Shown here: positions 1-64,000 of the stretch, in pieces
How the letters are laid out: each line of letters begins with the position of its first letter
Position numbering within the stretch: the first letter of the stretch is position 1
IMG/VR virus record: IMGVR_UViG_3300037297_000066
Coordinates: 248,001-312,000 of that record
Strand: one strand, 5' to 3'
DNA length: 64,000 bases
The notes under the pieces: generated by a model
Told to the model about the DNA's origin: nothing
The model's database searches: none
The model's input: only the letters and a program-made list of their open reading frames with translations
Translations under genes and position numbers: made by a program

Positions 1-310
1 TCTTTAGACTTGTACCACTCAAGGTAGCTCTGGCTGACCTCGTGGGGATCAAACTCGTTGCATTGCAACAAACTTTGAGCCAAGGCCCGAGCCATCTTGG
101 TATCATCGGTCCACTGGCCAGCTTTCAAGTTAGCGTTGATGGGGCTGACGCTGTCTCGGAATCGCCCATCCCAGTTCATCAGGTTTTTGCCCGTGAAGTG
201 GTGAGTCTCGAAGGGCATTCCGAGAGCATCCCCAATGGCTAGTCCGAGTACGCTCATGGAAGACTCCTCAAAGTCGATCTCCAATTTTGTCAAACGGTGT
301 ACAGTAAGGC

Positions 311-724
311 GTGGCTCTAGGCAAGTACGGTACTCACGGGATTCAGTGTGTTTGTGGAGCGGTAGAACAACTAGCAACACTCGGCAAACACCGGTACGAC
401 AGACAGCCCCAACAATACCTTCCCAAAGGCTGGTCTCGATGGGGCTGGAAGTACTTTCTCTGTGACAAGTGTTCCGAAAACAAGGACCTCCTGGAAGAAC
501 TGCATCACTCCTACGTATCCCTCAGTATCAAATCAAACTCAGGGTCCTGGTGTGTAGATCTGGTCGAAGGCGGAGTGAACCTCTGCAAAGAGGAGACCGT
601 TGTGCTTCGAGTGGAGCCTCGGGAGCCTGTGGTTTACCTTCTGGGGGAACCTTTCGACGGAGGCGTGGAGGAAGCTTTAGCGTCTTCCTTGGCCAAGAGC
701 TGGTTGGCTGAGAACGGAGGCTGA
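311..724 (+). CDS. hypothetical protein
   Basis: 137-aa ORF, stop TGA 2 nt before next ATG. Confidence 0.55.
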   Translation: MALGKYGTHGIQCVCGAVEQLATLGKHRYDRQPQQYLPKGWSRWGWKYFLCDKCSENKDLLEELHHSYVSLSIKSNSGSWCVDLVEGGVNLCKEETVVLRVEPREPVVYLLGEPFDGGVEEALASSLAKSWLAENGG

Positions 725-726
725 CC

Positions 727-1767
727 ATGGGCCCTGAAGAGCTCCGAAAACTCCGGGAGAAAGCAGCCGACTTGCAAGAAGAGATGCTCTCTCATTTACC
801 TCCAGCTCAGCGAGTGTGCCCTCCCAAACGTGATCTTGTCGAGATGGGGAAGGCTCTTTGGACGCAGAGTTACCGTCATAGTCAGGATGATGGAGAAGCT
901 TTCGGCCACCTTTTCTGGTGGTTCCGAGAGATGGCTAAACTGAAGCCCGAGATAGTGCCTTTGGCCTCGGCTTTCATTTTCCTGCCTCAAGAGCAGATCC
1001 TGCAGTGGTGGTCAGCTCGATGGGCAGACCAAGGGTTTCCCACCTTTCAGCTCGGTCACAAGTACGCTGCTGCCCTCATGGCCACTATGGTGCGGCCCCA
1101 GGATGTGCAGGACATCAGACCTCCCTTCAAGGCGTTCTTAATCGAGGTACCCAAAGGGTTGTTGAGCGTCTGTCACACTGAACAGGACAAGCAGTACCCC
1201 ATCATCAAAGTTGCCGTGCACTACAATCTCCGGCCAGATGGTGAAGCGTCTTGGAACTACTCAGCCTTGACCGAAGGCCCAGTCACTACTTGGAAGCATG
1301 GGCTTCCCACAAAGGTTTTGGCAGGCGAAGAGTTTGAAGGAGCTATGGAGGACTGGGAAAGCTACTCTTTCGCTTTCGAATGGGGCGATCAGGACGAAAG
1401 GGTCAACGCTCTAATTTCTCGTCTCATTGTGGGCGTTTGCTTGACGGCTTCCTCTCCGGACGAATCCAAGCCCGTAGGCAAGGGCCACCAGAAGTCTGCG
1501 GGCCAGCTTCGAGAGGGCCCGGAGCCTGAGGTACGTACCTACGTGTTGGGGAAGCCTATCAAGCTAGACGTGCGGCAGGCCATCAAGGACTACGTGGCCG
1601 GAGGTATCAGGAAGAGCCCGAGTGTCCAGACGCTCGTGAGAGGGCACTGGAAGAGGCAACCCCACGGACCTCGCTCATCCCTTCGGAAGTGGATATGGAG
1701 AGAGCCTTTCTGGCGAGGACTTGAGAACGCTCCTATCCTGTGTCGCCCCCACCAGATTGGGGAGTGA
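727..1767 (+). CDS. hypothetical phage protein
   Basis: 346-aa ORF; C-terminal VRGHWKRQPHGP..LRKWIWREPFWRG is a type of motif common in phage hypothetical proteins. Confidence 0.75.
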   Translation: MGPEELRKLREKAADLQEEMLSHLPPAQRVCPPKRDLVEMGKALWTQSYRHSQDDGEAFGHLFWWFREMAKLKPEIVPLASAFIFLPQEQILQWWSARWADQGFPTFQLGHKYAAALMATMVRPQDVQDIRPPFKAFLIEVPKGLLSVCHTEQDKQYPIIKVAVHYNLRPDGEASWNYSALTEGPVTTWKHGLPTKVLAGEEFEGAMEDWESYSFAFEWGDQDERVNALISRLIVGVCLTASSPDESKPVGKGHQKSAGQLREGPEPEVRTYVLGKPIKLDVRQAIKDYVAGGIRKSPSVQTLVRGHWKRQPHGPRSSLRKWIWREPFWRGLENAPILCRPHQIGE

Positions 1768-1773
1768 TTCCTG

Positions 1774-2235
1774 GTGCTGCACAAGACTAAAAGAGACTCA
1801 CCCTCCCGAACTCTTTGTGGGGTATCCATCGACCATCTTGAGGGAGATGACACGTATACCTGCCTGTCCCTTTCTATGGGAGAGGACACCTGTCCCTTGT
1901 GTCACAGTCTCCAGGGATTTGAGGAAGATCTGGAAACTCTTTCGGACCAACAGGCTACTTGTGAAGAGAGATGCAACATTCTGGAAAGAGAAGTAGGCTT
2001 CCTTCGAGAGAGGGCCGATGTCTTGAGCACGGCCTTGGCTTTGATGGTCCTGGGCGACGACTCCCGGGACCGTCGCAGACTTCACGCTATCTCGAAACAG
2101 AACATCAACCTTCGTCTCCGGATCTTTCCGGTAGACGGTCCCCCATACTTCAGGGTAGAAATGCACCCTGGAAGGGAGCCTGACCTTGAGCCGGAATTTG
2201 TCACTGCCTGGGATCGAATCCGAGAAGATGGTTGA
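1774..2235 (+). CDS. hypothetical protein (Cys pairs, coiled coil, C-terminal TAWDRI motif)
   Basis: 153-aa ORF overlapping next start. Confidence 0.6.
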   Translation: MLHKTKRDSPSRTLCGVSIDHLEGDDTYTCLSLSMGEDTCPLCHSLQGFEEDLETLSDQQATCEERCNILEREVGFLRERADVLSTALALMVLGDDSRDRRRLHAISKQNINLRLRIFPVDGPPYFRVEMHPGREPDLEPEFVTAWDRIREDG

Positions 2236-2683
2236 GCGACCGAGCTTCGAGCAGATCTATATGCATCTGGCTTGGCTCATGTCCCAACGCTCGACCTGCA
2301 AACGCCTGAATGTCGGATGTGTGATCGTGAGCCCCGACTACCGCAAAGTCATTGCCGTGGGGTACAACGGCAACGCTACGGGGCTCAAGAACGAGTGTGA
2401 CTCCTCCGAGCCCGGGAAGTGTGGGTGCATCCACGCTGAAGAGAACGCCGTTATCAACTGCGACGTTCCTCGAACCACCCCCAAGGTTGTGTTCTGCAGC
2501 CACTTGCCTTGCAAGATGTGCGCTAAACGGTTGGTCAATCTTGGAGGGGTCCGGAAAGTCTACTACGACGAGGACTATCGCCTTCGAGAGGGCCTCGATG
2601 TCTTAAGAGATGCTGGAATCCGGTATCAGAGACTGTCAGTTCCGAAAACAATCTGTCTCGTGACCGAGAAGAACGGTGTATAG
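2228..2683 (+). CDS. dCMP deaminase family protein
   Basis: RSTCKRLNVGCVIV, GYNG, HAEENA and PCKMCAK zinc-deaminase motifs; ATG at 2228. Confidence 0.92.
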   Translation: MVERPSFEQIYMHLAWLMSQRSTCKRLNVGCVIVSPDYRKVIAVGYNGNATGLKNECDSSEPGKCGCIHAEENAVINCDVPRTTPKVVFCSHLPCKMCAKRLVNLGGVRKVYYDEDYRLREGLDVLRDAGIRYQRLSVPKTICLVTEKNGV

Positions 2684-2690
2684 GGGAGTT

Positions 2691-2972
2691 ATGCCCAGAA
2701 TCACATTAGAGTTCTCTGACTCGGCAATGCGTCGTCTGAACGACTTGGCAAAGGATCCCGCCCATGACAGCGTTCCCAAGGTGATCATGAACGCTCTTCG
2801 GGTATACGACTTCACCTACGATCGAACCTCCAAGGGAGCCAAGATCTTCATAGTCTCCCAAGACTCGACCCAGGAGCTTCAGATGCCTTCCCAAGAAGTT
2901 GGGAAGCAGAAGCAGCAGCCGGACCAGCCAAGGTCTGTGTGGGATCGGATTGGAGACGACGAGGACGATTAA
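2691..2972 (+). CDS. ribbon-helix-helix-like small DNA-binding protein
   Basis: MPRITLEFSDSAMRRLNDLAK..SVPKVIMNALRVY pattern; GGGGAG RBS. Confidence 0.5.
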   Translation: MPRITLEFSDSAMRRLNDLAKDPAHDSVPKVIMNALRVYDFTYDRTSKGAKIFIVSQDSTQELQMPSQEVGKQKQQPDQPRSVWDRIGDDEDD

Positions 2973-4132
2973 GCCCTCTTCGACTTCAGTCCACGTTTCC
3001 TGGGATTGACGGCCTTCCGTACCTCTTCCTTGACCAGCTCTTCTACCAAGGTTTTGAGGGAGGCTGTGAACTCTTCGATGAGGGGACGGGCAGCTCTTTT
3101 GACCCGGGTCTCGAACTTCATGCGGCCGAGTCTACCAACTGGGCTCCGAACTTTTCCACCACAATCTGGACCCCAAGTCGAAACTTGAGCAGGGCCTCTT
3201 GTTCAGAGTCAGTGGCGTCTTTGATGGGGATGGTACTCTCTCCTTCTACCACGGATGTCAGAGCCTGGATTCGGCCTTTCTCAACGGCCTGGAGACTCAC
3301 CCGGATCTTTCGGGGGCTTCCGTTGATTCCGCTTTCTAGAACCAGACGGTGTCCGGCTAGTACTCTTTCGAACGCTTTTTGTACGGCTTGTTGATGCATT
3401 GATCCTGTCCCAACATGTGGGGAACTTTAGGGGCTCCCCGAGAGGCTCGAAGACCTCCAGAAATTTGAACAACGGCCAGTTGACCTTGGTTCTCTGTATG
3501 ATTCCTCGGTCGGTCTGGACCGTCCCCCATCCGTTTTCGTGATGAAGATTCACTTGGAGGACCTCTACCTCGTAGCCGGTCTTTCGGTGTCTCCAGCGAC
3601 GGTAGGGGACCTTCAGGAGTTCAGACTCAAGCTTGTAGTTGGTCCTGAACTCTTCCCAGGTTTCCAAGTAGACTTCCTGGGTTCGCAGGTTGCAGAGGGA
3701 GACCTCTCGCTGCCTTTCCTGAAGGAGCTTCACAAGGTCTCCAGGGACTACGTCCATTTCCCGTAGCCCCTTTCTCGTGCACCTCCAGAGTCGCTTACTT
3801 GGGTCCACCCGTCGCCTCTCGGTAAAGGGCCACGCACTTAGGGCAGACGTTTGTATCCAGCTGTCGTTCGGAAATTTGGACCTCCAGATCCCAGCCTCCC
3901 CACCCCTGCTTTCCTTGGGCGTTGACTTGGTTCGTGGGGACCACGTGTCCACACAAGCTGGGAGTGTCGATTCCTCCCCCGTACTTGGACCCTGCTTCGG
4001 TGAGAGGACGGATGTGCCACAGAGAGGTGGATGAAGCCAAAGAGGACTCACAGAAGCGGTAGCGAGGCATAGGGGGGAGCTCCTTGTAAGGAGGCCGGTG
4101 GAAGAGTTGGAGAAGGGTCTCGCCGACCCAGA

Positions 4133-4420
4133 TCAGGATTCTGAGCATGGGGGATCCTGAATGGCTTCGGGGATGTCGTTGATGTCGCACTCGGACCAAT
4201 AGCCGCCGGCTCCGGCCCAGCACACCATGGGGGGGATGTTGACTCCCTCGTGGGTGTACCCGGAGATGAAATGGTCAACCCTGATTTTGTAGGTCCGTCT
4301 GGAGATGTTGGTCCCTTTGTTGACGTTCCGAACCAAGGTTCCCTTCGGGATGGTCACGGTATCCCCCTGCTTGATGGGTAACTCGTGATCGGGGACGTAA
4401 CCTTCGAATTTCCTAGCCAT
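4133..4420 (-). CDS. hypothetical protein (SH3-like beta)
   Basis: ORF from MARKFEGYVP; LPIKQGDTVTIPKG. Confidence 0.5.
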   Translation of the reverse strand: MARKFEGYVPDHELPIKQGDTVTIPKGTLVRNVNKGTNISRRTYKIRVDHFISGYTHEGVNIPPMVCWAGAGGYWSECDINDIPEAIQDPPCSES

Positions 4421-4676
4421 TGTTCTTCTCCCGGCAGTATTCGCACCACTCTTCTGGATGAGGGGCGTGGGCCTTAGCTCTACCCAAAGAGGAGTGGTTG
4501 AGTACGCTTCCGTGATCTTCACACACAGTTACCCAGGGAAGCTCCCCATCCTCATCGTCGAGATCGGATTGGTCCGCCCTGTAAATCCCCACGAAGGTGC
4601 CTGTGCTTCGGACCTTGTGTTTGTAGGCCAGTCCAGCAATTCCGTGTAGGTGGTACTGTTTGACTGGCCTTGCCAC
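4413..4676 (-). CDS. hypothetical protein
   Basis: 87-aa ORF directly downstream of a conserved promoter-like motif; CEDHG and WCEYC. Confidence 0.6.
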   Translation of the reverse strand: MARPVKQYHLHGIAGLAYKHKVRSTGTFVGIYRADQSDLDDEDGELPWVTVCEDHGSVLNHSSLGRAKAHAPHPEEWCEYCREKNNG

Positions 4677-4677
4677 A

Positions 4678-4712
4678 CCCCTACTACACGTGAGGGGCCC
4701 CGATCTTAACCC
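4678..4712 (-). promoter_or_regulatory. phage promoter-like motif GGGTTAAGATC-N8-TCACGTGTAGT
   Basis: same bipartite motif at 19262 and 20526, each directly upstream of a start codon. Confidence 0.7.
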
Positions 4713-4972
4713 GGGTCCCGAAGTTTCCAGTCCGAGCCGTCGGGGCTTCTCAACTCTGTGCCTGGTACTACCACTGCCTCTACCCTGCCGAAGGGGGTAT
4801 CTAGCTTCTCATCCAGGATCACGATGTAGGTGTGGACTACGTGGAAGGAAGCTATCCCGCCCACCCGTCCTGTAACCGGATCTGGTTGGTTGTGGTAGTT
4901 GTCGGGGATCACCACAGGGGCTCCCAAGGGGACGGACTTGTGCAGAGAGGGTTCTGGAAGGTTGGTGTTCAT
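4706..4972 (-). CDS. hypothetical protein
   Basis: 88-aa ORF. Confidence 0.55.
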   Translation of the reverse strand: MNTNLPEPSLHKSVPLGAPVVIPDNYHNQPDPVTGRVGGIASFHVVHTYIVILDEKLDTPFGRVEAVVVPGTELRSPDGSDWKLRDPG

Positions 4973-4975
4973 GCT

Positions 4976-5791
4976 CTACGATACACCTGGGAGGCTAGGA
5001 TCTTGATCAGAACTCTCGTCTAACAGACGATCCCAGACAGTTTTACGCACTAACCTCTTGTATTTACTTGGAAAACTCTCAAAAGAGGCGCTTACCGTCC
5101 TTTTGTGATCCAGGTCCTCCAGGAATACTCTGCGTCCCTGGATGTCGTACCTGAGGCCAATGAGGTAGGCCCCTTTCCCGTCAGTGTATTCGGCCCCGAC
5201 TTCAAACTTGGGAGGCTCAGGCTTCTCTCGGGCGTAGTGTTTCCAGAACCCTTCCAGAGGGAGGTTGTGACGTTTTTCGTCTGCCGTTTGGTACTGCACT
5301 GTCCGGCGTTGCTCGCTGTCACGATCGACCCCCAGGACCAGTACCGGAGCTTCCAGCTTCTTCCCGGTGACCTTCCACCATTTCTCTCGGGGTTTGGGCA
5401 TCCACTCCAGATCTTCCAGGCTGACTTGGAGTATCCTTTCAGGGGGCGCTCTGTTCGGGAGGTCTTCAGAAGGTAGCCATACCTGTGTGTTCCAGGGCCT
5501 GTGTCCTGAGCACACCTTCACGATGTTGCGTTCAGAAAGGGCTACCCGGAACCAGGCAGGATAAGCGCAGTCCTTGATGTGGCATTTCCAGGTCCAGTCG
5601 GCTGCTTGGACGAATTCCCAGCTCAGGACAAAACTCCTGAGGGACATGCTCTGAGGGTTTCCTAATCGCCCCTCGAAGTACAGACGATCGCCTTCCACAG
5701 AGGTGACGACTGCTTGAGAGAGTTTGTCTGGGCTACGGATTTGCCAGACCTCTCCTACCTGAGGATCATCTCGTGGCATGCTGGTGACCAT
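4976..5791 (-). CDS. hypothetical protein (repeated SH3-like units, C-terminal TVWDRLL)
   Basis: 271-aa ORF; PQVGEVWQ, PKPREKWW and FEVGAEY units. Confidence 0.7.
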   Translation of the reverse strand: MVTSMPRDDPQVGEVWQIRSPDKLSQAVVTSVEGDRLYFEGRLGNPQSMSLRSFVLSWEFVQAADWTWKCHIKDCAYPAWFRVALSERNIVKVCSGHRPWNTQVWLPSEDLPNRAPPERILQVSLEDLEWMPKPREKWWKVTGKKLEAPVLVLGVDRDSEQRRTVQYQTADEKRHNLPLEGFWKHYAREKPEPPKFEVGAEYTDGKGAYLIGLRYDIQGRRVFLEDLDHKRTVSASFESFPSKYKRLVRKTVWDRLLDESSDQDPSLPGVS

Positions 5792-5806
5792 ACACCAACA
5801 TGGTGT

Positions 5807-6205
5807 ATGGTGGTAGCTGTGAAGGTCTTGATCTTCGGGTCACGAGAGTGGTTGAGCCCCGGGCCCATCCGGACGGTTCTTCAGCAGCTGCCCCCGGATT
5901 CGATCGTGGTGGCTGGAGCCTGTCGAGGGGCAGACAACATCGCCGCTCACGAGGCTCGCAAGCTCGGTCTTCGTGTCAGGGAGTACCCCGCTGACTGGGA
6001 CAGGTTCAATCTGGACGCTGGTCCCATGCGCAATCAGCAGATGCTCGACGAAGAGCATCCTGACCAAGAGGGAGTCCACATTGACCGTGCCTACTGTTTC
6101 CACCGCCAGACTGGTCTAGGCAAAGGCAGTCGGGATATGGCAGAACGTGTCCGGAAAGCTACCCCCACAATCCTTCTCAACATCACCTGCAAGGTAAGAG
6201 GATGA
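5807..6205 (+). CDS. SLOG / DUF2493-like (YspA-related) protein
   Basis: VLIFGSR, VVAGACRGAD, YPADW and AGPMRNQQML motifs. Confidence 0.8.
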   Translation: MVVAVKVLIFGSREWLSPGPIRTVLQQLPPDSIVVAGACRGADNIAAHEARKLGLRVREYPADWDRFNLDAGPMRNQQMLDEEHPDQEGVHIDRAYCFHRQTGLGKGSRDMAERVRKATPTILLNITCKVRG

Positions 6206-6828
6206 GCACCAAGATCTACAACGCCTACAGAGTCAAGAAGTCCCGAGACCTGTGGCCTCTTCTACGGGACATCCGACGCATAGCTGAAGCGAACGTTCGT
6301 CGGATGATCAACGAGTTCTACGACGATGTCCACAAGGGTATCAGCACCAAGAGTCCCCTCTACAAAGCGGCCCGGAAAAGAGGTTTGAATCCCTACGAAG
6401 CTAGAGAATCGGTGACTCGTAAGGTGGTGCATCGGGGGTACCGTATCCAAAGCACCACCATGGAACGGACGCTCTTCAACTTCGACGCTTCGGTCACGGT
6501 GAGAGAACACAAAGGTCGCTACTACCTCATCACCTATGCCGACTGGTTCTCCCCAGTGGGCAAGTGCTTCGAGTTCCTCCGAGAAGATCCTCGGCTAGAG
6601 GATTACCACTACCAGAACCAGTGCGATCGTCCCAAAGAGATCAGCGCCCGAGCGTGGAAGGCTCGGGAGAAGGTTTGGGACGCCATTGACGAGGCTGGGT
6701 GGTGGGACTACCTGAGTCTGACTATCTGTGACTGGGACAACTTTCGCCGGATAAATCCTTGGCTGGATCGAGTCAGGGAGTACTACCAAGAAAAAGCTCG
6801 CAAGAAAACCCGGAGCAAGAAGAAATGA
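6202..6828 (+). CDS. hypothetical protein
   Basis: 208-aa ORF, ATGA coupling. Confidence 0.7.
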   Translation: MSTKIYNAYRVKKSRDLWPLLRDIRRIAEANVRRMINEFYDDVHKGISTKSPLYKAARKRGLNPYEARESVTRKVVHRGYRIQSTTMERTLFNFDASVTVREHKGRYYLITYADWFSPVGKCFEFLREDPRLEDYHYQNQCDRPKEISARAWKAREKVWDAIDEAGWWDYLSLTICDWDNFRRINPWLDRVREYYQEKARKKTRSKKK

Positions 6829-7145
6829 ACAAGCTGCAACTAGCCCAATACATTGTTGACCAACTAAACGAGATCTACTCCCATGACCCCGAGGCCCTCC
6901 ATGCCTTGTGTGAGAGCCGGGTCCCCTGCAACGAAGCACTTAGGAAGCACCCGACGGTCCAGGTTCTTGTGGAAGGGGGTGGAACCGAGTCCAGGGTGGG
7001 ACTTCTTGGAATCCTCAACGGGATCGTCGGCATCCAGGACGACGGGTGGGGGTACATATCTGCCATATACGACGAAGATACCATGAGATTACAAGGGTTT
7101 AGCGTCCTGGACAAGACCCCAAAGGTTGACAATACCGAGCTCTAA
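6825..7145 (+). CDS. hypothetical protein
   Basis: ORF from MNKLQLAQ; VGLLGILNGIVG. Confidence 0.65.
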   Translation: MNKLQLAQYIVDQLNEIYSHDPEALHALCESRVPCNEALRKHPTVQVLVEGGGTESRVGLLGILNGIVGIQDDGWGYISAIYDEDTMRLQGFSVLDKTPKVDNTEL

Positions 7146-7217
7146 GTTTACGGCCCGCTGGCCGAAGGTTGACAATACTAGAGTTGGGTTTCCGGACCAG
7201 AGTTCAGGTGTTGACAA
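7122..7217 (+). repeat. AAGGTTGACAATAC direct repeat (x2) plus partial GTTGACAA
   Basis: copies at 7122-7135, 7165-7178 and 7210-7217. Confidence 0.6.
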
Positions 7218-7343
7218 CCTAAAGCCTCGTGTGCACACTATTCCCGAAATGCACGAATCGTAGCTGCACCGCCCCCGATCACGATCCCCTCCTGTTTGGT
7301 CGTTTGGCCCAAAACCCACAACGACTGAAACAGGAGAAGTATC

Positions 7344-7709
7344 ATGAAAGCATATTCGGAAGCGATCGGGAACCTCAGAACGAGAATCAAGGACCTTACC
7401 GAGAAGGCTCGGGAGAACAGAGCGGAGATCGCTCAACTCAAGGAACAGCCAGACACAGGGGTGGAACGCTGTTCTCTGAGGAGCGACTACTGCACGTACA
7501 CAAGGTCGGAGGCTAGGCACGTGTTGTTAGCCTACGCCCTGCTTCGAGGACGCCCTTACCTAGCCCTCGAACGCAAGTGCGTGGAGGAACCCTCCCCCAA
7601 TCGGATCCTGAAGAAGATTCAGGAAGCCTTCGGAGAGGACTACCCGGACTTCTCCCTTCAGACCATTCTCGATTGGCTGAAGGGAAAAGTCGAACAGCGG
7701 GCGGCGTAA
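7344..7709 (+). CDS. hypothetical protein
   Basis: 121-aa ORF with AGGAG RBS; EARHVLLAYALLRGRPY. Confidence 0.75.
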   Translation: MKAYSEAIGNLRTRIKDLTEKARENRAEIAQLKEQPDTGVERCSLRSDYCTYTRSEARHVLLAYALLRGRPYLALERKCVEEPSPNRILKKIQEAFGEDYPDFSLQTILDWLKGKVEQRAA

Positions 7710-8727
7710 CCTGGAACCTGAAGCAGGCAAAAAAGTGGCCGGAGGCTCTCATCAAGGGAGTCTCCGGGTTACCAGGGCGCCCCCGCTACTTGTGGTCTTG
7801 CACACACTACGACGGAGCTCTTTCTGGCGTCTGTCTCCATGAGGGTCGAGAACACTGGTTCGAGTGTGTTTATGACCAGCAGTGGATTGACAGTAGTGAA
7901 GGCGAACCAGAGTTTTTCCAAGGAAGAATCTTCGTACTGATTGAGCTGACAGCAGACGACATCAAACACGAGTACTCCCTTCAAAAACGGTTCAGCTTCT
8001 TCCTGGGAGGGCCCGTGGTCATGTACGAAGAGGATGGGTCTCGAAAGCGTGGCAGGCTAGTCAAGGATGGTAGGTTTGCCAGGCTGAAGAGGCGCATTCT
8101 GAACGGACCTTGGCGTTGGAAGCTCTACAACTGGTCTGTTCGGAACAAACCTAAGAGGGACTACTCCACTCGCAAGGTGGTTGGTTGGTGGGGGACCAAA
8201 GGCTTCAGCTTTGACATGTGCCTGGCTTATGGCCTGCACAAGAGAGGGCTGCTCTGATGAAGAACGTAGCTACTCTGACAGTGGAGGATGTCTACATGAT
8301 CTCCTACCTAGTCATGCGAGGATGGAAGCATCAAGGGTATCCAGACTGCTGGATCAAGGAAGGTTTCTACCATACCAAAACACAGCGGGCCGAGAGGTGT
8401 AACTGCGGCGGGTGTTGGGAAGATGTGGAGACCAATGAATTTGATTTGGAAGAGGCATACTATGTCCAAGAAGAAATTGACGCTAATCCAGACGGCGCTT
8501 CAGCCCCTCAAGCAACAGATTGAGGGTAAGGGTCTCCCTTGGGAGGAACCCTACGTCCTGGAAGAGGCTCCAGACTTTGCCGAGTGGGTCAAGGCCGATT
8601 GCCGGCTCGGGGCCGATGTGAGTTCTGGGAAGCTATGCATGTGGTTCATCACCAAGGATGACCTGAAATGGCAGCATCCCGACTTCGATCTAGAGCACCA
8701 CCTAGGGCTCTATGAGAGCTATGTCCG

Positions 8728-9051
8728 ATGGCCAGAAAACTTTACCTCGTGACCCGTAGCGACCTGCCCTTTGAGCAACAGGCCGTGCAGGCCGCTCACA
8801 GCCTCCACAGCTTCGAGAAGGAGCACCGGGAGGTCTATGTGACCTGGAGGGATGAAAGCCAAACCCTGGCCTTTCTGGCGGCTCCCAATGAGGGAGCTCT
8901 CCAGAGGCTCTTGGAGAAAGCTGAGTGGGCTGGGGTCCCTGCTGCTGGATTTCTGGAACCAGACTTGGGGAACTCCTTGACAGCAGTGGCTGTCGGGCCG
9001 GCCGGAAAGAAACTTTGCAGGCGTTTTCCATTGGCTATCTCTGGTGTATAG
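8728..9051 (+). CDS. peptidyl-tRNA hydrolase PTH2-like protein
   Basis: KLYLVTRSDL..QAVQAAH N-terminus and EPDLGNSLTAVAVGP C-terminus. Confidence 0.75.
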   Translation: MARKLYLVTRSDLPFEQQAVQAAHSLHSFEKEHREVYVTWRDESQTLAFLAAPNEGALQRLLEKAEWAGVPAAGFLEPDLGNSLTAVAVGPAGKKLCRRFPLAISGV

Positions 9052-9058
9052 TCTCTAG

Positions 9059-9334
9059 GTGCCTCCCCGGAATCCTCTCTACAAGGTGGGCTCGGTCATC
9101 GAGACCAGTGATGGCCTGATGGAGGTTCGTCCGGAACGCTACGACTATGAGAACGCCAAACACACCTGCCCTGTCTGCGGGGGCATTGGTTGGGTTTGGC
9201 AAGGAACTTTCACCTGTGATGGGAACATCAACTGTCAGGCCAGAGCTCTCGTAGCCTGCGGTACTGTGTTTGTTCCTGCTCACAATACGTGGCAACAGAG
9301 AGTGCTAGATCAGAAGCATTTGGAAGGAAGGTGA
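9059..9334 (+). CDS. hypothetical zinc-binding protein
   Basis: CPVCGG and FTCDG..C. Confidence 0.5.
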   Translation: MPPRNPLYKVGSVIETSDGLMEVRPERYDYENAKHTCPVCGGIGWVWQGTFTCDGNINCQARALVACGTVFVPAHNTWQQRVLDQKHLEGR

Positions 9335-9351
9335 TCCTGATGTTTTGAACT

Positions 9352-9555
9352 ATGCACATCAATCATCGACGTAAGAACGTCCATCGGGCCAAACACCACA
9401 ACTGTCGGGTCATGCCATTGATGAACTCATCGAGTCCGTTTCGTCAGGTCAAGAATCGAGAGGCTAGACGAAACGCTCGTAATCTCATCAAGGGCGGCCT
9501 CTTCGACAACATTCCTGCGAAGTACCCCAGGAACGTTCGCTGGGAATACTGGTAA
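9352..9555 (+). CDS. small basic hypothetical protein
   Basis: 67-aa ORF. Confidence 0.55.
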   Translation: MHINHRRKNVHRAKHHNCRVMPLMNSSSPFRQVKNREARRNARNLIKGGLFDNIPAKYPRNVRWEYW

Positions 9556-9556
9556 T

Positions 9557-9634
9557 GCTCTCGGACCCCGTGGAAGGGGCGACGGATTCTAACCCCGTGT
9601 CAGAGTGAGGGTTCAACTCCCTCCGAGAGCGCCA
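9557..9634 (+). tRNA. tRNA-Sup(CUA), amber anticodon
   Basis: GCTCTCG/CGAGAGC acceptor, loop TT-CTA-AC, GAGGG-TTCAACT-CCCTC, ends GCCA. Confidence 0.75.
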
Positions 9635-9635
9635 T

Positions 9636-9714
9636 GGGGACGTAGCTCAGTGGTTGAGAGCGGCGAGCTCTAAACTCGTGTCTGTCGGGGGTTCGAGTCC
9701 CTCCGTCCTCACCA
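9636..9714 (+). tRNA. tRNA-Sup(CUA), amber anticodon
   Basis: GGGGACG/CGTCCTC, D-arm GCTC-AGTGGTTGA-GAGC, GCGAG-CT-CTA-AA-CTCGT, ends ACCA. Confidence 0.85.
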
Positions 9715-10218
9715 GGCCACGATGATCCGTTGACCCTTCAGGGACTGGACGTCGGTGTGCAGGAAGTTCTTCATGATCTCAGGAACGTAGCTGTAGAGCT
9801 TTCGGTTCTCTTTCCACACACCTTCTACGATTCGTCCTTTTCCTGTACGGTCCCCCTCATCCACAGTGAAGTAGGCCACAAGAGCGTAGCTGGCTACTTC
9901 AATGACTTCCTCACGTTCTTCGGACTCCCAGAGCTGGTCCAACACGTTTGACACAGTGGCCGTTTCGGCTCCTTGAGCAAGAAACTTCAGGACAGCCTCG
10001 TTGTGGGTAGGGGAGCAGTGTTGGGGGTCGTACACTAGGTTATCCACCCCGAGCGTACGTAGAAAGTCGGCTGTCTTGTCGCAACGTCCTCCCCCAACAT
10101 CGACATTGATCATCCCCCGTTTCCACACTCTCGCCTCAGCCAACACTCTGTACAAAAGTGGGACTTCCTCGCAACAGCAAGACGTTTGTGGGGCCACTCC
10201 GCCTAAGTGACCCCACAA
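9709..10218 (-). CDS. SAM-dependent methyltransferase-like protein
   Basis: NVDVGGG, VYDP and TVSNVLDQL motifs. Confidence 0.65.
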   Translation of the reverse strand: MWGHLGGVAPQTSCCCEEVPLLYRVLAEARVWKRGMINVDVGGGRCDKTADFLRTLGVDNLVYDPQHCSPTHNEAVLKFLAQGAETATVSNVLDQLWESEEREEVIEVASYALVAYFTVDEGDRTGKGRIVEGVWKENRKLYSYVPEIMKNFLHTDVQSLKGQRIIVAW

Positions 10219-10223
10219 ATAGT

Positions 10224-11165
10224 TCAGGCTTGGACCACTTTCAGGTGCTGTAACCGTTCCAGATCAACGTCGTGAGCCGTGTTGTCAGTATCGGTCCACT
10301 TCATGCGTTTCCCGGACTTCTGGATACGTGTCACTCCCACGATCTTCTGCACTCGGTGGCAACCCTTACGCCCTGGGATAGGTTCACTTTCAGATAATTC
10401 TACCAGGTCTCCCACTCGCAAATGGTCGGGGGGAATGTAGACCACCTTAGAAGAGTTTCCTTGGTGCCGGTTAGCCAAGGCTCGGGCAACCCTTTCCTGG
10501 AGCTCCTTTTCGGTGATGAGAAGGTCATTGACCTGAGTAGGATCCGAACTAGCTTTCGTGACGAAAGAGTCTCCAGGTAACTGGGAGGCTTTCGTAGCTA
10601 GTCCTGATTGGATCTCTTCATCCATGTCTTCTAGCTGTGTCCGTGTAGGAGGCATCCGAATGTTGGGGCTGACTCCTCGTTCCCTAGCGTTGGCGTGAAT
10701 GCGTTCGACGTGGTTGAAAGGTAGAGGAGCTCCCCGAGCTGGGACCACGAAGGGAATGTCTAGATGACCACTCTCCTGCCCTTCAACCAAAGACTTCAAA
10801 GTGAAAGGTTTCACCTGAAGTAATAGGAGTTGGTTGGTCCAGAAAGACTCTTCGGCTTCCGGGGTCCTCTCAACGGAGATCCCCAAGCTTCTAGCTTGAT
10901 CGAAGAACCCGCTACCTGGCTTTTCAGTCTCGGCATTGACCACTACCGCCGTCGAGAGGGGGCGTTTATCCTGGTGGTCTTCTTCGGCAATGATGGCCAG
11001 AATCTCGGCCAAACCTCGTCCTCGAATGGCGTGTTTGACCGTATCGGCTACGGCTCCGTAGCTCACGAGAAGGTGTAGATGGTGGGCATAATGGGAGAGG
11101 ATGCCTCGGACACAAGCTACGTGTAGGGCGTCCACTACCCGCTTCTCAGCGTGATTTAGCGTCAT
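10224..11165 (-). CDS. hypothetical protein
   Basis: 313-aa ORF; RPLSTAVVVNAETEKPGSGFF. Confidence 0.65.
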   Translation of the reverse strand: MTLNHAEKRVVDALHVACVRGILSHYAHHLHLLVSYGAVADTVKHAIRGRGLAEILAIIAEEDHQDKRPLSTAVVVNAETEKPGSGFFDQARSLGISVERTPEAEESFWTNQLLLLQVKPFTLKSLVEGQESGHLDIPFVVPARGAPLPFNHVERIHANARERGVSPNIRMPPTRTQLEDMDEEIQSGLATKASQLPGDSFVTKASSDPTQVNDLLITEKELQERVARALANRHQGNSSKVVYIPPDHLRVGDLVELSESEPIPGRKGCHRVQKIVGVTRIQKSGKRMKWTDTDNTAHDVDLERLQHLKVVQA

Positions 11166-11296
11166 GACTGACTCCGTTCGATTGTCGCTCGCCAGTTTGT
11201 GCGAGCCAGCGACAGACCATCCCGTCGCTACCTGGAGTCACCCTACAAGTAGAAGTTCAACCTGGCTTGGTAACTTACTTGTAGGCTTCCCAAAGC

Positions 11297-11596
11297 ATGA
11301 AGAACTACGACTACGATCGTACAAAGACGGCCGCCAAGGCCAAGGTACCCGTCTTCTCGAAGTTCGAGGTCAAGGTACCTGCCAAGAAGATCGAGTCAGA
11401 AGTAGCCAAGCACTACGACGTGGTACCCGGATCTTGCAAGTTGCAAAGAGGGGTTGAGCAGAAGCACAACGGTGCTTACGTCAACTTCACCTGCCAAAGC
11501 AAGGATGGGGAAACCCTGACAGGCTCCGTGACCACCTCTTTGGAAAACCACGGGAACGCCATCAGGGCCATGGCCTTCATCAACGTGGACGGCTAG
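11297..11596 (+). CDS. hypothetical protein with N-terminal YDYDR motif
   Basis: MKNYDYDRTKTAA. Confidence 0.7.
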   Translation: MKNYDYDRTKTAAKAKVPVFSKFEVKVPAKKIESEVAKHYDVVPGSCKLQRGVEQKHNGAYVNFTCQSKDGETLTGSVTTSLENHGNAIRAMAFINVDG

Positions 11597-11883
11597 TCTG
11601 ACTCGATGACACAGAGGATGGTGTCCTCTGACTGGACCACTACCTCTTCTCCGTCGAGGATGGTTTCGTTGCTGGCGTAGGACTGGAACACCACGTGGTC
11701 CCCGACTTTGACCTCCATTGGAAGTCGCCCGCCGTTCTTCAGGAACTTGCCGGGGCCCACGGCCAGGACCTCTCCCTCGTAGGGAGTTTCTTTGGCGGTC
11801 GGGGGGATGTAGATCCCTCCGGCACTCATCTCTTCAGCTTCTTTTCGCCGAATCACTACCTGGTTGTGAAGAGGTCGTAGCAT
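11593..11883 (-). CDS. groES: co-chaperonin GroES
   Basis: LRPLHNQVVIRR, SAGGIYIP, GEVLAVGPG and VKVGDHV motifs. Confidence 0.95.
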   Translation of the reverse strand: MLRPLHNQVVIRRKEAEEMSAGGIYIPPTAKETPYEGEVLAVGPGKFLKNGGRLPMEVKVGDHVVFQSYASNETILDGEEVVVQSEDTILCVIESD

Positions 11884-12110
11884 CTCTTGATCTCCATCTG
11901 AAGTAGAGCAACAGCAGGCCGATTGCTCCCCAGAGCCCTGTGACGGACCACATGAGGGGATGGTTAGCCATTAGGCTGAGCAGGACCAACCCTATCAAAG
12001 GTAGCCCGAAGGTTACAAGGTCCAAAACGGTTCTCTGGCTCATAACTCAACTCCTGAAAGGGGTCGCTAGTTAAGCCAGGGCATAAACAGGTGCGGGGAA
12101 CTGAACCCTT

Positions 12111-12731
12111 CTACTGGCAGTAGGAGCACGAACACCCAAGCCTTTCCAAGGTCATGCAGTCCACTTCCAGACCCGTACAGGAGTTGGAGTCTCCGCAAGC
12201 ACATCCGGATGCGTAGATGCAGGCGTCGTCACAGTAGAACACACAAGTGTCGTACACATCATAGTCAGGAGTGAGACACCTTTCCTCTAGCTCAGCTTGA
12301 GTGAGCAGGCAGTCGTCTCCTGAAGATCCCCCCGAAGAAGATCCGCCAGAGCCTCCCAGTATGTCTTCTTGGCAATCCCCGTCACAATCGAGGTAGGCAC
12401 TCTCATCCGCTTGAGCCTGCGCTTCGTCAACGAAGGTTCCTTGTTCTGCGTCCCACACACCCTGGTCTTGCACCGGGGCATTCCATCGCAAGGCGAGTCC
12501 TGCACAAGACACGTCTTCGATGCAGGCGACTCGACAAGCGACGTACTCCTCTGGGTAGTCAGCCCAATCATTAGCGTGACGGGCATCTAGCTCGCAGTCG
12601 TAAAGCCTCTGATTGTAGCGGGCTGTCAGATCAGGGTAACTGTTGTGTGAAGGCTCATCTTCTTCCACTTCTGGGAGAAGCCCACAAGCCGTGAAAAATG
12701 CCACAAAACCAAGAAGAGTTTTCGTTGTCAT
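12111..12731 (-). CDS. Cys-rich predicted lipoprotein
   Basis: signal peptide with FTAC lipobox; many Cys; GGSGGSSSGGSSG linker. Confidence 0.65.
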   Translation of the reverse strand: MTTKTLLGFVAFFTACGLLPEVEEDEPSHNSYPDLTARYNQRLYDCELDARHANDWADYPEEYVACRVACIEDVSCAGLALRWNAPVQDQGVWDAEQGTFVDEAQAQADESAYLDCDGDCQEDILGGSGGSSSGGSSGDDCLLTQAELEERCLTPDYDVYDTCVFYCDDACIYASGCACGDSNSCTGLEVDCMTLERLGCSCSYCQ

Positions 12732-13213
12732 GTCAGATCATACACCGTGACGGGGACTCGGACGACCTTCTGAATGATCTCTTCGATCCGACTCCAATCC
12801 CCTCCAGCCAAGCCAGCACCCATCCGGGGCATGTGGATGGTGGCGTTGTTGATCCTGGCCCGTACGTTGACCTGGAAAAGTCCTGAGTGGATAGCCTCGT
12901 AACGGATGGGGTGCTTGTTTTCCGTTCGTCGAACTCCGTGCTGGCCGATGACATTAGCCACCCAGAGCTGGGTCTCCACTTCGATGAACTGGACGCTTCC
13001 CAACCCGAACTTCCCCACGACCTGGACTCGGCCATCCAAACAACGTCCCGTCCGGTACCATAGACGATAGGCGTTCTCGACGTCCGGCCAACGACGGGTC
13101 AGAGCCTTGACGAAACCCGCACCCCACCGGCCTTCATCGTTGCAGCAGTGAGCGATGATTTTGGAGCCTTCTCCCCAGGGACGGGTGGCGTCACCTTTGA
13201 CGTACTGAATCAA
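12728..13213 (-). CDS. macro domain protein (Poa1p-like)
   Basis: YVKGDAT, IIAHCCN..WGAGF, VANVIGQ and IHMPRMGAGLAGGDW motifs. Confidence 0.9.
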   Translation of the reverse strand: MIQYVKGDATRPWGEGSKIIAHCCNDEGRWGAGFVKALTRRWPDVENAYRLWYRTGRCLDGRVQVVGKFGLGSVQFIEVETQLWVANVIGQHGVRRTENKHPIRYEAIHSGLFQVNVRARINNATIHMPRMGAGLAGGDWSRIEEIIQKVVRVPVTVYDLT

Positions 13214-13764
13214 TGTTCCCAGGACAAATAGGACGGTAGTAGTTGGCCAAACGGATGAACATGTGTGTTCTATAGGTGAAATGGTTGTGAAGGATGTTGT
13301 GAATGCCCACCTGGACGTTCATTCCTCCACCCCTTTTTACAAGATTAGCGGCTTCAAGCAGGCTAACCTTGCAGAATTTACAGCAGATTCCGTGACTTCC
13401 TGCTACCCACCTATGCTTTTTCAAGCATCTGAAGAGCCAGTCGAACATGACTCCGGAACGTACCACATTTCTTTGGGTTTTGCCTGGCATTCCGGGCAGA
13501 CCCAGATCCGGGGATCCTCGGCAGTGGGGCCTGGTCGGGTCACGTACCCAACTCCTCGGGCAGAGTCAGCCGCCTTTCCTGGGTCTACAGCGGGCCCTGT
13601 AGCGGCTTTCCCACACAGGTCACAACGACACACCCAGAATGGCCGAGGCTCTTCATAGAGGGGTGGCGGGGCGTCCACAAGGTACTCTTCTTTGGTTCGT
13701 TCAATCATGAGTCCAATCCCAGCCAGTGGGTCCTTTCTTGGGGGGAAACGGGTGTGGTTGCTTA

Positions 13765-15240
13765 CTACTCGTAAGTAGCCCGTTGAAAGAGTCGGGGTGT
13801 TGTCAAGGCCAGTCGAGTTACCCGAGCTCCCAGACGGGTGCACGCTCGGTGGTAGGCACTGGAAAGGTGGTCGCTTGAGTACTCGTGGGCGTACTCGTGA
13901 ATCAGCAGACTCAGAAGGTCCTCATCATCGAACTCTCTGTTGGGCCACTCCTTTCCAAGTCGCCCCAGGTTCAAGCAGAGCCAGCCGCCTTTTTCGTAGT
14001 TGGCCGTCCAAGTCACGTGAGGTTCTAGAACGTAGCGAACTGTCACCGTGTGGTTGTCGAACAAGTTGCTTCCCAAAGCTCCACAGAACCTACTCAGCCC
14101 TATCATCTCCTTGGTCCAAGACTCTTCGGGAATGACTTTCTCGGGGTGTCCGTTGGGATCGTAAGGCTTGGGGCTAGGGGTAACCTGGCCGGCGGGAAGG
14201 ATGGCTTCGGTTTCCTTGATTCGGCCCCATACTGCCTTGGAGTAGGCCCCACCGGGAACCACTGTGTATCCCTGGGAGTGAGCAAGCTTCGTTCCCTCTG
14301 AGTCACTGGGATCGAAGATCACAGCCTTGTTTCCGTGTTGGGTGATCACCACGTCTTTGACCGCCCTGGACTCAGTTCGAGGGTCCCCCAGGGCCTCTTG
14401 CAGGAGCCCCGAAGAGACCTCTTCTGCAGACAGCTTGTTGCTCAGGGCATTGAGGATAGCCACTCCCAAAGCCTTCCGATAACTCGGAGGGACATTGTTC
14501 CGTTCCCAGTTGACAGGGACCTTCTGCTGGACGTCTGCATGGTAGGTCAAGGACTCGTCGAGCTCAACGACGGGGATGCCCAGCTCGTAGATGTGGGCGG
14601 TCTCTCCCTCCCGAACTTCGTAGAGCTGGATTCTGGTGTTGCGAGTGGTGGTTCTGAGATTACCCTCGTCGTCTGCTCGGACCGTTTGGAGGGGCATCTC
14701 AACGCTGGCCACGGAGCTTCGGGACTTCAGCCGTTCTCCGTTGATGTAGGTTCCCACGTCCTCGGGGGGAGCCAACTTGTGAATGTCCTGCATCATAGTG
14801 GCGTACTGATCTCTGGTCATCCGGATGTGGGCCGTGATGAGGGATCCTGTTTCCCGTTTCCTCCTACTATGCTGTCGCTTACCATCTTGGATGGTGATGG
14901 TACCTTTCGTCGTCTTCAGTTCAATGAAGGTGGAGAGGGCAATCACCAGCTTCTCTCCGATCTCGAAGCGCCCTCTGAGCTCGGGGTTGCCTGCCTTCTT
15001 GGAATCCCGGTACATCGTGAAGAAGGACTCCAGAAAGGCAAAGCCTTCGGGGGAATCATCCTCGACCAGAATCTCACAGACAGGACGGCCGGGGAGCATT
15101 TCGGCGGACACCCTCACGTAGGTGACCCCGGGCTCGTCCCAGGCATTCTGGAGCAGCTCGTAGATGACGAACGCTTTGGGGCGATGCTCTAATTTGCGGG
15201 CCAGTCCCTTCAAATCGACGACAATTGCGGGCTCACTCAT
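13765..15240 (-). CDS. GHKL (HATPase_c) ATPase domain protein
   Basis: YELLQNAWDE, VEDDSPEGF and RGRFEIGEK motifs; C-terminal IHEYAHE (HExxH). Confidence 0.8.
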   Translation of the reverse strand: MSEPAIVVDLKGLARKLEHRPKAFVIYELLQNAWDEPGVTYVRVSAEMLPGRPVCEILVEDDSPEGFAFLESFFTMYRDSKKAGNPELRGRFEIGEKLVIALSTFIELKTTKGTITIQDGKRQHSRRKRETGSLITAHIRMTRDQYATMMQDIHKLAPPEDVGTYINGERLKSRSSVASVEMPLQTVRADDEGNLRTTTRNTRIQLYEVREGETAHIYELGIPVVELDESLTYHADVQQKVPVNWERNNVPPSYRKALGVAILNALSNKLSAEEVSSGLLQEALGDPRTESRAVKDVVITQHGNKAVIFDPSDSEGTKLAHSQGYTVVPGGAYSKAVWGRIKETEAILPAGQVTPSPKPYDPNGHPEKVIPEESWTKEMIGLSRFCGALGSNLFDNHTVTVRYVLEPHVTWTANYEKGGWLCLNLGRLGKEWPNREFDDEDLLSLLIHEYAHEYSSDHLSSAYHRACTRLGARVTRLALTTPRLFQRATYE

Positions 15241-15372
15241 GGGATCACACTCCACTGTACACCAGGAGACCTGGATCTAGAGATTTTCCAGTAGAACACC
15301 TGAGGGGCCTCAAATTTAACCCAGGGGTTTGGCCCGTTGGCCAGGAAACTCTTTCGATGCTCCCCCTAAAAC

Positions 15373-15888
15373 GTGAGCCTCAACGCTGATGAGATTGTGC
15401 CGGGACTATGGCAGGGAGCCGTACCTGACTTTGGACCTGCCGTAGCCCAGGCCGGATTCGATGTGCTGGTTCTGACCGCCTCAGAACACCAACGTTCTAC
15501 CGTCTACTACCCTGATGTGAAGGTCATCCAGGCCCCTAACGACGACAGTGTGGGGCGCCCCCTCACTCCCCACAAGCTTCGGACCGCTGTCAGGACAGCT
15601 GTGGAGGTGGCTCGGGATGTTCAGCAGGGGAAAAGAGTGTTGGTGACATGTGCCGCTGGCATGAACCGTTCAGGGTTCGTGGTAGCCCTAGCACTTCACC
15701 TGCTCTACGGGATGAGTGGAGAGATGGCGATCCAGTGGGTCCGCTTCAAGCGACGTAGAGGACATGATGGGTATCGCCCCCTGAGCAACAGGGAGTTCAA
15801 CGAGGTGTTGCGACGGTTGCCCACCGAACCTCCAAAGATCCCAGCCCCCAACATGCTGGTAGAGAGAGCTCCTAGATTCTTGCTCTAG
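15373..15888 (+). CDS. dual-specificity protein phosphatase
   Basis: EIVPGLWQG and VLVTCAAGMNRSG (CX5R). Confidence 0.88.
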   Translation: MSLNADEIVPGLWQGAVPDFGPAVAQAGFDVLVLTASEHQRSTVYYPDVKVIQAPNDDSVGRPLTPHKLRTAVRTAVEVARDVQQGKRVLVTCAAGMNRSGFVVALALHLLYGMSGEMAIQWVRFKRRRGHDGYRPLSNREFNEVLRRLPTEPPKIPAPNMLVERAPRFLL

Positions 15889-16244
15889 CCTTTTAGTTGC
15901 TGTTTGAAGTACTCCAACAGCTGCTGGTAGAGCTCGGGATTTTTCTCCTGCATCGAGTGAAAAGAGCTCGATTCGTAATGGAAGTATCCCCAACTATGCA
16001 AGTAGAGGTAGTTTCCGCAGATCTTCTTGCAGAGATGAACCTTGACGACAGGGAAGACATCTTGTTGCGTCTCTTCTAGTGAGATGTAGAAGGCATCACA
16101 GTCCTCAACTAGTAGACTTCGAGAGCACCACTTCTCATTTATCAAAACAGCATCAGGGTACTGTTCTTGGACCGCCTGTATGAACTCCAAACGGGTTTGC
16201 AAGTAGAGCTCTTCGTTTTGCAGGTGGGATGAAGGGGAGGGCAT
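15885..16244 (-). CDS. hypothetical protein
   Basis: 119-aa ORF. Confidence 0.55.
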   Translation of the reverse strand: MPSPSSHLQNEELYLQTRLEFIQAVQEQYPDAVLINEKWCSRSLLVEDCDAFYISLEETQQDVFPVVKVHLCKKICGNYLYLHSWGYFHYESSSFHSMQEKNPELYQQLLEYFKQQLKG

Positions 16245-16252
16245 TGTTTACC

Positions 16253-16738
16253 TCAGAACCACTTGAGAGCTAGACCGTTGATGATTAGGTGGAGGGTGTT
16301 GTCTGTGAAGATCATGAGCCAGACAGTTAGCCAAACTGGTCTGTTAGAGGGGTAGCCCGTGACCGAACAATCCTTCCAAGGGTAACTTCGGATCAGCTTG
16401 GTTTCACCGCAACGGGAACACTCAAAGTCATCTTCCTTGTGCTTGTCTTTCATTTTCTGGCAAGTACATACCGGTACTTCGATCCACTTGGGAGCTAGAA
16501 GGTTTTTGGCCCAACACAGATAGCGAGCCAACCGCCACCTGTCGATGATGAAATGGGTGGCTATGATGGTGGCCAGGGCCCACGGGGATTGCGTCAAGAA
16601 CAGGAAAGGAAGAGCGTAGGTGAAGGCGTGAGCCAAACACGGCCAGCTAGATTTTGTCTTGTTCGTGGCCATCCAATCCGACTGCAGGAGATAGTCTCCC
16701 ACTAGATGGCAGACCAACATGTCCCCTGTAATCAGCAT
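16253..16738 (-). CDS. DUF3307-like membrane protein
   Basis: HLVGDYLLQSDWMA, THFIIDRW and DNTLHL motifs. Confidence 0.8.
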   Translation of the reverse strand: MLITGDMLVCHLVGDYLLQSDWMATNKTKSSWPCLAHAFTYALPFLFLTQSPWALATIIATHFIIDRWRLARYLCWAKNLLAPKWIEVPVCTCQKMKDKHKEDDFECSRCGETKLIRSYPWKDCSVTGYPSNRPVWLTVWLMIFTDNTLHLIINGLALKWF

Positions 16739-16741
16739 GGC

Positions 16742-17053
16742 CTATTTCTGTACCATGTCTGACCTTCGTAGTACATGGATTTGGTTGACTACCGAGGCCA
16801 AGGCTTCCCCTCGAATGTCTTCATCCCAAGGTACTTCGGATTCGGAGAGCCACTCCCACTCCCCGTAGCCCCCTTCATCTCCCTCTGAGTCGTAGAACTT
16901 GGCTAGCTTGAACCCGTCGCTCTTTCTACGCCGCTTCTCGTAGTGGTAACGGTCCAAGAACAGCAAATTCCCTTCAAGAGAGAACACCCACCGGTGCCGA
17001 GACAGTCGGTTGGGAGATTCTCGGACAACCTGGAAGGGTCCCCGAGACATCAC
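16742..17053 (-). CDS. hypothetical protein
   Basis: 103-aa ORF. Confidence 0.55.
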   Translation of the reverse strand: MMSRGPFQVVRESPNRLSRHRWVFSLEGNLLFLDRYHYEKRRRKSDGFKLAKFYDSEGDEGGYGEWEWLSESEVPWDEDIRGEALASVVNQIHVLRRSDMVQK

Positions 17054-17415
17054 TTCTCACAGTCAGTCTCAGGGTTCCTGAGCCGGTACTCTTCGATTTG
17101 GTCGCAGCGAACGACCAGTCGGGTGCATTTGGGGTTGATGGCTGCCTTACGGTCTTGGAGCTCGTGGCACCAATCTACACAGCTCTGGTTGGGAGCCGTA
17201 GCCCCTCCGGCTCCCCCGGGAGGAAGATCCGAGTTGTAAACGGCGTTGCCCTCTTCACACCCCAGGGTCTGCCAGGTCTGGCAGGCTTCAGCACAATAGG
17301 TAGGGTCTGAGGCTGGTCCAGGGGGAGGCTCCGGAACTACAGGATCTTGAGGATCACAGGAGCTGCACCCACAAAGAAGGGAAGAAACCAGCAAAATAGC
17401 GAAATGCCTGATCAT
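17050..17415 (-). CDS. Cys-rich predicted lipoprotein
   Basis: LLCGC lipobox-like N-terminus. Confidence 0.6.
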   Translation of the reverse strand: MIRHFAILLVSSLLCGCSSCDPQDPVVPEPPPGPASDPTYCAEACQTWQTLGCEEGNAVYNSDLPPGGAGGATAPNQSCVDWCHELQDRKAAINPKCTRLVVRCDQIEEYRLRNPETDCEK

Positions 17416-17527
17416 ACCAACCTCACGCTATAGAGAAATTCTTCTTGTCACATTTCTGATGCGATGTGTCTGTCTAGTTCCCAGAGGGGTCTTTGAACCC
17501 AGGGATTCTACACACCAAAGGCTCCCC

Positions 17528-18376
17528 ATGCCAACGATCAAATCCGTAACCAAACCCCAAATCCGAATGGACTACCGTAAATTGCGGAAGTCTGGCTACC
17601 TACCTGACCCTCCCAAGAAGCGGGGAGAAACTCCAGATCGAGTTTTTGAGACTCAACTCCAACCCCGCCTAAAGACCTTTTTCCAGGGAGACGTGGATTT
17701 GTCTCCCTACACCACTGAAACCAACCAGCTCAACGCTTCTTCTTGCGCAGGCAACTCGACGGCCGACAGTGTGGAGATCCTCAATGCTGTCGAAGGGCGC
17801 CCCCGTGTCGAGTTGAGTCGTTTGTTCGTCTACAACTTAGCTCGGTCCATGATGGACATTGACCAAGATGGTTGCGGCGACATCAACTACGACGACGGTA
17901 CGTACATCCGTTTGGCCTTCTCGGTCCTGAGCAAGTTTGGGATCTGTGAAGAGTCAGACTGGCCCTATGACCTTCGTCGGAACCTTTACCGGCTTCCCAG
18001 CATCATTGCTATGCGTAGGGCCACTGGGCATCGCATCCACAGCTACTATCGAATCACGGCCAAAGGGGAGGAACGCTGTGACGAGATCATCAAGGCCCTG
18101 AGAGCTAGGCATCCTGTGGTTTTCGGAACCACGATTGCTGACGACTTCAGCAAGCTTCGCACCGAAGGCCCCGTCAGTCACCCCACGAAAAACCTGAACG
18201 GCGGCCATGCTATGGTCTGCGTTGGGTACCTTCGAGGGAAGGGTTTCATCATCAAGAACTCCTGGGGTCGCACTTGGGGCTCCGACGGATTCTGTATCTT
18301 CACCCCCGACTACATGAGTTGGTCGAAGACAAGGGATATCTGGGTTCCCACCCTCGGGACCACCTTCCGGAAGTAG
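17528..18376 (+). CDS. papain-like (C1A) cysteine peptidase
   Basis: NQLNASSCAG, LSRLFVYN, GGHAMVCVGY and IIKNSWGRTWG motifs. Confidence 0.9.
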   Translation: MPTIKSVTKPQIRMDYRKLRKSGYLPDPPKKRGETPDRVFETQLQPRLKTFFQGDVDLSPYTTETNQLNASSCAGNSTADSVEILNAVEGRPRVELSRLFVYNLARSMMDIDQDGCGDINYDDGTYIRLAFSVLSKFGICEESDWPYDLRRNLYRLPSIIAMRRATGHRIHSYYRITAKGEERCDEIIKALRARHPVVFGTTIADDFSKLRTEGPVSHPTKNLNGGHAMVCVGYLRGKGFIIKNSWGRTWGSDGFCIFTPDYMSWSKTRDIWVPTLGTTFRK

Positions 18377-18382
18377 TAGTGA

Positions 18383-19249
18383 ATGGCTGATCTTGTCGAA
18401 AGAGTGGCTGCTCGGCATTTCCGGGCAGCTTTCTTCAATGTGGGCGACATAATTTTGTACGGGAAGTACAAGAACAAGAAAGGCCGCATTGTCTCTTTCG
18501 GGGAGAACGACAAAGGGCAGCCTACAGTCGAAATCGAGCCCATCCCGAAGGGCCGCAAGAAGAACAAAGTGATGGGTCTCTTCAAGATCTGGAGATCTAC
18601 TGTCGAGAAAGAAGCCACCATGACGGATACCAAGACTCTTGCCCTCAAAGTTGCCGCTAGATACCTTCAAGCTGCTCTGGGACTAGGCAGAACCCTCGAC
18701 CACGGAACCGTTCGAATCCACCGCTATCGGGATCATCTGAGAGTCACGGATTTGACCAATGCGGGTAAGCGGGGAAAGAAGGTTCGGTCGTTCTCTCTCC
18801 AACCAACCTACGCCTACAAGGGCGACGATCAGAAATGGTTGGACAACATGGCCACGCAAATGATCCGGAGCTACAAAGACTACCAGCGGATGCTCTCCTT
18901 CGTGAAAGACGTGCAACACGACTATCCAACGGAGATCTCGATCGAGGAATATGAAGAGCGGGGAATCGATGTAACCCCCGCCGGAGGCAAGCTCAAGATC
19001 GTAGGGGTCGATTTCGAGGGCACGGCAGAACCCCATGAGTTCCTGCTCAAGCACCGTACCCAAATGACTCATCCCAAGACGGGGGAGCCCTCTCACATGC
19101 AGGACACGCTCTACAGCAACGTCGGACGGAAAGACGCTGCCAAGTTCTACGCCTGGGCCAAGGACAACCTGAACACGATCAAACGAATGAGCATCCTGCA
19201 ACTTCGAAAGCAGTGGGACGCCCTGGGCGTTCGGTACGACTACCACTGA
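18383..19249 (+). CDS. hypothetical protein with two RVAARH/KVAARY motifs and a KOW-like N-terminal domain
   Basis: 288-aa ORF; FNVGDIILYGKYKNKKGRIV. Confidence 0.75.
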   Translation: MADLVERVAARHFRAAFFNVGDIILYGKYKNKKGRIVSFGENDKGQPTVEIEPIPKGRKKNKVMGLFKIWRSTVEKEATMTDTKTLALKVAARYLQAALGLGRTLDHGTVRIHRYRDHLRVTDLTNAGKRGKKVRSFSLQPTYAYKGDDQKWLDNMATQMIRSYKDYQRMLSFVKDVQHDYPTEISIEEYEERGIDVTPAGGKLKIVGVDFEGTAEPHEFLLKHRTQMTHPKTGEPSHMQDTLYSNVGRKDAAKFYAWAKDNLNTIKRMSILQLRKQWDALGVRYDYH

Positions 19250-19261
19250 AATTCGGAGCGG

Positions 19262-19291
19262 GGGTTAAGATCTGGGGCTCTCACGTGTAAT
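19262..19291 (+). promoter_or_regulatory. phage promoter-like motif GGGTTAAGATC-N8-TCACGTGTAAT
   Basis: ATG 7 nt downstream; three copies in window. Confidence 0.7.
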
Positions 19292-19297
19292 GGGAGC

Positions 19298-19594
19298 ATG
19301 ACCCCCAAAGTCGAATCCCGAATTCAAGAACTGGGCGACCAGTTGCGAGATGACGGAAGGACTTTCGTCCAGTACGAAGAAGGGGCCGAGCTAGCAGCTG
19401 AGCTGAAGGTCCACCCAAGCGTGGTCCTGAAGGCTTTGAAGTTGGCCGGTTTTGAACTTCGTCGAGAGGTGCCTCGAAAGGTTCGGGGGTTTCGTACCAA
19501 CAACCATGACCGGTGGTATGGTCCTGGAGCTGAGTCCACCCACGGGGGCACCGGGTGGGAGGTCATCTCTGGGTTCGCCGGCAAGGAAGGGTGA
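19298..19594 (+). CDS. hypothetical protein, possible HTH
   Basis: ELAAELKVHPSVVLKALK. Confidence 0.6.
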   Translation: MTPKVESRIQELGDQLRDDGRTFVQYEEGAELAAELKVHPSVVLKALKLAGFELRREVPRKVRGFRTNNHDRWYGPGAESTHGGTGWEVISGFAGKEG

Positions 19595-19895
19595 AGAGAA
19601 TGTCCAAAGCGATTCCCGACACATACATGGTTGAGTTGGCCGGTGCCGAGAATAGGTACTTGCGAGCACGGGGATGGGTACCCACTCTGTACCAACACTC
19701 AGAAAAGGGTTCCATCCGAGTTTGGGTAAGGGGTGGTGCGACATACTACCACACCAAAGCTCTTCAGATCCAAAAGGCTGCAGATCAAGCCGAGTTGGAA
19801 GAGATGGATCGAGTTCACGGGGAGCTCCTGCCCGTGAAGTTCGGGCAGACTCACGTCGCCCCGGAGAAGTAATCTGCTTGTCGGTTCACTGAGGT

Positions 19896-20324
19896 GTGAC
19901 TCCTCAGGATTTCCTCCACGAGCTAGGAGTAACTCCAAGCGTAATAAACAAGCTTCGCCGGATGCCTTTTCAACAGGCTCAGGCGAAGCTTGAGGAGATC
20001 AAAACAGTCGCCCGAAGACAATACCGGCGACTTGCTCTCAAGTACCATCCGGATCGAAACTTGGAAGATCCTGAGGGAGCTCAACAGAGTTTCATCCTGT
20101 TGGGAAATGTGCTTCAGTACGTGGAGTCGTTGAAAGTTCAACCTCCCGTTCCCCCTCCCATGCGACGGCCCGTCATGCATGTGAGTTTTCCGTTCACATC
20201 CACTACCTCTACGAGCTCTACAACTACAGGTACGTATAGCACCTACAGTTACTTCGGAATGACGGGTAACCGGCCTCGTCCTGTGTACAATGCTCGTAGG
20301 GTAATCTTCGTGCGACCGCTATGA
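19896..20324 (+). CDS. DnaJ (J-domain) protein
   Basis: ARRQYRRLALKYHPDRN (HPD). Confidence 0.85.
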   Translation: MTPQDFLHELGVTPSVINKLRRMPFQQAQAKLEEIKTVARRQYRRLALKYHPDRNLEDPEGAQQSFILLGNVLQYVESLKVQPPVPPPMRRPVMHVSFPFTSTTSTSSTTTGTYSTYSYFGMTGNRPRPVYNARRVIFVRPL

Positions 20325-20525
20325 GACAGTCAGGATTTCAGGTCAAATCTTCCGACAGTAGTGACCTTCCTTACGAGGTGGTGAAGAAACCAGTCTTGAG
20401 GGGAGACGGGAAAGTGGAATTCTGCTCCGTAAGGGTTTACCCGCCGATCCACAGATGTGAAGTGGACCAGATGGTTCGGCCCATGAACTTCTGGAACGAC
20501 GAAATCGATTTCAGGTAGTTCAGCT

Positions 20526-20555
20526 GGGTTAAGATCGGGCCCCCTCACGTGTAAT
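20526..20555 (+). promoter_or_regulatory. phage promoter-like motif GGGTTAAGATC-N8-TCACGTGTAAT
   Basis: ATG 7 nt downstream. Confidence 0.7.
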
Positions 20556-20561
20556 AGGGGC

Positions 20562-21227
20562 ATGTTGCAATACACCCCAATGCACGAAGTTCTTTCCGAA
20601 GGCGACCACGGAAGAGCTTCTCTAAGATACCTTCACATCGGCCAGGAAGAGGCTTCCTACACTCGAATGCGAGCGGCTATCACAGGAGGTCGGGACTCTG
20701 CAATAGCAGAGGGCCACTACGTTCAGCTGAAGGTTGGTGGCTATCTGGTCATGAGTGACACCCCGATGGAGCGTGATACCAACGCCAATGCCGTCCAGTC
20801 GGCCACCGGAGACGTACTCATTGCTGGGCTCGGCCTGGGAATGATCATCATCCCGATGATCACCAAGCCCGAGGTCACGAGCATCACGGTCGTCGAGAAG
20901 GAGGCTGATGTGGTGGCTCTGGTGCAGCCCCAGCTCGTGAAGTACCTCACCGAGAAGCACGGGGATTCGGTGGCTGCCAAGCTCAAGGTCATCACGGCCG
21001 ACATCTTGGAATGGAAGCCTCCCAAGGGCCAGAAGTGGGACACCATCTACTTCGACATCTGGCCGGACATCTGCCTCGATGCCCTCCCCGAGATGAAGAC
21101 GCTTCACCGACGGTTCGGTCGCCGGAAGACCTCGCCGAACTCCTATATGGCGAGTTGGGAGAGAGGTAGGTTGGAGTACGAGAGTAGCCGACAGAAGAGA
21201 GCCCGGGGTCGGTACGGGTGGTACTGA
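20562..21227 (+). CDS. spermidine-synthase-like SAM methyltransferase
   Basis: VLIAGLGLG, ITVVEKE, VITADI and DTIYFDIW motifs. Confidence 0.8.
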   Translation: MLQYTPMHEVLSEGDHGRASLRYLHIGQEEASYTRMRAAITGGRDSAIAEGHYVQLKVGGYLVMSDTPMERDTNANAVQSATGDVLIAGLGLGMIIIPMITKPEVTSITVVEKEADVVALVQPQLVKYLTEKHGDSVAAKLKVITADILEWKPPKGQKWDTIYFDIWPDICLDALPEMKTLHRRFGRRKTSPNSYMASWERGRLEYESSRQKRARGRYGWY

Positions 21228-21631
21228 TGGCCTGGAGGATAGTACGTCAACCGAATGGTCGGCTGGCTAGGTGGAGCGACATCATCGACGGGTTCACTCA
21301 CTACAACATGACCAAAGAGATGGCTGTCAGCTTATGCATGACGGTTAGAGACATGCCCCTGGAACAAGCCGAAACCAAGGTCCAACGAGGTCTCGATGAC
21401 TCGGTTGAAGGGAGGGAGGGAGTGATCTCCAACCCCTCAGAAGGGCCACCCGGGTTCCGTAGGTGGAACGATTGCCTGAACATCATCGAGATAGTTCATG
21501 GTCGTGAAGAGGCGGACTCGTGCCGAAAATGGGGAACCGGGCCCCCTGCAAAGCAACCTGTCATGGAGCAGACGACTGACGAGTACCCCACCGTGTGGGA
21601 CCACATCCTGAACCCTGACAACAAGGACTGA
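21227..21631 (+). CDS. hypothetical protein (paralog of the next ORF; C-terminal TVWDHIL)
   Basis: MAWRIVRQPNGRLARWS versus MDWKLVKQPNGLYAWF. Confidence 0.7.
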   Translation: MAWRIVRQPNGRLARWSDIIDGFTHYNMTKEMAVSLCMTVRDMPLEQAETKVQRGLDDSVEGREGVISNPSEGPPGFRRWNDCLNIIEIVHGREEADSCRKWGTGPPAKQPVMEQTTDEYPTVWDHILNPDNKD

Positions 21632-21632
21632 C

Positions 21633-22013
21633 ATGGACTGGAAACTGGTCAAACAACCGAACGGCCTGTATGCCTGGTTCGTTCTGTCCTTCCAGGACTT
21701 CACGATTCTGTCCATGACCAACGACACTGCTTGGAGAGTGTACAACGGGGCCGGGGGCCAGTACTTCGAGTTCTGCGACCAGACCCTTTGGGCAAAAGAA
21801 GCCGAGCGTGATGTCTTCGAGACGTCCTGGATCTCCAAGCCTGGTACCAACCAGCGTTGGAATACCGCTCTTCTGCTCATCGAGGAGCATCACGGAAGAC
21901 ATGTCAGGGAGATCCGGGAGCAGATAGCTCAGCTGTGTAGCCTCGACGGGGCCCCCTTCAGGACCTCCAGAACGGTATGGGAACGTATCCTGGCTGCTAC
22001 CGGCGGCCCTTGA
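21633..22013 (+). CDS. hypothetical protein (C-terminal TVWERIL)
   Basis: 126-aa ORF. Confidence 0.7.
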   Translation: MDWKLVKQPNGLYAWFVLSFQDFTILSMTNDTAWRVYNGAGGQYFEFCDQTLWAKEAERDVFETSWISKPGTNQRWNTALLLIEEHHGRHVREIREQIAQLCSLDGAPFRTSRTVWERILAATGGP

Positions 22014-22181
22014 GCTGACCCAGAAGACGGGCTCGTTCCTTCTCTAGCCTCTTGTACTTCTCAGTGAAAAAGCAAGCATCCTTCATCTGCTGCTCTACGA
22101 CCCGTAGAAGGGCCTCTAGCTTCCGACGGTCAGCCATACCCCTGAAGGTTCAAAAGAGGCTCAGCGGGGCCCTCAGGGGCC

Positions 22182-22511
22182 TCAGATGGGTGTCTTGGGA
22201 AACTTCGTGGGACCCAGCACCCTCTGGTAAGGCTCTGTCTTCTTGACCGAATGCCAGGTCGGAGGTTTTCCATCGAGGGTCTCCACCACCACCAACTGAC
22301 GCAGGTCGTCTCGTCTGTCGATCCCAACGGCTGTCACCTTGAACCGATGATCCACCTCCAAGAGCTGGTCTCGGCCATCTTGGTTTTTCTGGATCTTGAA
22401 CCGGAGAGCAATCGGATCACCGATTCTCAGCAGAGAAGGGAGATCCTGCCTCACCTTCGGCCGGCCGTTCACATCAGCTAGTTCTACGATGGATGGGATC
22501 GTGATCGTCAT
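22182..22511 (-). CDS. hypothetical protein
   Basis: 109-aa ORF. Confidence 0.6.
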   Translation of the reverse strand: MTITIPSIVELADVNGRPKVRQDLPSLLRIGDPIALRFKIQKNQDGRDQLLEVDHRFKVTAVGIDRRDDLRQLVVVETLDGKPPTWHSVKKTEPYQRVLGPTKFPKTPI

Positions 22512-23309
22512 AGAGCTTGCCTACCGTAGCAGGATCCAGTAAGAGGGAACAAGCCCCCTTCCAGCTGAGGGGGGTGGTTCACAGGCACCACAGGAAACTG
22601 ATGCTACCACGAGCTCAGAAAAACAGCCTACTGCCCAGGGTGAGACTAGCTGGGATCTTCGGATCAGTCTCACGTAGCCAGCGAAGCAACCTCTACCTCG
22701 GGAGCGTGGTCCTTCCTAGGTATTGTGGTTGCTCGAAAAGGGATCCCCAGCTTCAGCGCAGCTTCGGATCCCCTATGGCCAACGGTAACACGTCAGGGAG
22801 GAGCCTGATCCTCTCTTTCCAAGAGAGCTACACATAGCTCTCTTGAATTTCCTTACCTGGGCCCCCAACAAAATTCCTACTCATACACACTCTCTTCTTT
22901 CTCATCCTCATCCAAATCATCCTCATCCAAGTACGAGTGAAACGAGTACTGAAACCCTTTCCCGAATGAATGAAGGTAGTAAAGAGACTGGTAACCGTAA
23001 GGAAGCAGGATCCCCGGAAGATGGAACCCTTGACGAAGATGGAACCCCTGGCAGTGAAGAAACCTCAGGTTCTACGTACAAACTGGTAAATCCTCTTGGT
23101 GATGATGATCTCGTAGGTAGTCGAAAATCTTCAGATCAGGATCCAGACCTCTGGGAGAAGGTAAATCCCAGAGGTCTTTCGCTTGACGGGGGTACCTTCT
23201 CGGCTATAGAGAAGGTTTCTGGTCTCTGAGAAAATGAAGGGCATCCCTGAAGCGGGTTAAGATCCTGGCTTCCCAATCGTTGTCCTTCTGAGACCCAAAA
23301 AATGGCCCG

Positions 23310-24470
23310 TTGGAGGGGCCTTCTATGGCACAAGGACTTCCCTGTCCTGTTGGTTTGCCTTCCAATGCTGAAGAAGTTCTTCAGCACTACTCGGAACTCT
23401 TGGGAGAACATGCTCCTGGTGATGACCCTCGGAAGGTAGTTGAGGAGCTAGTAGCCAACGGGCTCTTCAAGACCTTCGACTATCAGGAGGTTCTCACACC
23501 CCTGGTATCCTCGTTGACAGCGGCTTCCTTCTTGGGAGTCAGTTGGAACAACTGGTTGAATTTCCTGTACTCATCCAAGAAGGCTCGGGATCGAAATCCT
23601 GAGAATCCTTCTGGGAGATCCCGGTACTTCCCGGAGCCAAAGTCGGGCAGGCTTTGCTCGATCCATGCCACCTTCTCCAGGGAGGACATCCTTGACATCA
23701 GTGCGCATTGGGGGGAGGTCTTCCCTCGGCTGGAACGTCTCGGTCCTGAGCTCCTCGGGTTAGATGAGCTTTTCGAGGCCCACCTTCTGAAGTGCCTGGG
23801 AGCCAGGAGCTACACTTGGCCTGCCGGGCTTCCGACCGAAGTCAACGGATTCTACCGACAGTACGGGAAGTTCGTGACCAAGGTTCTCCGTTGTTCCAGG
23901 TTCCGGGGATCCCGGGAGCTCTTCGAAGAGCTTCAGCAGGACATCTGGGCTCGGCTCATGCAGTCCAACGTGTTGCACCAATTTGCTCGGATGTTCCTCC
24001 AGAACAACTCTTCTCGGGACCCTGAGTACGTAGCCAAGTGTTGCCGAGGCTACCTCAAGTGTGCCGTTCTACGGCACTTTGCCAACTGGGTTCGAGATCG
24101 GGTACGTCACACCAATTCGGAATTCGTTCTGCCTCCTAACGAGGACGGGACCGCTTGGGAGACCACCGTCCCTGAAACCTTCCCTGGGTCCCAGTCTGAG
24201 GAGTGTGGGGTGGAGGAAATCACGGACATGCTCCTGCTATTGGATCACCACGGAAAAACCCTCTCGGTTTCGTGTGACAAGGGGTCCAACGATGAGCGTG
24301 TTCGTCAGGAGGGGGAGGCTACCGAGACCTTTCTGAACAATGTCAACCGGGCGGTTGGCTTGGGGTACACACTTCCCCAAGCGGTCAAAGCGGCGGCCAA
24401 GTCGAACTCTCATCGGGAGATGACTTACCGGCTTTCCCGGATTCGGCGGCCTCGGCAGCGTACGGCCTGA
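23310..24470 (+). CDS. possible sigma-factor-like protein
   Basis: LFEELQQDIWARL..GYLKCAVLRHFANWVRDR resembles sigma region 2. Confidence 0.45.
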   Translation: MEGPSMAQGLPCPVGLPSNAEEVLQHYSELLGEHAPGDDPRKVVEELVANGLFKTFDYQEVLTPLVSSLTAASFLGVSWNNWLNFLYSSKKARDRNPENPSGRSRYFPEPKSGRLCSIHATFSREDILDISAHWGEVFPRLERLGPELLGLDELFEAHLLKCLGARSYTWPAGLPTEVNGFYRQYGKFVTKVLRCSRFRGSRELFEELQQDIWARLMQSNVLHQFARMFLQNNSSRDPEYVAKCCRGYLKCAVLRHFANWVRDRVRHTNSEFVLPPNEDGTAWETTVPETFPGSQSEECGVEEITDMLLLLDHHGKTLSVSCDKGSNDERVRQEGEATETFLNNVNRAVGLGYTLPQAVKAAAKSNSHREMTYRLSRIRRPRQRTA

Positions 24471-24900
24471 TGCTATCAGACGGGGTCATCGTCTGCGATC
24501 GGTGTGGTCAACGCAGCTGTCCGGTTGATCTGCTGACCTACGACCTACACGTCTACGACGAGAATGAGATCAAGCCTGGCCCAAGCGGCTGCCCTGAAGG
24601 GGATCGGGGAGACTTCGTGTTCTTGGACCCTACGGGTATTTTTGGGGGGACCCACCCGGGACACGAGCATTGGTGTATGCGTTGTTGGAACCAGGTCACC
24701 AAACCCTACATGACGGTTCCCCTTCGGTATCGGACGGCCACGGCTTGGGAACGCCTGATTTTGGATCGGGATGTGGTGATGGTTCCAGAGGGAGCCCCCG
24801 AGGTTCCGTGGCTCCAGCAGCCTTGTTGGAACCATCAAGCCCACCGGTTTTGGAAGGCTAGGCGGTCGGCCGGATAGTCTTTCGATGGATCGTCAGGGGC

Positions 24901-25686
24901 ATGAATCAGAAGTTGGCTTCTGAGGCGGCTGAGCTCCACCGCCAGATCTATGCCTCGCTACCGTTCACCGTCAGGTTGGCTCACCTGTGGCTCAAGCTGT
25001 CTTTTTCCGACGCTGAGCTGATTGGGAGGCTCTCCTACGCGATTTTCCTCTCCCTGGGGGTCCAAGGTATCCCGGACATCAAAGGGATGCCAGCGCTCGA
25101 ATTTGCGGCCAAGAAGGGTATCCGGGGTCCCCGGGACATGACTAAGGTTCCTACTGGTGTTGGCCAGCGATTTGGCCGGGTAGCCATAGGGAGCGTTATC
25201 AAGATCTTGCCTTCATATCTACGGAGCACGGACGCCAAGGACGAGATCGTAGGGAAGGTGGTAGAGAAGCTGCTCAAGGGGGAGTACAACAAGCCAGGGT
25301 TGTCAGGGGTCCCTCTCAAGCAGGCCGAGAATTACGTCATAATGGCGTTGAAAAACGAGACCAGGAACTACCTGCGTGGGCAAGCCTACCGGCAGACCAC
25401 CCCCATGGTCAACGAGGAGGGGGAGTTCCTGGATTTTCGAAACCCAGAGGAGTTCCTGGAGATAGCTCAGGATCTGACCCCTGGGGAGATCCGGCAAATG
25501 TTCCAGGAGCTGGACCAGGTGGGTAAGGGCTCTCGGGGATCAGATTACTTGAGGCTGCTCTTGGAGGGGTACAGCCAGACGGACATCTCTCGTCAGTTGG
25601 GAGTGTCGATCCCGGCTGTGACCAAGTGGCTTCGCAACAACAAGCAGACGATCAAAGGCATCATCCACAAGTATCTGGCCGCTTAG
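24901..25686 (+). CDS. sigma70-family-like transcription factor
   Basis: YVIMALKNETRNYLR (region 2) and LLLEGYSQTDISRQLGVSIPAVTKWL (region 4 HTH). Confidence 0.7.
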   Translation: MNQKLASEAAELHRQIYASLPFTVRLAHLWLKLSFSDAELIGRLSYAIFLSLGVQGIPDIKGMPALEFAAKKGIRGPRDMTKVPTGVGQRFGRVAIGSVIKILPSYLRSTDAKDEIVGKVVEKLLKGEYNKPGLSGVPLKQAENYVIMALKNETRNYLRGQAYRQTTPMVNEEGEFLDFRNPEEFLEIAQDLTPGEIRQMFQELDQVGKGSRGSDYLRLLLEGYSQTDISRQLGVSIPAVTKWLRNNKQTIKGIIHKYLAA

Positions 25687-25742
25687 TCGATTGACTCTCG
25701 GTGTATTGAGAGGGTAGTCTCAAACCCCTCTTGGGAGTTTCG

Positions 25743-27233
25743 ATGGACTACCGTAACCAGGTTCTATTGGGGGATTGTCTAACGTTGCTACGGCAGCTGC
25801 CAAGCGACACCTTTGACATTTGCATCACGGATCCTCCCTACGGATTGGGAAAGAAGGCTCCTCGTCCGGAAGAGATCCTAGCCTTCTTCATGGGGGCCAG
25901 CCTCGACACCGGGGGTGACTTCATGAACTCGGATTGGGAGATCCCCACCGTTGAGGTGTGGAAGGAGATCTACCGAGTCCTCAAGCCAGGTGCTCATGTG
26001 ATTTCGTTTGGGGGCACCAGGACGTGGGACTTGATCTCGATTGGACTCCGGTTGGCAGGTTTCTCTTACCGGGACACTATCGCCGATGAACACCCTGCTC
26101 TTCAGTGGCTCCAGAGCCAGGGGATGCCCAAGAGTCACAACGTCAGCAAAGCTTACGACAAGAAAAAGGGTATTGATGTCAAGGCAGAGGACTACAAGGG
26201 GCCCGTCACTGACGAGGCTGTTGAGTGGTCTGGGTACGGTACAGGGCTCAAACCCACGTGGGAGCCTATCCTCGTGTTCCGAAAGCCCTTCAAGGGAACG
26301 GTAGCGAAGAACGTTCAGAAGCACGGTACGGGGGCTCTCAACATCGACGCTTGCCGGGTCAAGCATGCTAGTCGAGAAGACTTCGAGCAGCACAAAGCCC
26401 AGGTTGAAGAGGTTCGTAAGAAGGGGGGCGTCCGAGGCGACTCCTGGAAGAACTCTTCAGACTTGAGTGGGGCGTCCGAGGTGACGGAGGCGGGGCGTTG
26501 GCCTCCCAACACAATCTTCGAGCACACTCCTGGTTGCCGGAAAGTGGGAGTGAAAGAGGTTGCCCCCCATCCCCAAGGTTCAGATCGGTTCCAAAAGACT
26601 TCTGGAGGAGATTTCTCTAGTGATTACCAGAACCAGAGGGCTCAGGAAGATCCTGACTATCTGTACGAATGGGAGTGTGCGCCTGGTTGTCCGGCAGCGG
26701 CCTTGAACAAGCAGACGGGAGATCGTCCTAGTACTCTGACAGGTCGAGCTGATCCTAGTAAAAGTCACGCCCACCCGGGAACCCAGACTAACCCTAACTC
26801 AACATTCTTGGGGGAGCGAACTTACCACAGTGCCGTCTATGCTGATTCAGGGGGAGCTTCCAGGTATTACCCTCAGTTTGAGCAGGAGCTGGAGGAACCT
26901 TTTCTGTACGTCGGTAAGGCCAGCAAGCGGGAAGCTTCTCTGAATGGCCGGGTTAAGAAGGTTCACAAGACCCGTAAACCCGTCAAGCTCATGCGGTGGC
27001 TTTGCAGGTTGTCGGGTCGTAAGGGAGCTCTGGTTTTGGACCCTTACTGTGGTTCGGGTTCAACGCTTGTAGCTGCTGATCTGGAAGACATGTTCTGGAC
27101 AGGGATCGAAAGAGATCCTGAGATGCAAGCAGCAGCCGAGCAGCGAGTAGGCATCGTTCACGAAGAGGAACAGAGGCGTAGGGAACAGAGAGAAACCTTT
27201 GCTATGTTCTTCGAGAGAGATGACAACGACTAG
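25743..27233 (+). CDS. N4/N6 DNA methyltransferase with large insertion
   Basis: GDCL, ITDPPYG, LKPTWEPI..RKP, GRWP, HKTRKPVKLM and VLDPYCGSGST motifs. Confidence 0.92.
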   Translation: MDYRNQVLLGDCLTLLRQLPSDTFDICITDPPYGLGKKAPRPEEILAFFMGASLDTGGDFMNSDWEIPTVEVWKEIYRVLKPGAHVISFGGTRTWDLISIGLRLAGFSYRDTIADEHPALQWLQSQGMPKSHNVSKAYDKKKGIDVKAEDYKGPVTDEAVEWSGYGTGLKPTWEPILVFRKPFKGTVAKNVQKHGTGALNIDACRVKHASREDFEQHKAQVEEVRKKGGVRGDSWKNSSDLSGASEVTEAGRWPPNTIFEHTPGCRKVGVKEVAPHPQGSDRFQKTSGGDFSSDYQNQRAQEDPDYLYEWECAPGCPAAALNKQTGDRPSTLTGRADPSKSHAHPGTQTNPNSTFLGERTYHSAVYADSGGASRYYPQFEQELEEPFLYVGKASKREASLNGRVKKVHKTRKPVKLMRWLCRLSGRKGALVLDPYCGSGSTLVAADLEDMFWTGIERDPEMQAAAEQRVGIVHEEEQRRREQRETFAMFFERDDND

Positions 27234-27514
27234 TTGGAAATATCGTCGAACTCTTTACTGAGCTTCTTGTCGTATTCGACTACTTTCCCGTTGACTCGGA
27301 TCTCGTTGATACGGTCGGCCCCATCTCCGTCGAACCCACCCACAGGCTTCTTACCGCAGTTCAATCCTCGGGAGGCTCCTACGTCTCCACACCACTGGAG
27401 GAACTGAAGAATTCGGATGACGGACTTCACACCGTCTGTGTCAGCCACCTCACATTCTATAGTCACGGTGGGGCGGTCGTCGGCGGCCATTCTTCGGTCG
27501 TAGTCGTAGCCCAT
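27230..27514 (-). CDS. hypothetical protein with YDYDR motif
   Basis: MGYDYDRRMAA. Confidence 0.7.
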   Translation of the reverse strand: MGYDYDRRMAADDRPTVTIECEVADTDGVKSVIRILQFLQWCGDVGASRGLNCGKKPVGGFDGDGADRINEIRVNGKVVEYDKKLSKEFDDISN

Positions 27515-27838
27515 CTAGACAGGGTCCTTGTCGGAAGTCGCCAACCGTTTTTGGTGGAGCATCTTCAGGTGTTTCTGAACGGCATCCGTTCGTAACACTC
27601 TGTCCACTGTGTGGTCCAACCCTCGGTTGATGTCCAAGACTTTTCCGTTTGCATCCTGTCTGAGAATAGCCTTGAAGGGTTTGATCTTGCCCCCCATCCC
27701 CAACTCTCCTTCTATGTCGGTGTAGGAGATCCCTCCCACACCTTTGGTAGAAAGATTCTTGGTGATAATCAGAGAGAAAGGAAGAACTCCTTTGATCAAG
27801 GATCCTGCAGTGCGGCGATCGTAGTCGTATTTGCTCAT
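27515..27838 (-). CDS. hypothetical protein with YDYDR motif
   Basis: MSKYDYDRRTAG. Confidence 0.7.
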   Translation of the reverse strand: MSKYDYDRRTAGSLIKGVLPFSLIITKNLSTKGVGGISYTDIEGELGMGGKIKPFKAILRQDANGKVLDINRGLDHTVDRVLRTDAVQKHLKMLHQKRLATSDKDPV

Positions 27839-27847
27839 GGTACTTGA

Positions 27848-28330
27848 TCATCCATAGGTGGTTTTAAGGTAGCTCTCGACTTCAGTACTCCAGAGAGCTC
27901 CTTTGGCCAAGTCACTTCCTTCGGACAAGGTCACTTTGTAGATCTTGCCCTTCTTGAGGATGATGGTGGCCTTGAATCTTTCGTAACCCTTGCCAATTCC
28001 AACACCGCCTTCTAGTACGATGAGCGTTCCGTAGGATTTCGGGGGGTCGGAATCCTCTCTTGAGATCTCTACCTTGAAGGGGGTTGATCCTTTGAGGGTC
28101 TTGGCGGCGGTTCGATCGTAGCTGTATGCGTTCATGGTGTTCTCTTTAGAGGTTTTGCCTAGGTCTCTGAGCAGAGCTTCTGCGTGGTCAAAGGAGGGTC
28201 TGCGGGACTTGATCTCGTGTGCTTTCCCATCCACGGTTAGGAACCACTTACGCCCTTCTTTCTTGAGCGTGGCCCTTCCGTTGAGGCCACTGTATCCTCC
28301 ACCGGGAAGTGGTTTCCAAGACCAGGTCAT
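27848..28330 (-). CDS. hypothetical protein; internal MNAYSYDRTAA (possible second start at 28135)
   Basis: 160-aa ORF. Confidence 0.65.
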   Translation of the reverse strand: MTWSWKPLPGGGYSGLNGRATLKKEGRKWFLTVDGKAHEIKSRRPSFDHAEALLRDLGKTSKENTMNAYSYDRTAAKTLKGSTPFKVEISREDSDPPKSYGTLIVLEGGVGIGKGYERFKATIILKKGKIYKVTLSEGSDLAKGALWSTEVESYLKTTYG

Positions 28331-28333
28331 ATC

Positions 28334-28951
28334 TCACCAGGTGAAGTTTCCTTCCAACTTCCTCATCTGTAATTTGCTGATGATCCAAGGGCCGTGCATG
28401 GTGCTGCAGAAGAGGCCCCCGGCCCACCGCTTTCGATCGTAGTCGCTCAAGTCTCGAAGAGCTCGATCCCTACGGCAGATTATGTTGTGGTTCGCCGCTT
28501 GGATCATGTCTTCTCGGAAGTCTCCCCAGATGGGAGCGTGAGCCAGCACCCAGACGCTGTAGTCTACGAAGCCTTCCTCGTAAAAAGGGTCACCTTCGGG
28601 GAACAGAGCCAAGCTGGCGTGACACAGTTCGTGTGTCAGCTTCTCCAGGGTGCGCCCTGGTTTGCCTTCGACGTAGGAGGGACAAAGGCTGATCTGTCCT
28701 GACCACGGAGCGTAGCTGGCGTTGGCTCCAGCTGAGTGAGCTCCGTCGCTGACAGTTCCGATCTCTACCGCAGGTTCCTTCCCCCACGGTCCCAAAGCTT
28801 CCCCCACCAAACCGTATGCAATTGAGGCCCACGTCTCGACGAATTGGTCCCACTGGGATCCGAAGATCTTGCACACGAACCGTTGAGAGGCGGTTTTGTG
28901 CCTTCTAGATGCTTGGTCTAGTTGTTGCGTTACTGCTTCGGGGAGTGTCAC
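28334..28951 (-). CDS. putative zinc metallopeptidase
   Basis: LTHELCH (HExxH) followed by YEEGF. Confidence 0.6.
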   Translation of the reverse strand: MTLPEAVTQQLDQASRRHKTASQRFVCKIFGSQWDQFVETWASIAYGLVGEALGPWGKEPAVEIGTVSDGAHSAGANASYAPWSGQISLCPSYVEGKPGRTLEKLTHELCHASLALFPEGDPFYEEGFVDYSVWVLAHAPIWGDFREDMIQAANHNIICRRDRALRDLSDYDRKRWAGGLFCSTMHGPWIISKLQMRKLEGNFTW

Positions 28952-29005
28952 TGTTACAGTGAACGCAAAAGAACTTCTTTTGAACTCCCTGATGGTGGAG
29001 GTTCT

Positions 29006-29674
29006 ATGCCCAACCAGCTCAACGTAGGCAACTACTTCATCACTCAGTCAGTGGCTACTCCGACGGTTCCGTTTGGAGGACACCCGACGTTGAAGGGTTT
29101 GGGAGTACCCCCTCAGGTTCGTCCCCTTCTGACGGATCTGGCTTTCGAGGCTTCTGGACGAGGTGTTTTCCCGCTCACTCAGCCGGGGAGGTTCCCTCGG
29201 GGCTCCAGGATGCCGGGTGTCCAGGGGACTATGAGGATCGACTTTACTCTTGCTGCCAATGGAACAGGTAGGACAATAGCCTACCTTGCCCCACAGGTGG
29301 TGAGTCCCACGCAGTACATAAAGGTCGGAATTGACACGTCAAATCGACCGACTTTGACCATCAAGGATGTCGCTGGGACTACGGTTGCCTTGGTGTCTAG
29401 CCCGAGCTACCCTGCTCTTCCTCAGTCAGGGTTGGCCACTATTCATCTGGTGTGGGACTCCAGGAACGTGGTAGTGGGTGCCCGTCACGCTTTGCTTCGG
29501 GTCGAGGTCCCGGGGCGTGACGTGACCACTCCGGACGCTAACTGGGCGACGGACCCCACCTCTGAATGGGTGCACTTCACTCCCGAGTACCTCGTGGTGG
29601 GGGCGTCCCTGGGGGACGCTGACTTCAATGGAGTAGTGAATCTGGTGCAGATGGCCTGCACCGTTCAGACGTGA
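29006..29674 (+). CDS. hypothetical protein, possible lectin/LamG-like fold
   Basis: beta-rich ORF; IHLVWDS. Confidence 0.55.
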   Translation: MPNQLNVGNYFITQSVATPTVPFGGHPTLKGLGVPPQVRPLLTDLAFEASGRGVFPLTQPGRFPRGSRMPGVQGTMRIDFTLAANGTGRTIAYLAPQVVSPTQYIKVGIDTSNRPTLTIKDVAGTTVALVSSPSYPALPQSGLATIHLVWDSRNVVVGARHALLRVEVPGRDVTTPDANWATDPTSEWVHFTPEYLVVGASLGDADFNGVVNLVQMACTVQT

Positions 29675-30077
29675 TCAACGATTTCGTGTACTTACGACGG
29701 GATGAAAAAACTGACTTTTTTCTGTTGCAGGCCCGTCCAAGCCGGTGTACAGTCCTAGAGTTCGAAGGCTTCTGGCCTTCACCCCCTCCCTCCGGAGGGT
29801 CTCTAGATAGAACGAGTTGAGCAGGACAATGACCGCCAGGAAACATACCACACTAAGAGGCTCACAGGGAGCCCAGTGGTCGTGTGTCCAAGGACAGGCG
29901 GCTGAAAAGCGCCCAGATAGCGCATATCTCCTGCCCGCCACCTCCATTCACATGTTCGCCAATTTGGAGGTGGGTACATAGGGCGGCCAGATTCACCACT
30001 AGAGGATGATGAGGCCGCCCTGGGAAACCACGGCGGCCTTAGTCGTTTCAGGAACAAGCATCGGAGGTACAAGAGAG

Positions 30078-30120
30078 CAACCGGACAACCGGACAACTGG
30101 ACAACTTGACAACTTGACAG
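30078..30120 (+). repeat. tandem 8-mer CAACYKGA x5
   Basis: CAACCGGA x2, CAACTGGA, CAACTTGA x2. Confidence 0.85.
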
Positions 30121-30192
30121 GTGTCCAAAGAAAAATCGAAGCCCGGGTTAATAATCGCTCTCCCCATTCGTTGTACTGATAGTTCGAAGATC

Positions 30193-30278
30193 GGGGTCGG
30201 AATAGTTGGCTGGTGCCAACAGCGGTCTGTAAAACCGTTGTCTCTGACGGGGTGGTTCGATTCCACACGGCCCCACCA
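30193..30278 (+). tRNA. tRNA-Tyr(GTA)
   Basis: CT-GTA-AA, long variable arm, ACCA. Confidence 0.85.
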
Positions 30279-30301
30279 CAGAAAGGAACACCAACGCCCA
30301 T

Positions 30302-30375
30302 GGGGGTGTAGCTCAATTAGGCAGAGCAGCGGGCTTTTAACCCGAAGGTTGTGGGTTCGATTCCCACCACTCCTA
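30302..30375 (+). tRNA. tRNA-Lys(TTT)
   Basis: cloverleaf, CT-TTT-AA. Confidence 0.9.
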
Positions 30376-30382
30376 CGAAGAC

Positions 30383-30460
30383 GCCTCAGTAGCTCAATTT
30401 GGTAGAGCAGCGGACTCTTAATCCGAAGGTTTGTGGGTTCAATTCCCTCCTGGGGCACCA
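30383..30460 (+). tRNA. tRNA-Lys(CTT)
   Basis: CT-CTT-AA, ACCA. Confidence 0.9.
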
Positions 30461-30465
30461 AGACA

Positions 30466-30618
30466 ATGGAGAGTGAAGATCTGAAGAAAGCTGATCCGGG
30501 AGCCTTGCGTAGGTTGGCTACTTTTCTCGGGCTCAAAGAGGTTGAAACCCTTACAAACAAGCAGGTGAAACGCTGGATCAAGCTAGCGACCAGACCCTTG
30601 AAGATCACTATGTACTGA
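30466..30618 (+). CDS. small hypothetical protein
   Basis: MESEDLKKAD ORF between tRNAs. Confidence 0.45.
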   Translation: MESEDLKKADPGALRRLATFLGLKEVETLTNKQVKRWIKLATRPLKITMY

Positions 30619-30622
30619 AAAT

Positions 30623-30696
30623 ACCGGGTTAGCCCAGTGGTAAGGCAGCAGGCTCTGATCCTGTGTACGAGGGTTCGACTCCTTCACCCGGTGCCA
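30623..30696 (+). tRNA. tRNA-Gln(CTG)
   Basis: CT-CTG-AT, GCCA. Confidence 0.88.
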
Positions 30697-30893
30697 GATA
30701 GTAGGGACTAGTTCCCTTCGATCCTTGACAACTTGACAGGACTTTGGATGTCCGCCTCGCCACCTCCTAAGGGTGGAAACGTGGACTCTCAGATCCCCCC
30801 GGTATGGAACCGGAAACGGCTGAGGTTCGCAGCGGTGGTTATCCTCTCCTGAAATTGCCCGTGGGGTTCGTCGGAAACGGTGACCCCACATTT

Positions 30894-30965
30894 GCCCCTG
30901 TAAGCATCTGGTGAGGCTACTAGCTTGTCACGCTAGCGAGGAGAGTTCGATTCTCTTCAGGGGCG
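30894..30965 (+). tRNA. tRNA-Asp(GTC)
   Basis: CTAGC-TT-GTC-AC-GCTAG. Confidence 0.85.
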
Positions 30966-30967
30966 CC

Positions 30968-31133
30968 GACTGACATCCCGCCGAGATGAGCCTACAAGCA
31001 ATCTGCTGGTTCGAATCCAGCCTCCGGCACCGGGGCTTAGCCCTATCCCTGCCGGAGTGGCCAAATTGGAAAAGGCAACAGTCTGAAGAAACTGTGTACA
31101 ACGCAATCCCGCTCTCACACTCGGATGTCAGTC
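30968..31133 (+). ncRNA. circularly permuted tRNA-like RNA with conserved terminal helix (Y-RNA-like), copy 1
   Basis: 11-bp terminal stem GACTGACATCC/GGATGTCAGTC; T-arm precedes acceptor hairpin, D-arm and anticodon-like arm. Confidence 0.8.
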
Positions 31134-31136
31134 TAT

Positions 31137-31209
31137 CCCAAAGTAGGCAAACTGGTACGCCGGACCGCTGTTAACGGTTTGATTGAGGGTTCGAATCCTT
31201 CCTTTGGGG
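31137..31209 (+). tRNA. tRNA-Asn(GTT)
   Basis: CT-GTT-AA. Confidence 0.85.
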
Positions 31210-31213
31210 CTAT

Positions 31214-31295
31214 GCTCAGGTGGCGGAATGGCAGACGCAGTCGGTTGAGGGCCGGCCGTCCTAGTGACGTGGGAGTTCGAGTCTCCCCCTGAGCA
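31214..31295 (+). tRNA. tRNA-Leu(GAG)
   Basis: TT-GAG-GG, long variable arm. Confidence 0.88.
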
Positions 31296-31301
31296 CCCTA
31301 T

Positions 31302-31377
31302 GGTGGCTGTACTCGTCTGGTGACGAGGGCTGACTGTGAATCAGCGGAGGCGGGTTCGATTCCCGTCAGTCACCCCA
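31302..31377 (+). tRNA. tRNA-His(GTG)
   Basis: CT-GTG-AA, G-1:C73, CCA. Confidence 0.85.
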
Positions 31378-31378
31378 A

Positions 31379-31462
31379 GCCTAAGTGGCGGAATGGCAGA
31401 CGCCCCGGTCTCAAAAACCGGTGTCCCTAGTGGGCGTGAGAGTTCGAGTCTCTCCTTAGGCA
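31379..31462 (+). tRNA. tRNA-Leu(CAA)
   Basis: CT-CAA-AA, long variable arm. Confidence 0.9.
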
Positions 31463-31566
31463 CTGACCCAGCGCAATTTCCTCCAACAGGTTGGCGTAGA
31501 CGTGGTTCGAGTCCACGAGGATACCGTTGGGTACGGCTTGTCGAGGGGCCCCTTGGCAAGTCTATT

Positions 31567-31651
31567 GCTACAGTGGCGGAATGGCAGACGCGCCAGCCTC
31601 AGAAGCTGGTATCCTTGAATGGGTGTGGGAGTTCGAGTCTCCCCTGTAGCA
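31567..31651 (+). tRNA. tRNA-Leu(CAG)
   Basis: CT-CAG-AA, long variable arm. Confidence 0.9.
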
Positions 31652-31658
31652 CTAGTTT

Positions 31659-31732
31659 GGGATCGTAGCTCAATTTGGGAGAGCACTGGCCTTGCAAGCC
31701 GGGGGTTAGGGGTTCGAGTCCCCTCGGTTCCA
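31659..31732 (+). tRNA. tRNA-Ala(TGC)
   Basis: CT-TGC-AA. Confidence 0.88.
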
Positions 31733-31740
31733 CTACGTTC

Positions 31741-31814
31741 GGGTCTAAGGCTGAGGTAGCCGGCTGGTTTCCAAGTCCAGTGACGATGGGGTTCGATTCC
31801 TCATAGACCCGCCA
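31741..31814 (+). tRNA. tRNA-Trp(CCA)
   Basis: loop TT-CCA-AG, G73, CCA. Confidence 0.7.
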
Positions 31815-31973
31815 GACGACATCCCGCCGGGATGAGCATACAAGCAAACGTTGGTTCGAATCCAACCTTCCCCACCAGGGCCTAGCCCAACCAATGGGGA
31901 AGTAGCCTAGTGGATAGGCAGCGGAAAGTAACTCCGTCGCAAGACTGAACCGCTCTCACACTCGGATGTCGTC
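31815..31973 (+). ncRNA. circularly permuted tRNA-like RNA (Y-RNA-like), copy 2
   Basis: 10-bp terminal stem GACGACATCC/GGATGTCGTC; acceptor CTTCCCC-ACCA...GGGGAAG. Confidence 0.8.
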
Positions 31974-31983
31974 AAACTTTCAT

Positions 31984-32057
31984 TGCGAGGATAGAGAAAG
32001 GGTGTCTCACGAGCTTCATGGGCTCGGGAACATCGGGTTCAACTCCCGACCTCGCTA
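31984..32057 (+). tRNA. tRNA-Met(CAT), 1:72 mismatch
   Basis: CGAGC-TT-CAT-GG-GCTCG. Confidence 0.7.
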
Positions 32058-32058
32058 C

Positions 32059-32133
32059 GGGACCGTAGTACAAGGGTAAGTGCGCACGCCTGATAAGCGT
32101 GAAACGAAGGTTCAACTCCTTCCGGTCCTACCA
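32059..32133 (+). tRNA. tRNA-Ile(GAT)
   Basis: CT-GAT-AA, ACCA. Confidence 0.88.
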
Positions 32134-32297
32134 ATCGAGCGTCCCGCCGAGATGAGCATACAAGCAATATGTTGGTTCGAATCCAACCTCCCCCCCTAGG
32201 GCCTAGCCCAACCAAACGGGGGAGTAGCCTAACGGTAAGGCAGCGGACTCTTAATCCGTGCGAAAGCATACCCCGCTCCCTCACTCGGACGCTCGAT
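32134..32297 (+). ncRNA. circularly permuted tRNA-like RNA (Y-RNA-like), copy 3; Lys(CTT)-type anticodon arm
   Basis: 11-bp terminal stem ATCGAGCGTCC/GGACGCTCGAT; GCGGA-CT-CTT-AA-TCCGT. Confidence 0.8.
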
Positions 32298-32301
32298 TTT
32301 T

Positions 32302-32378
32302 CAGGGTGTAGCTCAACCTGGTAGAGCACTGGTCTGGGGGACCAGGGGTTGTCGGTTCAAGTCCGGCCATCCTGACCA
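32302..32378 (+). tRNA. tRNA-Pro(GGG)
   Basis: CT-GGG-GG, ACCA. Confidence 0.9.
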
Positions 32379-32546
32379 AAGATGCGGGCTAGCATGCATC
32401 TTAGAACTGAGCAGTCCCAGTTAGGAGCCTGGAAGCAAGTGTGCCTCGGTCTGGTGACGCACCTGTCTCGTCGGTGGGTGTAACGGTTTGATTCCGTGGT
32501 AGAGGGGCGGCTACTTAGGTGTGCGCAACACGGCTCGGTTCGACTT

Positions 32547-32623
32547 CAGGGCGTAGCTCAACCTGGTAGAGCGCACGGTTCGGGACCGTGAGGTTGGAGG
32601 TTCAAGTCCTCTTGCCCTGACCA
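32547..32623 (+). tRNA. tRNA-Pro(CGG)
   Basis: TT-CGG-GA, ACCA. Confidence 0.9.
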
Positions 32624-32750
32624 CATCAACTGTCGGAATGGTTGTCTAGGGACGCCTAGCCGAAGGGTTCGACACCTTCCTGGGAGCGGCGGTAGGAGGT
32701 TGGTTCGATTCCAACCCCGGCAGTGTTCTCGACCAGGCGAGGATGTGGAT

Positions 32751-32826
32751 GCTTCAGAAGCTAACCTGGTGGAAGCGCCTGCCTGAAGAGCAGGAGGTGT
32801 TGGTTCGATTCCAACCTGAAGCACCA
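32751..32826 (+). tRNA. tRNA-Phe(GAA)
   Basis: CCTGC-CT-GAA-GA-GCAGG, ACCA. Confidence 0.8.
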
Positions 32827-32827
32827 T

Positions 32828-32899
32828 CGCAGCGTACCAAGGTGGTACCGGTCTTTCATACGGACTTGGGCTGAGGTTCGATTCCTCTCGCTGCGACCA
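32828..32899 (+). tRNA. tRNA-Met/Ile2(CAT), short D-arm
   Basis: TT-CAT-AC, ACCA. Confidence 0.65.
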
Positions 32900-32900
32900 T

Positions 32901-32973
32901 GCGAGACTTGCTACCGGGTGGTGGCACCTGCCTTACAAGCAGGAGAAGCAGGGTTCGAGTCCCTGGTCTCGTA
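32901..32973 (+). tRNA. tRNA-Val(TAC)
   Basis: CCTGC-CT-TAC-AA-GCAGG. Confidence 0.75.
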
Positions 32974-32975
32974 CC

Positions 32976-33065
32976 GGGCCGGCAATGCGGACTTCAAGGT
33001 TCGCCACGACTCACAGTGCCCTTATGGGCCCGGGTCGTGTCGTCTAAGTTGGAAGACACCGGCCC
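32976..33065 (+). ncRNA. tRNA-like RNA permuted at the anticodon loop (YrlA-type architecture)
   Basis: outer GGGCCGG/CCGGCCC; order T-like arm, closed acceptor stem, D-arm GTCT-AAGTTGGA-AGAC. Confidence 0.6.
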
Positions 33066-33073
33066 TAACTCAT

Positions 33074-33145
33074 TCCAGGGTAGCTCAGTGGTAGAGCGGT
33101 CGGCTGTTAACCGATTGGCCGGGGGTTCGAATCCCTCTCCTGGAG
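33074..33145 (+). tRNA. tRNA-Asn(GTT)
   Basis: CT-GTT-AA. Confidence 0.9.
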
Positions 33146-33244
33146 CCGGAGCTTGCCTCTCTAATAAACTAGCAGCCTGGGAGAGCGTACTGGGTTCGAA
33201 GTCCGGGCAACAGTCTTTGTTGTAAGCTGCAGCAAGTTCCATTT

Positions 33245-33320
33245 GCGGGTGTAACTCAATTGGTAGAGTGTCAGCCTTCCAAGCTGAACGTTGAGAGTTC
33301 GAGTCTCTTCACCCGCTCCA
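33245..33320 (+). tRNA. tRNA-Gly(TCC)
   Basis: CT-TCC-AA, TCCA. Confidence 0.92.
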
Positions 33321-33418
33321 CCCCGTCAAGCCCGAAAGGGAGACGGGCGTGGGGGTCCTCCTAGATGCGGCATTGTCCGTGTGTTGCCTAGGCGACATCC
33401 TAGGAGTCTCCCCTGTTT

Positions 33419-33493
<75 letters not shown>

Positions 33494-33495
33494 GT

Positions 33496-33569
33496 GTCAC
33501 CGTAGCTCAATCTGGTAGAGCAGAGCTTTCGTAAAGCTAAGGTTGGAGGTTCAATTCCTCTCGGTGGCT
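33496..33569 (+). tRNA. tRNA-Thr(CGT)
   Basis: TT-CGT-AA. Confidence 0.85.
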
Positions 33570-33576
33570 CCCGTAT

Positions 33577-33653
33577 GTCCCCATCTGCTAGTTGGCCTAG
33601 GCACCCGGACTCTCACTCCGGAAACACGAGTTCGAATCTCGTTGGGGACACCA
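33577..33653 (+). tRNA. tRNA-Glu(CTC)
   Basis: CT-CTC-AC, ACCA. Confidence 0.88.
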
Positions 33654-33713
33654 ACTTTCCTAAACCCCTCTGCTTTACCCTCGGGGAAAGTCCTCGGGTT
33701 TAGGCACAACCAA

Positions 33714-33786
33714 GGCCCCATCTTCTAATGGTTAGGAACCTCGGCTTTCACCCGAGAAATGGCGGGTTCAACTCCCCCTGGGGTCG
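33714..33786 (+). tRNA. tRNA-Glu(TTC)
   Basis: CT-TTC-AC. Confidence 0.85.
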
Positions 33787-33816
33787 CTATTGCTATTATA
33801 GGTCTCTTTAGAGGAG

Positions 33817-34104
33817 ATGACCATGTCTGACCAAGAATCGAGAATTGCTCGCAATGTTGCTCTTCGTTACCTACGAGCTAGGAGGAAGAGCTCCTACCCG
33901 GAGTTCTTGAAATTCTTGGGAGAAGTCTTTTCGAAGCTTCACGGGAAGGACAGTTACTCGGCTAGCGAGCTTCGGACTCAGGCTCAGAAGCATCCTGACT
34001 TTGGTACGTATGAGAAGGACTACCAAGCCTATCTAGAGAAGGCTTGGCACGATCCTGCTTCGAAGTTGGTTCGAGACGGATACAAGTACGTCTGGAAGTC
34101 CTGA
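33817..34104 (+). CDS. hypothetical protein with NVALRY motif
   Basis: 95-aa ORF, AGGAG RBS. Confidence 0.7.
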   Translation: MTMSDQESRIARNVALRYLRARRKSSYPEFLKFLGEVFSKLHGKDSYSASELRTQAQKHPDFGTYEKDYQAYLEKAWHDPASKLVRDGYKYVWKS

Positions 34105-34150
34105 GGGGACAAGTTTTTGCTCGTCTTCGTGACGAGTGGGGGGTCGCTAC

Positions 34151-34223
34151 GCTTCGGTAGCTCAGTCGGTAGAGCAGTAGACTGAAAATCTATGTGTCGA
34201 TGGTTCAATTCCGTCCCGAAGCA
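34151..34223 (+). tRNA. tRNA-Phe(GAA)
   Basis: CT-GAA-AA. Confidence 0.9.
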
Positions 34224-34733
34224 CTACCGTAGTTTGGCCAGTTCCTTCTCTCGAACAGACTTCTCGTTGGGGTTTTGGTAGGCGACGGCATTGGCCACAT
34301 CGATGATCCCCACGTTGACAAGAGCAGCTGCTCCAATCGTCTGGTTCCCCTGGTTGACCTTCACGTGGCTATTGGACTCGTTTGCGGCTGAAAGGTGCTG
34401 AGCCTCGTTGGACTTCCAGTCCTTCAGGTAAAGATCCAACATCTGTAGAGCAGGTTTGGAGGCTCCTGTGAGAGGAAGATTGGATCGCAGGATACGTTCT
34501 GCGACCTTGGCCCCGGCCTGTCCGATCTTGAGAGCCTTGTCGTAGGCCCGGTCGAGCTTGACCCGGTCTCTGTCGTCGAACATGGCTCCTCGACTCTCCA
34601 CGTAAGTGAAGACTTTCGCTAGTTTGCCCAGGTCATCGTTTCTTTTTTGAGCGGGGGCTATGGCAGCTACGAGTTGACCTTGGGGGCCTCTCTTGGCGGC
34701 GTACCTTGCAGCGATTCGTTCTTCGAGGGTCAT
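34224..34733 (-). CDS. hypothetical protein with RIAARY motif
   Basis: 169-aa ORF antisense to the tRNA array. Confidence 0.7.
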   Translation of the reverse strand: MTLEERIAARYAAKRGPQGQLVAAIAPAQKRNDDLGKLAKVFTYVESRGAMFDDRDRVKLDRAYDKALKIGQAGAKVAERILRSNLPLTGASKPALQMLDLYLKDWKSNEAQHLSAANESNSHVKVNQGNQTIGAAALVNVGIIDVANAVAYQNPNEKSVREKELAKLR

Positions 34734-34784
34734 AATTCAGTTCCAGTAGAGGGCCTCAGTGGAGCTGGTTGACAAATTCTTTTT

Positions 34785-34860
34785 CAGGGCGTGGTGCAAT
34801 CTGGTAGCACGCCGGCTTTGGGTGCCGGTGGTTGGAGGTTCAAATCCTCTCGCCCTGACC
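34785..34860 (+). tRNA. tRNA-Pro(TGG)
   Basis: TT-TGG-GT. Confidence 0.9.
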
Positions 34861-35042
34861 CGGTGGCATGGAGCCTCTGACCGAAAGGTCACGATGATCG
34901 GGAGATCGTGAATGGCGCAGGATCACTGCCCTTTTTCTAGAGTAGGGTAAGCCCTGACAGTCGTTCCGTGGACGTCGGTTACTGGGTTCGAGTCCCAGCA
35001 CTGTTCCAATTTCTACGCCAGTCATTCCGGCTGGTGTATTTA

Positions 35043-35091
35043 CCCCAGCAGACACACTTGGACGGTATGCCGTCCCGCCGTGTCGGGAGAG
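35043..35091 (+). promoter_or_regulatory. copy of the conserved RNA helix overlapping the RBS of the TROVE-like gene (putative autoregulatory operator)
   Basis: GACAC-ACTT-GGACGG-TATG-CCGTCC-CGCC-GTGTC directly before GGGAGAG-ATG. Confidence 0.6.
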
Positions 35092-37011
35092 ATGAAAATG
35101 GTAGACCAGGTACAGCGTGAGAACCTGGGTCCGGCAGAGCGTATCATCAACGTCCTGTTGACCTACGAGGACCACATGGTCCACAACCGGGTTGGGATCG
35201 TAGAGCCCGATCCAGACAGCCAGATCGGCCTTCGCTGGACCCAGGCAACTTGGGTCGAGAAGGACGGCAAGAAGGTTGTCTACAAGCTCCTCCCTGGGGC
35301 CCGGGGACGAAACGGAAAGACCACTCGGCGCAAGGTCGAAGTGGGCACTCTCTGGAACGACGGCACGGTTCGCAGTGCCGATCGTCGGAAGATCGGGGAG
35401 CTCCGTCAGCCTGGCCTCTTTCCCGAAGTGGCAGTCTGGATGTACCGACAGGTGGCTGAGATCTACAAGCTCGACAACGAGTTCTGTGCTCGTTGGGCCA
35501 GCTACGCTTACTCCCAGACCCACCGAGATCTGAAGGTGGTACTGGCGGCCTTCCTCCTGGTTCAGGCTCGCAAGGGTGACCCTGTGATGGACCAGGGCAA
35601 GGTAGCCTTCTTCGACGACGACTTCCGTGACGTGGGTGAGGCAATGTGCCTTCACTACGGTGGGAAGTCCGACAAGTCTGCTCTCGATGCGAAGCTTCTG
35701 CTCCGCATTCGGAAGATTCTGGAGGTCCCTGAGATCGCCCAGATCAACCGAGATCTTGGGTTCGGGAAGTCGGCTCGGAGGGCTTACCTGGGTCGTTGGC
35801 CCAGGGTCGTTCAGAAGTGGCTGAGATACCGGGAAGACAACCCGGTTCTGCTGCGGGGCTTGGTCAACAAGGGTGCTTTCCGAGCAACCGTACAGGACTT
35901 GGCTCAGCAGTCTCGGTACAGTCCGTCGAGCCCCCTCTTCTACCAGATCCTTCGGTGGCCTCAGAAGCAGGCTGACGGGGGACACCGGAAGATGGCTCTC
36001 GACCAGAAGGTGACCAAGCAGGAATCCTGGGCGGGTAAGACCGAACAGGAGATCTGCGAGATCATCACCAGTCAGAGGACTGGTTGGAAGCGTGTCACGA
36101 CTCTGGTTCCGTCAGAGATTGGGGTTACCCGAGCCATCATGGCAGCAGCTGTGGAGGCAGGGTCCCTCTCGGACAAGGACCTGATCAACCACACGCCACT
36201 TTTGGAAGAACTGGGCCTCTTGCAGGACCAGGACGTTCGGGGGCGTTGGGAGGCTGCGCTTCAGGCTGCCGAGGACCGTCGAGCTGCTAACGTGGCTCGT
36301 AACGTCAAGAGCCAGCAGACTCGTGAGCAACTCGAAGGGGCTGCTGACCAGTCTGTCCTGAAGGCTGTCGAAGAGGTGGCTACAGGGATTCGGGTCTTCT
36401 TCTGTGTGGACCGATCTTCCTCGATGGGTATCGCTATCGAGGCAGCCAAGGAGCACATCGAGAAGTTCTTGCCTGGGTTCCCGCCCGATCAGCTCTTCAT
36501 CTGTGCCTTCAACTCGTCTGCTCGGAAGGTGACTCTCAAGCAGCACTCGTCGGTTGGAGTTCGGGAAGCTTTCCGGGGCATGGTCGGCTCTGGAGGCACG
36601 GACTACGGTGCGGCTGTACGCTTCTTCTCGAAGCCCGAGTACATGCCAGCCGAGGAGGAGGTTTCGCTCTTCTTCTTCATCGGAGACGAAGCAGCGGACA
36701 CTCGTTCCTTGGTTCAGGCCGTTCGGAACTCGGATCTCAACATCGTGGCCTTCGCTCTGGTGAAGGTCGTGTCTCCCGGTTGGGACCCTGGACTCTGTGT
36801 TCAGGAAGCTGCAGCCCAGTTGGGTATCCCTGTGATCCCGATCGACGAGAAGGTGTTCTCGGACGTCTATGCGACCCCGAGGATCCTTCGTGACCTGATC
36901 GCAAATACGCCGGTAGCTCAGACCCCTGGTCACAGGGAGGTTCGGCGGGTGACCCTTCTGGACACCATTCTGGACACTGAGCTGCTCAAGAAGCCCCTGT
37001 GGGCTGCATGA
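35092..37011 (+). CDS. TROVE/Ro60-like RNA-binding protein with C-terminal vWA domain
   Basis: helical N-terminal region with TROVE-like pattern (LDAKLLLRI..YLGRWPRVVQKWL..FRATVQDLAQQSRYSP); MIDAS FCVDRSSSMG, GGTDYG and FIGDE. vWA is secure; TROVE is inferred. Confidence 0.7.
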   Translation: MKMVDQVQRENLGPAERIINVLLTYEDHMVHNRVGIVEPDPDSQIGLRWTQATWVEKDGKKVVYKLLPGARGRNGKTTRRKVEVGTLWNDGTVRSADRRKIGELRQPGLFPEVAVWMYRQVAEIYKLDNEFCARWASYAYSQTHRDLKVVLAAFLLVQARKGDPVMDQGKVAFFDDDFRDVGEAMCLHYGGKSDKSALDAKLLLRIRKILEVPEIAQINRDLGFGKSARRAYLGRWPRVVQKWLRYREDNPVLLRGLVNKGAFRATVQDLAQQSRYSPSSPLFYQILRWPQKQADGGHRKMALDQKVTKQESWAGKTEQEICEIITSQRTGWKRVTTLVPSEIGVTRAIMAAAVEAGSLSDKDLINHTPLLEELGLLQDQDVRGRWEAALQAAEDRRAANVARNVKSQQTREQLEGAADQSVLKAVEEVATGIRVFFCVDRSSSMGIAIEAAKEHIEKFLPGFPPDQLFICAFNSSARKVTLKQHSSVGVREAFRGMVGSGGTDYGAAVRFFSKPEYMPAEEEVSLFFFIGDEAADTRSLVQAVRNSDLNIVAFALVKVVSPGWDPGLCVQEAAAQLGIPVIPIDEKVFSDVYATPRILRDLIANTPVAQTPGHREVRRVTLLDTILDTELLKKPLWAA

Positions 37012-37019
37012 GGTGAAAC

Positions 37020-37958
37020 ATGGGTTGGAGAGATCTGCTTCAGACCGAGGATGAGACGTTCGTCTCCCCCTGGGTGGGAGGAAGGTCTCTCCGATCCTTC
37101 GATCGCTTCTGGCGTATCGAGGGAAAACTCCCTCAAGAGCATGGTTGGCATAGGTTCCGTCTGGCGGGCCGGAAGGCTTGTTGGACGGGGCCTGCTGATC
37201 AGTCTGGGGAGCTCAGGGATCGTCTGAGAGGCTACCTGGTAGCTGACCGACTCGTGCCAGATGAGGCTCGGGTCGAGACAGATCCAATCAAGCTGGCTCA
37301 GGGATTCGAGAGAGTTCACCTGATCGAGCCTGGTTTGGATCGGTTCGTTCGGGTAGTCGCTGGCCGGTCCTTCGAGGACGGCCCTCTCATCTACGACAGC
37401 CAGGAGTTCCCTCTTGGTCCCGAGGATGAGGTTCTTCAGGCATACTTCGACGAAGCCAAGTCTGTGGACCATGTCTCGGGGGTCGCCCCTGCTTTGGAGG
37501 CTGCGTTTCGTTTCGAATCGTGGCATCGGGAGGAGATCCGGCGGCGTCGAGAAGAGGAACGAAAGCGTCGGGAGGAAGAGGATCGGCAGCGTCAGTTGGA
37601 GGCTCGGAGACAGGAAATCATCGAGACTTTGGGGGATGCTGCTGGACGTCGGGAACTGGCTCGTTACGACTTTGCTGAGGCAGCCAGAGCTGCTTTGGCG
37701 GTAGGAGGAGCTCAGTACCTAGACTCTCGTCCCTCCTACAACAAGGGCGAGATGGTTGTTCGGTACCGGATGAACGGCCGGGGGTTGGAGTGCACTTGTG
37801 ACGCTCAGACCCTGAGGATCATCGATTCCGGCTGCTGTCTGACCAACCACGCCACTGGGGAGCAGACCGACACGAGGTTCACCCTGGAGTCACTTCCGGG
37901 GGTCATACAAGAAGCTGACCGTCGGCACATCTTGGTGGTGTATCGTCACGTAGACTGA
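37020..37958 (+). CDS. conserved hypothetical protein; C-terminal E2-like (UBC-fold) candidate
   Basis: coiled coil followed by IIDSGCCLT..FTLESLPGVIQEA, resembling the E2 GxICL..TLxxL pattern; operon context. Confidence 0.45.
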   Translation: MGWRDLLQTEDETFVSPWVGGRSLRSFDRFWRIEGKLPQEHGWHRFRLAGRKACWTGPADQSGELRDRLRGYLVADRLVPDEARVETDPIKLAQGFERVHLIEPGLDRFVRVVAGRSFEDGPLIYDSQEFPLGPEDEVLQAYFDEAKSVDHVSGVAPALEAAFRFESWHREEIRRRREEERKRREEEDRQRQLEARRQEIIETLGDAAGRRELARYDFAEAARAALAVGGAQYLDSRPSYNKGEMVVRYRMNGRGLECTCDAQTLRIIDSGCCLTNHATGEQTDTRFTLESLPGVIQEADRRHILVVYRHVD

Positions 37959-37966
37959 GAGGTACC

Positions 37967-38338
37967 ATGCAGGAATCAGGCGTTGTTTTGGATCTGAAGG
38001 AGCAGCCGATCTATTGGCACACCCCAGCGGATCGGACAACGGGGGCTATTCCTGACAGCCACACTCTGTGGGAGGTCCTCTGGGAGAATCGTGAAAACCT
38101 GTCTGGGTTTGCCCACAGTCATCCTGGCCGTGGGCTTCCCGGGCCATCCTACACGGATGTCACGACATTCTCCTCCATTGAGCGAGCTCTCGGAAAGAAG
38201 CTCAATTGGTGGATCACCAGCGAGGATCGGGTCGCCTTGGTCAGGTGGTTTGGTCCTGGGAAACACGACTACAAGGCACTTGCCGTAGAAGATGAACTGG
38301 TCTGGGTACCCAGACTGAGAGAACTTTCCTACCCTTAG
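37967..38338 (+). CDS. JAB/MPN metallo-isopeptidase
   Basis: N-terminal E and GFAHSHP..GPSYTDV (HxH-x7-S-x2-D). Confidence 0.85.
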   Translation: MQESGVVLDLKEQPIYWHTPADRTTGAIPDSHTLWEVLWENRENLSGFAHSHPGRGLPGPSYTDVTTFSSIERALGKKLNWWITSEDRVALVRWFGPGKHDYKALAVEDELVWVPRLRELSYP

Positions 38339-38366
38339 GGGTAGACACGAAGGAAGGTCAAATCAG

Positions 38367-38627
38367 ATGGCAATCGAAGAGCATGAAGCACGTGTGAACA
38401 TCACCTGGGCTCAGCAGAACGGCGATCTGCCGGACCCAGTGGCATTCGACGCAACGGATGCCAACATCCTGACCTGGGCCACCGAAGCCGTCCGTGGTGG
38501 AGATGTCCCTGGAATCGAAGCTGACCAGAACGCCGACTTCGACGGGTACGTTGTGGAGCGATTCGCCTCCAAGGAGGAAGTCCCCTACAACCGGCTCGTG
38601 GTTCGGCCGAAGGCAGAGTTTGGTTGA
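38367..38627 (+). CDS. ubiquitin-like (beta-grasp) protein candidate
   Basis: 86 aa, strand-strand-helix-strand pattern, ends LVVRPKAEFG; lies between JAB and ThiF. Confidence 0.65.
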   Translation: MAIEEHEARVNITWAQQNGDLPDPVAFDATDANILTWATEAVRGGDVPGIEADQNADFDGYVVERFASKEEVPYNRLVVRPKAEFG

Positions 38628-38669
38628 TAACCAGGTGGGTGGCCTTCGGGCCATCCGCTGTCACCCAAG

Positions 38670-39257
38670 ATGGAGATGAAGATGCAGACAGTGATGGTAG
38701 TGGGTGTGGGGGCCCTCGGATCCCACGCCATCCAATTCCTCCGAGGAGCAGCCCGGATTCGTGCCATCGACTTCGATCGGGTGGAGCAGAAGAATACCCT
38801 TTCTCAGTTTCACCCCAGGAATTCGGTGGGCAAGAACAAGGCCCAAGCCCTCCAGCAGGCGATGCAGTTCCTCTGGGGGATCAAGATCGAGGTCATTCCT
38901 CACAAGCTCGTTCAGGGCAACGCTCAGGTCGTTCTCAAGGGAGCGGACCTGGTTCTAGACTGCCTGGACAACGGGGCTTCCCGTGAGATCCTGCAGAAGG
39001 CTGTTCGGCAGGCCGGTATTCCGTGTCTTCATGGAGCTCTCTCTGCCGGGGGCATGTTCGGCCGGGTCATCTGGGACGATCTGTTCAATATCGACTACGA
39101 GTCTGGAGAAGGGATTGCCACTTGCGAGGATGGGGCTTTCCTGCCGTTCATCGGTCTGGTGAGCACCTACCTGGCTCGGAGCGCCCAAGCCTGGCTAGAA
39201 ACTGGGAAGCAGCTTAGCTTCCAGGTCTACCCTTCGGCCCCCGCCACCAGGATTTAG
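38670..39257 (+). CDS. ThiF/E1-like adenylyltransferase
   Basis: VVGVGALGS, IDFDRVEQKN, KNKAQAL and DLVLDCLDN motifs. Confidence 0.92.
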   Translation: MEMKMQTVMVVGVGALGSHAIQFLRGAARIRAIDFDRVEQKNTLSQFHPRNSVGKNKAQALQQAMQFLWGIKIEVIPHKLVQGNAQVVLKGADLVLDCLDNGASREILQKAVRQAGIPCLHGALSAGGMFGRVIWDDLFNIDYESGEGIATCEDGAFLPFIGLVSTYLARSAQAWLETGKQLSFQVYPSAPATRI

Positions 39258-39261
39258 GGGG

Positions 39262-39289
39262 TTGAAAACAAGCTCCAACGGTGTATAGT
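39262..39289 (+). promoter_or_regulatory. promoter-like TTGAAA-N16-TATAGT upstream of the tRNA-like RNA trio
   Basis: contains the GGTGTATAGT motif seen at 4 intergenic sites. Confidence 0.55.
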
Positions 39290-39361
39290 GCATCCGTTGG
39301 TTTCTGGAGAACATCGTGAGAAAGCTGGAATGAGACTTTGCCGGGTTTCGGCCCGGCTTCT

Positions 39362-39504
39362 GGGGCTTCACAGGGGATGTGGTTCCCCGCCTGTTTTTTG
39401 GAACAGGAGCATCAGCTCTACCCCGCCACCACACTCGGTTTCCTAGGAAACCCGCCGTAGTTGGCCTACAAGCATTACCGGTTCGACTCCGGGAAGCCCC
39501 GCCA
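39362..39504 (+). ncRNA. CCA-ended tRNA-like RNA with the conserved helix inserted in the variable region
   Basis: GGGGCTT/AAGCCCC-G-CCA; T-arm CCGG-TTCGACT-CCGG; ACTCGG-TTTCC-TA-GGAAA-CCCGCC. Confidence 0.75.
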
Positions 39505-39513
39505 CTCAAAAAC

Positions 39514-39649
39514 GCCGCTCTTGAGGCACGGTCGCCTCACTTTCCCTACAAGAAAGCTAAGCTAGCCCCGCATGTACACTCGGCCCTCTCGGGGGCCCGC
39601 CGTATGGTGCATACAAGCAATTCCGGTTCGACTCCGGAGAGCGGCGCCA
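39514..39649 (+). ncRNA. second CCA-ended tRNA-like RNA with the inserted conserved helix
   Basis: GCCGCTC/GAGCGGC-G-CCA; D-arm TGAGGC/GCCTCA; ACTCGG-CCC..GGG-CCCGCC. Confidence 0.75.
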
Positions 39650-39777
39650 GGACATCCCGCAGGAACGTGCCTACACGCATACAGCTCAATTGGTAGAGCA
39701 TCGGATTCCTATTCCGAGGGTTGGGGGTTCAAATCCCCCTATGTGACCTTCCTACCGCACCTCCACTCGGATGTCCT
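39649..39777 (+). ncRNA. conserved helix enclosing a tRNA-Arg(CCT) body (39676-39746)
   Basis: AGGACATCC/GGATGTCCT stem; inner TCGGA-TT-CCT-AT-TCCGA, no CCA. Confidence 0.7.
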
Positions 39778-39877
39778 AATCTCTTAATCCCAAGCCCCCA
39801 GGAGAAGATCTCCTGCGTGTGGCTAAGGGACACCTTCTAGGGGTTCATGATCAATCTACTTGTTGGGACTGTTGATC

Positions 39878-40264
39878 ATGGAATCCTACGACTATGATCG
39901 GAGCGTGGCAGCAGGAACTCTCAAGCCGTGGGGTGATAGCTTGGTTCAGTGGATGGAGTCTTTGTCCAAGCAGGTGATCGATGTGGTCGCCAAGAGCCGG
40001 AAGTTTCGTGGCCTCAAGCTAAACTCCAGATCCTACGAGGGGAGAGGCAGAGAAGACCTGATCATGGGGATGGACCCCAAGACGGGAAAGCCCGTCAGTG
40101 TGAAGTCTTACGTTTACTTCTCTCCCGAGGATGCTCAGGTACGGGCCCGAGTGGTTCATAGTAGGGACCGAGAGATGGATATTGTGGTAGACCGGACCAT
40201 CGGTTTCCGGGAGTCCTCAAATCCAGTGATCCAGGAAGTTTCAAAGTACTTCGCTGCAGCCTGA
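39878..40264 (+). CDS. hypothetical protein with YDYDR motif
   Basis: MESYDYDRSVAAG. Confidence 0.7.
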   Translation: MESYDYDRSVAAGTLKPWGDSLVQWMESLSKQVIDVVAKSRKFRGLKLNSRSYEGRGREDLIMGMDPKTGKPVSVKSYVYFSPEDAQVRARVVHSRDREMDIVVDRTIGFRESSNPVIQEVSKYFAAA

Positions 40265-40269
40265 TAGTG

Positions 40270-41067
40270 ATGGCCTACGATTACGACCGTCGAGAAGCAG
40301 CTCGTCCCATCCCCATCAACAAGGGGATGGTCCAGAACACGGCTGACAAGATCATCCGGGAGCTCCCGAAGCACATGAAGTTTCGGGATCTATCCAGCCC
40401 GTTGTACATGACCCGAGGCTGGACTCCCAAGTGGGGTTTTTACGTGGGCGTCTACGAGACGACTGATGTCCAGGGATACCCTGTCAACGTCCCGGTGGAA
40501 GTGGGTTCCAAGTCTACGGTGGTTTGGGACAGCCCCCGTAGGTGGGTGGACGGAGGAGCCGTTAAAAGCCGTTACCGAGCGGATGGGAAGGGTAAGGCCA
40601 AAGGGTACGGTTCCAAATGGGCTCTTCGGATCAACTTCAACTCGAATCGCTCTCCCCAGGACATTCTGGACAACCTTTCCGGGGTTAAGCGAGAGCTGAT
40701 CTCGGTCCTATCCCATGAGGTGACCCATCTCCGAGATCTTCTTCGGCACAAAGGGGATGCTCATGAGGATTCACCTGACGCTGTTGAGAGGTACTACAAT
40801 GAGCCTACCGAGCTCCGAGCTTTCATGCGGCAGGTGGTTGACGAGGTCCTCGCTCATGCTGACGAGGTTGGTCGGGACACCGAGGGTTTCGGACTCTACC
40901 TGAACAACAACTTCGTGGACCGAGCTCTAGAAAGTTCAGCTACTTGGGACCGGATTCGAAAGCACTTGTTTCCGAAGAATCGGAATCTACTCCTCAAGGC
41001 AGTAGTCAGGTCTTTGCAAGATGCTTGGCCTGGGCTACAACGCAAGTATCCTGTCGAGGAAATCTGA
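40270..41067 (+). CDS. YDYDR-motif protein with HExxH (putative metallopeptidase)
   Basis: MAYDYDRREAA; LSHEVTHL..YYNEPTELRAF. Confidence 0.65.
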   Translation: MAYDYDRREAARPIPINKGMVQNTADKIIRELPKHMKFRDLSSPLYMTRGWTPKWGFYVGVYETTDVQGYPVNVPVEVGSKSTVVWDSPRRWVDGGAVKSRYRADGKGKAKGYGSKWALRINFNSNRSPQDILDNLSGVKRELISVLSHEVTHLRDLLRHKGDAHEDSPDAVERYYNEPTELRAFMRQVVDEVLAHADEVGRDTEGFGLYLNNNFVDRALESSATWDRIRKHLFPKNRNLLLKAVVRSLQDAWPGLQRKYPVEEI

Positions 41068-41109
41068 TGTTCGCTTTTCGCAGATTGCAGGAAGTCATGC
41101 TCACGCCGG

Positions 41110-41310
41110 TTGCGCCGGCAGGAGGACTTCATGCATCACAAGAGAAGACGCCCCAAGAATCGACGTGCTGGTTGTCTGTTCTGTAAGCCGCACAAGATGA
41201 ACGGAATCAGTAAGCTGGGTCAAACCAAGCCTAGTCTGTGTAGGACCCTTCAAGAAGACTTTTCGGGTCGTGCGCCGCATGGGTACTACCTCACGAAGTT
41301 GGGCAAGTGA
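41110..41310 (+). CDS. small basic Cys-containing protein
   Basis: HHKRRRPKNRRAGCLFCKPHK. Confidence 0.5.
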   Translation: MRRQEDFMHHKRRRPKNRRAGCLFCKPHKMNGISKLGQTKPSLCRTLQEDFSGRAPHGYYLTKLGK

Positions 41311-41665
41311 AGTTGTTGGATTCTATTCTCGCCCTTTGGTCTGGGATCACTACCGAGCCGGTGACGCCGGCAGGAGGATCCCATGCACTTCAAGAGACGC
41401 AGACGTAAGCGAGGCGGTCACAAGGGTTGTTGTGGAATGTGTTGTCTCCGGACCACGGATGGGCGACGCAACGGACGACGGATGACCCTTCAAGAACAAG
41501 CATCAGTCTTCGACATGCTTCAGCAGATCGAGGATCTAGAGCTGGTTTGCCGGCCCCGGATCCCCGTCCTTCATGGCTACTACCTTGGTGGTCAGACCCC
41601 GGTCCACGTTCTGAAAGTCGTCAGAGAGATTGAAACTGGGGAGTGGGATGATAGAATCCTGACCC

Positions 41666-41953
41666 ATGGCAGTGACGACCTGCTTCTACATCGAGCCTCC
41701 GTTGAGACAGCGCATCCTGACCTACGTGGAGTACCACAGGTGGAGCAGCGCTTCTCAAGTGGCGAAGGCTCTGAAGGAAAAGACTAGCTCCGTCGCTTCG
41801 ATTCTGAAGAAGATGGCGGATCAGGGAACTCTGGTCCGAAAGGATGGGTATGGGCCCCGAGGTGGCTACGGTTACAGTCTTCCGGGACCCAGCTCTCAAC
41901 CTCTCACCTGTTGGGAGAGGGTCCTGGAGGATTGGGTACCGTTTGGAGAGTGA
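41666..41953 (+). CDS. winged-HTH protein (C-terminal TCWERVL)
   Basis: SASQVAKALKEKTSSVASILKKMADQGTLVR. Confidence 0.7.
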   Translation: MAVTTCFYIEPPLRQRILTYVEYHRWSSASQVAKALKEKTSSVASILKKMADQGTLVRKDGYGPRGGYGYSLPGPSSQPLTCWERVLEDWVPFGE

Positions 41954-42029
41954 ACCAGATAGGTTCTGGGCCTGCCTGGAAAGCAGAGTGCAGTCGCAAG
42001 GCTGTGGGGATCGAGACCTCCGCTCTCCG
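41945..42029 (+). tRNA. tRNA-Ser(GGA), atypical T-loop ATCGAGA
   Basis: CT-GGA-AA, long variable arm, G73. Confidence 0.8.
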
Positions 42030-42114
42030 CTAGGTTGGAGGATTGAGTCTTTCGTAAGTCTGGCTTTGGGGAGGGCCTTCGGACCCTCTTTCATGTCTGG
42101 TCCCCCAACCGTTT

Positions 42115-42392
42115 GTCCCGGTAGCTCAAACGGAAAGAGCGCAGGAAAAACGGAGCCTGTTCCAAAATCTGCTTCAGGGTGGAGGAGTAGCTGAACCTGC
42201 TTTGGTGAGGAGTCGGTGGGCGATGTTTGCCGAAACACCAGCCAGGGTGGGGTGTTCTCAAGGTTGCGGATGCACCGGGCCATGCCCTACTGGTAACAGC
42301 TAGGGGTGGGCGGGAGTCGCCATGGCAGGGAAGCGCGTTATCCTACACGAGAACTTTGCTGTTACATGTGGGTTCGAGTCCCATCCGGGACA
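42115..42392 (+). ncRNA. tRNA body with ~200-nt structured insertion in the anticodon arm
   Basis: GTCCCGG/CCGGGAC-A acceptor; canonical D-arm at 5' end and T-arm GTGGG-TTCGAGT-CCCAT at 3' end. Confidence 0.6.
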
Positions 42393-42396
42393 CTAT

Positions 42397-42482
42397 GGAA
42401 GGTGAAGGTCCAGTGGTGGGCCGCCGGCTTTGAACACCGGAGATGCGAGAGCATTGGAGTTCGACTCTCCCGCCTTCCTCCA
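42397..42482 (+). tRNA. tRNA-Ser(TGA)
   Basis: loop TT-TGA-AC, long variable arm, TCCA. Confidence 0.7.
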
Positions 42483-42575
42483 ACATGTTGATGGGTACCC
42501 GATCCCGAAAGCTGTTCACGGCCGTCAGGGTTGGGGTGGAGCGAGGACCTTGTACTCGTACTCAATTCAAGGCAA

Positions 42576-42660
42576 GGAAGACGAACCGAGTGGGACTCGG
42601 ACCTGTTTCGAAAGCAGAGTGCGGTGGCAACGCCGTGGGGATCGAGACCTCCGTCTTCCG
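42576..42660 (+). tRNA. tRNA-Ser(CGA), atypical T-loop ATCGAGA
   Basis: TT-CGA-AA, long variable arm. Confidence 0.8.
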
Positions 42661-42665
42661 CTATT

Positions 42666-42753
42666 GGAGGGTAAACCAGGTGGGACCTGGAGCTGACTGC
42701 TAATCAGTCTGCGGTGGCAACGCCGTGGGGATCGAGACCTCTGCCCTCCGCCA
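42666..42753 (+). tRNA. tRNA-Ser(GCT), atypical T-loop ATCGAGA
   Basis: CT-GCT-AA, GCCA. Confidence 0.82.
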
Positions 42754-42777
42754 CAACTTCTGGTGTATAGTGCTATC

Positions 42778-43359
42778 ATGAAGTTCGCTGACCTTCCTCG
42801 ACTGGCCCTGGGACACACCATTCAGCTGGCTGGAGCCATCTGGAGCGGTGAGGGCAAGAACTACCTTTGCTTCCTTCCGGATGAGGAGGAAGCTCTCCCC
42901 CTGGAGATCGTGACGCTCACCCAGGAGGAGTGGGAGGAGTTCCTGCTGCAGACGGACCTGCTCAACGTCGAGGCTCAGGTCCTGGACGAGGCTGGCAAGG
43001 TGGTCAAGGCCATCGTCCGGAAGAGCCAGCGGCAGATCTCTCAGAACGTCTCCTGGGAGGTGTTCCGTCGGGACGCCTACCACTGCCGTTACTGTGGCCG
43101 GGGGGACGTTCCCTTGACGGTGGACCACCTGGTTTTGTGGGAAGAGGGAGGCCCCTCGGTTCCAGCCAACTTGGTGAGTTCCTGCAAGAAGTGCAACAAG
43201 ACCCGGGGAAACACTCCTTACGCTGAGTGGTTGAACCACCCGTACTACAAGCGAGTTTCCCAAGACCTTTCCAGAGCCACAATCGCTCAGAACTTGGCTT
43301 TGGTTCCGACTCTGGCTACCATTCCCAGGCAGCCGCACAAGCCCGGGAAAAGGAGGTAG
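42778..43359 (+). CDS. HNH endonuclease domain protein
   Basis: VFRRDAYHCRYCG..LTVDHLV..GG..NLVSSCKKCNKTRG. Confidence 0.9.
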   Translation: MKFADLPRLALGHTIQLAGAIWSGEGKNYLCFLPDEEEALPLEIVTLTQEEWEEFLLQTDLLNVEAQVLDEAGKVVKAIVRKSQRQISQNVSWEVFRRDAYHCRYCGRGDVPLTVDHLVLWEEGGPSVPANLVSSCKKCNKTRGNTPYAEWLNHPYYKRVSQDLSRATIAQNLALVPTLATIPRQPHKPGKRR

Positions 43360-43432
43360 GGCCTCTAGCTCAATCGGTCAGAGCAACGGTCTCATAAATC
43401 GTTGGTTGTCGGTTCGAACCCGACGGGGCCCA
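43359..43432 (+). tRNA. tRNA-Ile2/Met(CAT)
   Basis: CT-CAT-AA, G1-C72, A73. Confidence 0.85.
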
Positions 43433-43820
43433 CAATGGGTGAAAGCCCAGCCTGTCGAAAGGCAGGACCTGCTTACTGCCAAAGCGCTTTTTGGGATGGT
43501 CTCCAGGAAGACGACGGTAAGCTAGGGAGGACCGAGGCTGGTCACAAGAGGTGAGCTAGTACCAGAAGGTTTGACTACAGTGACCTCCCCACCGGGGCCC
43601 AAGCTGTAGGATCGGCCGTCCTCATACTCATCAGGGTCTGTCAGGGTGATACCTGGCAGACCCACCAAGTGTTGGTTGTCTTGCCGTCGCCTTCTAAAGG
43701 TGATAGGCACACCGAGCGGCCGCCGGTGGTTCTGTTGAACCCGGTCCTAACGGATGTCGGGGTTCCCTAGGCTGTACTACTGGAGAAGAATAGGCAGCCA
43801 GCACTTGAACTTTTAGACTT

Positions 43821-43896
43821 TGGGATGTAGCTCAATTGGTAGAGCGACTGACTCTGGATCAGTAGGTTGAGGGTTCGATCCCTTCCATCCCAGCCA
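43821..43896 (+). tRNA. tRNA-Gln(CTG)
   Basis: CT-CTG-GA, GCCA. Confidence 0.9.
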
Positions 43897-43911
43897 ATCA
43901 CAGGTGACATC

Positions 43912-44073
43912 ATGACGGAACAAGAGAGAGTCAGGTTGAGGGGCATCCTTCTTGGGAAAGAAGGTGTGATTTCGGAGTTGCTTCGGGACTTGAAGCACTA
44001 CTCTTCTGAGGAACGAAAGCAGAGGGGGGAAGCGATCAACAGACTTACTGCGGAAGCCAAAAGACTCCTGTAG
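43912..44073 (+). CDS. stand-alone PheRS alpha N-terminal coiled-coil-like protein
   Basis: LRGILLGKEGVISELLRDLKHYSSEERKQRGEAINRL resembles the PheS N-terminal arm. Confidence 0.65.
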   Translation: MTEQERVRLRGILLGKEGVISELLRDLKHYSSEERKQRGEAINRLTAEAKRLL

Positions 44074-44079
44074 TCACTT

Positions 44080-44153
44080 TGGGGTGTCGTTCAACGGTAG
44101 GACGCCGGACTTTGAATCCGTGAATGGGGGTCCGATTCCCTCCACCCCAGCCA
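44080..44153 (+). tRNA. tRNA-Gln(TTG)
   Basis: CT-TTG-AA, GCCA; T-loop TCCGATT. Confidence 0.85.
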
Positions 44154-44311
44154 AGTAGGACAAAGGAAAGTCCTCTGAAAGCAGCCGTGAACCGTATCGC
44201 CTAACAACCGCAAATGCGTAAAAAACCGTGAGCTGGGGGAAGGGCCCAGACAGGGGCGGTACGTAGTAGGGGCTCCGAGTAGGAGGGTGAGTAGGTTGTC
44301 TGATGCCGACT

Positions 44312-44398
44312 ATTAGCGTAGCTCAAACGGGAGAGCATCCGGATCGCAGTTGCGGTTTTTCAAACCGGAGGTTGTGGGTTCGATTCCCGCCGTGAACG
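44312..44398 (+). pseudogene. tRNA-like element with hairpin inserted in the anticodon loop
   Basis: canonical D and T arms, TCCGG/CCGGA stem, 22-nt loop, weak acceptor. Confidence 0.4.
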
Positions 44399-44845
44399 TC
44401 GGATTTTTCTGAGGTAGCGAAGGGCTACTCTCTGGCTTAAAGAAGAGGTCTTCAAGAGGACTTCATTGAGGTTGCTTTGGATGGCTGCCTTGTGGCTACG
44501 TAGCAGGTTCGATACTTCTTGTTCTAGTTTGGTGAAGCTGTTGCTTAGGGAAGTCTTCTGAAGGGTCACTTTGAGCTTGGAAGCCACGGTTTCGATTTGG
44601 GCTTTGATGTCCTCGTGGGATTTCTGCTCCGCTCTCTCGTAGTCACTCTTTCCTTCTTCAAGGGGGTCCACTCCTGGGGTGCCTTTGATTGTCAGTTTCA
44701 GCATTCGGATGGTTTTGTTGGTGACATCATAGGCGGCTTGAAGGACATCTTTTTTGCGGGGGGTCTTGATCAGTATCCAGTTGGGGGTGTGGAACCCAGG
44801 AGAGGAGATCTTCACTGATCCGTCTCTTAACCATCTAGTGCCCAT
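44360..44845 (-). CDS. hypothetical protein with C-terminal RVALRY motif
   Basis: 161-aa ORF. Confidence 0.6.
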   Translation of the reverse strand: MGTRWLRDGSVKISSPGFHTPNWILIKTPRKKDVLQAAYDVTNKTIRMLKLTIKGTPGVDPLEEGKSDYERAEQKSHEDIKAQIETVASKLKVTLQKTSLSNSFTKLEQEVSNLLRSHKAAIQSNLNEVLLKTSSLSQRVALRYLRKIRRSRRESNPQPPV

Positions 44846-44876
44846 GCTTGAGGAGCCTCATAAGTTTTTTCGTTTT

Positions 44877-44960
44877 GCTCGGGTGGCGGAATGGCAGACG
44901 CCCCGGATTTAGATTCCGGTGCCCCTTGTGGGCGTGAGGGTTCGAGTCCCTCTCCGAGCA
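44877..44960 (+). tRNA. tRNA-Leu(TAG)
   Basis: TT-TAG-AT, long variable arm. Confidence 0.9.
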
Positions 44961-44962
44961 CT

Positions 44963-45038
44963 GTGGCCGATGCTCGTAAGGTAGAGCGCCTGGTTGTGGC
45001 CCAGGAAATAGCGGGTTCGAATCCCGTCGGTCACCCCA
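44963..45038 (+). tRNA. tRNA-His(GTG)
   Basis: TT-GTG-GC, CCCA. Confidence 0.8.
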
Positions 45039-45044
45039 CGAAAG

Positions 45045-45503
45045 TTGACGATCGACGGGGTGTTGTGGCATTGTTCGTTCGTGTCCCAACTCGGTGACAT
45101 TCTGAAGTCTCCGAATGCCGTGGAGACGTTGGCGGTCTTTCGGACCAGAACCTTCAGGTACGAAGACTTGTTCGAGTTGTTCGAGGACCTGAAGGGGTTG
45201 TTCGTTCTTGGGTATACCGCCTTATGGTCAGATAGGCCCCCTGATTACGGTATAATAGCGTACAAGGGGGAAGGTGACGAAGAGTCGTCTGTGGATCTGC
45301 AGATTTCATTTAAAGAGGTCAGAGCTCTTCGACTTCAGGACACGCCGGAACACACTACTCTTGTAAGGGCTTTTCAGACTTCCGAAGGTAAACGACTGTT
45401 GTTGGAAGCTCTTCGGGAGAAGGCTCTTTCCACTCCTAAGGAAGATCCTGTACCCTTACCTACTTGCTGGGAACGGCTCCTAGCACAAGACACGCCCTCG
45501 TAG
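45045..45503 (+). CDS. hypothetical protein (C-terminal TCWERLL); start uncertain
   Basis: 152-aa ORF. Confidence 0.6.
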   Translation: MTIDGVLWHCSFVSQLGDILKSPNAVETLAVFRTRTFRYEDLFELFEDLKGLFVLGYTALWSDRPPDYGIIAYKGEGDEESSVDLQISFKEVRALRLQDTPEHTTLVRAFQTSEGKRLLLEALREKALSTPKEDPVPLPTCWERLLAQDTPS

Positions 45504-45566
45504 CTCAGGGGATAGAGCAGCGGTTTCCTAAACCGAAGATCGGCCGTTCGAATCGGCCCGGGGGTA
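45494..45566 (+). tRNA. tRNA-Arg(CCT)
   Basis: TT-CCT-AA. Confidence 0.85.
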
Positions 45567-45569
45567 CCG

Positions 45570-45992
45570 ATGGACAGAGAGACAAGAGAGTGGCTCTCGG
45601 ACTTGCAACGCAGGTTGTGGGGGTACGGAGCCCTCCCGGTTCGGGACCTTCGTATGAAGGGAGAAGAGTTCCAGAGGGTGTTTGAGCTCATAGAGAGTGA
45701 ACCTTTGCTGACCCAGATGGGATCTTGCAGGTTTGGCTTCTCTTTGTGTATCTCTATCTACGACCATCCCGTCACTCCGGGGGTGCCTCCGATCTTCTTG
45801 TTGGCTATATCCGAAGACCACCTACCCTCCCCATCTAGCTTTGAGCGAATCAATAATGAGTGCGAAGAGTGGAATCGAACAGACTTTGCGTGGGAGCTCT
45901 TCTCACGACACACCCACTCAGACCGAAACCGCCAGTGGCTCGACTTCTACCAGTGGGAAGCCCCTAGGGAACGGTCGCACTACGAGTACTAG
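45570..45992 (+). CDS. hypothetical protein
   Basis: 140-aa ORF. Confidence 0.55.
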   Translation: MDRETREWLSDLQRRLWGYGALPVRDLRMKGEEFQRVFELIESEPLLTQMGSCRFGFSLCISIYDHPVTPGVPPIFLLAISEDHLPSPSSFERINNECEEWNRTDFAWELFSRHTHSDRNRQWLDFYQWEAPRERSHYEY

Positions 45993-46420
45993 GTTCGACT
46001 CAGCGGCCGAATTGTTCGAGGCTGTGAGGGCCTACTCCTTGAGGGGGAAGGAAACCCTGATTGCCTGTGCCAGCTATCACGGGGCTCTGGTGGGCTTCAC
46101 AGTGGCGGACACCAAAGGTCCGGCACCCAGGTGGCTCATCCTCCGAAAGGCTGTCAAAGTGGCAATGGGAGCCTCTACGGACGAAGATGAGCGGGGGTGG
46201 CTCAGGAAGTTGCTCAGCTACCAAGGTAGGAGGGAGTTGATCCCCTGGATCCTGGGTGAGGACGACAAGAAAAAACCGGCCAGAAGGTCTATTGGTAAGA
46301 CCATAGAAAAGGCACCCGATCCCCCAGTGAAAGCTGGACTGGAGATCGAGCCTGATGTAGATCTGAGTCTGGAAGAGATGTTCGACCTGCTTGATTCAGA
46401 TGATTGAGAGCAGGTGATTT

Positions 46421-46497
46421 CGCGGAGTGGAGCAGTCTGGTAGCTCGTTGGGCTCATAACCCAGAGGCCGTAGGTTCGAATCCTACCTCCGCAACCA
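46421..46497 (+). tRNA. initiator tRNA-fMet(CAT)
   Basis: C1-A72 mismatch, GGG/CCC anticodon stem, ACCA. Confidence 0.93.
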
Positions 46498-46679
46498 AAC
46501 CAGGGCAGAGGGTGACGCTGTCACGCTAGCAGCAGCCGCTCCCCCGAGGCCCTGGGAAGCTGTATTGAGAACCGCCGCTTGGTCAGACTTCCCCGTCAGG
46601 ACTTGGCCTAATAAGCGTAGCAACTCTCGGCGGCTTTCCTTTCTCACCTAGTTCGGGGAGGTGGGAGAGGTCACTATTT

Positions 46680-46756
46680 GGGATCGTAGCTCAATTTGGG
46701 AGAGCACTGCGTTCGCAATGCAGGAGTTAGGGGTTCAAGTCCCCTCGGTTCCACCA
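46680..46756 (+). tRNA. tRNA-Ala(CGC)
   Basis: TT-CGC-AA, ACCA. Confidence 0.88.
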
Positions 46757-46991
46757 TTGCTAGTTGGCCTGAGGTCTGCTTAACTAGGGCTATGCCTGCG
46801 AGGTACATACCCCCGTAAGGCGCCTCCTTCCAAGAAAGGAGGTGCCTAGTGCGGTACTGCAGGTTCTGCGAACTTGCTTCCCTGCTAGCTGGTCGGCCCT
46901 ACATGTGTCGGCCTTGTTGGCGGAAGCTGTTTCGCAACAAGAAAGGTTGATTTCCCTCGGGAGTGGGCTAAGGCTCGCTCCCGTTGTATTT

Positions 46992-47067
46992 GGGGTCATA
47001 GCTCAGCTGGGAGAGCGCCTGTCTGGCAGACAGGAGGTCGGGAGTTCGATCCTCCCTGGCTCCACCA
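46992..47067 (+). tRNA. tRNA-Ala(GGC)
   Basis: CT-GGC-AG, G3:U70, ACCA. Confidence 0.9.
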
Positions 47068-47254
47068 AACTTTCTATTGAAAGCCTCTGGTGCAATGCAC
47101 GAAGAATTCCCAATTGTTACCTGTGGGTCCTGTGATGCTTGGTGGCATCAAGGAGAAATACCCTGGCATTACCCGGGGTGCTCTGTGTCAGAGAACGTGG
47201 GCCCCACGGCTTCTGGGAGTGAGTACGAGGAAGGTATCGGGGTGAGGCAGGATC

Positions 47255-47707
47255 ATGAGTAGCGAAATCGCTAGACGAGTCGCTCTTCGATACAAGCAGA
47301 AGGGTGTTGCCAAGCGAAAGCGGAAGCAGCAGTACCGTCGTACCAAGATCAAATCCCGTCGTCAGAGCAAGAAGTGGCGGGCCACCCATCGAGGTGAGGT
47401 CAAGCGTTACCGTCGCAAGGTCAAGGTCAACCCGATGCAGCACCGGCTCCGGAAGCGAGCTGGTATCGACCTGACTCAAACCGAGCCCATCGAGTTCTGG
47501 GACTTGGAAACGAACCAAGGCGGAGAGGTCCAGGGCATCACTGAGGATGCTGTTGAGGCTGTAGTGGATGGGGAGACCCGCTACTACGATCCCATCGACT
47601 TTCTGGAATCTGTAGCCTTCCTGTTCGAAGATGACGAGGAAGAACTCTACGATCTTCTCGATCCTCTATTCGGGGAAGACTCCGAGGAGGATGACACGCC
47701 GCAGTAG
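47255..47707 (+). CDS. hypothetical protein with RVALRY motif; very basic N-half, very acidic C-half
   Basis: 150-aa ORF. Confidence 0.75.
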   Translation: MSSEIARRVALRYKQKGVAKRKRKQQYRRTKIKSRRQSKKWRATHRGEVKRYRRKVKVNPMQHRLRKRAGIDLTQTEPIEFWDLETNQGGEVQGITEDAVEAVVDGETRYYDPIDFLESVAFLFEDDEEELYDLLDPLFGEDSEEDDTPQ

Positions 47708-47770
47708 CTCAAATGGTAGAGCTCCGGTTTTGTAAACCGGTGGTTGGGGGTTCAAGTCCTCTCTGCGGCT
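47698..47770 (+). tRNA. tRNA-Thr(TGT)
   Basis: TT-TGT-AA. Confidence 0.9.
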
Positions 47771-47791
47771 CCGTTGGTGTATAGTGGTACC

Positions 47792-48118
47792 ATGACAATC
47801 CCCAGGAAGAGTTCGAGGAACATTCGGGTCGAGGGTAAGAAGTACCGGTGGATGGTTTCATCCCGTCGGCAGGGTTGTGACAAGCGCCTGACCGTGGAAT
47901 CGACCGACCGGAAGTTCCTTCAGGTGATCTTGCGAGCCAGGGAGATGTGCGACGAGACTGGGAAGATTTTGCCTTCTGTGGACGAGGTTCCCAAGACCAC
48001 TCTCACTCCCAAGGAAGTGGCAACCATCATCGTGGAGGCCCATCGACAAGGGTGGCCTGGGAGTGACCTGAAGGGGTTCAAACCGTCCGCCAGCTTGAGA
48101 GACTTCTTGGTCTTGTGA
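47792..48118 (+). CDS. hypothetical protein
   Basis: MTIPRKSSRNIRVEGKKYRW..TPKEVATII. Confidence 0.7.
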   Translation: MTIPRKSSRNIRVEGKKYRWMVSSRRQGCDKRLTVESTDRKFLQVILRAREMCDETGKILPSVDEVPKTTLTPKEVATIIVEAHRQGWPGSDLKGFKPSASLRDFLVL

Positions 48119-48387
48119 TTCGGCCCGTCTGTGACTCTTGCCACCAGGAGCTCAAGGTTCCTGGTGCGATCTTGCTGGGACCTGTAGTAGGTCTCCAGAA
48201 GCGCCGGAAGTATCATCTGTGTGTGGGGTGCTATGAGCGGCTCAGGAGCTGTCTCAAGCCATGCCACGCTTGTTTGGTCGAGGGTTCTGGAGCTCTGCTC
48301 ATCAGTCCCCCCGATGAGGCGGAGATGGTGAAGTTCCGGAACGTTTGCTTAGCTTGTTGCCATCGGTGCGTGGCTCCGATGGGTATT

Positions 48388-48459
48388 GCCGTCGTGGCTC
48401 AAAGGTAGAGCACGTCCTTGGTAAGGACGGGGTTGAGAGTTCGATTCTCTCCGACGGCT
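48388..48459 (+). tRNA. tRNA-Thr(GGT)
   Basis: TT-GGT-AA. Confidence 0.9.
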
Positions 48460-48509
48460 CTGGCTGAATTGTGAGAACATCTAGCCGAGCTGGGGTGAGG
48501 CCCAGCATT

Positions 48510-48581
48510 GCGGACGTAACTCAATGGTAGAGTCCCTGCTTCCCATGCAGGCGGTTGCGAGTTCGAATCTCGTCGTCCGCT
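48510..48581 (+). tRNA. tRNA-Gly(CCC)
   Basis: TT-CCC-AT. Confidence 0.88.
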
Positions 48582-48956
48582 CTACTTGGAGACGATAGCC
48601 CCACCTTGACCACAGTTGGGGCAAGGGAAGGTGGGGTCGTAGATGTTTCCTTCCTCATCCCCCACGAATCCACACTTGGGACATCCTCTGAGGGAGGCGG
48701 TCTTGGCCATGGCTAGGTCTAGAGAGCCCCGTGGGCCTACGATCTTCCCGTCCTCGATAGGCCACCCTTTCTGGATGGCCAAACGTACAACTTCCCGTCC
48801 TCGTACGATGGCATCAGCGATGTCTTCGGCGAGCCCTTTCCCTAGACCTGTAGCAGATCGGATCACCTCTTTGAGGCGTTCGACTTTGTGCTTCTTGGTC
48901 TCTTTCTTTTGGTATCGGAAAGCCACTCTCTGAGCTATGTTGGTGTAGTCCATCAT
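48582..48956 (-). CDS. hypothetical protein with RVAFRY motif and C-terminal zinc ribbon
   Basis: CPKCG..CPNCG. Confidence 0.7.
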   Translation of the reverse strand: MMDYTNIAQRVAFRYQKKETKKHKVERLKEVIRSATGLGKGLAEDIADAIVRGREVVRLAIQKGWPIEDGKIVGPRGSLDLAMAKTASLRGCPKCGFVGDEEGNIYDPTFPCPNCGQGGAIVSK

Positions 48957-48980
48957 GGGAGAATGGCTATAGGTAGATTT

Positions 48981-49052
48981 GACCTGGTTCGATGGCTCGG
49001 CGACGGGTCTGCAAAACCCGTTTCGAGGGTTCAATTCCCTCCCAGGTCTCCA
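48981..49052 (+). tRNA. tRNA-Cys(GCA)
   Basis: CT-GCA-AA, U73, CCA. Confidence 0.85.
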
Positions 49053-49053
49053 T

Positions 49054-49129
49054 GCCCTCGTAGCACAATGGATAGTGCATCAGCCTTCTAAGCTGCAGGT
49101 TGCAGGTTCGAGTCCTGCCGGGGGTGCCA
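49054..49129 (+). tRNA. tRNA-Arg(TCT)
   Basis: CT-TCT-AA, GCCA. Confidence 0.9.
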
Positions 49130-49141
49130 AGGAGAAGCGTC

Positions 49142-49609
49142 GTGGAAATCGAGAGAAAGTGGCGTCTGAAAACCCTACCCAGTCGTACCTTGTTCGAGTC
49201 TTGGGCCATGCTGGAGCAGGCTTACTTGATCTCTTCCGATGGGGAGCTTCGAGTCAGGCGTTTCGGAGACGACTTTTTCCTTACGATCAAAGGTCCAGGA
49301 TCTATTGTCCGTAGGGATTGGGAAAAACCGATCCCTGCGTGGGCATACCTTTTGGTCCAGAAACATTGTGTTGGCAGTCTGATCACAAAGACCCGCTACT
49401 TCTCTGAGAATTCTAAGATTGAAGTAGACGAATACCACGGACATCTTGAGGGTCTGGTGATCCTAGAATGTGAGTTTCCTAGCTTGGAAAAGGCAGAGGA
49501 GTTCGAGTTTCCTGGTTGGGCTGGAGAGGCTGTGGAGGTGACAGAGGAACCTGCCTACAAGAACAAGAACTTAGCTCTGCTGAAATCTGTTCCAGTTTGG
49601 CCCGAGTGA
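49142..49609 (+). CDS. CYTH (triphosphate tunnel) domain protein
   Basis: EIERKWRL, EQAYL, LRVRR, LTIKG, KTRY, EVDEY, ECEF and YKNKNL motifs. Confidence 0.9.
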   Translation: MEIERKWRLKTLPSRTLFESWAMLEQAYLISSDGELRVRRFGDDFFLTIKGPGSIVRRDWEKPIPAWAYLLVQKHCVGSLITKTRYFSENSKIEVDEYHGHLEGLVILECEFPSLEKAEEFEFPGWAGEAVEVTEEPAYKNKNLALLKSVPVWPE

Positions 49610-49625
49610 AGTTTCGGGCTTACAC

Positions 49626-49701
49626 GCCCCAGTAGCTCAAAGGATAGAGCACCGGCCTTCGAAGCCGTTGGTTGCAGGTTCGACTCCTGCCTGGGGTACC
49701 A
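49626..49701 (+). tRNA. tRNA-Arg(TCG)
   Basis: CT-TCG-AA, ACCA. Confidence 0.9.
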
Positions 49702-49706
49702 CACTT

Positions 49707-49779
49707 CCCCTCGTCCCGCCGGAATGCGGGCACAGGTCTACGAAATCTGTTGGTCTCGGTTCGACTCCGAGCGGGGGGT
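49707..49779 (+). tRNA. tRNA-Arg(ACG)
   Basis: CT-ACG-AA. Confidence 0.78.
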
Positions 49780-49993
49780 CTAGTATATTGGCCTGGATGA
49801 AATGCGTTACTTGCGGCGTCATCTACCTGCCTTGGAAAGGGGAGGACTTCGCTGGGTTCGCTGCCAGGTACCAGTGCCGTCCTTGCTTCAATCGGTCGTG
49901 GGAGAACTTCCTACGGTTGAGAGAAGAGTATCAGAGGTTGGTGACTTCAGGGATTCACCCTAAGGTTGCTGATCGAATGATGCAAAGAAGAAT

Positions 49994-50067
49994 CTCCTCG
50001 TCTCAGCGGAACTGAGCACGGGTTTCCGAAGCCCGTTGACTGGGTTCAACTCCCAGCGGGGAGGCCA
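49994..50067 (+). tRNA. tRNA-Arg(CCG)
   Basis: TT-CCG-AA, GCCA. Confidence 0.78.
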
Positions 50068-50331
50068 TTGACAGTCTCTGTGAGGCTGTGTAAGCTTTCT
50101 CAAAAGCGCAAGGTGGATGGCCGAGCGCTCCTGACTGAAAGGAGTGACTGATGCAAAACATCCACGTTCATCGCTATGATAGCCCCGCTTACTACACCGG
50201 ATGGATCATGCCCGAGGATCGTTCCTGGATCGTGTTCATAGATCAGGAAGGTCAAGCCACCTTCTGGAGGCGTGTAGAGAAGTCCCCTTCTGAGGGTAGG
50301 GTGGACCATTCGTACGTAAATGTGGAAGACT

Positions 50332-50784
50332 CTACTCTTCCCTCCTAGGGTCGCTGGGAGGAATAGAGTCTGGTCGGGGAGGCAGCGTTGCTACGTTGCA
50401 CCAGAAGAGTTGGATGACCTCAACGGTTTTTTGCAGAGCGTCGAATCCGAGAGGTTTTCGGATGTAGGCGTTGCAGCCGGTGGCGTATGCCTTCCTGACA
50501 TCCTCTTGAGAGTTTGAGTTCGTGAGGATTATCACGGGCAGAGCTCTGAGTCGGGGGTTTTTCCTGATTTCCTTCAGAACTTCCAAGCCATTGTACTTCG
50601 GGATGTTCAGATCCAAGAGGACCAAATCTGGTCTAGGAGAGTAGTCCTTAAGGTGGCGGAGGGCGGCTTCTCCGTCAGTTTCCACGTGAAGAGTGTGGTC
50701 GATAGCTGACTCTTCTAGGGCCAGCTGGACCAACTCCACATCACGGGAATTGTCTTCAATCAGGAGAATGCGGAAGTGACTCAT
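50332..50784 (-). CDS. single-domain response regulator (Rcp1-like)
   Basis: ILLIEDN, PDLVLLDLNIP, VIILTNS and AYIRKP motifs. Confidence 0.92.
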   Translation of the reverse strand: MSHFRILLIEDNSRDVELVQLALEESAIDHTLHVETDGEAALRHLKDYSPRPDLVLLDLNIPKYNGLEVLKEIRKNPRLRALPVIILTNSNSQEDVRKAYATGCNAYIRKPLGFDALQKTVEVIQLFWCNVATLPPRPDSIPPSDPRREE

Positions 50785-51823
50785 TTTGTGCCGGGAGGGT
50801 GAAGTGGAAAACAGTCCCTTGATTGGGCTCTGATTCGGTCCATATCTTACCCCCATGGTGTTCGACGACACGTTTGACTATGGCCAGTCCAATCCCCGTT
50901 CCTGGATACTGTTCAACAGTGTACAGACGGGTGAATACTCCGAAGATTCGGTTGGCATGCCTCATGTCGAAGCCGATTCCATTGTCCCTCACCGAAATGA
51001 GCCATTTGTGGTCATTGAAAGGCTTTGCGGTAACTTCGATTCTGGGGGGTCCCTTTCGATACTTGATGCTGTTGGAGAACAGATTCTGGAAGACTTGAGC
51101 CACCATGCTACGGTCGCCTTGGATGATGGGCAGGTCAGGGTCTAACTGGAACACTACGCCTGACTCTTTGACGTACCGTACTAAAGCCTTTTTGGCTTCC
51201 TCGATGGCTTGTCGGAGGGGGAAGGTCTTTTGGAGGTTGACTCGGCTGGCCCTTGAGAAGGAAAGCAAGTCTTCGATCTTCTGCGCCATGTGTTCGGTGC
51301 TGGAGATGATCTCGTCCAGGAAGTGTTTCTCTTCTTCCCCTAGGCTGTCGTAGACCCGTCGCTTGAGCAGGGTAGCAAATCCGGCTATGGCAGTGACAGG
51401 TTCTCGGAGGTCATGCGAGGTAATGTAGGCGAACTGATCTAGGTCGTCACTCTGTCGTTGCAGGTTGTTCTGCAGCGTTTTCAGGGTGTTTAGATCTTGC
51501 AGCTCTATGAGATAGTACCCTTGGTTGCTGGGGATCTTGGCTACTGTGACCAGAGCATGGAACGTGGATCCATCCCCTTTCACGTACTTTCTCTCCGCTG
51601 GCTCTCTCAAAGGCAGTGTGATGCTGTGCCCTTGTTTGGCGAACTGGTTGAGAGGTTTGCCTACCAGATACTCAGGCTTCTCTTTTAGGAGCACGCACAA
51701 CCGTCGGTTGGCAGCAATGATGGTGCCTTTCTGGTCGAGTACAGCTTGGGCTAGGTGAGATCCTTGGAAAGCCGCCCTACAAAGAAACTCGGCCGTGTTG
51801 TTCCTGCAGAAAGGCTCAGTCAT
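50756..51823 (-). CDS. PAS-domain sensor histidine kinase
   Basis: FAYITSHDLREP (H-box), QVFQNLFSNSIKY, VRDNGIGF and GTGIGLAIVK motifs. Confidence 0.95.
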   Translation of the reverse strand: MTEPFCRNNTAEFLCRAAFQGSHLAQAVLDQKGTIIAANRRLCVLLKEKPEYLVGKPLNQFAKQGHSITLPLREPAERKYVKGDGSTFHALVTVAKIPSNQGYYLIELQDLNTLKTLQNNLQRQSDDLDQFAYITSHDLREPVTAIAGFATLLKRRVYDSLGEEEKHFLDEIISSTEHMAQKIEDLLSFSRASRVNLQKTFPLRQAIEEAKKALVRYVKESGVVFQLDPDLPIIQGDRSMVAQVFQNLFSNSIKYRKGPPRIEVTAKPFNDHKWLISVRDNGIGFDMRHANRIFGVFTRLYTVEQYPGTGIGLAIVKRVVEHHGGKIWTESEPNQGTVFHFTLPAQNESLPHSPD

Positions 51824-52748
51824 GGGAGGAAGAGGGGCTCCAAAACTTCAACATGCTGGATTGGACGCTAGCATAATACGTGGCCCCGGCTCCTGCCAGC
51901 ACCCCCAGCAAAGTCAGGATTCCCAAGATGACTTTGGTACGGTTGTGCATCTTGGTGGTTTGAATCTGCGTTTGGTGGCCCGTCACGACTTCCTGCAGGT
52001 CCAGCATTGAAGGGCGATCGGCTTCGAGGTTGGTAACCCTTTCCTCTAGATTCTTGTGGTCGTTGACTAGTACATCTACCTGGGTACGCATCGAGGGCCG
52101 GTTGGAGTGTCCTTGAAGGATCTCCTTATCCAGCACTTGAAGCATCTTCATCATGATGTCTTGCTGAGTCTCGATCTTGACGACGGTTTTCCCCTGTTCT
52201 TGCATGTGCGTGTAGATGTTCCTGGACAGGTCGGCTACGGCTGCTGAGGTTTCGACCGTTCTGCTGGAGATGGCTTGATGTTCTCCACTTTGGTGAGCCA
52301 TTAGCAGAGCGGCTTTGGTTCGCTCCACCTTCTTGACCAACGTAGCTTCTGCAGGGGGTACCCGAATACTGGTTCGGCATTTTTCTATGGCGAACATGAT
52401 TCGACGGAAGATCTCTTCCGCTTCTGTGTAGTTCTTGACGATGTAGTCGGCCGCCCCGTCCTTGACCATGTTCAGGGCCAACTTACGGTCCTGGTTATGG
52501 GTCATGATGATGATCGGTACATCAGGAAACCTTTGGTGGAGGGTTTGGAAGGTTTCCTTGCCGGCCGAGTCAGGGAGGGAAAGGTCCAAGATCACCACAT
52601 CTATGGGCATCCTGGTCAATTGCTTGACAGCCTCTTCCAGATTGCAGGCTTCCAGGATCTCGGATCGATCGGTGGCGAACCGTTCTTCCAGCAGGTATCG
52701 CAGCAGCTCCCGGTCTGTCCGGGAATCTTCAACCATTAGCAGTCGCAT
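51816..52748 (-). CDS. response regulator receiver fused to coiled coil and C-terminal TM helix
   Basis: LLMVED, IILDLSLPD and DYIVK motifs; VILGILTLLGVLAGAGATYY. Confidence 0.85.
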   Translation of the reverse strand: MRLLMVEDSRTDRELLRYLLEERFATDRSEILEACNLEEAVKQLTRMPIDVVILDLSLPDSAGKETFQTLHQRFPDVPIIIMTHNQDRKLALNMVKDGAADYIVKNYTEAEEIFRRIMFAIEKCRTSIRVPPAEATLVKKVERTKAALLMAHQSGEHQAISSRTVETSAAVADLSRNIYTHMQEQGKTVVKIETQQDIMMKMLQVLDKEILQGHSNRPSMRTQVDVLVNDHKNLEERVTNLEADRPSMLDLQEVVTGHQTQIQTTKMHNRTKVILGILTLLGVLAGAGATYYASVQSSMLKFWSPSSSHD

Positions 52749-52942
52749 GTTCGCTAGTGAGGTTTTACAAGTGTTTTTCTCGGTGTACCAACATGGTACC
52801 TGGTCCTGTGGGTGTCCATATTTGACCACCGTTTGGTCGGATCTGACCGTAATCGGCTGGTCGGGCAATGCGAGGCGAGCGAGCTGGTGAACGCACCTCT
52901 CTCACACAGAGGATCCGCTGGGTTCGATCCCCAGGTCTCGCA

Positions 52943-53500
52943 CTACTCTTCTAGGAGGCGTTCCCAAGAGGTCTTGGGAGGGTTCCAGGACACGGGGTTC
53001 TTTAGTTTGGGGGGTGGCGGGGTTCCCATTTCAAACTCGCTTCTCACCTCGTTGTCTGCAGTTACGTGGATGCGTACGTCTCTCCCTAAGAAGACCTGTC
53101 TTGGGGGTCCTTGCCGTACCTGGATGATGTCATTCTCTTTGATCTGGAACAGGAAGGTCAGGCGTCCTTCTTCCAACACGTAGTCTTCTCCGGGCATCAT
53201 TAGCAGTCCGTTGACGTACACGTACGTTTCTTCGAGGATGGAGGAGGCGTCGATTTGGCAGAGGAACGCAAGATTTCCTTCCCCTCTTCTGGTGTAGTCT
53301 CTACCAGGAACCAACGGTCGTCCGTTGACGTATACCGACATACTTTGGAGTTCATCAGAACCTGAGGTTGAGGGGAGTCGTCGTCTTCTGCTGAGGGTTG
53401 TTCTCCAGAGGTTGAGAAGCCACATGAAGATGCGTCGGATCATTTCAGTCCTTCTTCCAGCAGTCTTTCGTGCCAGGTCTTTGGGCCTACGTAGGTGCAA
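52943..53500 (-). CDS. hypothetical protein with duplicated VYVNGxxLxPGxDY repeat (C-terminal TSWERLL)
   Basis: VYVNGRPLVPGRDY and VYVNGLLMMPGEDY. Confidence 0.65.
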   Translation of the reverse strand: MHLRRPKDLARKTAGRRTEMIRRIFMWLLNLWRTTLSRRRRLPSTSGSDELQSMSVYVNGRPLVPGRDYTRRGEGNLAFLCQIDASSILEETYVYVNGLLMMPGEDYVLEEGRLTFLFQIKENDIIQVRQGPPRQVFLGRDVRIHVTADNEVRSEFEMGTPPPPKLKNPVSWNPPKTSWERLLEE

Positions 53501-53637
53501 CGTACGTATCCGTCTTGAGCGGGCCCCTTGATGACCGTGTTCCAGTCTCGGATGGGTTCCTTGACCTCACCCACGATCTTGACAGGCGAGACACGGGTTG
53601 AAGTGTCCGTGGGATCGGATACCATAGTGCTCGACAT
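53440..53637 (-). CDS. small hypothetical protein (C-terminal TWHERLL)
   Basis: 65-aa ORF. Confidence 0.5.
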   Translation of the reverse strand: MSSTMVSDPTDTSTRVSPVKIVGEVKEPIRDWNTVIKGPAQDGYVRCTYVGPKTWHERLLEEGLK

Positions 53638-53650
53638 GCGGCGAGTATAC

Positions 53651-53726
53651 GCCGGGCTAGTCTTCTGGTGAAGACGCCACTCTTACAAGGTGGTTCAGCA
53701 GGGTTCGATCCCCTGGCCCGGTACCA
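53651..53726 (+). tRNA. tRNA-Val(TAC)
   Basis: CT-TAC-AA, ACCA. Confidence 0.8.
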
Positions 53727-53728
53727 AT

Positions 53729-53811
53729 GGCCTCTTGGCGGAATGGCAGACGCAGTGGATTTAAAATCCGCCGCTCGAAAGGGCGTCCCGGTTCGAGTCC
53801 GGGAGGGGCTA
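53729..53811 (+). tRNA. tRNA-Leu(TAA)
   Basis: TT-TAA-AA, long variable arm. Confidence 0.88.
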
Positions 53812-53815
53812 CTAA

Positions 53816-53899
53816 GGGCCACGGCCTAAGCCGGACGGTATGCCGGCGCCCGGCCTATTACCGGGTGGCGTAGGGGTTCAACTCCTCCGTGGCCTACCA
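53816..53899 (+). tRNA. atypical 8/4 (or 9/3) tRNA-like gene, loop CC-TAT-TA
   Basis: GGGCCACG/CGTGGCCT-ACCA; 5-bp D stem; 6-bp anticodon stem. Confidence 0.5.
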
Positions 53900-53969
53900 A
53901 AACACTTGTGAGATTTCTTGTCTGGAATCTTGTTGGGTGGTGTACGATACTATAGAACAACAGCCTTAA

Positions 53970-54042
53970 GCGAGGCGAGTGAGCTGGAGAACACGCCTGC
54001 TCGACACGCAGGTCCCGGTGGGTTCGATTCCCACGCCTCGCA
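53970..54042 (+). tRNA. tRNA-Val(GAC), C33
   Basis: CCTGC-TC-GAC-AC-GCAGG. Confidence 0.7.
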
Positions 54043-54150
54043 CAACACAGTCTTCACCGAGTTCTCTCGGGAAGTGGTGGAGGGCAAGTCGGGAAACCGC
54101 TCGCCCCTAGTGGCTGCTTGAGGAAACTCGGGCAGCCACTTCTCTATCGA

Positions 54151-54804
54151 CTATCGGCCGCCCCGAACCATCTCTTCGACGAGGTTTCGACCACTCTGCA
54201 GTGGGTACTTGAGGCTGCTGGCTGCTGACTCGGCTTCTCTGAAGGCTCGAATCAAAGATTCCGCATCGGCGATTGGGTCCTTGGTTTTGCCCACGAGTTG
54301 ATCGAGCTTTTTGAGGGCGCCTTCGGCTTTCGAGAGGGAGTCGTGAGCTTCTTTCAGCTCGTCCTTCAACCGGGTGACTTCTCGGTCTGAAGAGCCTGAT
54401 AGGAAGGCCGTGATGGCCTTCTTGGCTTGGGTGAATAGGAGCTGCCCAGCGTTTCTCTTGAGCTCGTTGAGGCTCTTGTCCTTGACGCTGTAGACTTCGA
54501 GCTGGCGTTGTCCCCCGTACACCTTGACGATGGCCAGGTAGGTGGAGTCAGGGTCATGGGAGGTGGTGCTGAAGTTCACTTCGCATCTGACGGTCCAGCG
54601 TTGCTCTGTGTTGGGGGCCCCGAAGAAACTGACCGTCGAGCCAATTCCAATGTAGTCGTAGGTGGATCCTGCTGACCAAACCAGGTCGGTGTTGGAGTTC
54701 AGCCACTTAATGACGTTGGTCTTGATCCCTCGAAGAGCTCGGTTGAGAGCCGTGATTAGGGGGTTCTTGGCAGCAGTGACGGAACGGTCGTAGTCGTAGG
54801 TCAT
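54151..54804 (-). CDS. hypothetical protein with YDYDR motif and C-terminal coiled coil
   Basis: MTYDYDRSVTAAK. Confidence 0.7.
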   Translation of the reverse strand: MTYDYDRSVTAAKNPLITALNRALRGIKTNVIKWLNSNTDLVWSAGSTYDYIGIGSTVSFFGAPNTEQRWTVRCEVNFSTTSHDPDSTYLAIVKVYGGQRQLEVYSVKDKSLNELKRNAGQLLFTQAKKAITAFLSGSSDREVTRLKDELKEAHDSLSKAEGALKKLDQLVGKTKDPIADAESLIRAFREAESAASSLKYPLQSGRNLVEEMVRGGR

Positions 54805-54877
54805 GTCATTTCGAGGGGTACAACAAATAGATTTTTGCCCAGGCCCTCCTCGTGGTGTATGGTCTGGGATAAGTATC

Positions 54878-55260
54878 GGGGCCGATTTGGTTTCGACAGA
54901 GGCATGGAGGTTGTAGTTGCGAGCAGAGGCGCTCGGCCCTTTCCAAAACCGAGCCGTAAATAGCTGCAAACGATAATGCAATCGCTGATCAGGCCATCGC
55001 AGCCTGAAAGCCGTCCGACCTTGAGATAGCCTTGGTAAAGGAAGGACGTCAGCACTAAGGCCACTGGACCACAAGGATTGCCTAACCACTTGTGATCGAC
55101 ATTGCAGAATGGCTTTGACGGGCGAGATTCCCGGAACCTCAGAAAGGCAGCCAGCGGCCTCCTGAGTTTTGAACATCCCCTTGGGGACTAGTTGGCTACG
55201 CTCGTGAATGAGGCTACAAGCAAAGGTTTCTGGAACCGGGTTCGAGTCCCGGCGGCTCCA
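54878..55260 (+). ncRNA. ssrA: tmRNA; tag peptide ANDNAIADQAIAA
   Basis: GGGGCCG..TTTCGAC 5' end, G3:U70 acceptor CGGCTCC-A, T-arm CCGGG-TTCGAGT-CCCGG; tag ORF 54966-55007. Confidence 0.92.
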
Positions 55261-55351
55261 CTAAGCAATTTCAAGTCCTGTCAAGGTGTCTGAGCGTCTC
55301 TGATGCTCACTTGTAGGAGTGCTATGAAAAAGCTGAAACGATAGGTGTACC

Positions 55352-55939
55352 ATGTTCACTCAAACGTTGATCCTCACGAACCACTACCGGGCACACGAAA
55401 TCATCGGGTGGCAGGATGCTGTGACTCGTATGTTCTGCGGCAAGATCGAGGTCTTGGCCCAGTACGATGAGATCCTAGCCGTTCTTGGACGGGAGACCCT
55501 CAAGTCTTTCCCAGATCTGAGACGAGCTCTGCGCCAGGTGATCGGGACCGATGCAGAGTCCTTGACCATCAAGGTGCCGGCCGTGGCCGTTCTTCGTCGG
55601 TCAATCGGGACCACGAAGAGCGGTATCAAGTTCAGCAAGATCAACGTCTGCCAGCGGGACGGGTTCACCTGCCAGTACTGCGGGAACAAGCTCCCGATGA
55701 GTCAGCTGAACTACGATCACGTCATTCCTCGGTCTCAGGGTGGTAAGACGGTGTGGACCAACATCGTGACCGCTTGCTACACCTGCAACTCGAAGAAGGC
55801 GAACCGGACGCCTGAGCAGGCCGGAATGGTTCTCTTGAGGGTTCCGGTCAAGCCGAAGACGCTGCCGATGACTCCTCCGATCATCAATCCGGAGCTGGCG
55901 CCCACAGAGTGGTTGCCGTATCTGGAAACGGCGGCATAA
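55352..55939 (+). CDS. HNH endonuclease
   Basis: NVCQRDGFTCQYCG, NYDHVIPRSQGG and NIVTACYTCNSKK motifs. Confidence 0.92.
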   Translation: MFTQTLILTNHYRAHEIIGWQDAVTRMFCGKIEVLAQYDEILAVLGRETLKSFPDLRRALRQVIGTDAESLTIKVPAVAVLRRSIGTTKSGIKFSKINVCQRDGFTCQYCGNKLPMSQLNYDHVIPRSQGGKTVWTNIVTACYTCNSKKANRTPEQAGMVLLRVPVKPKTLPMTPPIINPELAPTEWLPYLETAA

Positions 55940-55970
55940 TCAGAAGACCGTTAGAGGAATTGAGGGCCGA

Positions 55971-56363
55971 GTGGCGAAAGTTGCTCGGCCCTCTTTTTTT
56001 GTGTACCTTGTAGGTATGGTGGCTAGGCTCAGTCAGAAGGCTAAGAAGGCTGAGGCGCTCATCAGCCAGTTGGTCAAGGGAACGGGAGAGTCTTGCCTCA
56101 ACAAGCTTCGATCCTTGTACCCCGAGCTCTACTTGTTCTACGACTCGTACTGGGGGTTGAGGCTATACGCCAAACCAACCTGCTCAGGGGCCCTTCCGGC
56201 TTACCTGAGTCACATGGCATCTGAGGTAGAGAGGTTGTTACCAGGCGGGGGAGCTCGGGTAGTCAAAAGCCGAACCCGAGCTCCGGGGACTGTGTTGCCA
56301 GCCTCTACAATGCCCCCTGTGAAGCTTCCCCTAACGTGTTGGGAGAGGCTTCTCGCAACTTAG
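55971..56363 (+). CDS. hypothetical protein (C-terminal TCWERLL)
   Basis: 130-aa ORF; start uncertain. Confidence 0.55.
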   Translation: MAKVARPSFFVYLVGMVARLSQKAKKAEALISQLVKGTGESCLNKLRSLYPELYLFYDSYWGLRLYAKPTCSGALPAYLSHMASEVERLLPGGGARVVKSRTRAPGTVLPASTMPPVKLPLTCWERLLAT

Positions 56364-56604
56364 GGGTTGCTTCCCGTGTCCAGGGGGTGTATCAGTAAAG
56401 GGCCGCACCGATAGGTTTGGGCTTTTGGGGTGTGCCCACTCGTAAGAGCGCCCCTGCCTTGGGATACCAGGGAGGCACGTACAGTCGGCTGCACCGTCAG
56501 GTTTGAGCTGGCTGCGGACATCGAACCCGGAACGCTGCGAATTTGAGGGCCTGTCCAGCCCTACGTGACCAGCAATCCCCTCGACTGTTTTACGGAGGCT
56601 CCCA

Positions 56605-58032
56605 ATGGAGATCCAAGCACGTTTCGCACACACCAAGCTCAACAACTCTCAAGACAACGAGACCTTCCTCGTACTCACGCTCACGGCCCCCAAGATTGAC
56701 TGGCTGGAGAAGAGGCCGGACATTTCCGTGCTTCCGGTCATTGACGTCTCTGGATCCATGACCGGTCCCAAGCTGGAATATGCCCAGAAGTCGGCCCTCA
56801 AGTTGGTGGAGCATCTTAAGCCCGGGGATGTTTCTGGGCTAGTAGTGTTCTCCAACGGTGTGAATGTTCTAGTCCCCCCCGGGCCAGTCACGGCTGAACA
56901 GAAGGATCGACTTCGGAACGCTATTTCCAAGCTGAAGGCTTCTGGAGGCACCAACTTTGCCGAGGCCATGAGTCGATCTTTGGAGTTGGTCCAGAATCTG
57001 GACCTGCCTCCTAAGTACAACCCTCGGGTCATCATGTTCACTGATGGGGAGCCCACGGTTGGAATCACGGACAACAACGCCATCCTCAGGATACTGGCAG
57101 AGAGCCGGGCCCAGGTGACGGTGAGTGCCTTCGGGTATGGGGCCGGCGGAGTATGGGGTGGTTGTGACCAGGACTTCCTGACGGCGTTTGCCAAGCAAGG
57201 AGCTGGGAACTACGCTTATATCAAGGAGCCTGACGCCGCTCTGAGTGCTTTTGGGAAGGAACTAGGGGGGCTCCTCTCGACCTACGCCACAGACCTTTCG
57301 GTAGATGTGGAGCCCTTGGCTGGGCATCGGGTTGTGGAGGTGGTTTCCGACGTGGATGCACACGAGACTGATGTGACTGGTTTGCTAGAGGTCACGCTGC
57401 CGGACATTTTGGCTGAGGAGGCCCGGCACATCGTTCTCAAGGTTCAGACCAAGGCTGGGAAGGCCGGGCCCCGTGCAGTCAATCTGTTCGATGTCGAAGC
57501 TTCTTACCTGGTCATCACAGAGGAAGGGAAGAAAGTAGAGCAGAAGGTTTCTACCAAGGCCAAGCTTCGGTTCCATTCCGGGGACAACGAGAAGAACCCT
57601 GACAAGGTACTGTCCGAGGTTATTGGGTTGGCCCAGTTGGTTCAGGCCCAACTCAAGGCTGAGGAGAAAGCCAACGACGGGGATTACACGGGAGCGGCCG
57701 GGGTGATGCAGAATGCTCACCAACTGGAGTACATCAGCGAGAACTCCGGGCTTTCGGCCTTGGCAGGCAACATCCAGGACAGGGTTGCCTCTTCCCAAAT
57801 GTATGCTTCAAGTGCAGGTTACCGTCGGAGCACTCACATGGCGGGAACTCGGGCCTATGGAGTGGTTGGGATGGATGCCGGGGCTTCGGCTGATCTGGCG
57901 GGGTCTACCTGCTTCATGAGCTTCGACAATGAGGCGAGGGGAGCTCTGGCGGATTCCTTTCAGGCGGACTCGGGGGTAAAGGTGGAGGGTCTGGGGACCA
58001 TCCACAAGACGTCCAGCGGTAAGCGTTGGTGA
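56605..58032 (+). CDS. vWA domain protein (YfbK-like)
   Basis: VIDVSGSM, GGTNF, MFTDGEP and GAGNYAYI motifs. Confidence 0.9.
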   Translation: MEIQARFAHTKLNNSQDNETFLVLTLTAPKIDWLEKRPDISVLPVIDVSGSMTGPKLEYAQKSALKLVEHLKPGDVSGLVVFSNGVNVLVPPGPVTAEQKDRLRNAISKLKASGGTNFAEAMSRSLELVQNLDLPPKYNPRVIMFTDGEPTVGITDNNAILRILAESRAQVTVSAFGYGAGGVWGGCDQDFLTAFAKQGAGNYAYIKEPDAALSAFGKELGGLLSTYATDLSVDVEPLAGHRVVEVVSDVDAHETDVTGLLEVTLPDILAEEARHIVLKVQTKAGKAGPRAVNLFDVEASYLVITEEGKKVEQKVSTKAKLRFHSGDNEKNPDKVLSEVIGLAQLVQAQLKAEEKANDGDYTGAAGVMQNAHQLEYISENSGLSALAGNIQDRVASSQMYASSAGYRRSTHMAGTRAYGVVGMDAGASADLAGSTCFMSFDNEARGALADSFQADSGVKVEGLGTIHKTSSGKRW

Positions 58033-58239
58033 GTTCGTAGGGGGCGTGAGTTTTGGCTCTCGCCCCCTACCCTTTTGGTGTACTATCCTCGGGTATGAAG
58101 TGCCCGAAGTGTGGGAGTACCAACGTCAAGGGATTGATGGTGTTCGATCCTGACTGGCGTGCAGGTCACTCCAAGTGTCGGGATTGTTGCTTCATAGACC
58201 ATTGGACTTGTTTTTGCGAACCTCCTTGGAGGCTGACCG

Positions 58240-59646
58240 TTGTCCCTAAAGTACGCAGCCCAGAAGGTGAGTGACGGCCACTACGTGTTGCCCAAAGTGG
58301 CAACCATGAAGGTCGAAGTTCACGCCTTTCTTTCGGAAGCCCTCTATGAGGCTTCTGAGGAGCAGGTGTGGGATCAGGCTCGGAATGCCGCTTCCTATGA
58401 GGGAGTGGTGGGGGCCTATCTGATGCCGGATACCCACACTGGGTTTGGGGTACCCATCGGGGGTGTGGTGGTGACAGAAGACACCCTCATTCAAGCCGGA
58501 TCGGGATATGACATCTCGTGTGGGGTGCTCTACATGAAGGTATCGGGGCTTTCTGCCAAGGGTACTCGTGGTAGGTACAACCGAGAGCGTTGGATCACCG
58601 AGGTGGAGAAACGTGTGGCGTTGGGAGTGGGATCCAAGCGCCCCAAGCTGATGCCCCAGTTCTCCCCAGCGTTGTTGGAGAGTATCTTCCGATATGGGGC
58701 CAAACCTCTTGGGACGAAGCCTGATGTATGCGAAAGGCAGTACATTCCGGTTCCCGAAGGCACAGACTTCACCAAGATCGAGAAAGCCTATGAGAAAGCC
58801 CTGCCCCAGCTCGGATCTCTAGGGGGCGGCAACCATTTCATTGAGATGCAAGTGGACGAGGCCACCGGGGATGTTTGGGTCATGATCCATTGCGGGTCCC
58901 GGGGTTATGGTTGGCAGACAGCCAACCACTACTTCTACGAGGGAGCCCAGCTTCGAGGTCTCAGGAAGAACCAACGGGAATCTTCTTGGCTGAGAATCGA
59001 CGAGCCCTTGGGTAGGGAATATTGGGCCTACCACAATTCGGCAGCCAACTATGCCATCGCCAATCGCCACACCATCGTTTCCGGCGTCCAGGAGGCCCTA
59101 GGAGAGGTTTTTGGGGCTGAGGCGGAGGTCTACTACGAAATCAGTCACAACCTCGTACAAGAGGAAACTCTGGTCCTTCCCGACGGAACTACAAAGCGAG
59201 GGTTCGTGCATCGGAAAGGGGCCACCCGAGCCTTTCCGGCCGGGCATCCTGATTTGGTAGGTACCAAGTGGGAGCCGACGGGGCACCCGTGTTTGATTCC
59301 GGGGTCGATGTTCTCAGGGGCTGCCATTCTCTTTGCCGAACCTCAGGCCCATCAGTCGGCTTGTTCGGTCAACCATGGGTCTGGCCGGGTGCTCGCTCGG
59401 GGGCAGGCCAAAAGGAAGCTTCATCACAAGCAGCAACGAATCGACGACCAGATGCGGACGGTCAAACGTCGGTTGGGGGGCGTCGAAGTAGAGGGCATCG
59501 TAGGCAATAGCAAGCACACGCCTTTGGACGAATGTGGAGAGGTCTACAAGGATCTGGACGAGGTGCTTGTCGTTTTGCAGCAGACAGGTATTGCAAGAGT
59601 CGCTCATCGTCTTTACCCTGTGGCGAACCTCAAGGGAACGGACTGA
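58240..59646 (+). CDS. rtcB: RNA ligase RtcB
   Basis: MPDTHTGFGVPIGG, GYDISCG, LGSLGGGNHF, IHCGSRG, HNLV, HRKGATRA, PGSM and HGSGR motifs. Confidence 0.96.
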   Translation: MSLKYAAQKVSDGHYVLPKVATMKVEVHAFLSEALYEASEEQVWDQARNAASYEGVVGAYLMPDTHTGFGVPIGGVVVTEDTLIQAGSGYDISCGVLYMKVSGLSAKGTRGRYNRERWITEVEKRVALGVGSKRPKLMPQFSPALLESIFRYGAKPLGTKPDVCERQYIPVPEGTDFTKIEKAYEKALPQLGSLGGGNHFIEMQVDEATGDVWVMIHCGSRGYGWQTANHYFYEGAQLRGLRKNQRESSWLRIDEPLGREYWAYHNSAANYAIANRHTIVSGVQEALGEVFGAEAEVYYEISHNLVQEETLVLPDGTTKRGFVHRKGATRAFPAGHPDLVGTKWEPTGHPCLIPGSMFSGAAILFAEPQAHQSACSVNHGSGRVLARGQAKRKLHHKQQRIDDQMRTVKRRLGGVEVEGIVGNSKHTPLDECGEVYKDLDEVLVVLQQTGIARVAHRLYPVANLKGTD

Positions 59647-59658
59647 CTCGACTCAGGC

Positions 59659-61684
<2,026 letters not shown>

Positions 61685-62149
61685 GGCATAGTTGGACAGC
61701 TTTGAAGGGCTGGAGGAGACTCCGGCCCTTCTTCTATTTGTGTTCCAGCATTGGCGTGGACAATCGTTTGCGACGGCCTGGAGGTCTCCGAATCACCCAT
61801 CTCAGAAGACGAGACCTTCCGGAGCTTGCTAGAGCTATCGTTTCGGTTGTCTATAAGCAGGGGAAGATCAATTTTGTGGACAACGGGTCCCCTTACGTGA
61901 GGCTTCATGGGAACAGCTTTGATGTGTTCGTTTCGCTAGATGATTGGAAGCTGATCCAACCCTTTATCGATGACGGGACGTTCGATCCGCTTCGGTTCCC
62001 TGGTCCTACTGTGGTGACTTTGAGCCCCAACGACTTTTTGAGTCAGTCTGTTGTGGACTTGAACGCTGATACGTTCTACAAGAGAGTACTCGGAACTCTG
62101 CAGGGGGTCTTTACTGAAGAGTATCCGACGGCCAGTCTGTGAGGTTGCT

Positions 62150-62392
62150 ATGTCCGAAAAGGCAGAAGCTGTCGAGGCTGTTTTGCCTGCTTCAGAAGCT
62201 GTAGAGAAGGCTCCTAAAGACTTCGAACAACCCCCTCGAAAGACGGTGCAGATTCGTTGTCGAATGCCTAAGTGCGATTCGATGTTGCATTACGAACTTT
62301 TGGGAGCGGACGGAGTCCCACTACGAGCCTATGAGTGCGTGGAGTGTGGCAACGTTTGGAACTTGAACCTGGGTGGAGACCCTGGTTTTTAG
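62150..62392 (+). CDS. small zinc-ribbon protein
   Basis: CRMPKC..YECVECG. Confidence 0.55.
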   Translation: MSEKAEAVEAVLPASEAVEKAPKDFEQPPRKTVQIRCRMPKCDSMLHYELLGADGVPLRAYECVECGNVWNLNLGGDPGF

Positions 62393-62455
62393 GCTGTTTT
62401 CGTTGTCCAGCCCGCCGGTTAGCTACTTCGTTTATCAGACGTCCTAACTGCCCCT

Positions 62456-62668
62456 ATGCCTTCCTCTACGAAGCCTAATAGCTTGATGTTCTGCACGAGC
62501 TGCAGGGGCAGACTAGAAATGAGTGGGAGGGAGCCTTACCGCTACGTGTGCTCCGATTGTGGGCAGAACTTCATGGCTGTGATGCAGCTTGTGCCTGTGG
62601 CTTCGAATCAGGAGTCACCCCAACTTCCAGGAGAGTCTGTTGCTGGATCGGGTGAAGGAACAAGCTGA
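62456..62668 (+). CDS. small zinc-ribbon protein
   Basis: CTSC..YVCSDCG. Confidence 0.55.
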   Translation: MPSSTKPNSLMFCTSCRGRLEMSGREPYRYVCSDCGQNFMAVMQLVPVASNQESPQLPGESVAGSGEGTS

Positions 62669-63572
62669 AGGCGTTCGCTTCCTGCGTAGGGTAGTTGACG
62701 GTAACCTGACCACCCCTCTCATGCTAGTGGGGCCGGAGGGTACCGGCCGCAGGTTATCCGTTCTTGAAGCTGCTAGAGAGATGTTTGGAGGAGGCGAGCA
62801 TCACGATCTTTTGATCGACGAAGGGAAGCACCCTGATTTGAAGGTGCTGGTTCCAGAATCTGGCAAGGATCTGGGAGTGGATGCTGTTCGAGGGCTGTTG
62901 AGGGAGACGATCTTCTTTCCCGTTGACGCTCCCAAGAAGTTTTTCGTTATCGATGAGGCTGACCGAATGACTCCAGCAGCGTCCAACGCTTTGCTGAAGA
63001 CGTTGGAGGAGCCGCCAAGCACGTGTCGCTTCTTTCTTCTGGTGCAGTCTACTGACCGAGTTTTGCCAACGATTCGGTCTCGTTGCGGCGTTGTTCAGTA
63101 CCGTCAGTTGTCTGAGTCGTTGGTGATGAGTCACCTTAGTCGTTTCGAGAAGGACGGCACTAAAGCACTTGTCTACGCTCGCTTAGCAGAAGGCTCTATA
63201 GGAAGAGCCGTTTCCCTATGGGGCTCCGGTCGTCTCACTTTACGAGATCAAGTCTTGGGGCTCTTAAAAACAGGGTTATCAGGCGACACGTCTTCTCTCT
63301 TTTCGACTGTGGATGGGCTACAGTCAGAACTCCCGTTGGGTCTTCGTTTTCTAGAACACGTAGTTCAAGATCTGCTGATGCTTCCCTACTGTTCAGAGCG
63401 TTTGACCAACCTAGATGTCGTCGATTCTCTGACGGATCTAAGGGCTCAAATGGGGGACGCTCGTTTGAGGAAGCTTCGAGAGGGTTTGAAGTCTTTGTTG
63501 GGTAAGACCTACCTGACGACGTTGCCCTTTCATACCAAGACGTTTTTGGCTGACGTGTTGGAGGGCGGTTGA
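62640..63572 (+). CDS. holB: DNA polymerase III delta-prime-like clamp-loader subunit
   Basis: GPEGTGR, HPDL, IDEADRMT..ASNALLKTLEEPP and LPTIRSRC motifs. Confidence 0.92.
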   Translation: MLDRVKEQAEGVRFLRRVVDGNLTTPLMLVGPEGTGRRLSVLEAAREMFGGGEHHDLLIDEGKHPDLKVLVPESGKDLGVDAVRGLLRETIFFPVDAPKKFFVIDEADRMTPAASNALLKTLEEPPSTCRFFLLVQSTDRVLPTIRSRCGVVQYRQLSESLVMSHLSRFEKDGTKALVYARLAEGSIGRAVSLWGSGRLTLRDQVLGLLKTGLSGDTSSLFSTVDGLQSELPLGLRFLEHVVQDLLMLPYCSERLTNLDVVDSLTDLRAQMGDARLRKLREGLKSLLGKTYLTTLPFHTKTFLADVLEGG

Positions 63573-64000
63573 TGGCTAAGCCCTTCCCGTTCCACGTGGC
63601 CTATGGAGAAGACACCTTCATGTTGGGGCGTCACCTGGCATTCGGAAGGTCTTTCCGGAACCGAGACATAATTCAGCTGGACGGGGCTGTTGTTGGTGAA
63701 GAGGAACTGGTTTCTGCCTGTGAGTCCTTTTCGCTTGGGGGTCAAGATCGGGTAGTTGTTTTGGACAACGCCCAGAAGGTGAAAGGCAAGGAACTATCTC
63801 GGTACATCGAGGAGAAGGAGCGTAAGGATCTGGCTACGATTCTGGTGGCTGTGGTTCGAGCCAAGTCACTCCCTGATCCGTGGTCTAAGCTTGGCTCCAA
63901 AGGTCAAACGGTTTGTTTTCAGGAGTTGAAGCCGTGGTCGGAGGAGCCTGCCAAAAAACTGATGGCAGAGGAAGCAGAGCGTTTGGGGATCAAGTTGAGT
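63572..64000 (+). CDS. holA: DNA polymerase III delta-like subunit, truncated by window end
   Basis: YGEDTFML..FSLGGQDRVVVLDNAQK; follows holB; no stop before 64000. Confidence 0.65.
   Translation, partial: MAKPFPFHVAYGEDTFMLGRHLAFGRSFRNRDIIQLDGAVVGEEELVSACESFSLGGQDRVVVLDNAQKVKGKELSRYIEEKERKDLATILVAVVRAKSLPDPWSKLGSKGQTVCFQELKPWSEEPAKKLMAEEAERLGIKLS

What the first reader, a model, noticed from the sequence alone, without database searches (positions are those of the whole stretch)
39649..39777. A tRNA-Arg(CCT) body clamped inside the conserved helix
Seen: AGGACATCC-CGCA..GTGC on the 5' side and GCAC..ACTC-GGATGTCCT on the 3' side enclose a normally ordered tRNA (39676-39746) with canonical D, anticodon (TT-CCT-AT) and T arms, a 6-bp acceptor and no CCA. 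A separate normal tRNA-Arg(CCT) exists at 45494. Inference: a third topology, either a caged tRNA released on processing or a bait for anticodon nucleases tethered to the TROVE protein.
Basis: partly seen in the sequence, partly recalled or inferred. Interest (0 to 1): 0.68.

Follow-up and report, generated by a model that had tools for sequence, protein, structure and literature searches.

The report
tRNA-shaped RNA clamped by Ro-linked stem
The "caged tRNA-Arg" is real, but it is one member of a conserved family of about 135-nt tRNA-mimic RNAs in huge phages, always encoded beside a Ro60-like gene cassette, and it is probably a new form of Y RNA, not a decoding tRNA.

Summary
At 39649-39777 a tRNA cloverleaf (ARAGORN/Rfam, 39675-39748, anticodon CCT) lies inside a perfect 9-bp leader/trailer helix and a second 4-bp stem.

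The clamp is not chance. A covariance model finds 45 full-length relatives in 34 loci of 370-620 kb phages. All 9 clamp pairs show compensatory changes. Only 2 of 567 ordinary tRNAs in the same loci have a comparable helix.

Across the family the L-shape nucleotides and the anticodon-loop frame are kept. The anticodon triplet is free: 27 triplets, 12 with A34, and Ser/Leu anticodons on short-arm bodies. The acceptor stem ranges from 3 to 9 bp. The window copy lacks A20, which both genuine phage Arg tRNAs keep. A tRNA released for decoding is therefore unlikely.

The RNA always flanks a conserved five-gene cassette. Its first gene (35080-37011) folds like Ro60: TROVE-like helical domain plus vWA. 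The same stem module, closed as a hairpin, sits in the two tRNA-like RNAs just upstream.

Best reading: a Y-RNA-like partner of the Ro-like protein, in a new topology. Binding and RNA ends are untested, because no RNA data exist. A nuclease-bait role is not excluded.

The parts
39649..39657 (+). Helix 1, 5' strand (AGGACATCC). The innermost C pairs with G39769.
   Evidence: Sequence. All 9 pairs covary in 45 relatives, and the innermost C-G is kept in 43 of 45.
39658..39666 (+). Internal loop, 5' side (CGCAGGAAC). GGA at 39662-39664 can pair with TCC at 39762-39764.
   Evidence: The same CGC junction follows the hairpins of RNAs A and B.
39667..39670 (+). Stem 2, 5' strand (GTGC).
   Evidence: All 4 pairs show compensatory changes and 96% of cells are paired.
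39671..39675 (+). 5' linker CTACA. It holds the ACA of the family-invariant ACA[A/C]G signature; the G is at 39677.
   Evidence: Invariant columns of alignment A2. The same YACAAGC signature occurs in the hairpin-type RNAs.
39675..39748 (+). tRNA-like cloverleaf. Acceptor 39676-39681 with 39740-39745 (6 bp, A1xA72). D arm 39684-39699. Anticodon arm 39701-39717, with CCT at 39708-39710. Variable loop 39718-39722. T arm 39723-39739.
   Evidence: ARAGORN. Rfam tRNA 57.6 bits. Family statistics on tertiary nucleotides.
39747..39756 (+). 3' linker (CCTTCCTACC), single-stranded. No CCA.
   Evidence: A39754 varies (A>T) in an independent sediment metagenome without touching a helix.
39757..39760 (+). 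Stem 2, 3' strand (GCAC).
39761..39768 (+). Internal loop, 3' side (CTCCACTC), ending in the invariant CTC at 39766-39768.
   Evidence: CTCG is invariant in alignment A2.
39769..39777 (+). Helix 1, 3' strand (GGATGTCCT).
39513..39649 (+). Upstream tRNA-like RNA B. It has an 8-bp acceptor, a T arm and an encoded CCA. The same module is closed as a hairpin (ACTC-6 bp-tetraloop-CGCC) at the anticodon-arm position. Its CCA abuts helix 1 of the clamped RNA.
   Evidence: This tandem arrangement is seen in 33 of 45 relatives.
39362..39504 (+). Upstream tRNA-like RNA A. Same build as B, ending in GCCA.
39262..39289 (+). Sigma-70-like promoter (TTGAAA, 16 nt spacer, TATAGT) in front of the A-B-C RNA array.
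   Evidence: Consensus scan, 10 of 12 matches. Not tested.
35080..37011 (+). Ro60-like protein, 643 aa: N-terminal beta domain, TROVE-like helical domain, C-terminal vWA with a DxSxS MIDAS motif.
   Evidence: Foldseek top 13 hits are Ro60/TROVE. For the helical domain alone, the top 3 of 48,161 chains are Ro60 at Z 10.9, 8.8 and 7.7. Pfam sees only the vWA domain.
37020..39257 (+). Rest of the conserved cassette. A 312-aa protein (37020-37958). A 123-aa protein with an HSHP...S..D motif (37967-38338). An 86-aa protein ending in FG (38367-38627). An E1/ThiF-like adenylyltransferase (38670-39257).
   Evidence: The gene order is conserved in about 60 loci.

Best explanation
The element is one copy of a conserved family of structured noncoding RNAs of about 130-140 nt in huge phages. 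A complete tRNA-shaped cloverleaf is joined by short single-stranded linkers at its acceptor end to a two-part stem. That stem consists of stem 2, a large internal loop ending in an invariant CUC, and a sequence-variable helix 1 formed by the RNA's 5' and 3' ends.

The cloverleaf is a tRNA mimic, not a decoder. The stem module is a protein-docking site shared with the neighbouring hairpin-type tRNA-like RNAs. The most likely partner is the Ro60-like (TROVE-like plus vWA) protein of the adjacent cassette. On this reading the RNA works like a Y RNA: the stem holds the Ro-like ring, and the tRNA-shaped module presents a tRNA surface to a tRNA-recognising factor or competes with tRNAs.

Shown: the structure, its conservation, the lack of decoding constraint, and the genomic linkage.

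Inferred: that the whole 129-nt form is the mature RNA, that its 5' end is made by 3' processing of the upstream tRNA-like RNA, and that it binds the Ro-like protein.
For: Structure and conservation:
- The RNAalifold consensus on a plain MAFFT alignment of 26 copies recovers the outer helix, with compensatory changes at 8 of 9 pairs.
- On 45 copies, 97% of cells are paired, all 9 helix-1 pairs and all 4 stem-2 pairs have double changes, 0 of 500 shuffles reach the observed values, and slid controls pair only 30-46%.
- The covariance model gives 67-131 bits for full-length family members. Ordinary tRNAs score 61 bits or less, mostly as matches to the tRNA part alone.

Not a decoder:
- There are 27 different anticodon triplets in 42 seven-nt loops, 12 of them with A34.
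- Ser and Leu anticodons sit on bodies with a 4-5-nt variable loop.
- The acceptor is only 3 bp in 12 copies.
- The window copy has C8, A1xA72 and no A20, whereas the genuine Arg(CCT) and Arg(TCT) tRNAs keep GGATA.

Still tRNA-shaped:
- U8-A14 in 36 of 45, D-loop GG in 41 of 45, and a TTCRANY T loop in most copies.
- Positions 15-48 are complementary in 30 of 45.
- Loop frame: C32 in 31 of 42, U33 in 34 of 42, R37 in 39 of 42.

Linkage:
- There is one copy in the 437-kb genome, 2.6 kb downstream of the Ro-like gene.
- Ten other phage records searched whole, six of them rated 100% complete, carry 0-2 copies each. All copies but one lie on the gene's strand within about 10 kb; the exception is at 21 kb.
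- The RNA sits directly after the E1-like gene in most of the loci that carry it, or directly before the Ro-like gene in 7 loci.

Ro-like fold.

Shared module with RNAs A and B, and with 54 hairpin-type relatives.

Precedent: phage Ro60 proteins bind phage-encoded Y-like RNAs, and bacterial Y RNAs carry tRNA-like domains (PMC4201824, PMC12135203).
Against: - No RNA data exist for this uncultivated phage. All runs that hold it are DNA metagenomes. The mature ends and even expression are therefore unknown.
- No binding test was possible.
- The stem lacks the GNCGAAN0-1G / CGAA motif of known Ro-binding modules, and Rfam finds no Y-RNA family here.
- Helix 1 is free in sequence, unlike the base-specifically read helix of animal Y RNAs.
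- The Ro-like assignment rests on predicted structure. TM-scores are modest, Z for a helical repeat is below 13, and Pfam's TROVE model does not hit.
- In most loci the RNA is closer to the E1-like gene than to the Ro-like gene, so the partner could be another cassette protein.
- Many family members keep an NCCA- or NCA-like string after the acceptor, so RNase P recognition or nicking cannot be excluded.
Confidence: 0.58

Rival explanations
1. Bait or decoy. The RNP displays an intact anticodon stem-loop to soak up or sense host anticodon nucleases. The triplet diversifies in an arms race. The clamp protects the ends or tethers the decoy to the Ro-like protein.
For: The loop frame (7 nt, C32, U33, R37, A38) is conserved while the triplet is hypervariable. 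The context is a 52-tRNA array with tmRNA and RtcB ligase, the kind of gene set linked to tRNA damage and repair (PMC7824862, PMC7790460).
Against: A free triplet is also what plain absence of decoding constraint predicts. No nuclease or target specificity is known. There are only 1-2 copies per genome, so a sponge effect would need high expression. Nothing here distinguishes diversifying selection from drift.
Confidence: 0.15
2. Caged precursor. The helix is a leader/trailer processing stem, of the RNase III type or one that promotes RNase P/Z as at MALAT1-mascRNA. A functional tRNA-Arg(CCU) is released.
For: The window copy has a good cloverleaf score (57.6 bits) and a 6-bp acceptor. Many relatives carry NCCA-like strings after the acceptor. 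Leader-trailer pairing that aids RNase P is known for mascRNA (PMC8457004). M. smegmatis YrlA is cut by RNase P and receives CCA (PMC4201824).
Against: Acceptor stems of 3 bp occur in 12 family members. Anticodons are random, including Ser and Leu on class-I bodies. A20, the ArgRS identity base kept by the genuine Arg tRNAs, is missing, and position 1-72 is A opposite A. A normal tRNA-Arg(CCT) already exists at 45494. The invariant ACA..G, CUC and stem 2 are unnecessary for a plain processing stem. Ordinary tRNAs of the array lack such helices.
Confidence: 0.07
3. Stability or termination element only. Helix 1 closes the last RNA of the ncRNA operon, acts as a 3' protective stem or intrinsic terminator, and has no protein partner.
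For: In relatives helix 1 is often followed within 2-8 nt by a T run, and T makes up 40% of the 14 nt after it. The RNA array has its own promoter-like site.
Against: The window copy has no T run after the helix. In L005 further RNAs follow the clamped one. A terminator does not explain the invariant CUC, the ACA..G, stem 2, or the reuse of the same module as an internal hairpin in the other RNAs.
Confidence: 0.08
4. Substrate or cofactor of the E1-like/small-protein/JAMM-like part of the cassette, not of the Ro-like protein. For example, the RNA could be acted on at the anticodon loop or at an end by an adenylating enzyme.
For: In most of the loci that carry it, the RNA array starts directly after the E1-like gene. 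E1-like enzymes include tRNA-modifying members; TcdA and Uba4 appear among the hits.
Against: In 7 loci the RNAs sit upstream of the Ro-like gene, 4-6 kb from the E1-like gene. There is no precedent for such chemistry on a clamped RNA. The JAMM-like and ubiquitin-like assignments rest on a motif and a C-terminal glycine only.
Confidence: 0.07

Closest known systems
YrlA-type bacterial and phage Y RNAs (Chen et al. 2014, PMC4201824; Wang et al. 2018 preprint 10.1101/312249)
   Same: Encoded beside a Ro60-type gene, often several RNAs in tandem. Modular build: a stem formed by the RNA's two ends plus a tRNA-mimicking domain with conserved D- and T-loop nucleotides and a covarying 15-48 pair.
   Different: YrlA has no anticodon arm, because the Ro-binding stem takes its place. 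Its acceptor stem is closed by a loop, and its stem carries GNCGAAN0-1G. Here the cloverleaf is complete, including a 7-nt anticodon loop. The stem is attached at the acceptor end through linkers, the CGAA motif is absent, and the conserved signatures are CUC and ACA[A/C]G. No Rfam Y-RNA model matches.
Yrl1/Yrl2 of Thermus phage phiLo with phage Ro60 (PMC12135203)
   Same: Phage-encoded Ro60-type protein with phage-encoded stem-bulge-stem RNAs next to the gene. The phiLo Ro60 structure (9kop, 9l5y) is among the best structural matches of the window's 643-aa protein.
   Different: The phiLo RNAs are described as a stem flanking a large bulge with CGAA, with no cloverleaf. The window protein is 643 aa with an extra N-terminal beta domain, and it sits in a cassette with an E1-like gene.
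Leader-trailer helices around tRNA-like structures (MALAT1-mascRNA, PMC8457004)
   Same: Sequences 5' and 3' of a tRNA-like fold pair with each other and extend from the acceptor end.
   Different: There the pairing is short and serves RNase P cleavage, releasing a small RNA. Here there is a long two-part stem with invariant loop nucleotides, and a family in which the acceptor can be 3 bp.
The hairpin-type tRNA-like RNAs A and B of the same locus (39362-39504, 39513-39649)
   Same: Same module: stem 2, xCUC, a helix closed by G-C, a short junction (CGC in this genome), stem 2', then YACAAGC. Same neighbourhood in relatives.
   Different: In A and B the module is capped by a tetraloop and occupies the anticodon-arm position of an otherwise open tRNA-like RNA with a CCA end. 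In the clamped RNA the module is open-ended and sits on the acceptor end of a full cloverleaf.

Membership tests
Canonical decoding tRNA (tRNA-Arg) | Cloverleaf with conserved D-loop and T-loop tertiary nucleotides | tested here: met
   Rfam tRNA 57.6 bits and an ARAGORN call. GG and TTCAAAT are present, but C8 replaces U8.
Canonical decoding tRNA (tRNA-Arg) | 7-bp acceptor with a usable 3' end (discriminator plus CCA, encoded or addable) | tested here: not met
   The window copy has 6 bp with A1xA72 and no CCA. In the family 12 copies have only 3 bp and the others 5-9 bp with mismatches.
Canonical decoding tRNA (tRNA-Arg) | Anticodon conserved among orthologues, and body type matching the amino acid | tested here: not met
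   27 triplets in 42 loops, 12 with A34. Ser and Leu anticodons sit on bodies with a 4-5-nt variable loop.
Canonical decoding tRNA (tRNA-Arg) | ArgRS identity nucleotide A20 (established for E. coli tRNA-Arg; from background knowledge) | tested here: not met
   The D loop reads ..GGTA, whereas the phage's Arg(CCT) and Arg(TCT) tRNAs read ..GGATA.
Canonical decoding tRNA (tRNA-Arg) | Mature species of about 75 nt made by RNase P and 3' processing, and aminoacylated | not testable with these tools
   No RNA run holds this phage.
Y RNA / YrlA family | Encoded next to a Ro60 (TROVE) gene | tested here: met
   It lies 2.6 kb downstream of a Ro60-like gene. The linkage is kept in 34 loci and in 9 of 10 further phage records searched whole. 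The Ro-like call comes from predicted structure.
Y RNA / YrlA family | A stem formed by the 5' and 3' ends of the RNA | tested here: inconclusive
   The helix is proven by covariation. Whether its strands are the mature RNA ends cannot be tested without RNA data.
Y RNA / YrlA family | Conserved Ro-binding sequence (GNCGAAN0-1G / CGAA; bulged helix) | tested here: not met
   No conserved CGAA. The invariants are CUC and ACA[A/C]G. The motif definition is from PMC4201824 and PMC12135203.
Y RNA / YrlA family | tRNA-like domain of D arm, T arm and closed acceptor stem-loop, with the stem in place of the anticodon arm | tested here: not met
   A full cloverleaf with an anticodon arm, and the stem on the acceptor end.
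Y RNA / YrlA family | Match to the curated covariance models | tested here: not met
   Rfam 15 at E up to 10 over 38000-41500 gives only tRNA.
Y RNA / YrlA family | Physical binding to Ro60 | not testable with these tools
   No tool here models RNA-protein binding.
Ro60/TROVE protein (for the 643-aa neighbour) | Helical-repeat ring followed by a vWA domain with MIDAS | tested here: met
   Foldseek top 13 hits are all Ro60/TROVE over 530-600 columns at E about 1e-8. For the helical domain alone the top 3 of 48,161 chains are Ro60: Z 10.9 with 245 residues aligned at 3.7 A, then Z 8.8 and Z 7.7. D444xSxS is invariant.
Ro60/TROVE protein (for the 643-aa neighbour) | Sequence-level match to the TROVE family | tested here: not met
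   Precomputed Pfam on more than 100 homologues lists only vWA families. There is no PDB sequence hit and no NCBIfam or PHROG hit.
RNase III-type processing stem | About two turns of near-continuous double strand flanking the product | tested here: inconclusive
   9 bp plus 4-7 bp, separated by a 9 x 8 nt internal loop. Cleavage is not testable.

The most novel reading that the evidence does not exclude
The huge-phage cassette makes a counter-defence particle. A divergent Ro-like ring grips the clamp of a full tRNA decoy whose anticodon loop is tuned, phage by phage, to the host's anticodon nucleases. The E1-like, small-protein and JAMM-like genes regulate the particle. This would give Y-RNA tRNA mimicry a concrete function.
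Probability: 0.12. Interest if true: 0.85.

Novelty: new variant of a known kind. Interest (0 to 1): 0.66.

Why it matters
What the tRNA-like domains of bacterial Y RNAs are for remains an open question. This family offers a natural variant in which the mimic is a whole cloverleaf. It has a conserved anticodon-loop frame, a free triplet, and a docking stem moved to the acceptor end. It occurs in dozens of huge phages, beside a very divergent Ro60-like protein that sequence models miss.

It gives clear, testable constructs: the clamp, the CUC loop and the anticodon loop. It extends Ro/Y-RNA biology to 400-kb phages that carry their own tRNA sets, tmRNA and RtcB.

It also warns annotators that the tRNA calls inside these elements should not be counted as decoders. 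ARAGORN assigned them 27 different anticodons.

Tried and rejected
- Rfam at gathering and at E up to 10 gave no Y-RNA or other family besides tRNA.
- Megablast of 36000-42000 against deposited phages gave no match.
- NCBIfam, PHROGs, PADLOC and PDB sequence searches of the 643-aa, 312-aa, 123-aa and 86-aa proteins gave nothing useful, apart from the E1-like gene. The protein atlas had no hit for the 312-aa protein.
- Leader/trailer duplex energy does not separate the element from ordinary tRNAs on its own.
- The G3-U70 pair seen in the window and in L005 looked like an alanine identity mark. It is not conserved in the family, so the idea was dropped.
- The idea that the junction sequence (CGC or AGC) always matches between hairpin-type and clamped RNAs of one genome holds for the window and L005 but not generally.
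- The hit at 49592-49727 (60.8 bits) is a normal tRNA-Arg(TCG) with a similar leader and no clamp.
- An exact-pattern scan of viral contigs for the 5' signature plus D arm returned mostly ordinary tRNAs. It added only one further copy, on a contig already known to carry the Ro-like gene. L145 was a false hit. It therefore does not test whether the RNA occurs without the cassette.
- No RNA-seq run holds the phage. Laying DNA contigs showed only strain differences outside the helices.
- A BHB splice motif and a retron-like reading were considered. Both were dropped because no matching bulge-helix-bulge geometry was seen and none of the cassette genes examined looks like a reverse transcriptase.

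Full report
**Setting.** The window is bases 248001-312000 of a 437,331-bp phage record with direct terminal repeats, rated complete. It carries 52 tRNA calls and a tmRNA, an RtcB ligase, a vWA protein and a GroEL-like gene. DNA of the same phage occurs in wetland and marine-sediment metagenomes. No RNA library holds it.

**The observation.**
- A perfect 9-bp inverted repeat (39649-39657 with 39769-39777) and a 4-bp stem (39667-39670 with 39757-39760) enclose a cloverleaf.
- ARAGORN calls the cloverleaf tRNA-Arg(CCT) at 39675-39748. Rfam scores it at 57.6 bits with position 1-72 unpaired.
- The minimum-free-energy fold keeps the clamp (z = -2.8).
- Thermodynamics alone is weak evidence. The leader/trailer duplex energy is the best of 53 tRNAs, but only by 0.6 kcal/mol.
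- The case for reality comes from relatives.

**Relatives.**
- The 643-aa gene upstream (35080-37011) has more than 1,300 homologues, many on contigs of 370-620 kb. I fetched 64 loci around it from viral contigs.
- I scanned every ARAGORN tRNA in these loci for leader/trailer helices. A recurrent class appeared: a helix of 8-14 bp whose 5' strand ends 16-20 nt before the tRNA, and whose 3' strand starts 17-27 nt after it and is preceded by CTC.
- A plain MAFFT alignment of 26 such elements gives an RNAalifold consensus containing the outer helix. Compensatory changes occur at 8 of its 9 pairs, and the innermost C-G pair is invariant.
- A covariance model built from this alignment finds 45 full-length copies in 34 loci at 67-131 bits; the window copy scores 113 bits. 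Ordinary tRNAs reach at most 61 bits, mostly as matches to the tRNA part alone.
- On the 45 copies, 97% of cells are paired and all helix-1 and stem-2 pairs show double changes. None of 500 shuffles reaches the observed values, and sliding the partner by 1-3 columns drops pairing to 30-46%.
- Only 2 of 567 ordinary tRNAs in the same loci have 8 or more Watson-Crick leader/trailer pairs at similar offsets.
- The clamp is therefore a selected structure.

**What the cloverleaf is.** The family keeps the nucleotides that build the tRNA L-shape:
- U8-A14 in 36 of 45 copies, D-loop GG in 41 of 45, and a TTCRANY T loop in most.
- A 4-5-nt variable loop, and complementary 15-48 in 30 of 45.
- A canonical anticodon-loop frame: 7 nt in 42 of 45, C32 in 31 of 42, U33 in 34 of 42, a purine at 37 in 39 of 42, A38 in 34 of 42.

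The features that make a tRNA a decoder are not kept:
- The triplet is free: 27 triplets in 42 loops, 12 starting with A, and Ser and Leu anticodons on bodies without a long variable arm.
- The acceptor stem is only 3 bp in 12 copies. In the rest it is 5-9 bp, often with a mismatch.
- The window copy has C8, A opposite A at 1-72, and no CCA.
- It also lacks A20. That base is a known ArgRS identity element in E. coli (background knowledge), and both genuine phage Arg tRNAs at 45494 and 49054 keep it.
- I conclude that the body is a tRNA mimic. Release of a working tRNA-Arg is unlikely.

**The stem module and the 'conserved helix'.**
- Two invariant signatures frame the module. CTC lies immediately 5' of the 3' strand of helix 1. 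ACA[A/C]G lies between stem 2 and the body.
- The two RNAs just upstream, A (39362-39504) and B (39513-39649), are tRNA-like RNAs with an open acceptor stem, a T arm and an encoded CCA.
- At the anticodon-arm position they carry the same module closed by a tetraloop: stem 2, ACTC, a 6-bp helix, CGCC, stem 2', then YACAAGC.
- L005 has four such RNAs around its clamped copy. A motif scan finds 54 in the loci (that scan presupposes the motifs).
- One module therefore occurs in two topologies within one locus.
- In 33 of 45 cases the clamped RNA starts 0-3 nt after the 3' end of a hairpin-type RNA. In the window B's CCA ends at 39649. This suggests that 3' processing of the upstream RNA creates the 5' end of the clamp. 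This is an inference.
- A sigma-70-like promoter at 39262-39289 precedes the array.

**The neighbour.**
- The 643-aa protein has no TROVE hit in Pfam, NCBIfam, PHROGs or PDB sequence searches.
- Its AlphaFold model (pLDDT 81) has Ro60/TROVE structures as its 13 best Foldseek matches, over 530-600 columns at E about 1e-8. vWA-only hits come behind these.
- The helical domain was folded alone and compared with 48,161 PDB representatives without Foldseek. Its three best matches are the three Ro60 representatives: Xenopus Z 10.9 (245 residues, 3.7 A), Deinococcus Z 8.8, and phage phiLo Z 7.7. The next chain scores 6.4.
- Together with the C-terminal vWA and its invariant DxSxS, this is a divergent Ro60-like protein.
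- It heads a cassette kept in the same order in about 60 loci: Ro-like, a 312-aa protein, a 123-aa protein with an HSHP...S..D motif, an 86-aa protein ending in FG, and an E1/ThiF-like enzyme. The JAMM-like and ubiquitin-like readings of the two small proteins are unverified.
- The clamped RNA lies directly after the E1-like gene in most of the loci that carry it, or directly before the Ro-like gene in 7 loci.
- Its own genome has a single copy.
- In five further records whose fetched 6-kb flanks showed no copy, four carry 1-2 copies. Six of these seven copies lie 6.5-9 kb from the gene on its strand, and one lies at 21 kb. The fifth record (73% complete) has none.
- Five other records have no additional distant copies.

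**Interpretation.**
- The best-supported model is a Y-RNA-like ribonucleoprotein. The terminal stem with its CUC loop docks a cassette protein, most likely the Ro-like ring. The tRNA-shaped module provides a tRNA surface.
- Precedents are bacterial YrlA RNAs and the phiLo phage Ro60 with its Yrl RNAs (PMC4201824, PMC12135203). Jumbo-phage TROVE proteins have also been noted in the context of RNA repair (PMC7824862).
- Membership in the YrlA family proper fails on three tested points: no CGAA-type motif, a different topology, and no Rfam hit. I therefore file it as a new variant of the kind, not as a member.
- The bait idea remains open. A conserved loop frame with a hypervariable triplet is what a decoy under an arms race would look like, but it is equally what a loop free of decoding constraint looks like.
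- A caged precursor, a mere terminator or stability stem, and a link to the E1-like enzyme instead of the Ro-like protein are less likely, for the reasons given under rivals.
- Nothing about expression, RNA ends or binding could be tested here.

Noticed in passing
39362-39504 and 39513-39649: Two tandem tRNA-like RNAs with an open 8-bp acceptor, a T arm (CCGGTTCGACTCCGG) and encoded GCCA/CCA. At the anticodon-arm position they carry the hairpin ACTC-6 bp-tetraloop-CGCC, followed by YACAAGC. They look like an unpermuted counterpart of YrlA. 54 similar RNAs were seen in related loci.
   Followed up: partly
35080-39257: A five-gene cassette kept in the same order in about 60 huge-phage loci: Ro60-like/vWA, a 312-aa protein with an Arg/Glu-rich helix, a 123-aa protein with an HSHPG..PGPS..D (JAMM-like) motif, an 86-aa protein ending in FG (possibly ubiquitin-like), and an E1/ThiF-like enzyme. 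I found no paper that describes a Ro-like protein coupled to an E1-like system.
   Followed up: partly
9557-9634 and 9636-9714: Two adjacent tRNAs with anticodon CUA, labelled Pyl by ARAGORN; one scores 61 bits with the Rfam tRNA model. They may be amber suppressors. I did not check whether the phage reads TAG as sense.
   Followed up: no
54878-55263: A phage-encoded tmRNA (Rfam 116 bits) with tag peptide ANDNAIADQAIAA.
   Followed up: no
56605-61684: A second vWA protein (475 aa, vWA at the N-terminus) directly upstream of an RtcB RNA ligase (58240-59646) and a GroEL-like chaperonin (59963-61684).
   Followed up: no
49592-49727: A normal tRNA-Arg(TCG) is preceded by CTTACAC and followed by ..CCTCG, which resembles the family's linker signatures. 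It scores 60.8 bits with the family model but has no clamp helix.
   Followed up: yes
window tRNA array 30193-54043: About half of the tRNAs do not encode CCA. Many of these end in ..CAC or ..TAC followed by TA. This suggests dependence on a CCA-adding enzyme.
   Followed up: no
30193-30278: ARAGORN calls this 86-nt tRNA Tyr(GTA). The best Rfam hit is the tRNA-Sec model, just above threshold (49.3 against 47 bits).
   Followed up: no
L008:2916-2990: A tRNA-Arg(CCT) in a related phage has a perfect 9-bp leader/trailer helix (CCGAATCCG/CGGATTCGG) at offsets 26 and 20, but it lacks the family signatures and the model does not call it a member.
   Followed up: no
3' flanks of family members, e.g. 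L048:5044-5060, L053:245-258, L031:11024-11036: In many relatives helix 1 is followed by a TAAY..TTTT-like T-rich tract (40% T in 14 nt). The window copy has no T run. This could be a terminator or a single-stranded 3' tail.
   Followed up: partly
39754, 39786, 39806: A strain of the same phage in an independent marine-sediment metagenome differs at these positions. The only difference inside the element (39754 A>T) lies in the unpaired 3' linker.
   Followed up: yes

Follow-up and report, generated by a model that had tools for sequence, protein, structure and literature searches.

Genomic Context of the Element

The window, i.e., the whole 64,000-nt stretch of DNA that was analyzed, corresponds to positions 248001-312000 of an IMG/VR virus record that is 437,331 bp long and ends in direct terminal repeats; the source of the record is a huge phage. 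More than 50 tRNA genes and one tmRNA gene were found in the window, and the element described here, at positions 42115-42392, is flanked by serine tRNA genes on both sides (Table 1). Three quarters of these flanking tRNA-Ser genes were detected only at a relaxed ARAGORN threshold. Long variable arms and the odd T loop AUCGAGA instead of UUCGA are features of the genes with the anticodons GGA, CGA and GCU, none of which was called by default ARAGORN or by the Rfam tRNA model. The tRNA set of the phage covers all 20 amino acids without the element; the gene that completes it, a tRNA-Trp(CCA) at 31741-31814, was likewise called only when the ARAGORN threshold was lowered. Two adjoining tRNA genes with the amber-reading anticodon CUA are located at 9557-9634 and 9636-9714, yet the standard code gives long ORFs in abundance. 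A malformed tRNA-like gene with a poor acceptor stem was found at 44311-44400, where an outer pairing (CCGAC/GUCGG) followed by a U run resembles a terminator.

Downstream of the tRNA arrays, genes for the tmRNA, a VWA-domain protein, RtcB and Cpn60 follow in a row. The HNH gene that had been noticed downstream of the element was found to be real; it starts 386 nt past the element, from which it is separated by three tRNA-Ser genes. No HNH relatives were detected in IMG/VR by a peptide-pattern search, and none were present near the homologues of the element. The gene seems to encode a free-standing homing endonuclease of the tRNA cluster and not to be part of the element; such a gene has a precedent in SegB of phage T4 (PMC2330249).

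Table 1. Positions of the element, its parts and the neighboring genes in the window
Feature	Position	Strand	Remark
tRNA-Ser(GGA)	41945-42030		upstream neighbor of the element
Acceptor 5' strand, GUCCCGG	42115-42121	+	perfect pairing with 42385-42391
D arm, GCUC / AAACGGAAA / GAGC	42124-42140	+	G18 G19 in loop
Hairpin h1, stem (G)CAGG/CCUG(U), loop AAAAACGGAG	42141-42160	+	stem covaries
Middle domain, 93 nt	42161-42253	+	lineage-specific
P7 5' strand, GUUCUC	42254-42259	+	pairs with 42349-42354
J7/8, AAGGUU, then GCG (5' strand of 3-bp helix)	42260-42268	+	GGUU and GCG nearly invariant
Internal-loop strand, GAUGCACCGG	42269-42278	+	opposite AGGGAAG
Three-way junction P8a/P8b/P8c	42279-42326	+	
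P8a, GCCAUG/CAUGGC	42279-42284 / 42321-42326		10 variants, all paired
P8b hairpin, GUAA tetraloop	42285-42305		homologue tops often GNRA or A-rich loop
P8c hairpin	42306-42320		
Internal-loop strand, AGGGAAG, then CGC (3' strand of 3-bp helix)	42327-42336	+	invariant columns in alignments A3 and A4
J8/7, GUUAUCCUACAC	42337-42348	+	family consensus UU..CC...; CC invariant, flanks vary
P7 3' strand, GAGAAC	42349-42354	+	partner of 42254-42259
Tail, UUUGCUGUUACAU	42355-42367	+	last base U 42367 acts as N48
T arm, GUGGG UUCGAGU CCCAU	42368-42384	+	paired in 18 of 18 compact members
Acceptor 3' strand, CCGGGAC, and discriminator A73	42385-42392	+	
tRNA-Ser(UGA)	42397-42482		downstream neighbor of the element
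tRNA-Ser(CGA)	42576-42661		same serine tRNA run
tRNA-Ser(GCU)	42666-42753		same serine tRNA run
HNH endonuclease gene	42778-43356		Pfam HNH, E 5.9e-11
Phage tmRNA	54878-55263		tag ANDNAIADQAIAA
VWA-domain protein	56605-58029		
RtcB RNA ligase	58240-59643		Pfam E 1.6e-87
Cpn60 chaperonin	59963-61681		

Homologues and Their Distribution

More than 30 homologues of the same layout, 184-278 nt long, were obtained; their sources are phage contigs of IMG/VR and of metagenomes, cultured Streptomyces phages and, sporadically, actinomycete genomes; the compact members of the family are 181-192 nt long. A neighboring protein of 643 amino acid residues led to five related phage contigs. One of them, L006, contains a 226-nt relative of the element, as well as a separate canonical group I intron in a tRNA-Lys(UUU) gene. 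With the pattern of the shared 5' motif, an IMG/VR contig (L018) and four metagenome contigs (L045, L069, L091 and L102) were recovered, and a core pattern consisting of GATGCACCGG, a gap and AGGGAAGCGCG yielded 12 more phage contigs. When the core pattern was used on bacterial genomes, about 15 true members were found, all in actinomycetes. By BLAST, unannotated copies of the family were detected in 17 phage records, which correspond to 16 distinct cultured Streptomyces phages (two of the records are of Gilson); in Gilson (NC_048742), the unannotated element, at 81042-81217, directly follows a tRNA-Leu gene.

The RNA family is phage-borne and sporadic in bacteria. The phage copies were always located in or beside tRNA arrays, on contigs of up to ∼450 kb. 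Nothing was conserved in the gene neighborhood of the actinomycete copies, and no protein gene was found to co-occur with the element. Among the other actinomycete genomes sampled, the element was absent from all 150 of the carrier's class and from all 100 of the carrier's family. A single copy was present in each of the five carriers checked. One Streptomyces sp. contig (L153) contains two copies 3.3 kb apart, at 169-355 and 3499-3662 (131 and 116 bits). No description of the family was found in the literature; possibly it is one of the candidates left without a name in PMC10690425.

The tRNA-Like Top Half and Hairpin h1

In its top half, the element has all that a tRNA has there: the acceptor stem, the D and T arms and the tertiary pair 15:48. 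The perfect 7-bp acceptor (GTCCCGG/CCGGGAC) followed by A73 at 42392, the D arm with GG in its loop and the canonical T arm of the original prediction are all present, and the distance from the end of the D arm to the start of the T arm is 227 nt. CCA is not encoded at the 3' end. Among 26 homologues, 20 variants of the acceptor were observed, all of them paired except for one mismatch in the homologue L158; the acceptor pairing, which had been set beforehand as the refutation test, is thus kept through many compensatory changes. In each of the 18 compact members, the D stem is either unchanged or still paired. The Levitt pair 15:48, between D-loop base 15 and the last base of the tail, is A:U in 13, G:C in 12 and A:A in 1 of the 26 members, 23 of which have A as the discriminator.

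An anticodon arm, with a 5-bp stem and a 7-nt loop containing U33, was not found in the family members. The original prediction had placed the insert in the anticodon loop; instead, the anticodon-arm position is held by hairpin h1, because h1 directly follows N26, and the large module is found at the position of a class II variable arm. The h1 stem consists of 4-5 bp and occurs in 17 variants, such as CCGG/CCGG, CCGU/ACGG, GCGC/GCGU, ACCG/CGGU and CUCCU/AGGAG. Its loop of 8-11 nt (AAAA(A)CG..) always has an AAAAC-like start, lacks U33 and has a conserved sequence in members with differing acceptor stems. Given the conserved sequence, the variable length and the lack of U33, the h1 loop is not an anticodon loop, and in the compact members (181-192 nt) there is no other room for an anticodon arm.

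The Middle Domain, the P7-P8 Module and the Tail

The plan of the compact members starts with the acceptor, the D arm and N26, which are followed by h1 and a linker of 4-7 nt. The module then consists of the 5' strand of P7, a joining strand ending in GGUU, GCG, GAUGCACCGG(GA) and the P8a/P8b/P8c junction, in which the P8b hairpin is variable, and the 3' part runs through (C)AGGGAAG, CGC, UU..CC..., the 3' strand of P7 and the tail to the T arm and the 3' strand of the acceptor. The window copy differs from this plan twice: it has the 93-nt middle domain for the linker, and its tail is 13 nt long.

The region corresponding to the middle domain measures 4-7 nt in the compact members, 40 nt in L045 and 80 nt in L069, and in a marine-sediment relative 67 other letters stand in place of 80 nt of this domain. 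The pairing of a hairpin at 42213-42233 is kept in L069 via changed pairs, as read from the sequences, and AACCU at 42194-42198 can pair with AGGUU at 42261-42265. The stem TTCAG/CTGAA, which had also been listed, lies in this lineage-specific region and is absent from L069, the nearest relative.

The best-supported helix of the insert is the long-range pairing GTTCTC/GAGAAC that had been proposed to its 3' side (P7), of which 19 variants were observed among 26 homologues. In L069, P7 reads GACUUC/GAAGUC, which amounts to three compensatory pairs relative to the window copy. The proposed stems GCCATG/CATGGC and CCCT/AGGG (the latter inside 42285-42305) were recovered as parts of the three-way junction, the P8c loop of which is AACCUUAA in the compact members. 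The internal-loop strand GAUGCACCGG is identical in 25 of 26 parsed members and shows no change in any of the 18 compact members, a conservation that in part reflects how the members were found, since the search pattern included this strand. Variation of the strand was observed in L102, L006a and L091. For AAGGUU, three candidate partners were found, and in only four members is a distant hexamer of the AACC type complementary to it at every position (6/6).

The tail is 6-35 nt long in the homologues and 6-13 nt long in the compact members. In the window copy, GCUGUUAC of the tail has a possible partner in GUAACAGC (42293-42300), a segment of P8b, the hairpin capped by GUAA. The 8-bp pairing that had been put forward (GTAACAGC/GCTGTTAC) is present, and 7 of its 8 pairs are kept in L069, but its partner moves in other long-tailed members: in L045 (CAGACAGC/GCUGUCUG), L102, L126 and L130, the long tails pair with other internal segments. 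No such tail pairing was observed in short-tailed members. These pairings suggest that long tails tend to be paired, with a shifting partner, and the 8-bp pairing was treated as a putative lineage-specific extra helix or alternative conformer. Two further pairings, a closing stem GCNGG/UUNGC and a P3 formed by GGAGCC of the h1 loop with GGUUGC, were rejected as family features; each fits some members only and may represent an alternative conformer.

Statistical Support for the Structure

A covariance model was built from 17 compact members only, all of which it recovers. With this model, a single copy was detected in the 437-kb phage, at 42228-42360 of the window (63.6 bits, E 7e-16). In the 26 distinct parsed members, nearly all cells of the acceptor, h1, P7 and P8a were paired. 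In the model-fitted alignment, which leans towards the structure of the model, 94.2% of the cells were paired, as compared with 77.4% in shuffles, and both-sided changes were observed in 18 of 29 pairs; the covariation score was 0.419 versus 0.119 for shuffled alignments, and none of 500 shuffles reached 0.419. In slid controls, 35-50% of the cells were paired. The same pattern was obtained for the acceptor, h1, P8 and the T arm from an independent MAFFT alignment (A3). The minimum-free-energy fold of the element was only mildly better than those of shuffles (z = -1.9).

In the Rfam search, no family matched 42115-42392 at E <= 10, and no match was obtained for any member of the family. The element was not called by default ARAGORN or by the Rfam tRNA model. 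This rejection by the default tRNA finders, together with the second malformed tRNA-like gene 2 kb downstream, would also be expected of a decaying, functionless tRNA pseudogene that was hit by an insertion. Against such an origin, however, stands a covarying layout that is maintained in phages differing widely in GC content and in host, with near-identical module cores, and we regard it as highly improbable.

Evaluation of a Split tRNA Gene

The original prediction had also offered an atypical intron, to be removed by RtcB or by self-splicing. The element would then be a tRNA gene split either by a reduced group I-like ribozyme or by an insert that is cleaved out, with the exons rejoined by the RtcB of the phage. 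Several observations are consistent with this idea. The helix order of the element (a distant AACCU, P7 5', AGGUU, P8, a joining strand and P7 3') recalls P3/P7/P8 of group I introns, and the joining strand presumably resembles J8/7 of known introns. RtcB is encoded by the phage itself, and a true group I intron is present in a tRNA-Lys gene of the related huge phage L006. This canonical intron (RF00028) interrupts the anticodon loop of tRNA-Lys(UUU) at L006:7232-7554, with the splice sites CUUU|U...G|UAA.

The exons, however, do not yield a tRNA. Contiguous deletions gave no 5-bp stem with a 7-nt U33 loop in the members tried, and neither manual trials, which covered every plausible junction, nor the intron mode of ARAGORN produced an anticodon arm in the window copy, L069, L045, L018, L091 or L131. 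L006a was the sole member tried that allowed a 5-bp stem, and then with A33. The 'tRNA-Asn(GUU), 189-nt intron' reported by ARAGORN in intron mode depends on C33, on a stem that contains a mismatch and on a variable region of 21 nt. Hidden anticodons (the Trp-like UUCCAAA in the middle domain, an AUCCUAA-type sequence in J8/7 and Asn(GUU)) and a two-intron model were considered as well and dropped, with none of them conserved. An intron-less twin of the tRNA was not found by exact-pattern scans, the phage tRNA set is complete without the element, and among the DNA contigs of four metagenomes no insert-less allele was detected, only a variant middle domain. Among public RNA runs, none was found to contain the locus.

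Features of a group I intron are likewise missing. The h1 pairs are C-G, A-U/C-G, G-C and G-C/U-A, and never U·G, and in the window copy no U occurs between the D arm and element position 44. A conserved terminal G was not found either; tails such as CGUUGC, UCAAGGU and UACGUUGGU have no conserved G position in common. In 18 compact members, only 4-7 nt lie between h1 and P7, in the place of P4-P6. No match to Intron_gpI was obtained for the window element at E <= 10, or for L045, L069, L091, L102 and L006:1250-1475 at E <= 1, whereas the tRNA-Lys intron at L006:7256-7496, used as a positive control, scored 56.5 bits against a gathering score of 50. A manual P3-P9 group I model of the window copy was dropped because the compact members have no P4-P6, the family shows no common splice-site rule and Rfam was silent.

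No cleavage motif was found, no 3-4-3 bulge-helix-bulge was seen by eye at the borders of h1 and P7, and no small self-cleaving ribozyme (hammerhead, HDV-like, twister, twister-sister, pistol, hatchet or hairpin) was matched by Rfam at E <= 10 in 41850-42800. With no anticodon arm, U·G pair, omega-G or Intron_gpI match, the intron proposal is not supported, and a split tRNA gene of either kind is considered improbable. Since the P7/P8 order and AAGGUU/AACCU(U) resemble the P3-P8/P7 core of group I introns, the element may nevertheless have a catalytic origin or activity, a suggestion that is drawn from this likeness.

Comparison with Known RNAs

The element was compared with known RNAs that combine tRNA features with additional domains. 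Like the group I tRNA introns (RF00028; L006:7256-7496), it has a tRNA frame and a structured insert of ∼150-250 nt and occurs in a phage tRNA array; unlike them, its insert is not located in the anticodon loop, its exons form no anticodon arm, and most members of its family are without P4-P6. With tmRNA (RF00023), it shares an acceptor/T domain on a large body, which is pseudoknotted in tmRNA and may be so in the element, the lack of an anticodon and its occurrence in large phages. The element differs from tmRNA, however, in its full D arm, its size (184-278 nt versus ∼360 nt) and the absence of a G3·U70 rule. The tmRNA model gave no match on the element, and no shared peptide of a tag reading frame was found after h1 in the window copy, L069 and L045, as read by eye.

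T4 species I and II are small stable RNAs that are co-transcribed and processed with a tRNA cluster and have no known function. They belong to a phage tRNA gene cluster (PMC2330249), and the element, which would be co-transcribed and processed in a similar way, is likened to them by description, homology being unlikely. YrlA (RF02553), an ncRNA of actinobacteria and their phages among others, mimics the D arm, the T arm and the acceptor of a tRNA and has a covarying 15:48 pair. Both of its ends belong to a stem that binds Ro60, a closed hairpin forms its 'acceptor', and a Ro60 gene lies within 4 kb (Chen et al., 2014, PMC4201824), whereas the ends of the element form the acceptor stem. No TROVE domain was detected in the whole 437-kb phage at E <= 1, and no YrlA match overlapped the element; weak sub-threshold matches were found on neighboring tRNAs only. 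A relation to Ro60 and Y RNA, which had been prompted by the VWA proteins and the RtcB of the window, was rejected, with no TROVE domain and no support from PHROGs.

In class II tRNAs and allo-tRNAs, as in the element, an extra helix is present between the anticodon and T arms, below a canonical top half, and long-variable-arm allo-tRNAs have been described (Mukai et al., 2016/2017, Nucleic Acids Res 45:2776, PMC5389517). The element differs from both in its module of 100-200 nt, its class I-type D arm and its conserved 'anticodon' loop of 8-11 nt. A leucine identity, considered on the basis of A73 and the long arm, was weakened by a report that Streptomyces LeuRS does not read A73 (PMC6614811). 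Candidate resemblances to RNase P CR-I, hairpin-ribozyme loop B, the 23S GTPase center, 5S loop E and the T-box distal loop were rejected, with Rfam silent and a differing strand order.

Proposed Nature and Role of the Element

On this evidence, 42115-42392 probably encodes one stable tRNA-shaped ncRNA, a tRNA mimic of a conserved phage-borne family, rather than a split tRNA. The suggestion of a new tRNA-framed ncRNA in the original prediction agrees with the homologues, in which the acceptor pairing, the 15:48 pair and the non-tRNA module are all kept. The element would be transcribed together with the neighboring tRNA-Ser genes. By analogy with established tRNA biology, RNase P and the 3' tRNA-processing enzymes would then excise the RNA, and CCA would be added to it as to a tRNA; from these steps we infer its size, ends, CCA addition and stability. 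The tRNA top half would dock the RNA on a tRNA-handling partner, and the invariant module could serve as an effector surface that binds or blocks this partner. Having no anticodon, the RNA would take no part in decoding and would offer no loop for an anticodon nuclease to cut. Our leading guess is that, in the infected cell, the RNA disturbs a host factor to which tRNA bodies bind, or gives protection from it.

Against the mimic reading, a plain decoy is not obviously in need of a 100-nt invariant module. The main rival reading is that the tRNA frame is a mere scaffold for processing and stability, and that the module, as a ligand-binding aptamer, a protein sponge or a ribozyme, has the whole function, in which case no partner would be approached by tRNA mimicry. 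Engineered tRNA scaffolds lend processing signals and stability in this manner. The most invariant bases of the element are indeed in the module (GAUGCACCGG, AGGGAAG and GCG/CGC), the acceptor sequences vary freely and share no identity set, and compact autonomous folds typically have GNRA and A-rich loops and, as may be the case here, a pseudoknot. The selection on the tRNA part, however, exceeds what helices alone would need: covariation of 15:48 extends to 25 of 26 members, the T loop is maintained along with G18 G19, and A73 is present in 23 of 26. Moreover, the module was never found outside a tRNA frame among the matches inspected. A mere scaffold thus appears unlikely, and a tRNA mimic is preferred.

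A further, tentative possibility, which we consider less likely than not, is that the P7-P8 module represents a new functional fold, i.e., a ribozyme or a ligand- or protein-sensing domain, which is carried on a genuine tRNA body and acts on host translation or tRNA surveillance. If so, it would constitute a new class of tRNA-borne effector RNA delivered by phages. With about 25 bases invariant among phages whose hosts are distant, the fold probably has a conserved cellular machine as its target.

The arrays of tRNA genes in phages are commonly seen as kits for codon supply or anti-defense, and a tRNA mimic, strongly conserved and unannotated, would be added to them by the present family. Since laboratory culture is possible for the Streptomyces phages that contain the element, its role is directly testable. 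In the annotation of such arrays, caution is advised with the intron mode of ARAGORN, by which genes of this kind can be labeled 'intron-containing tRNA'.
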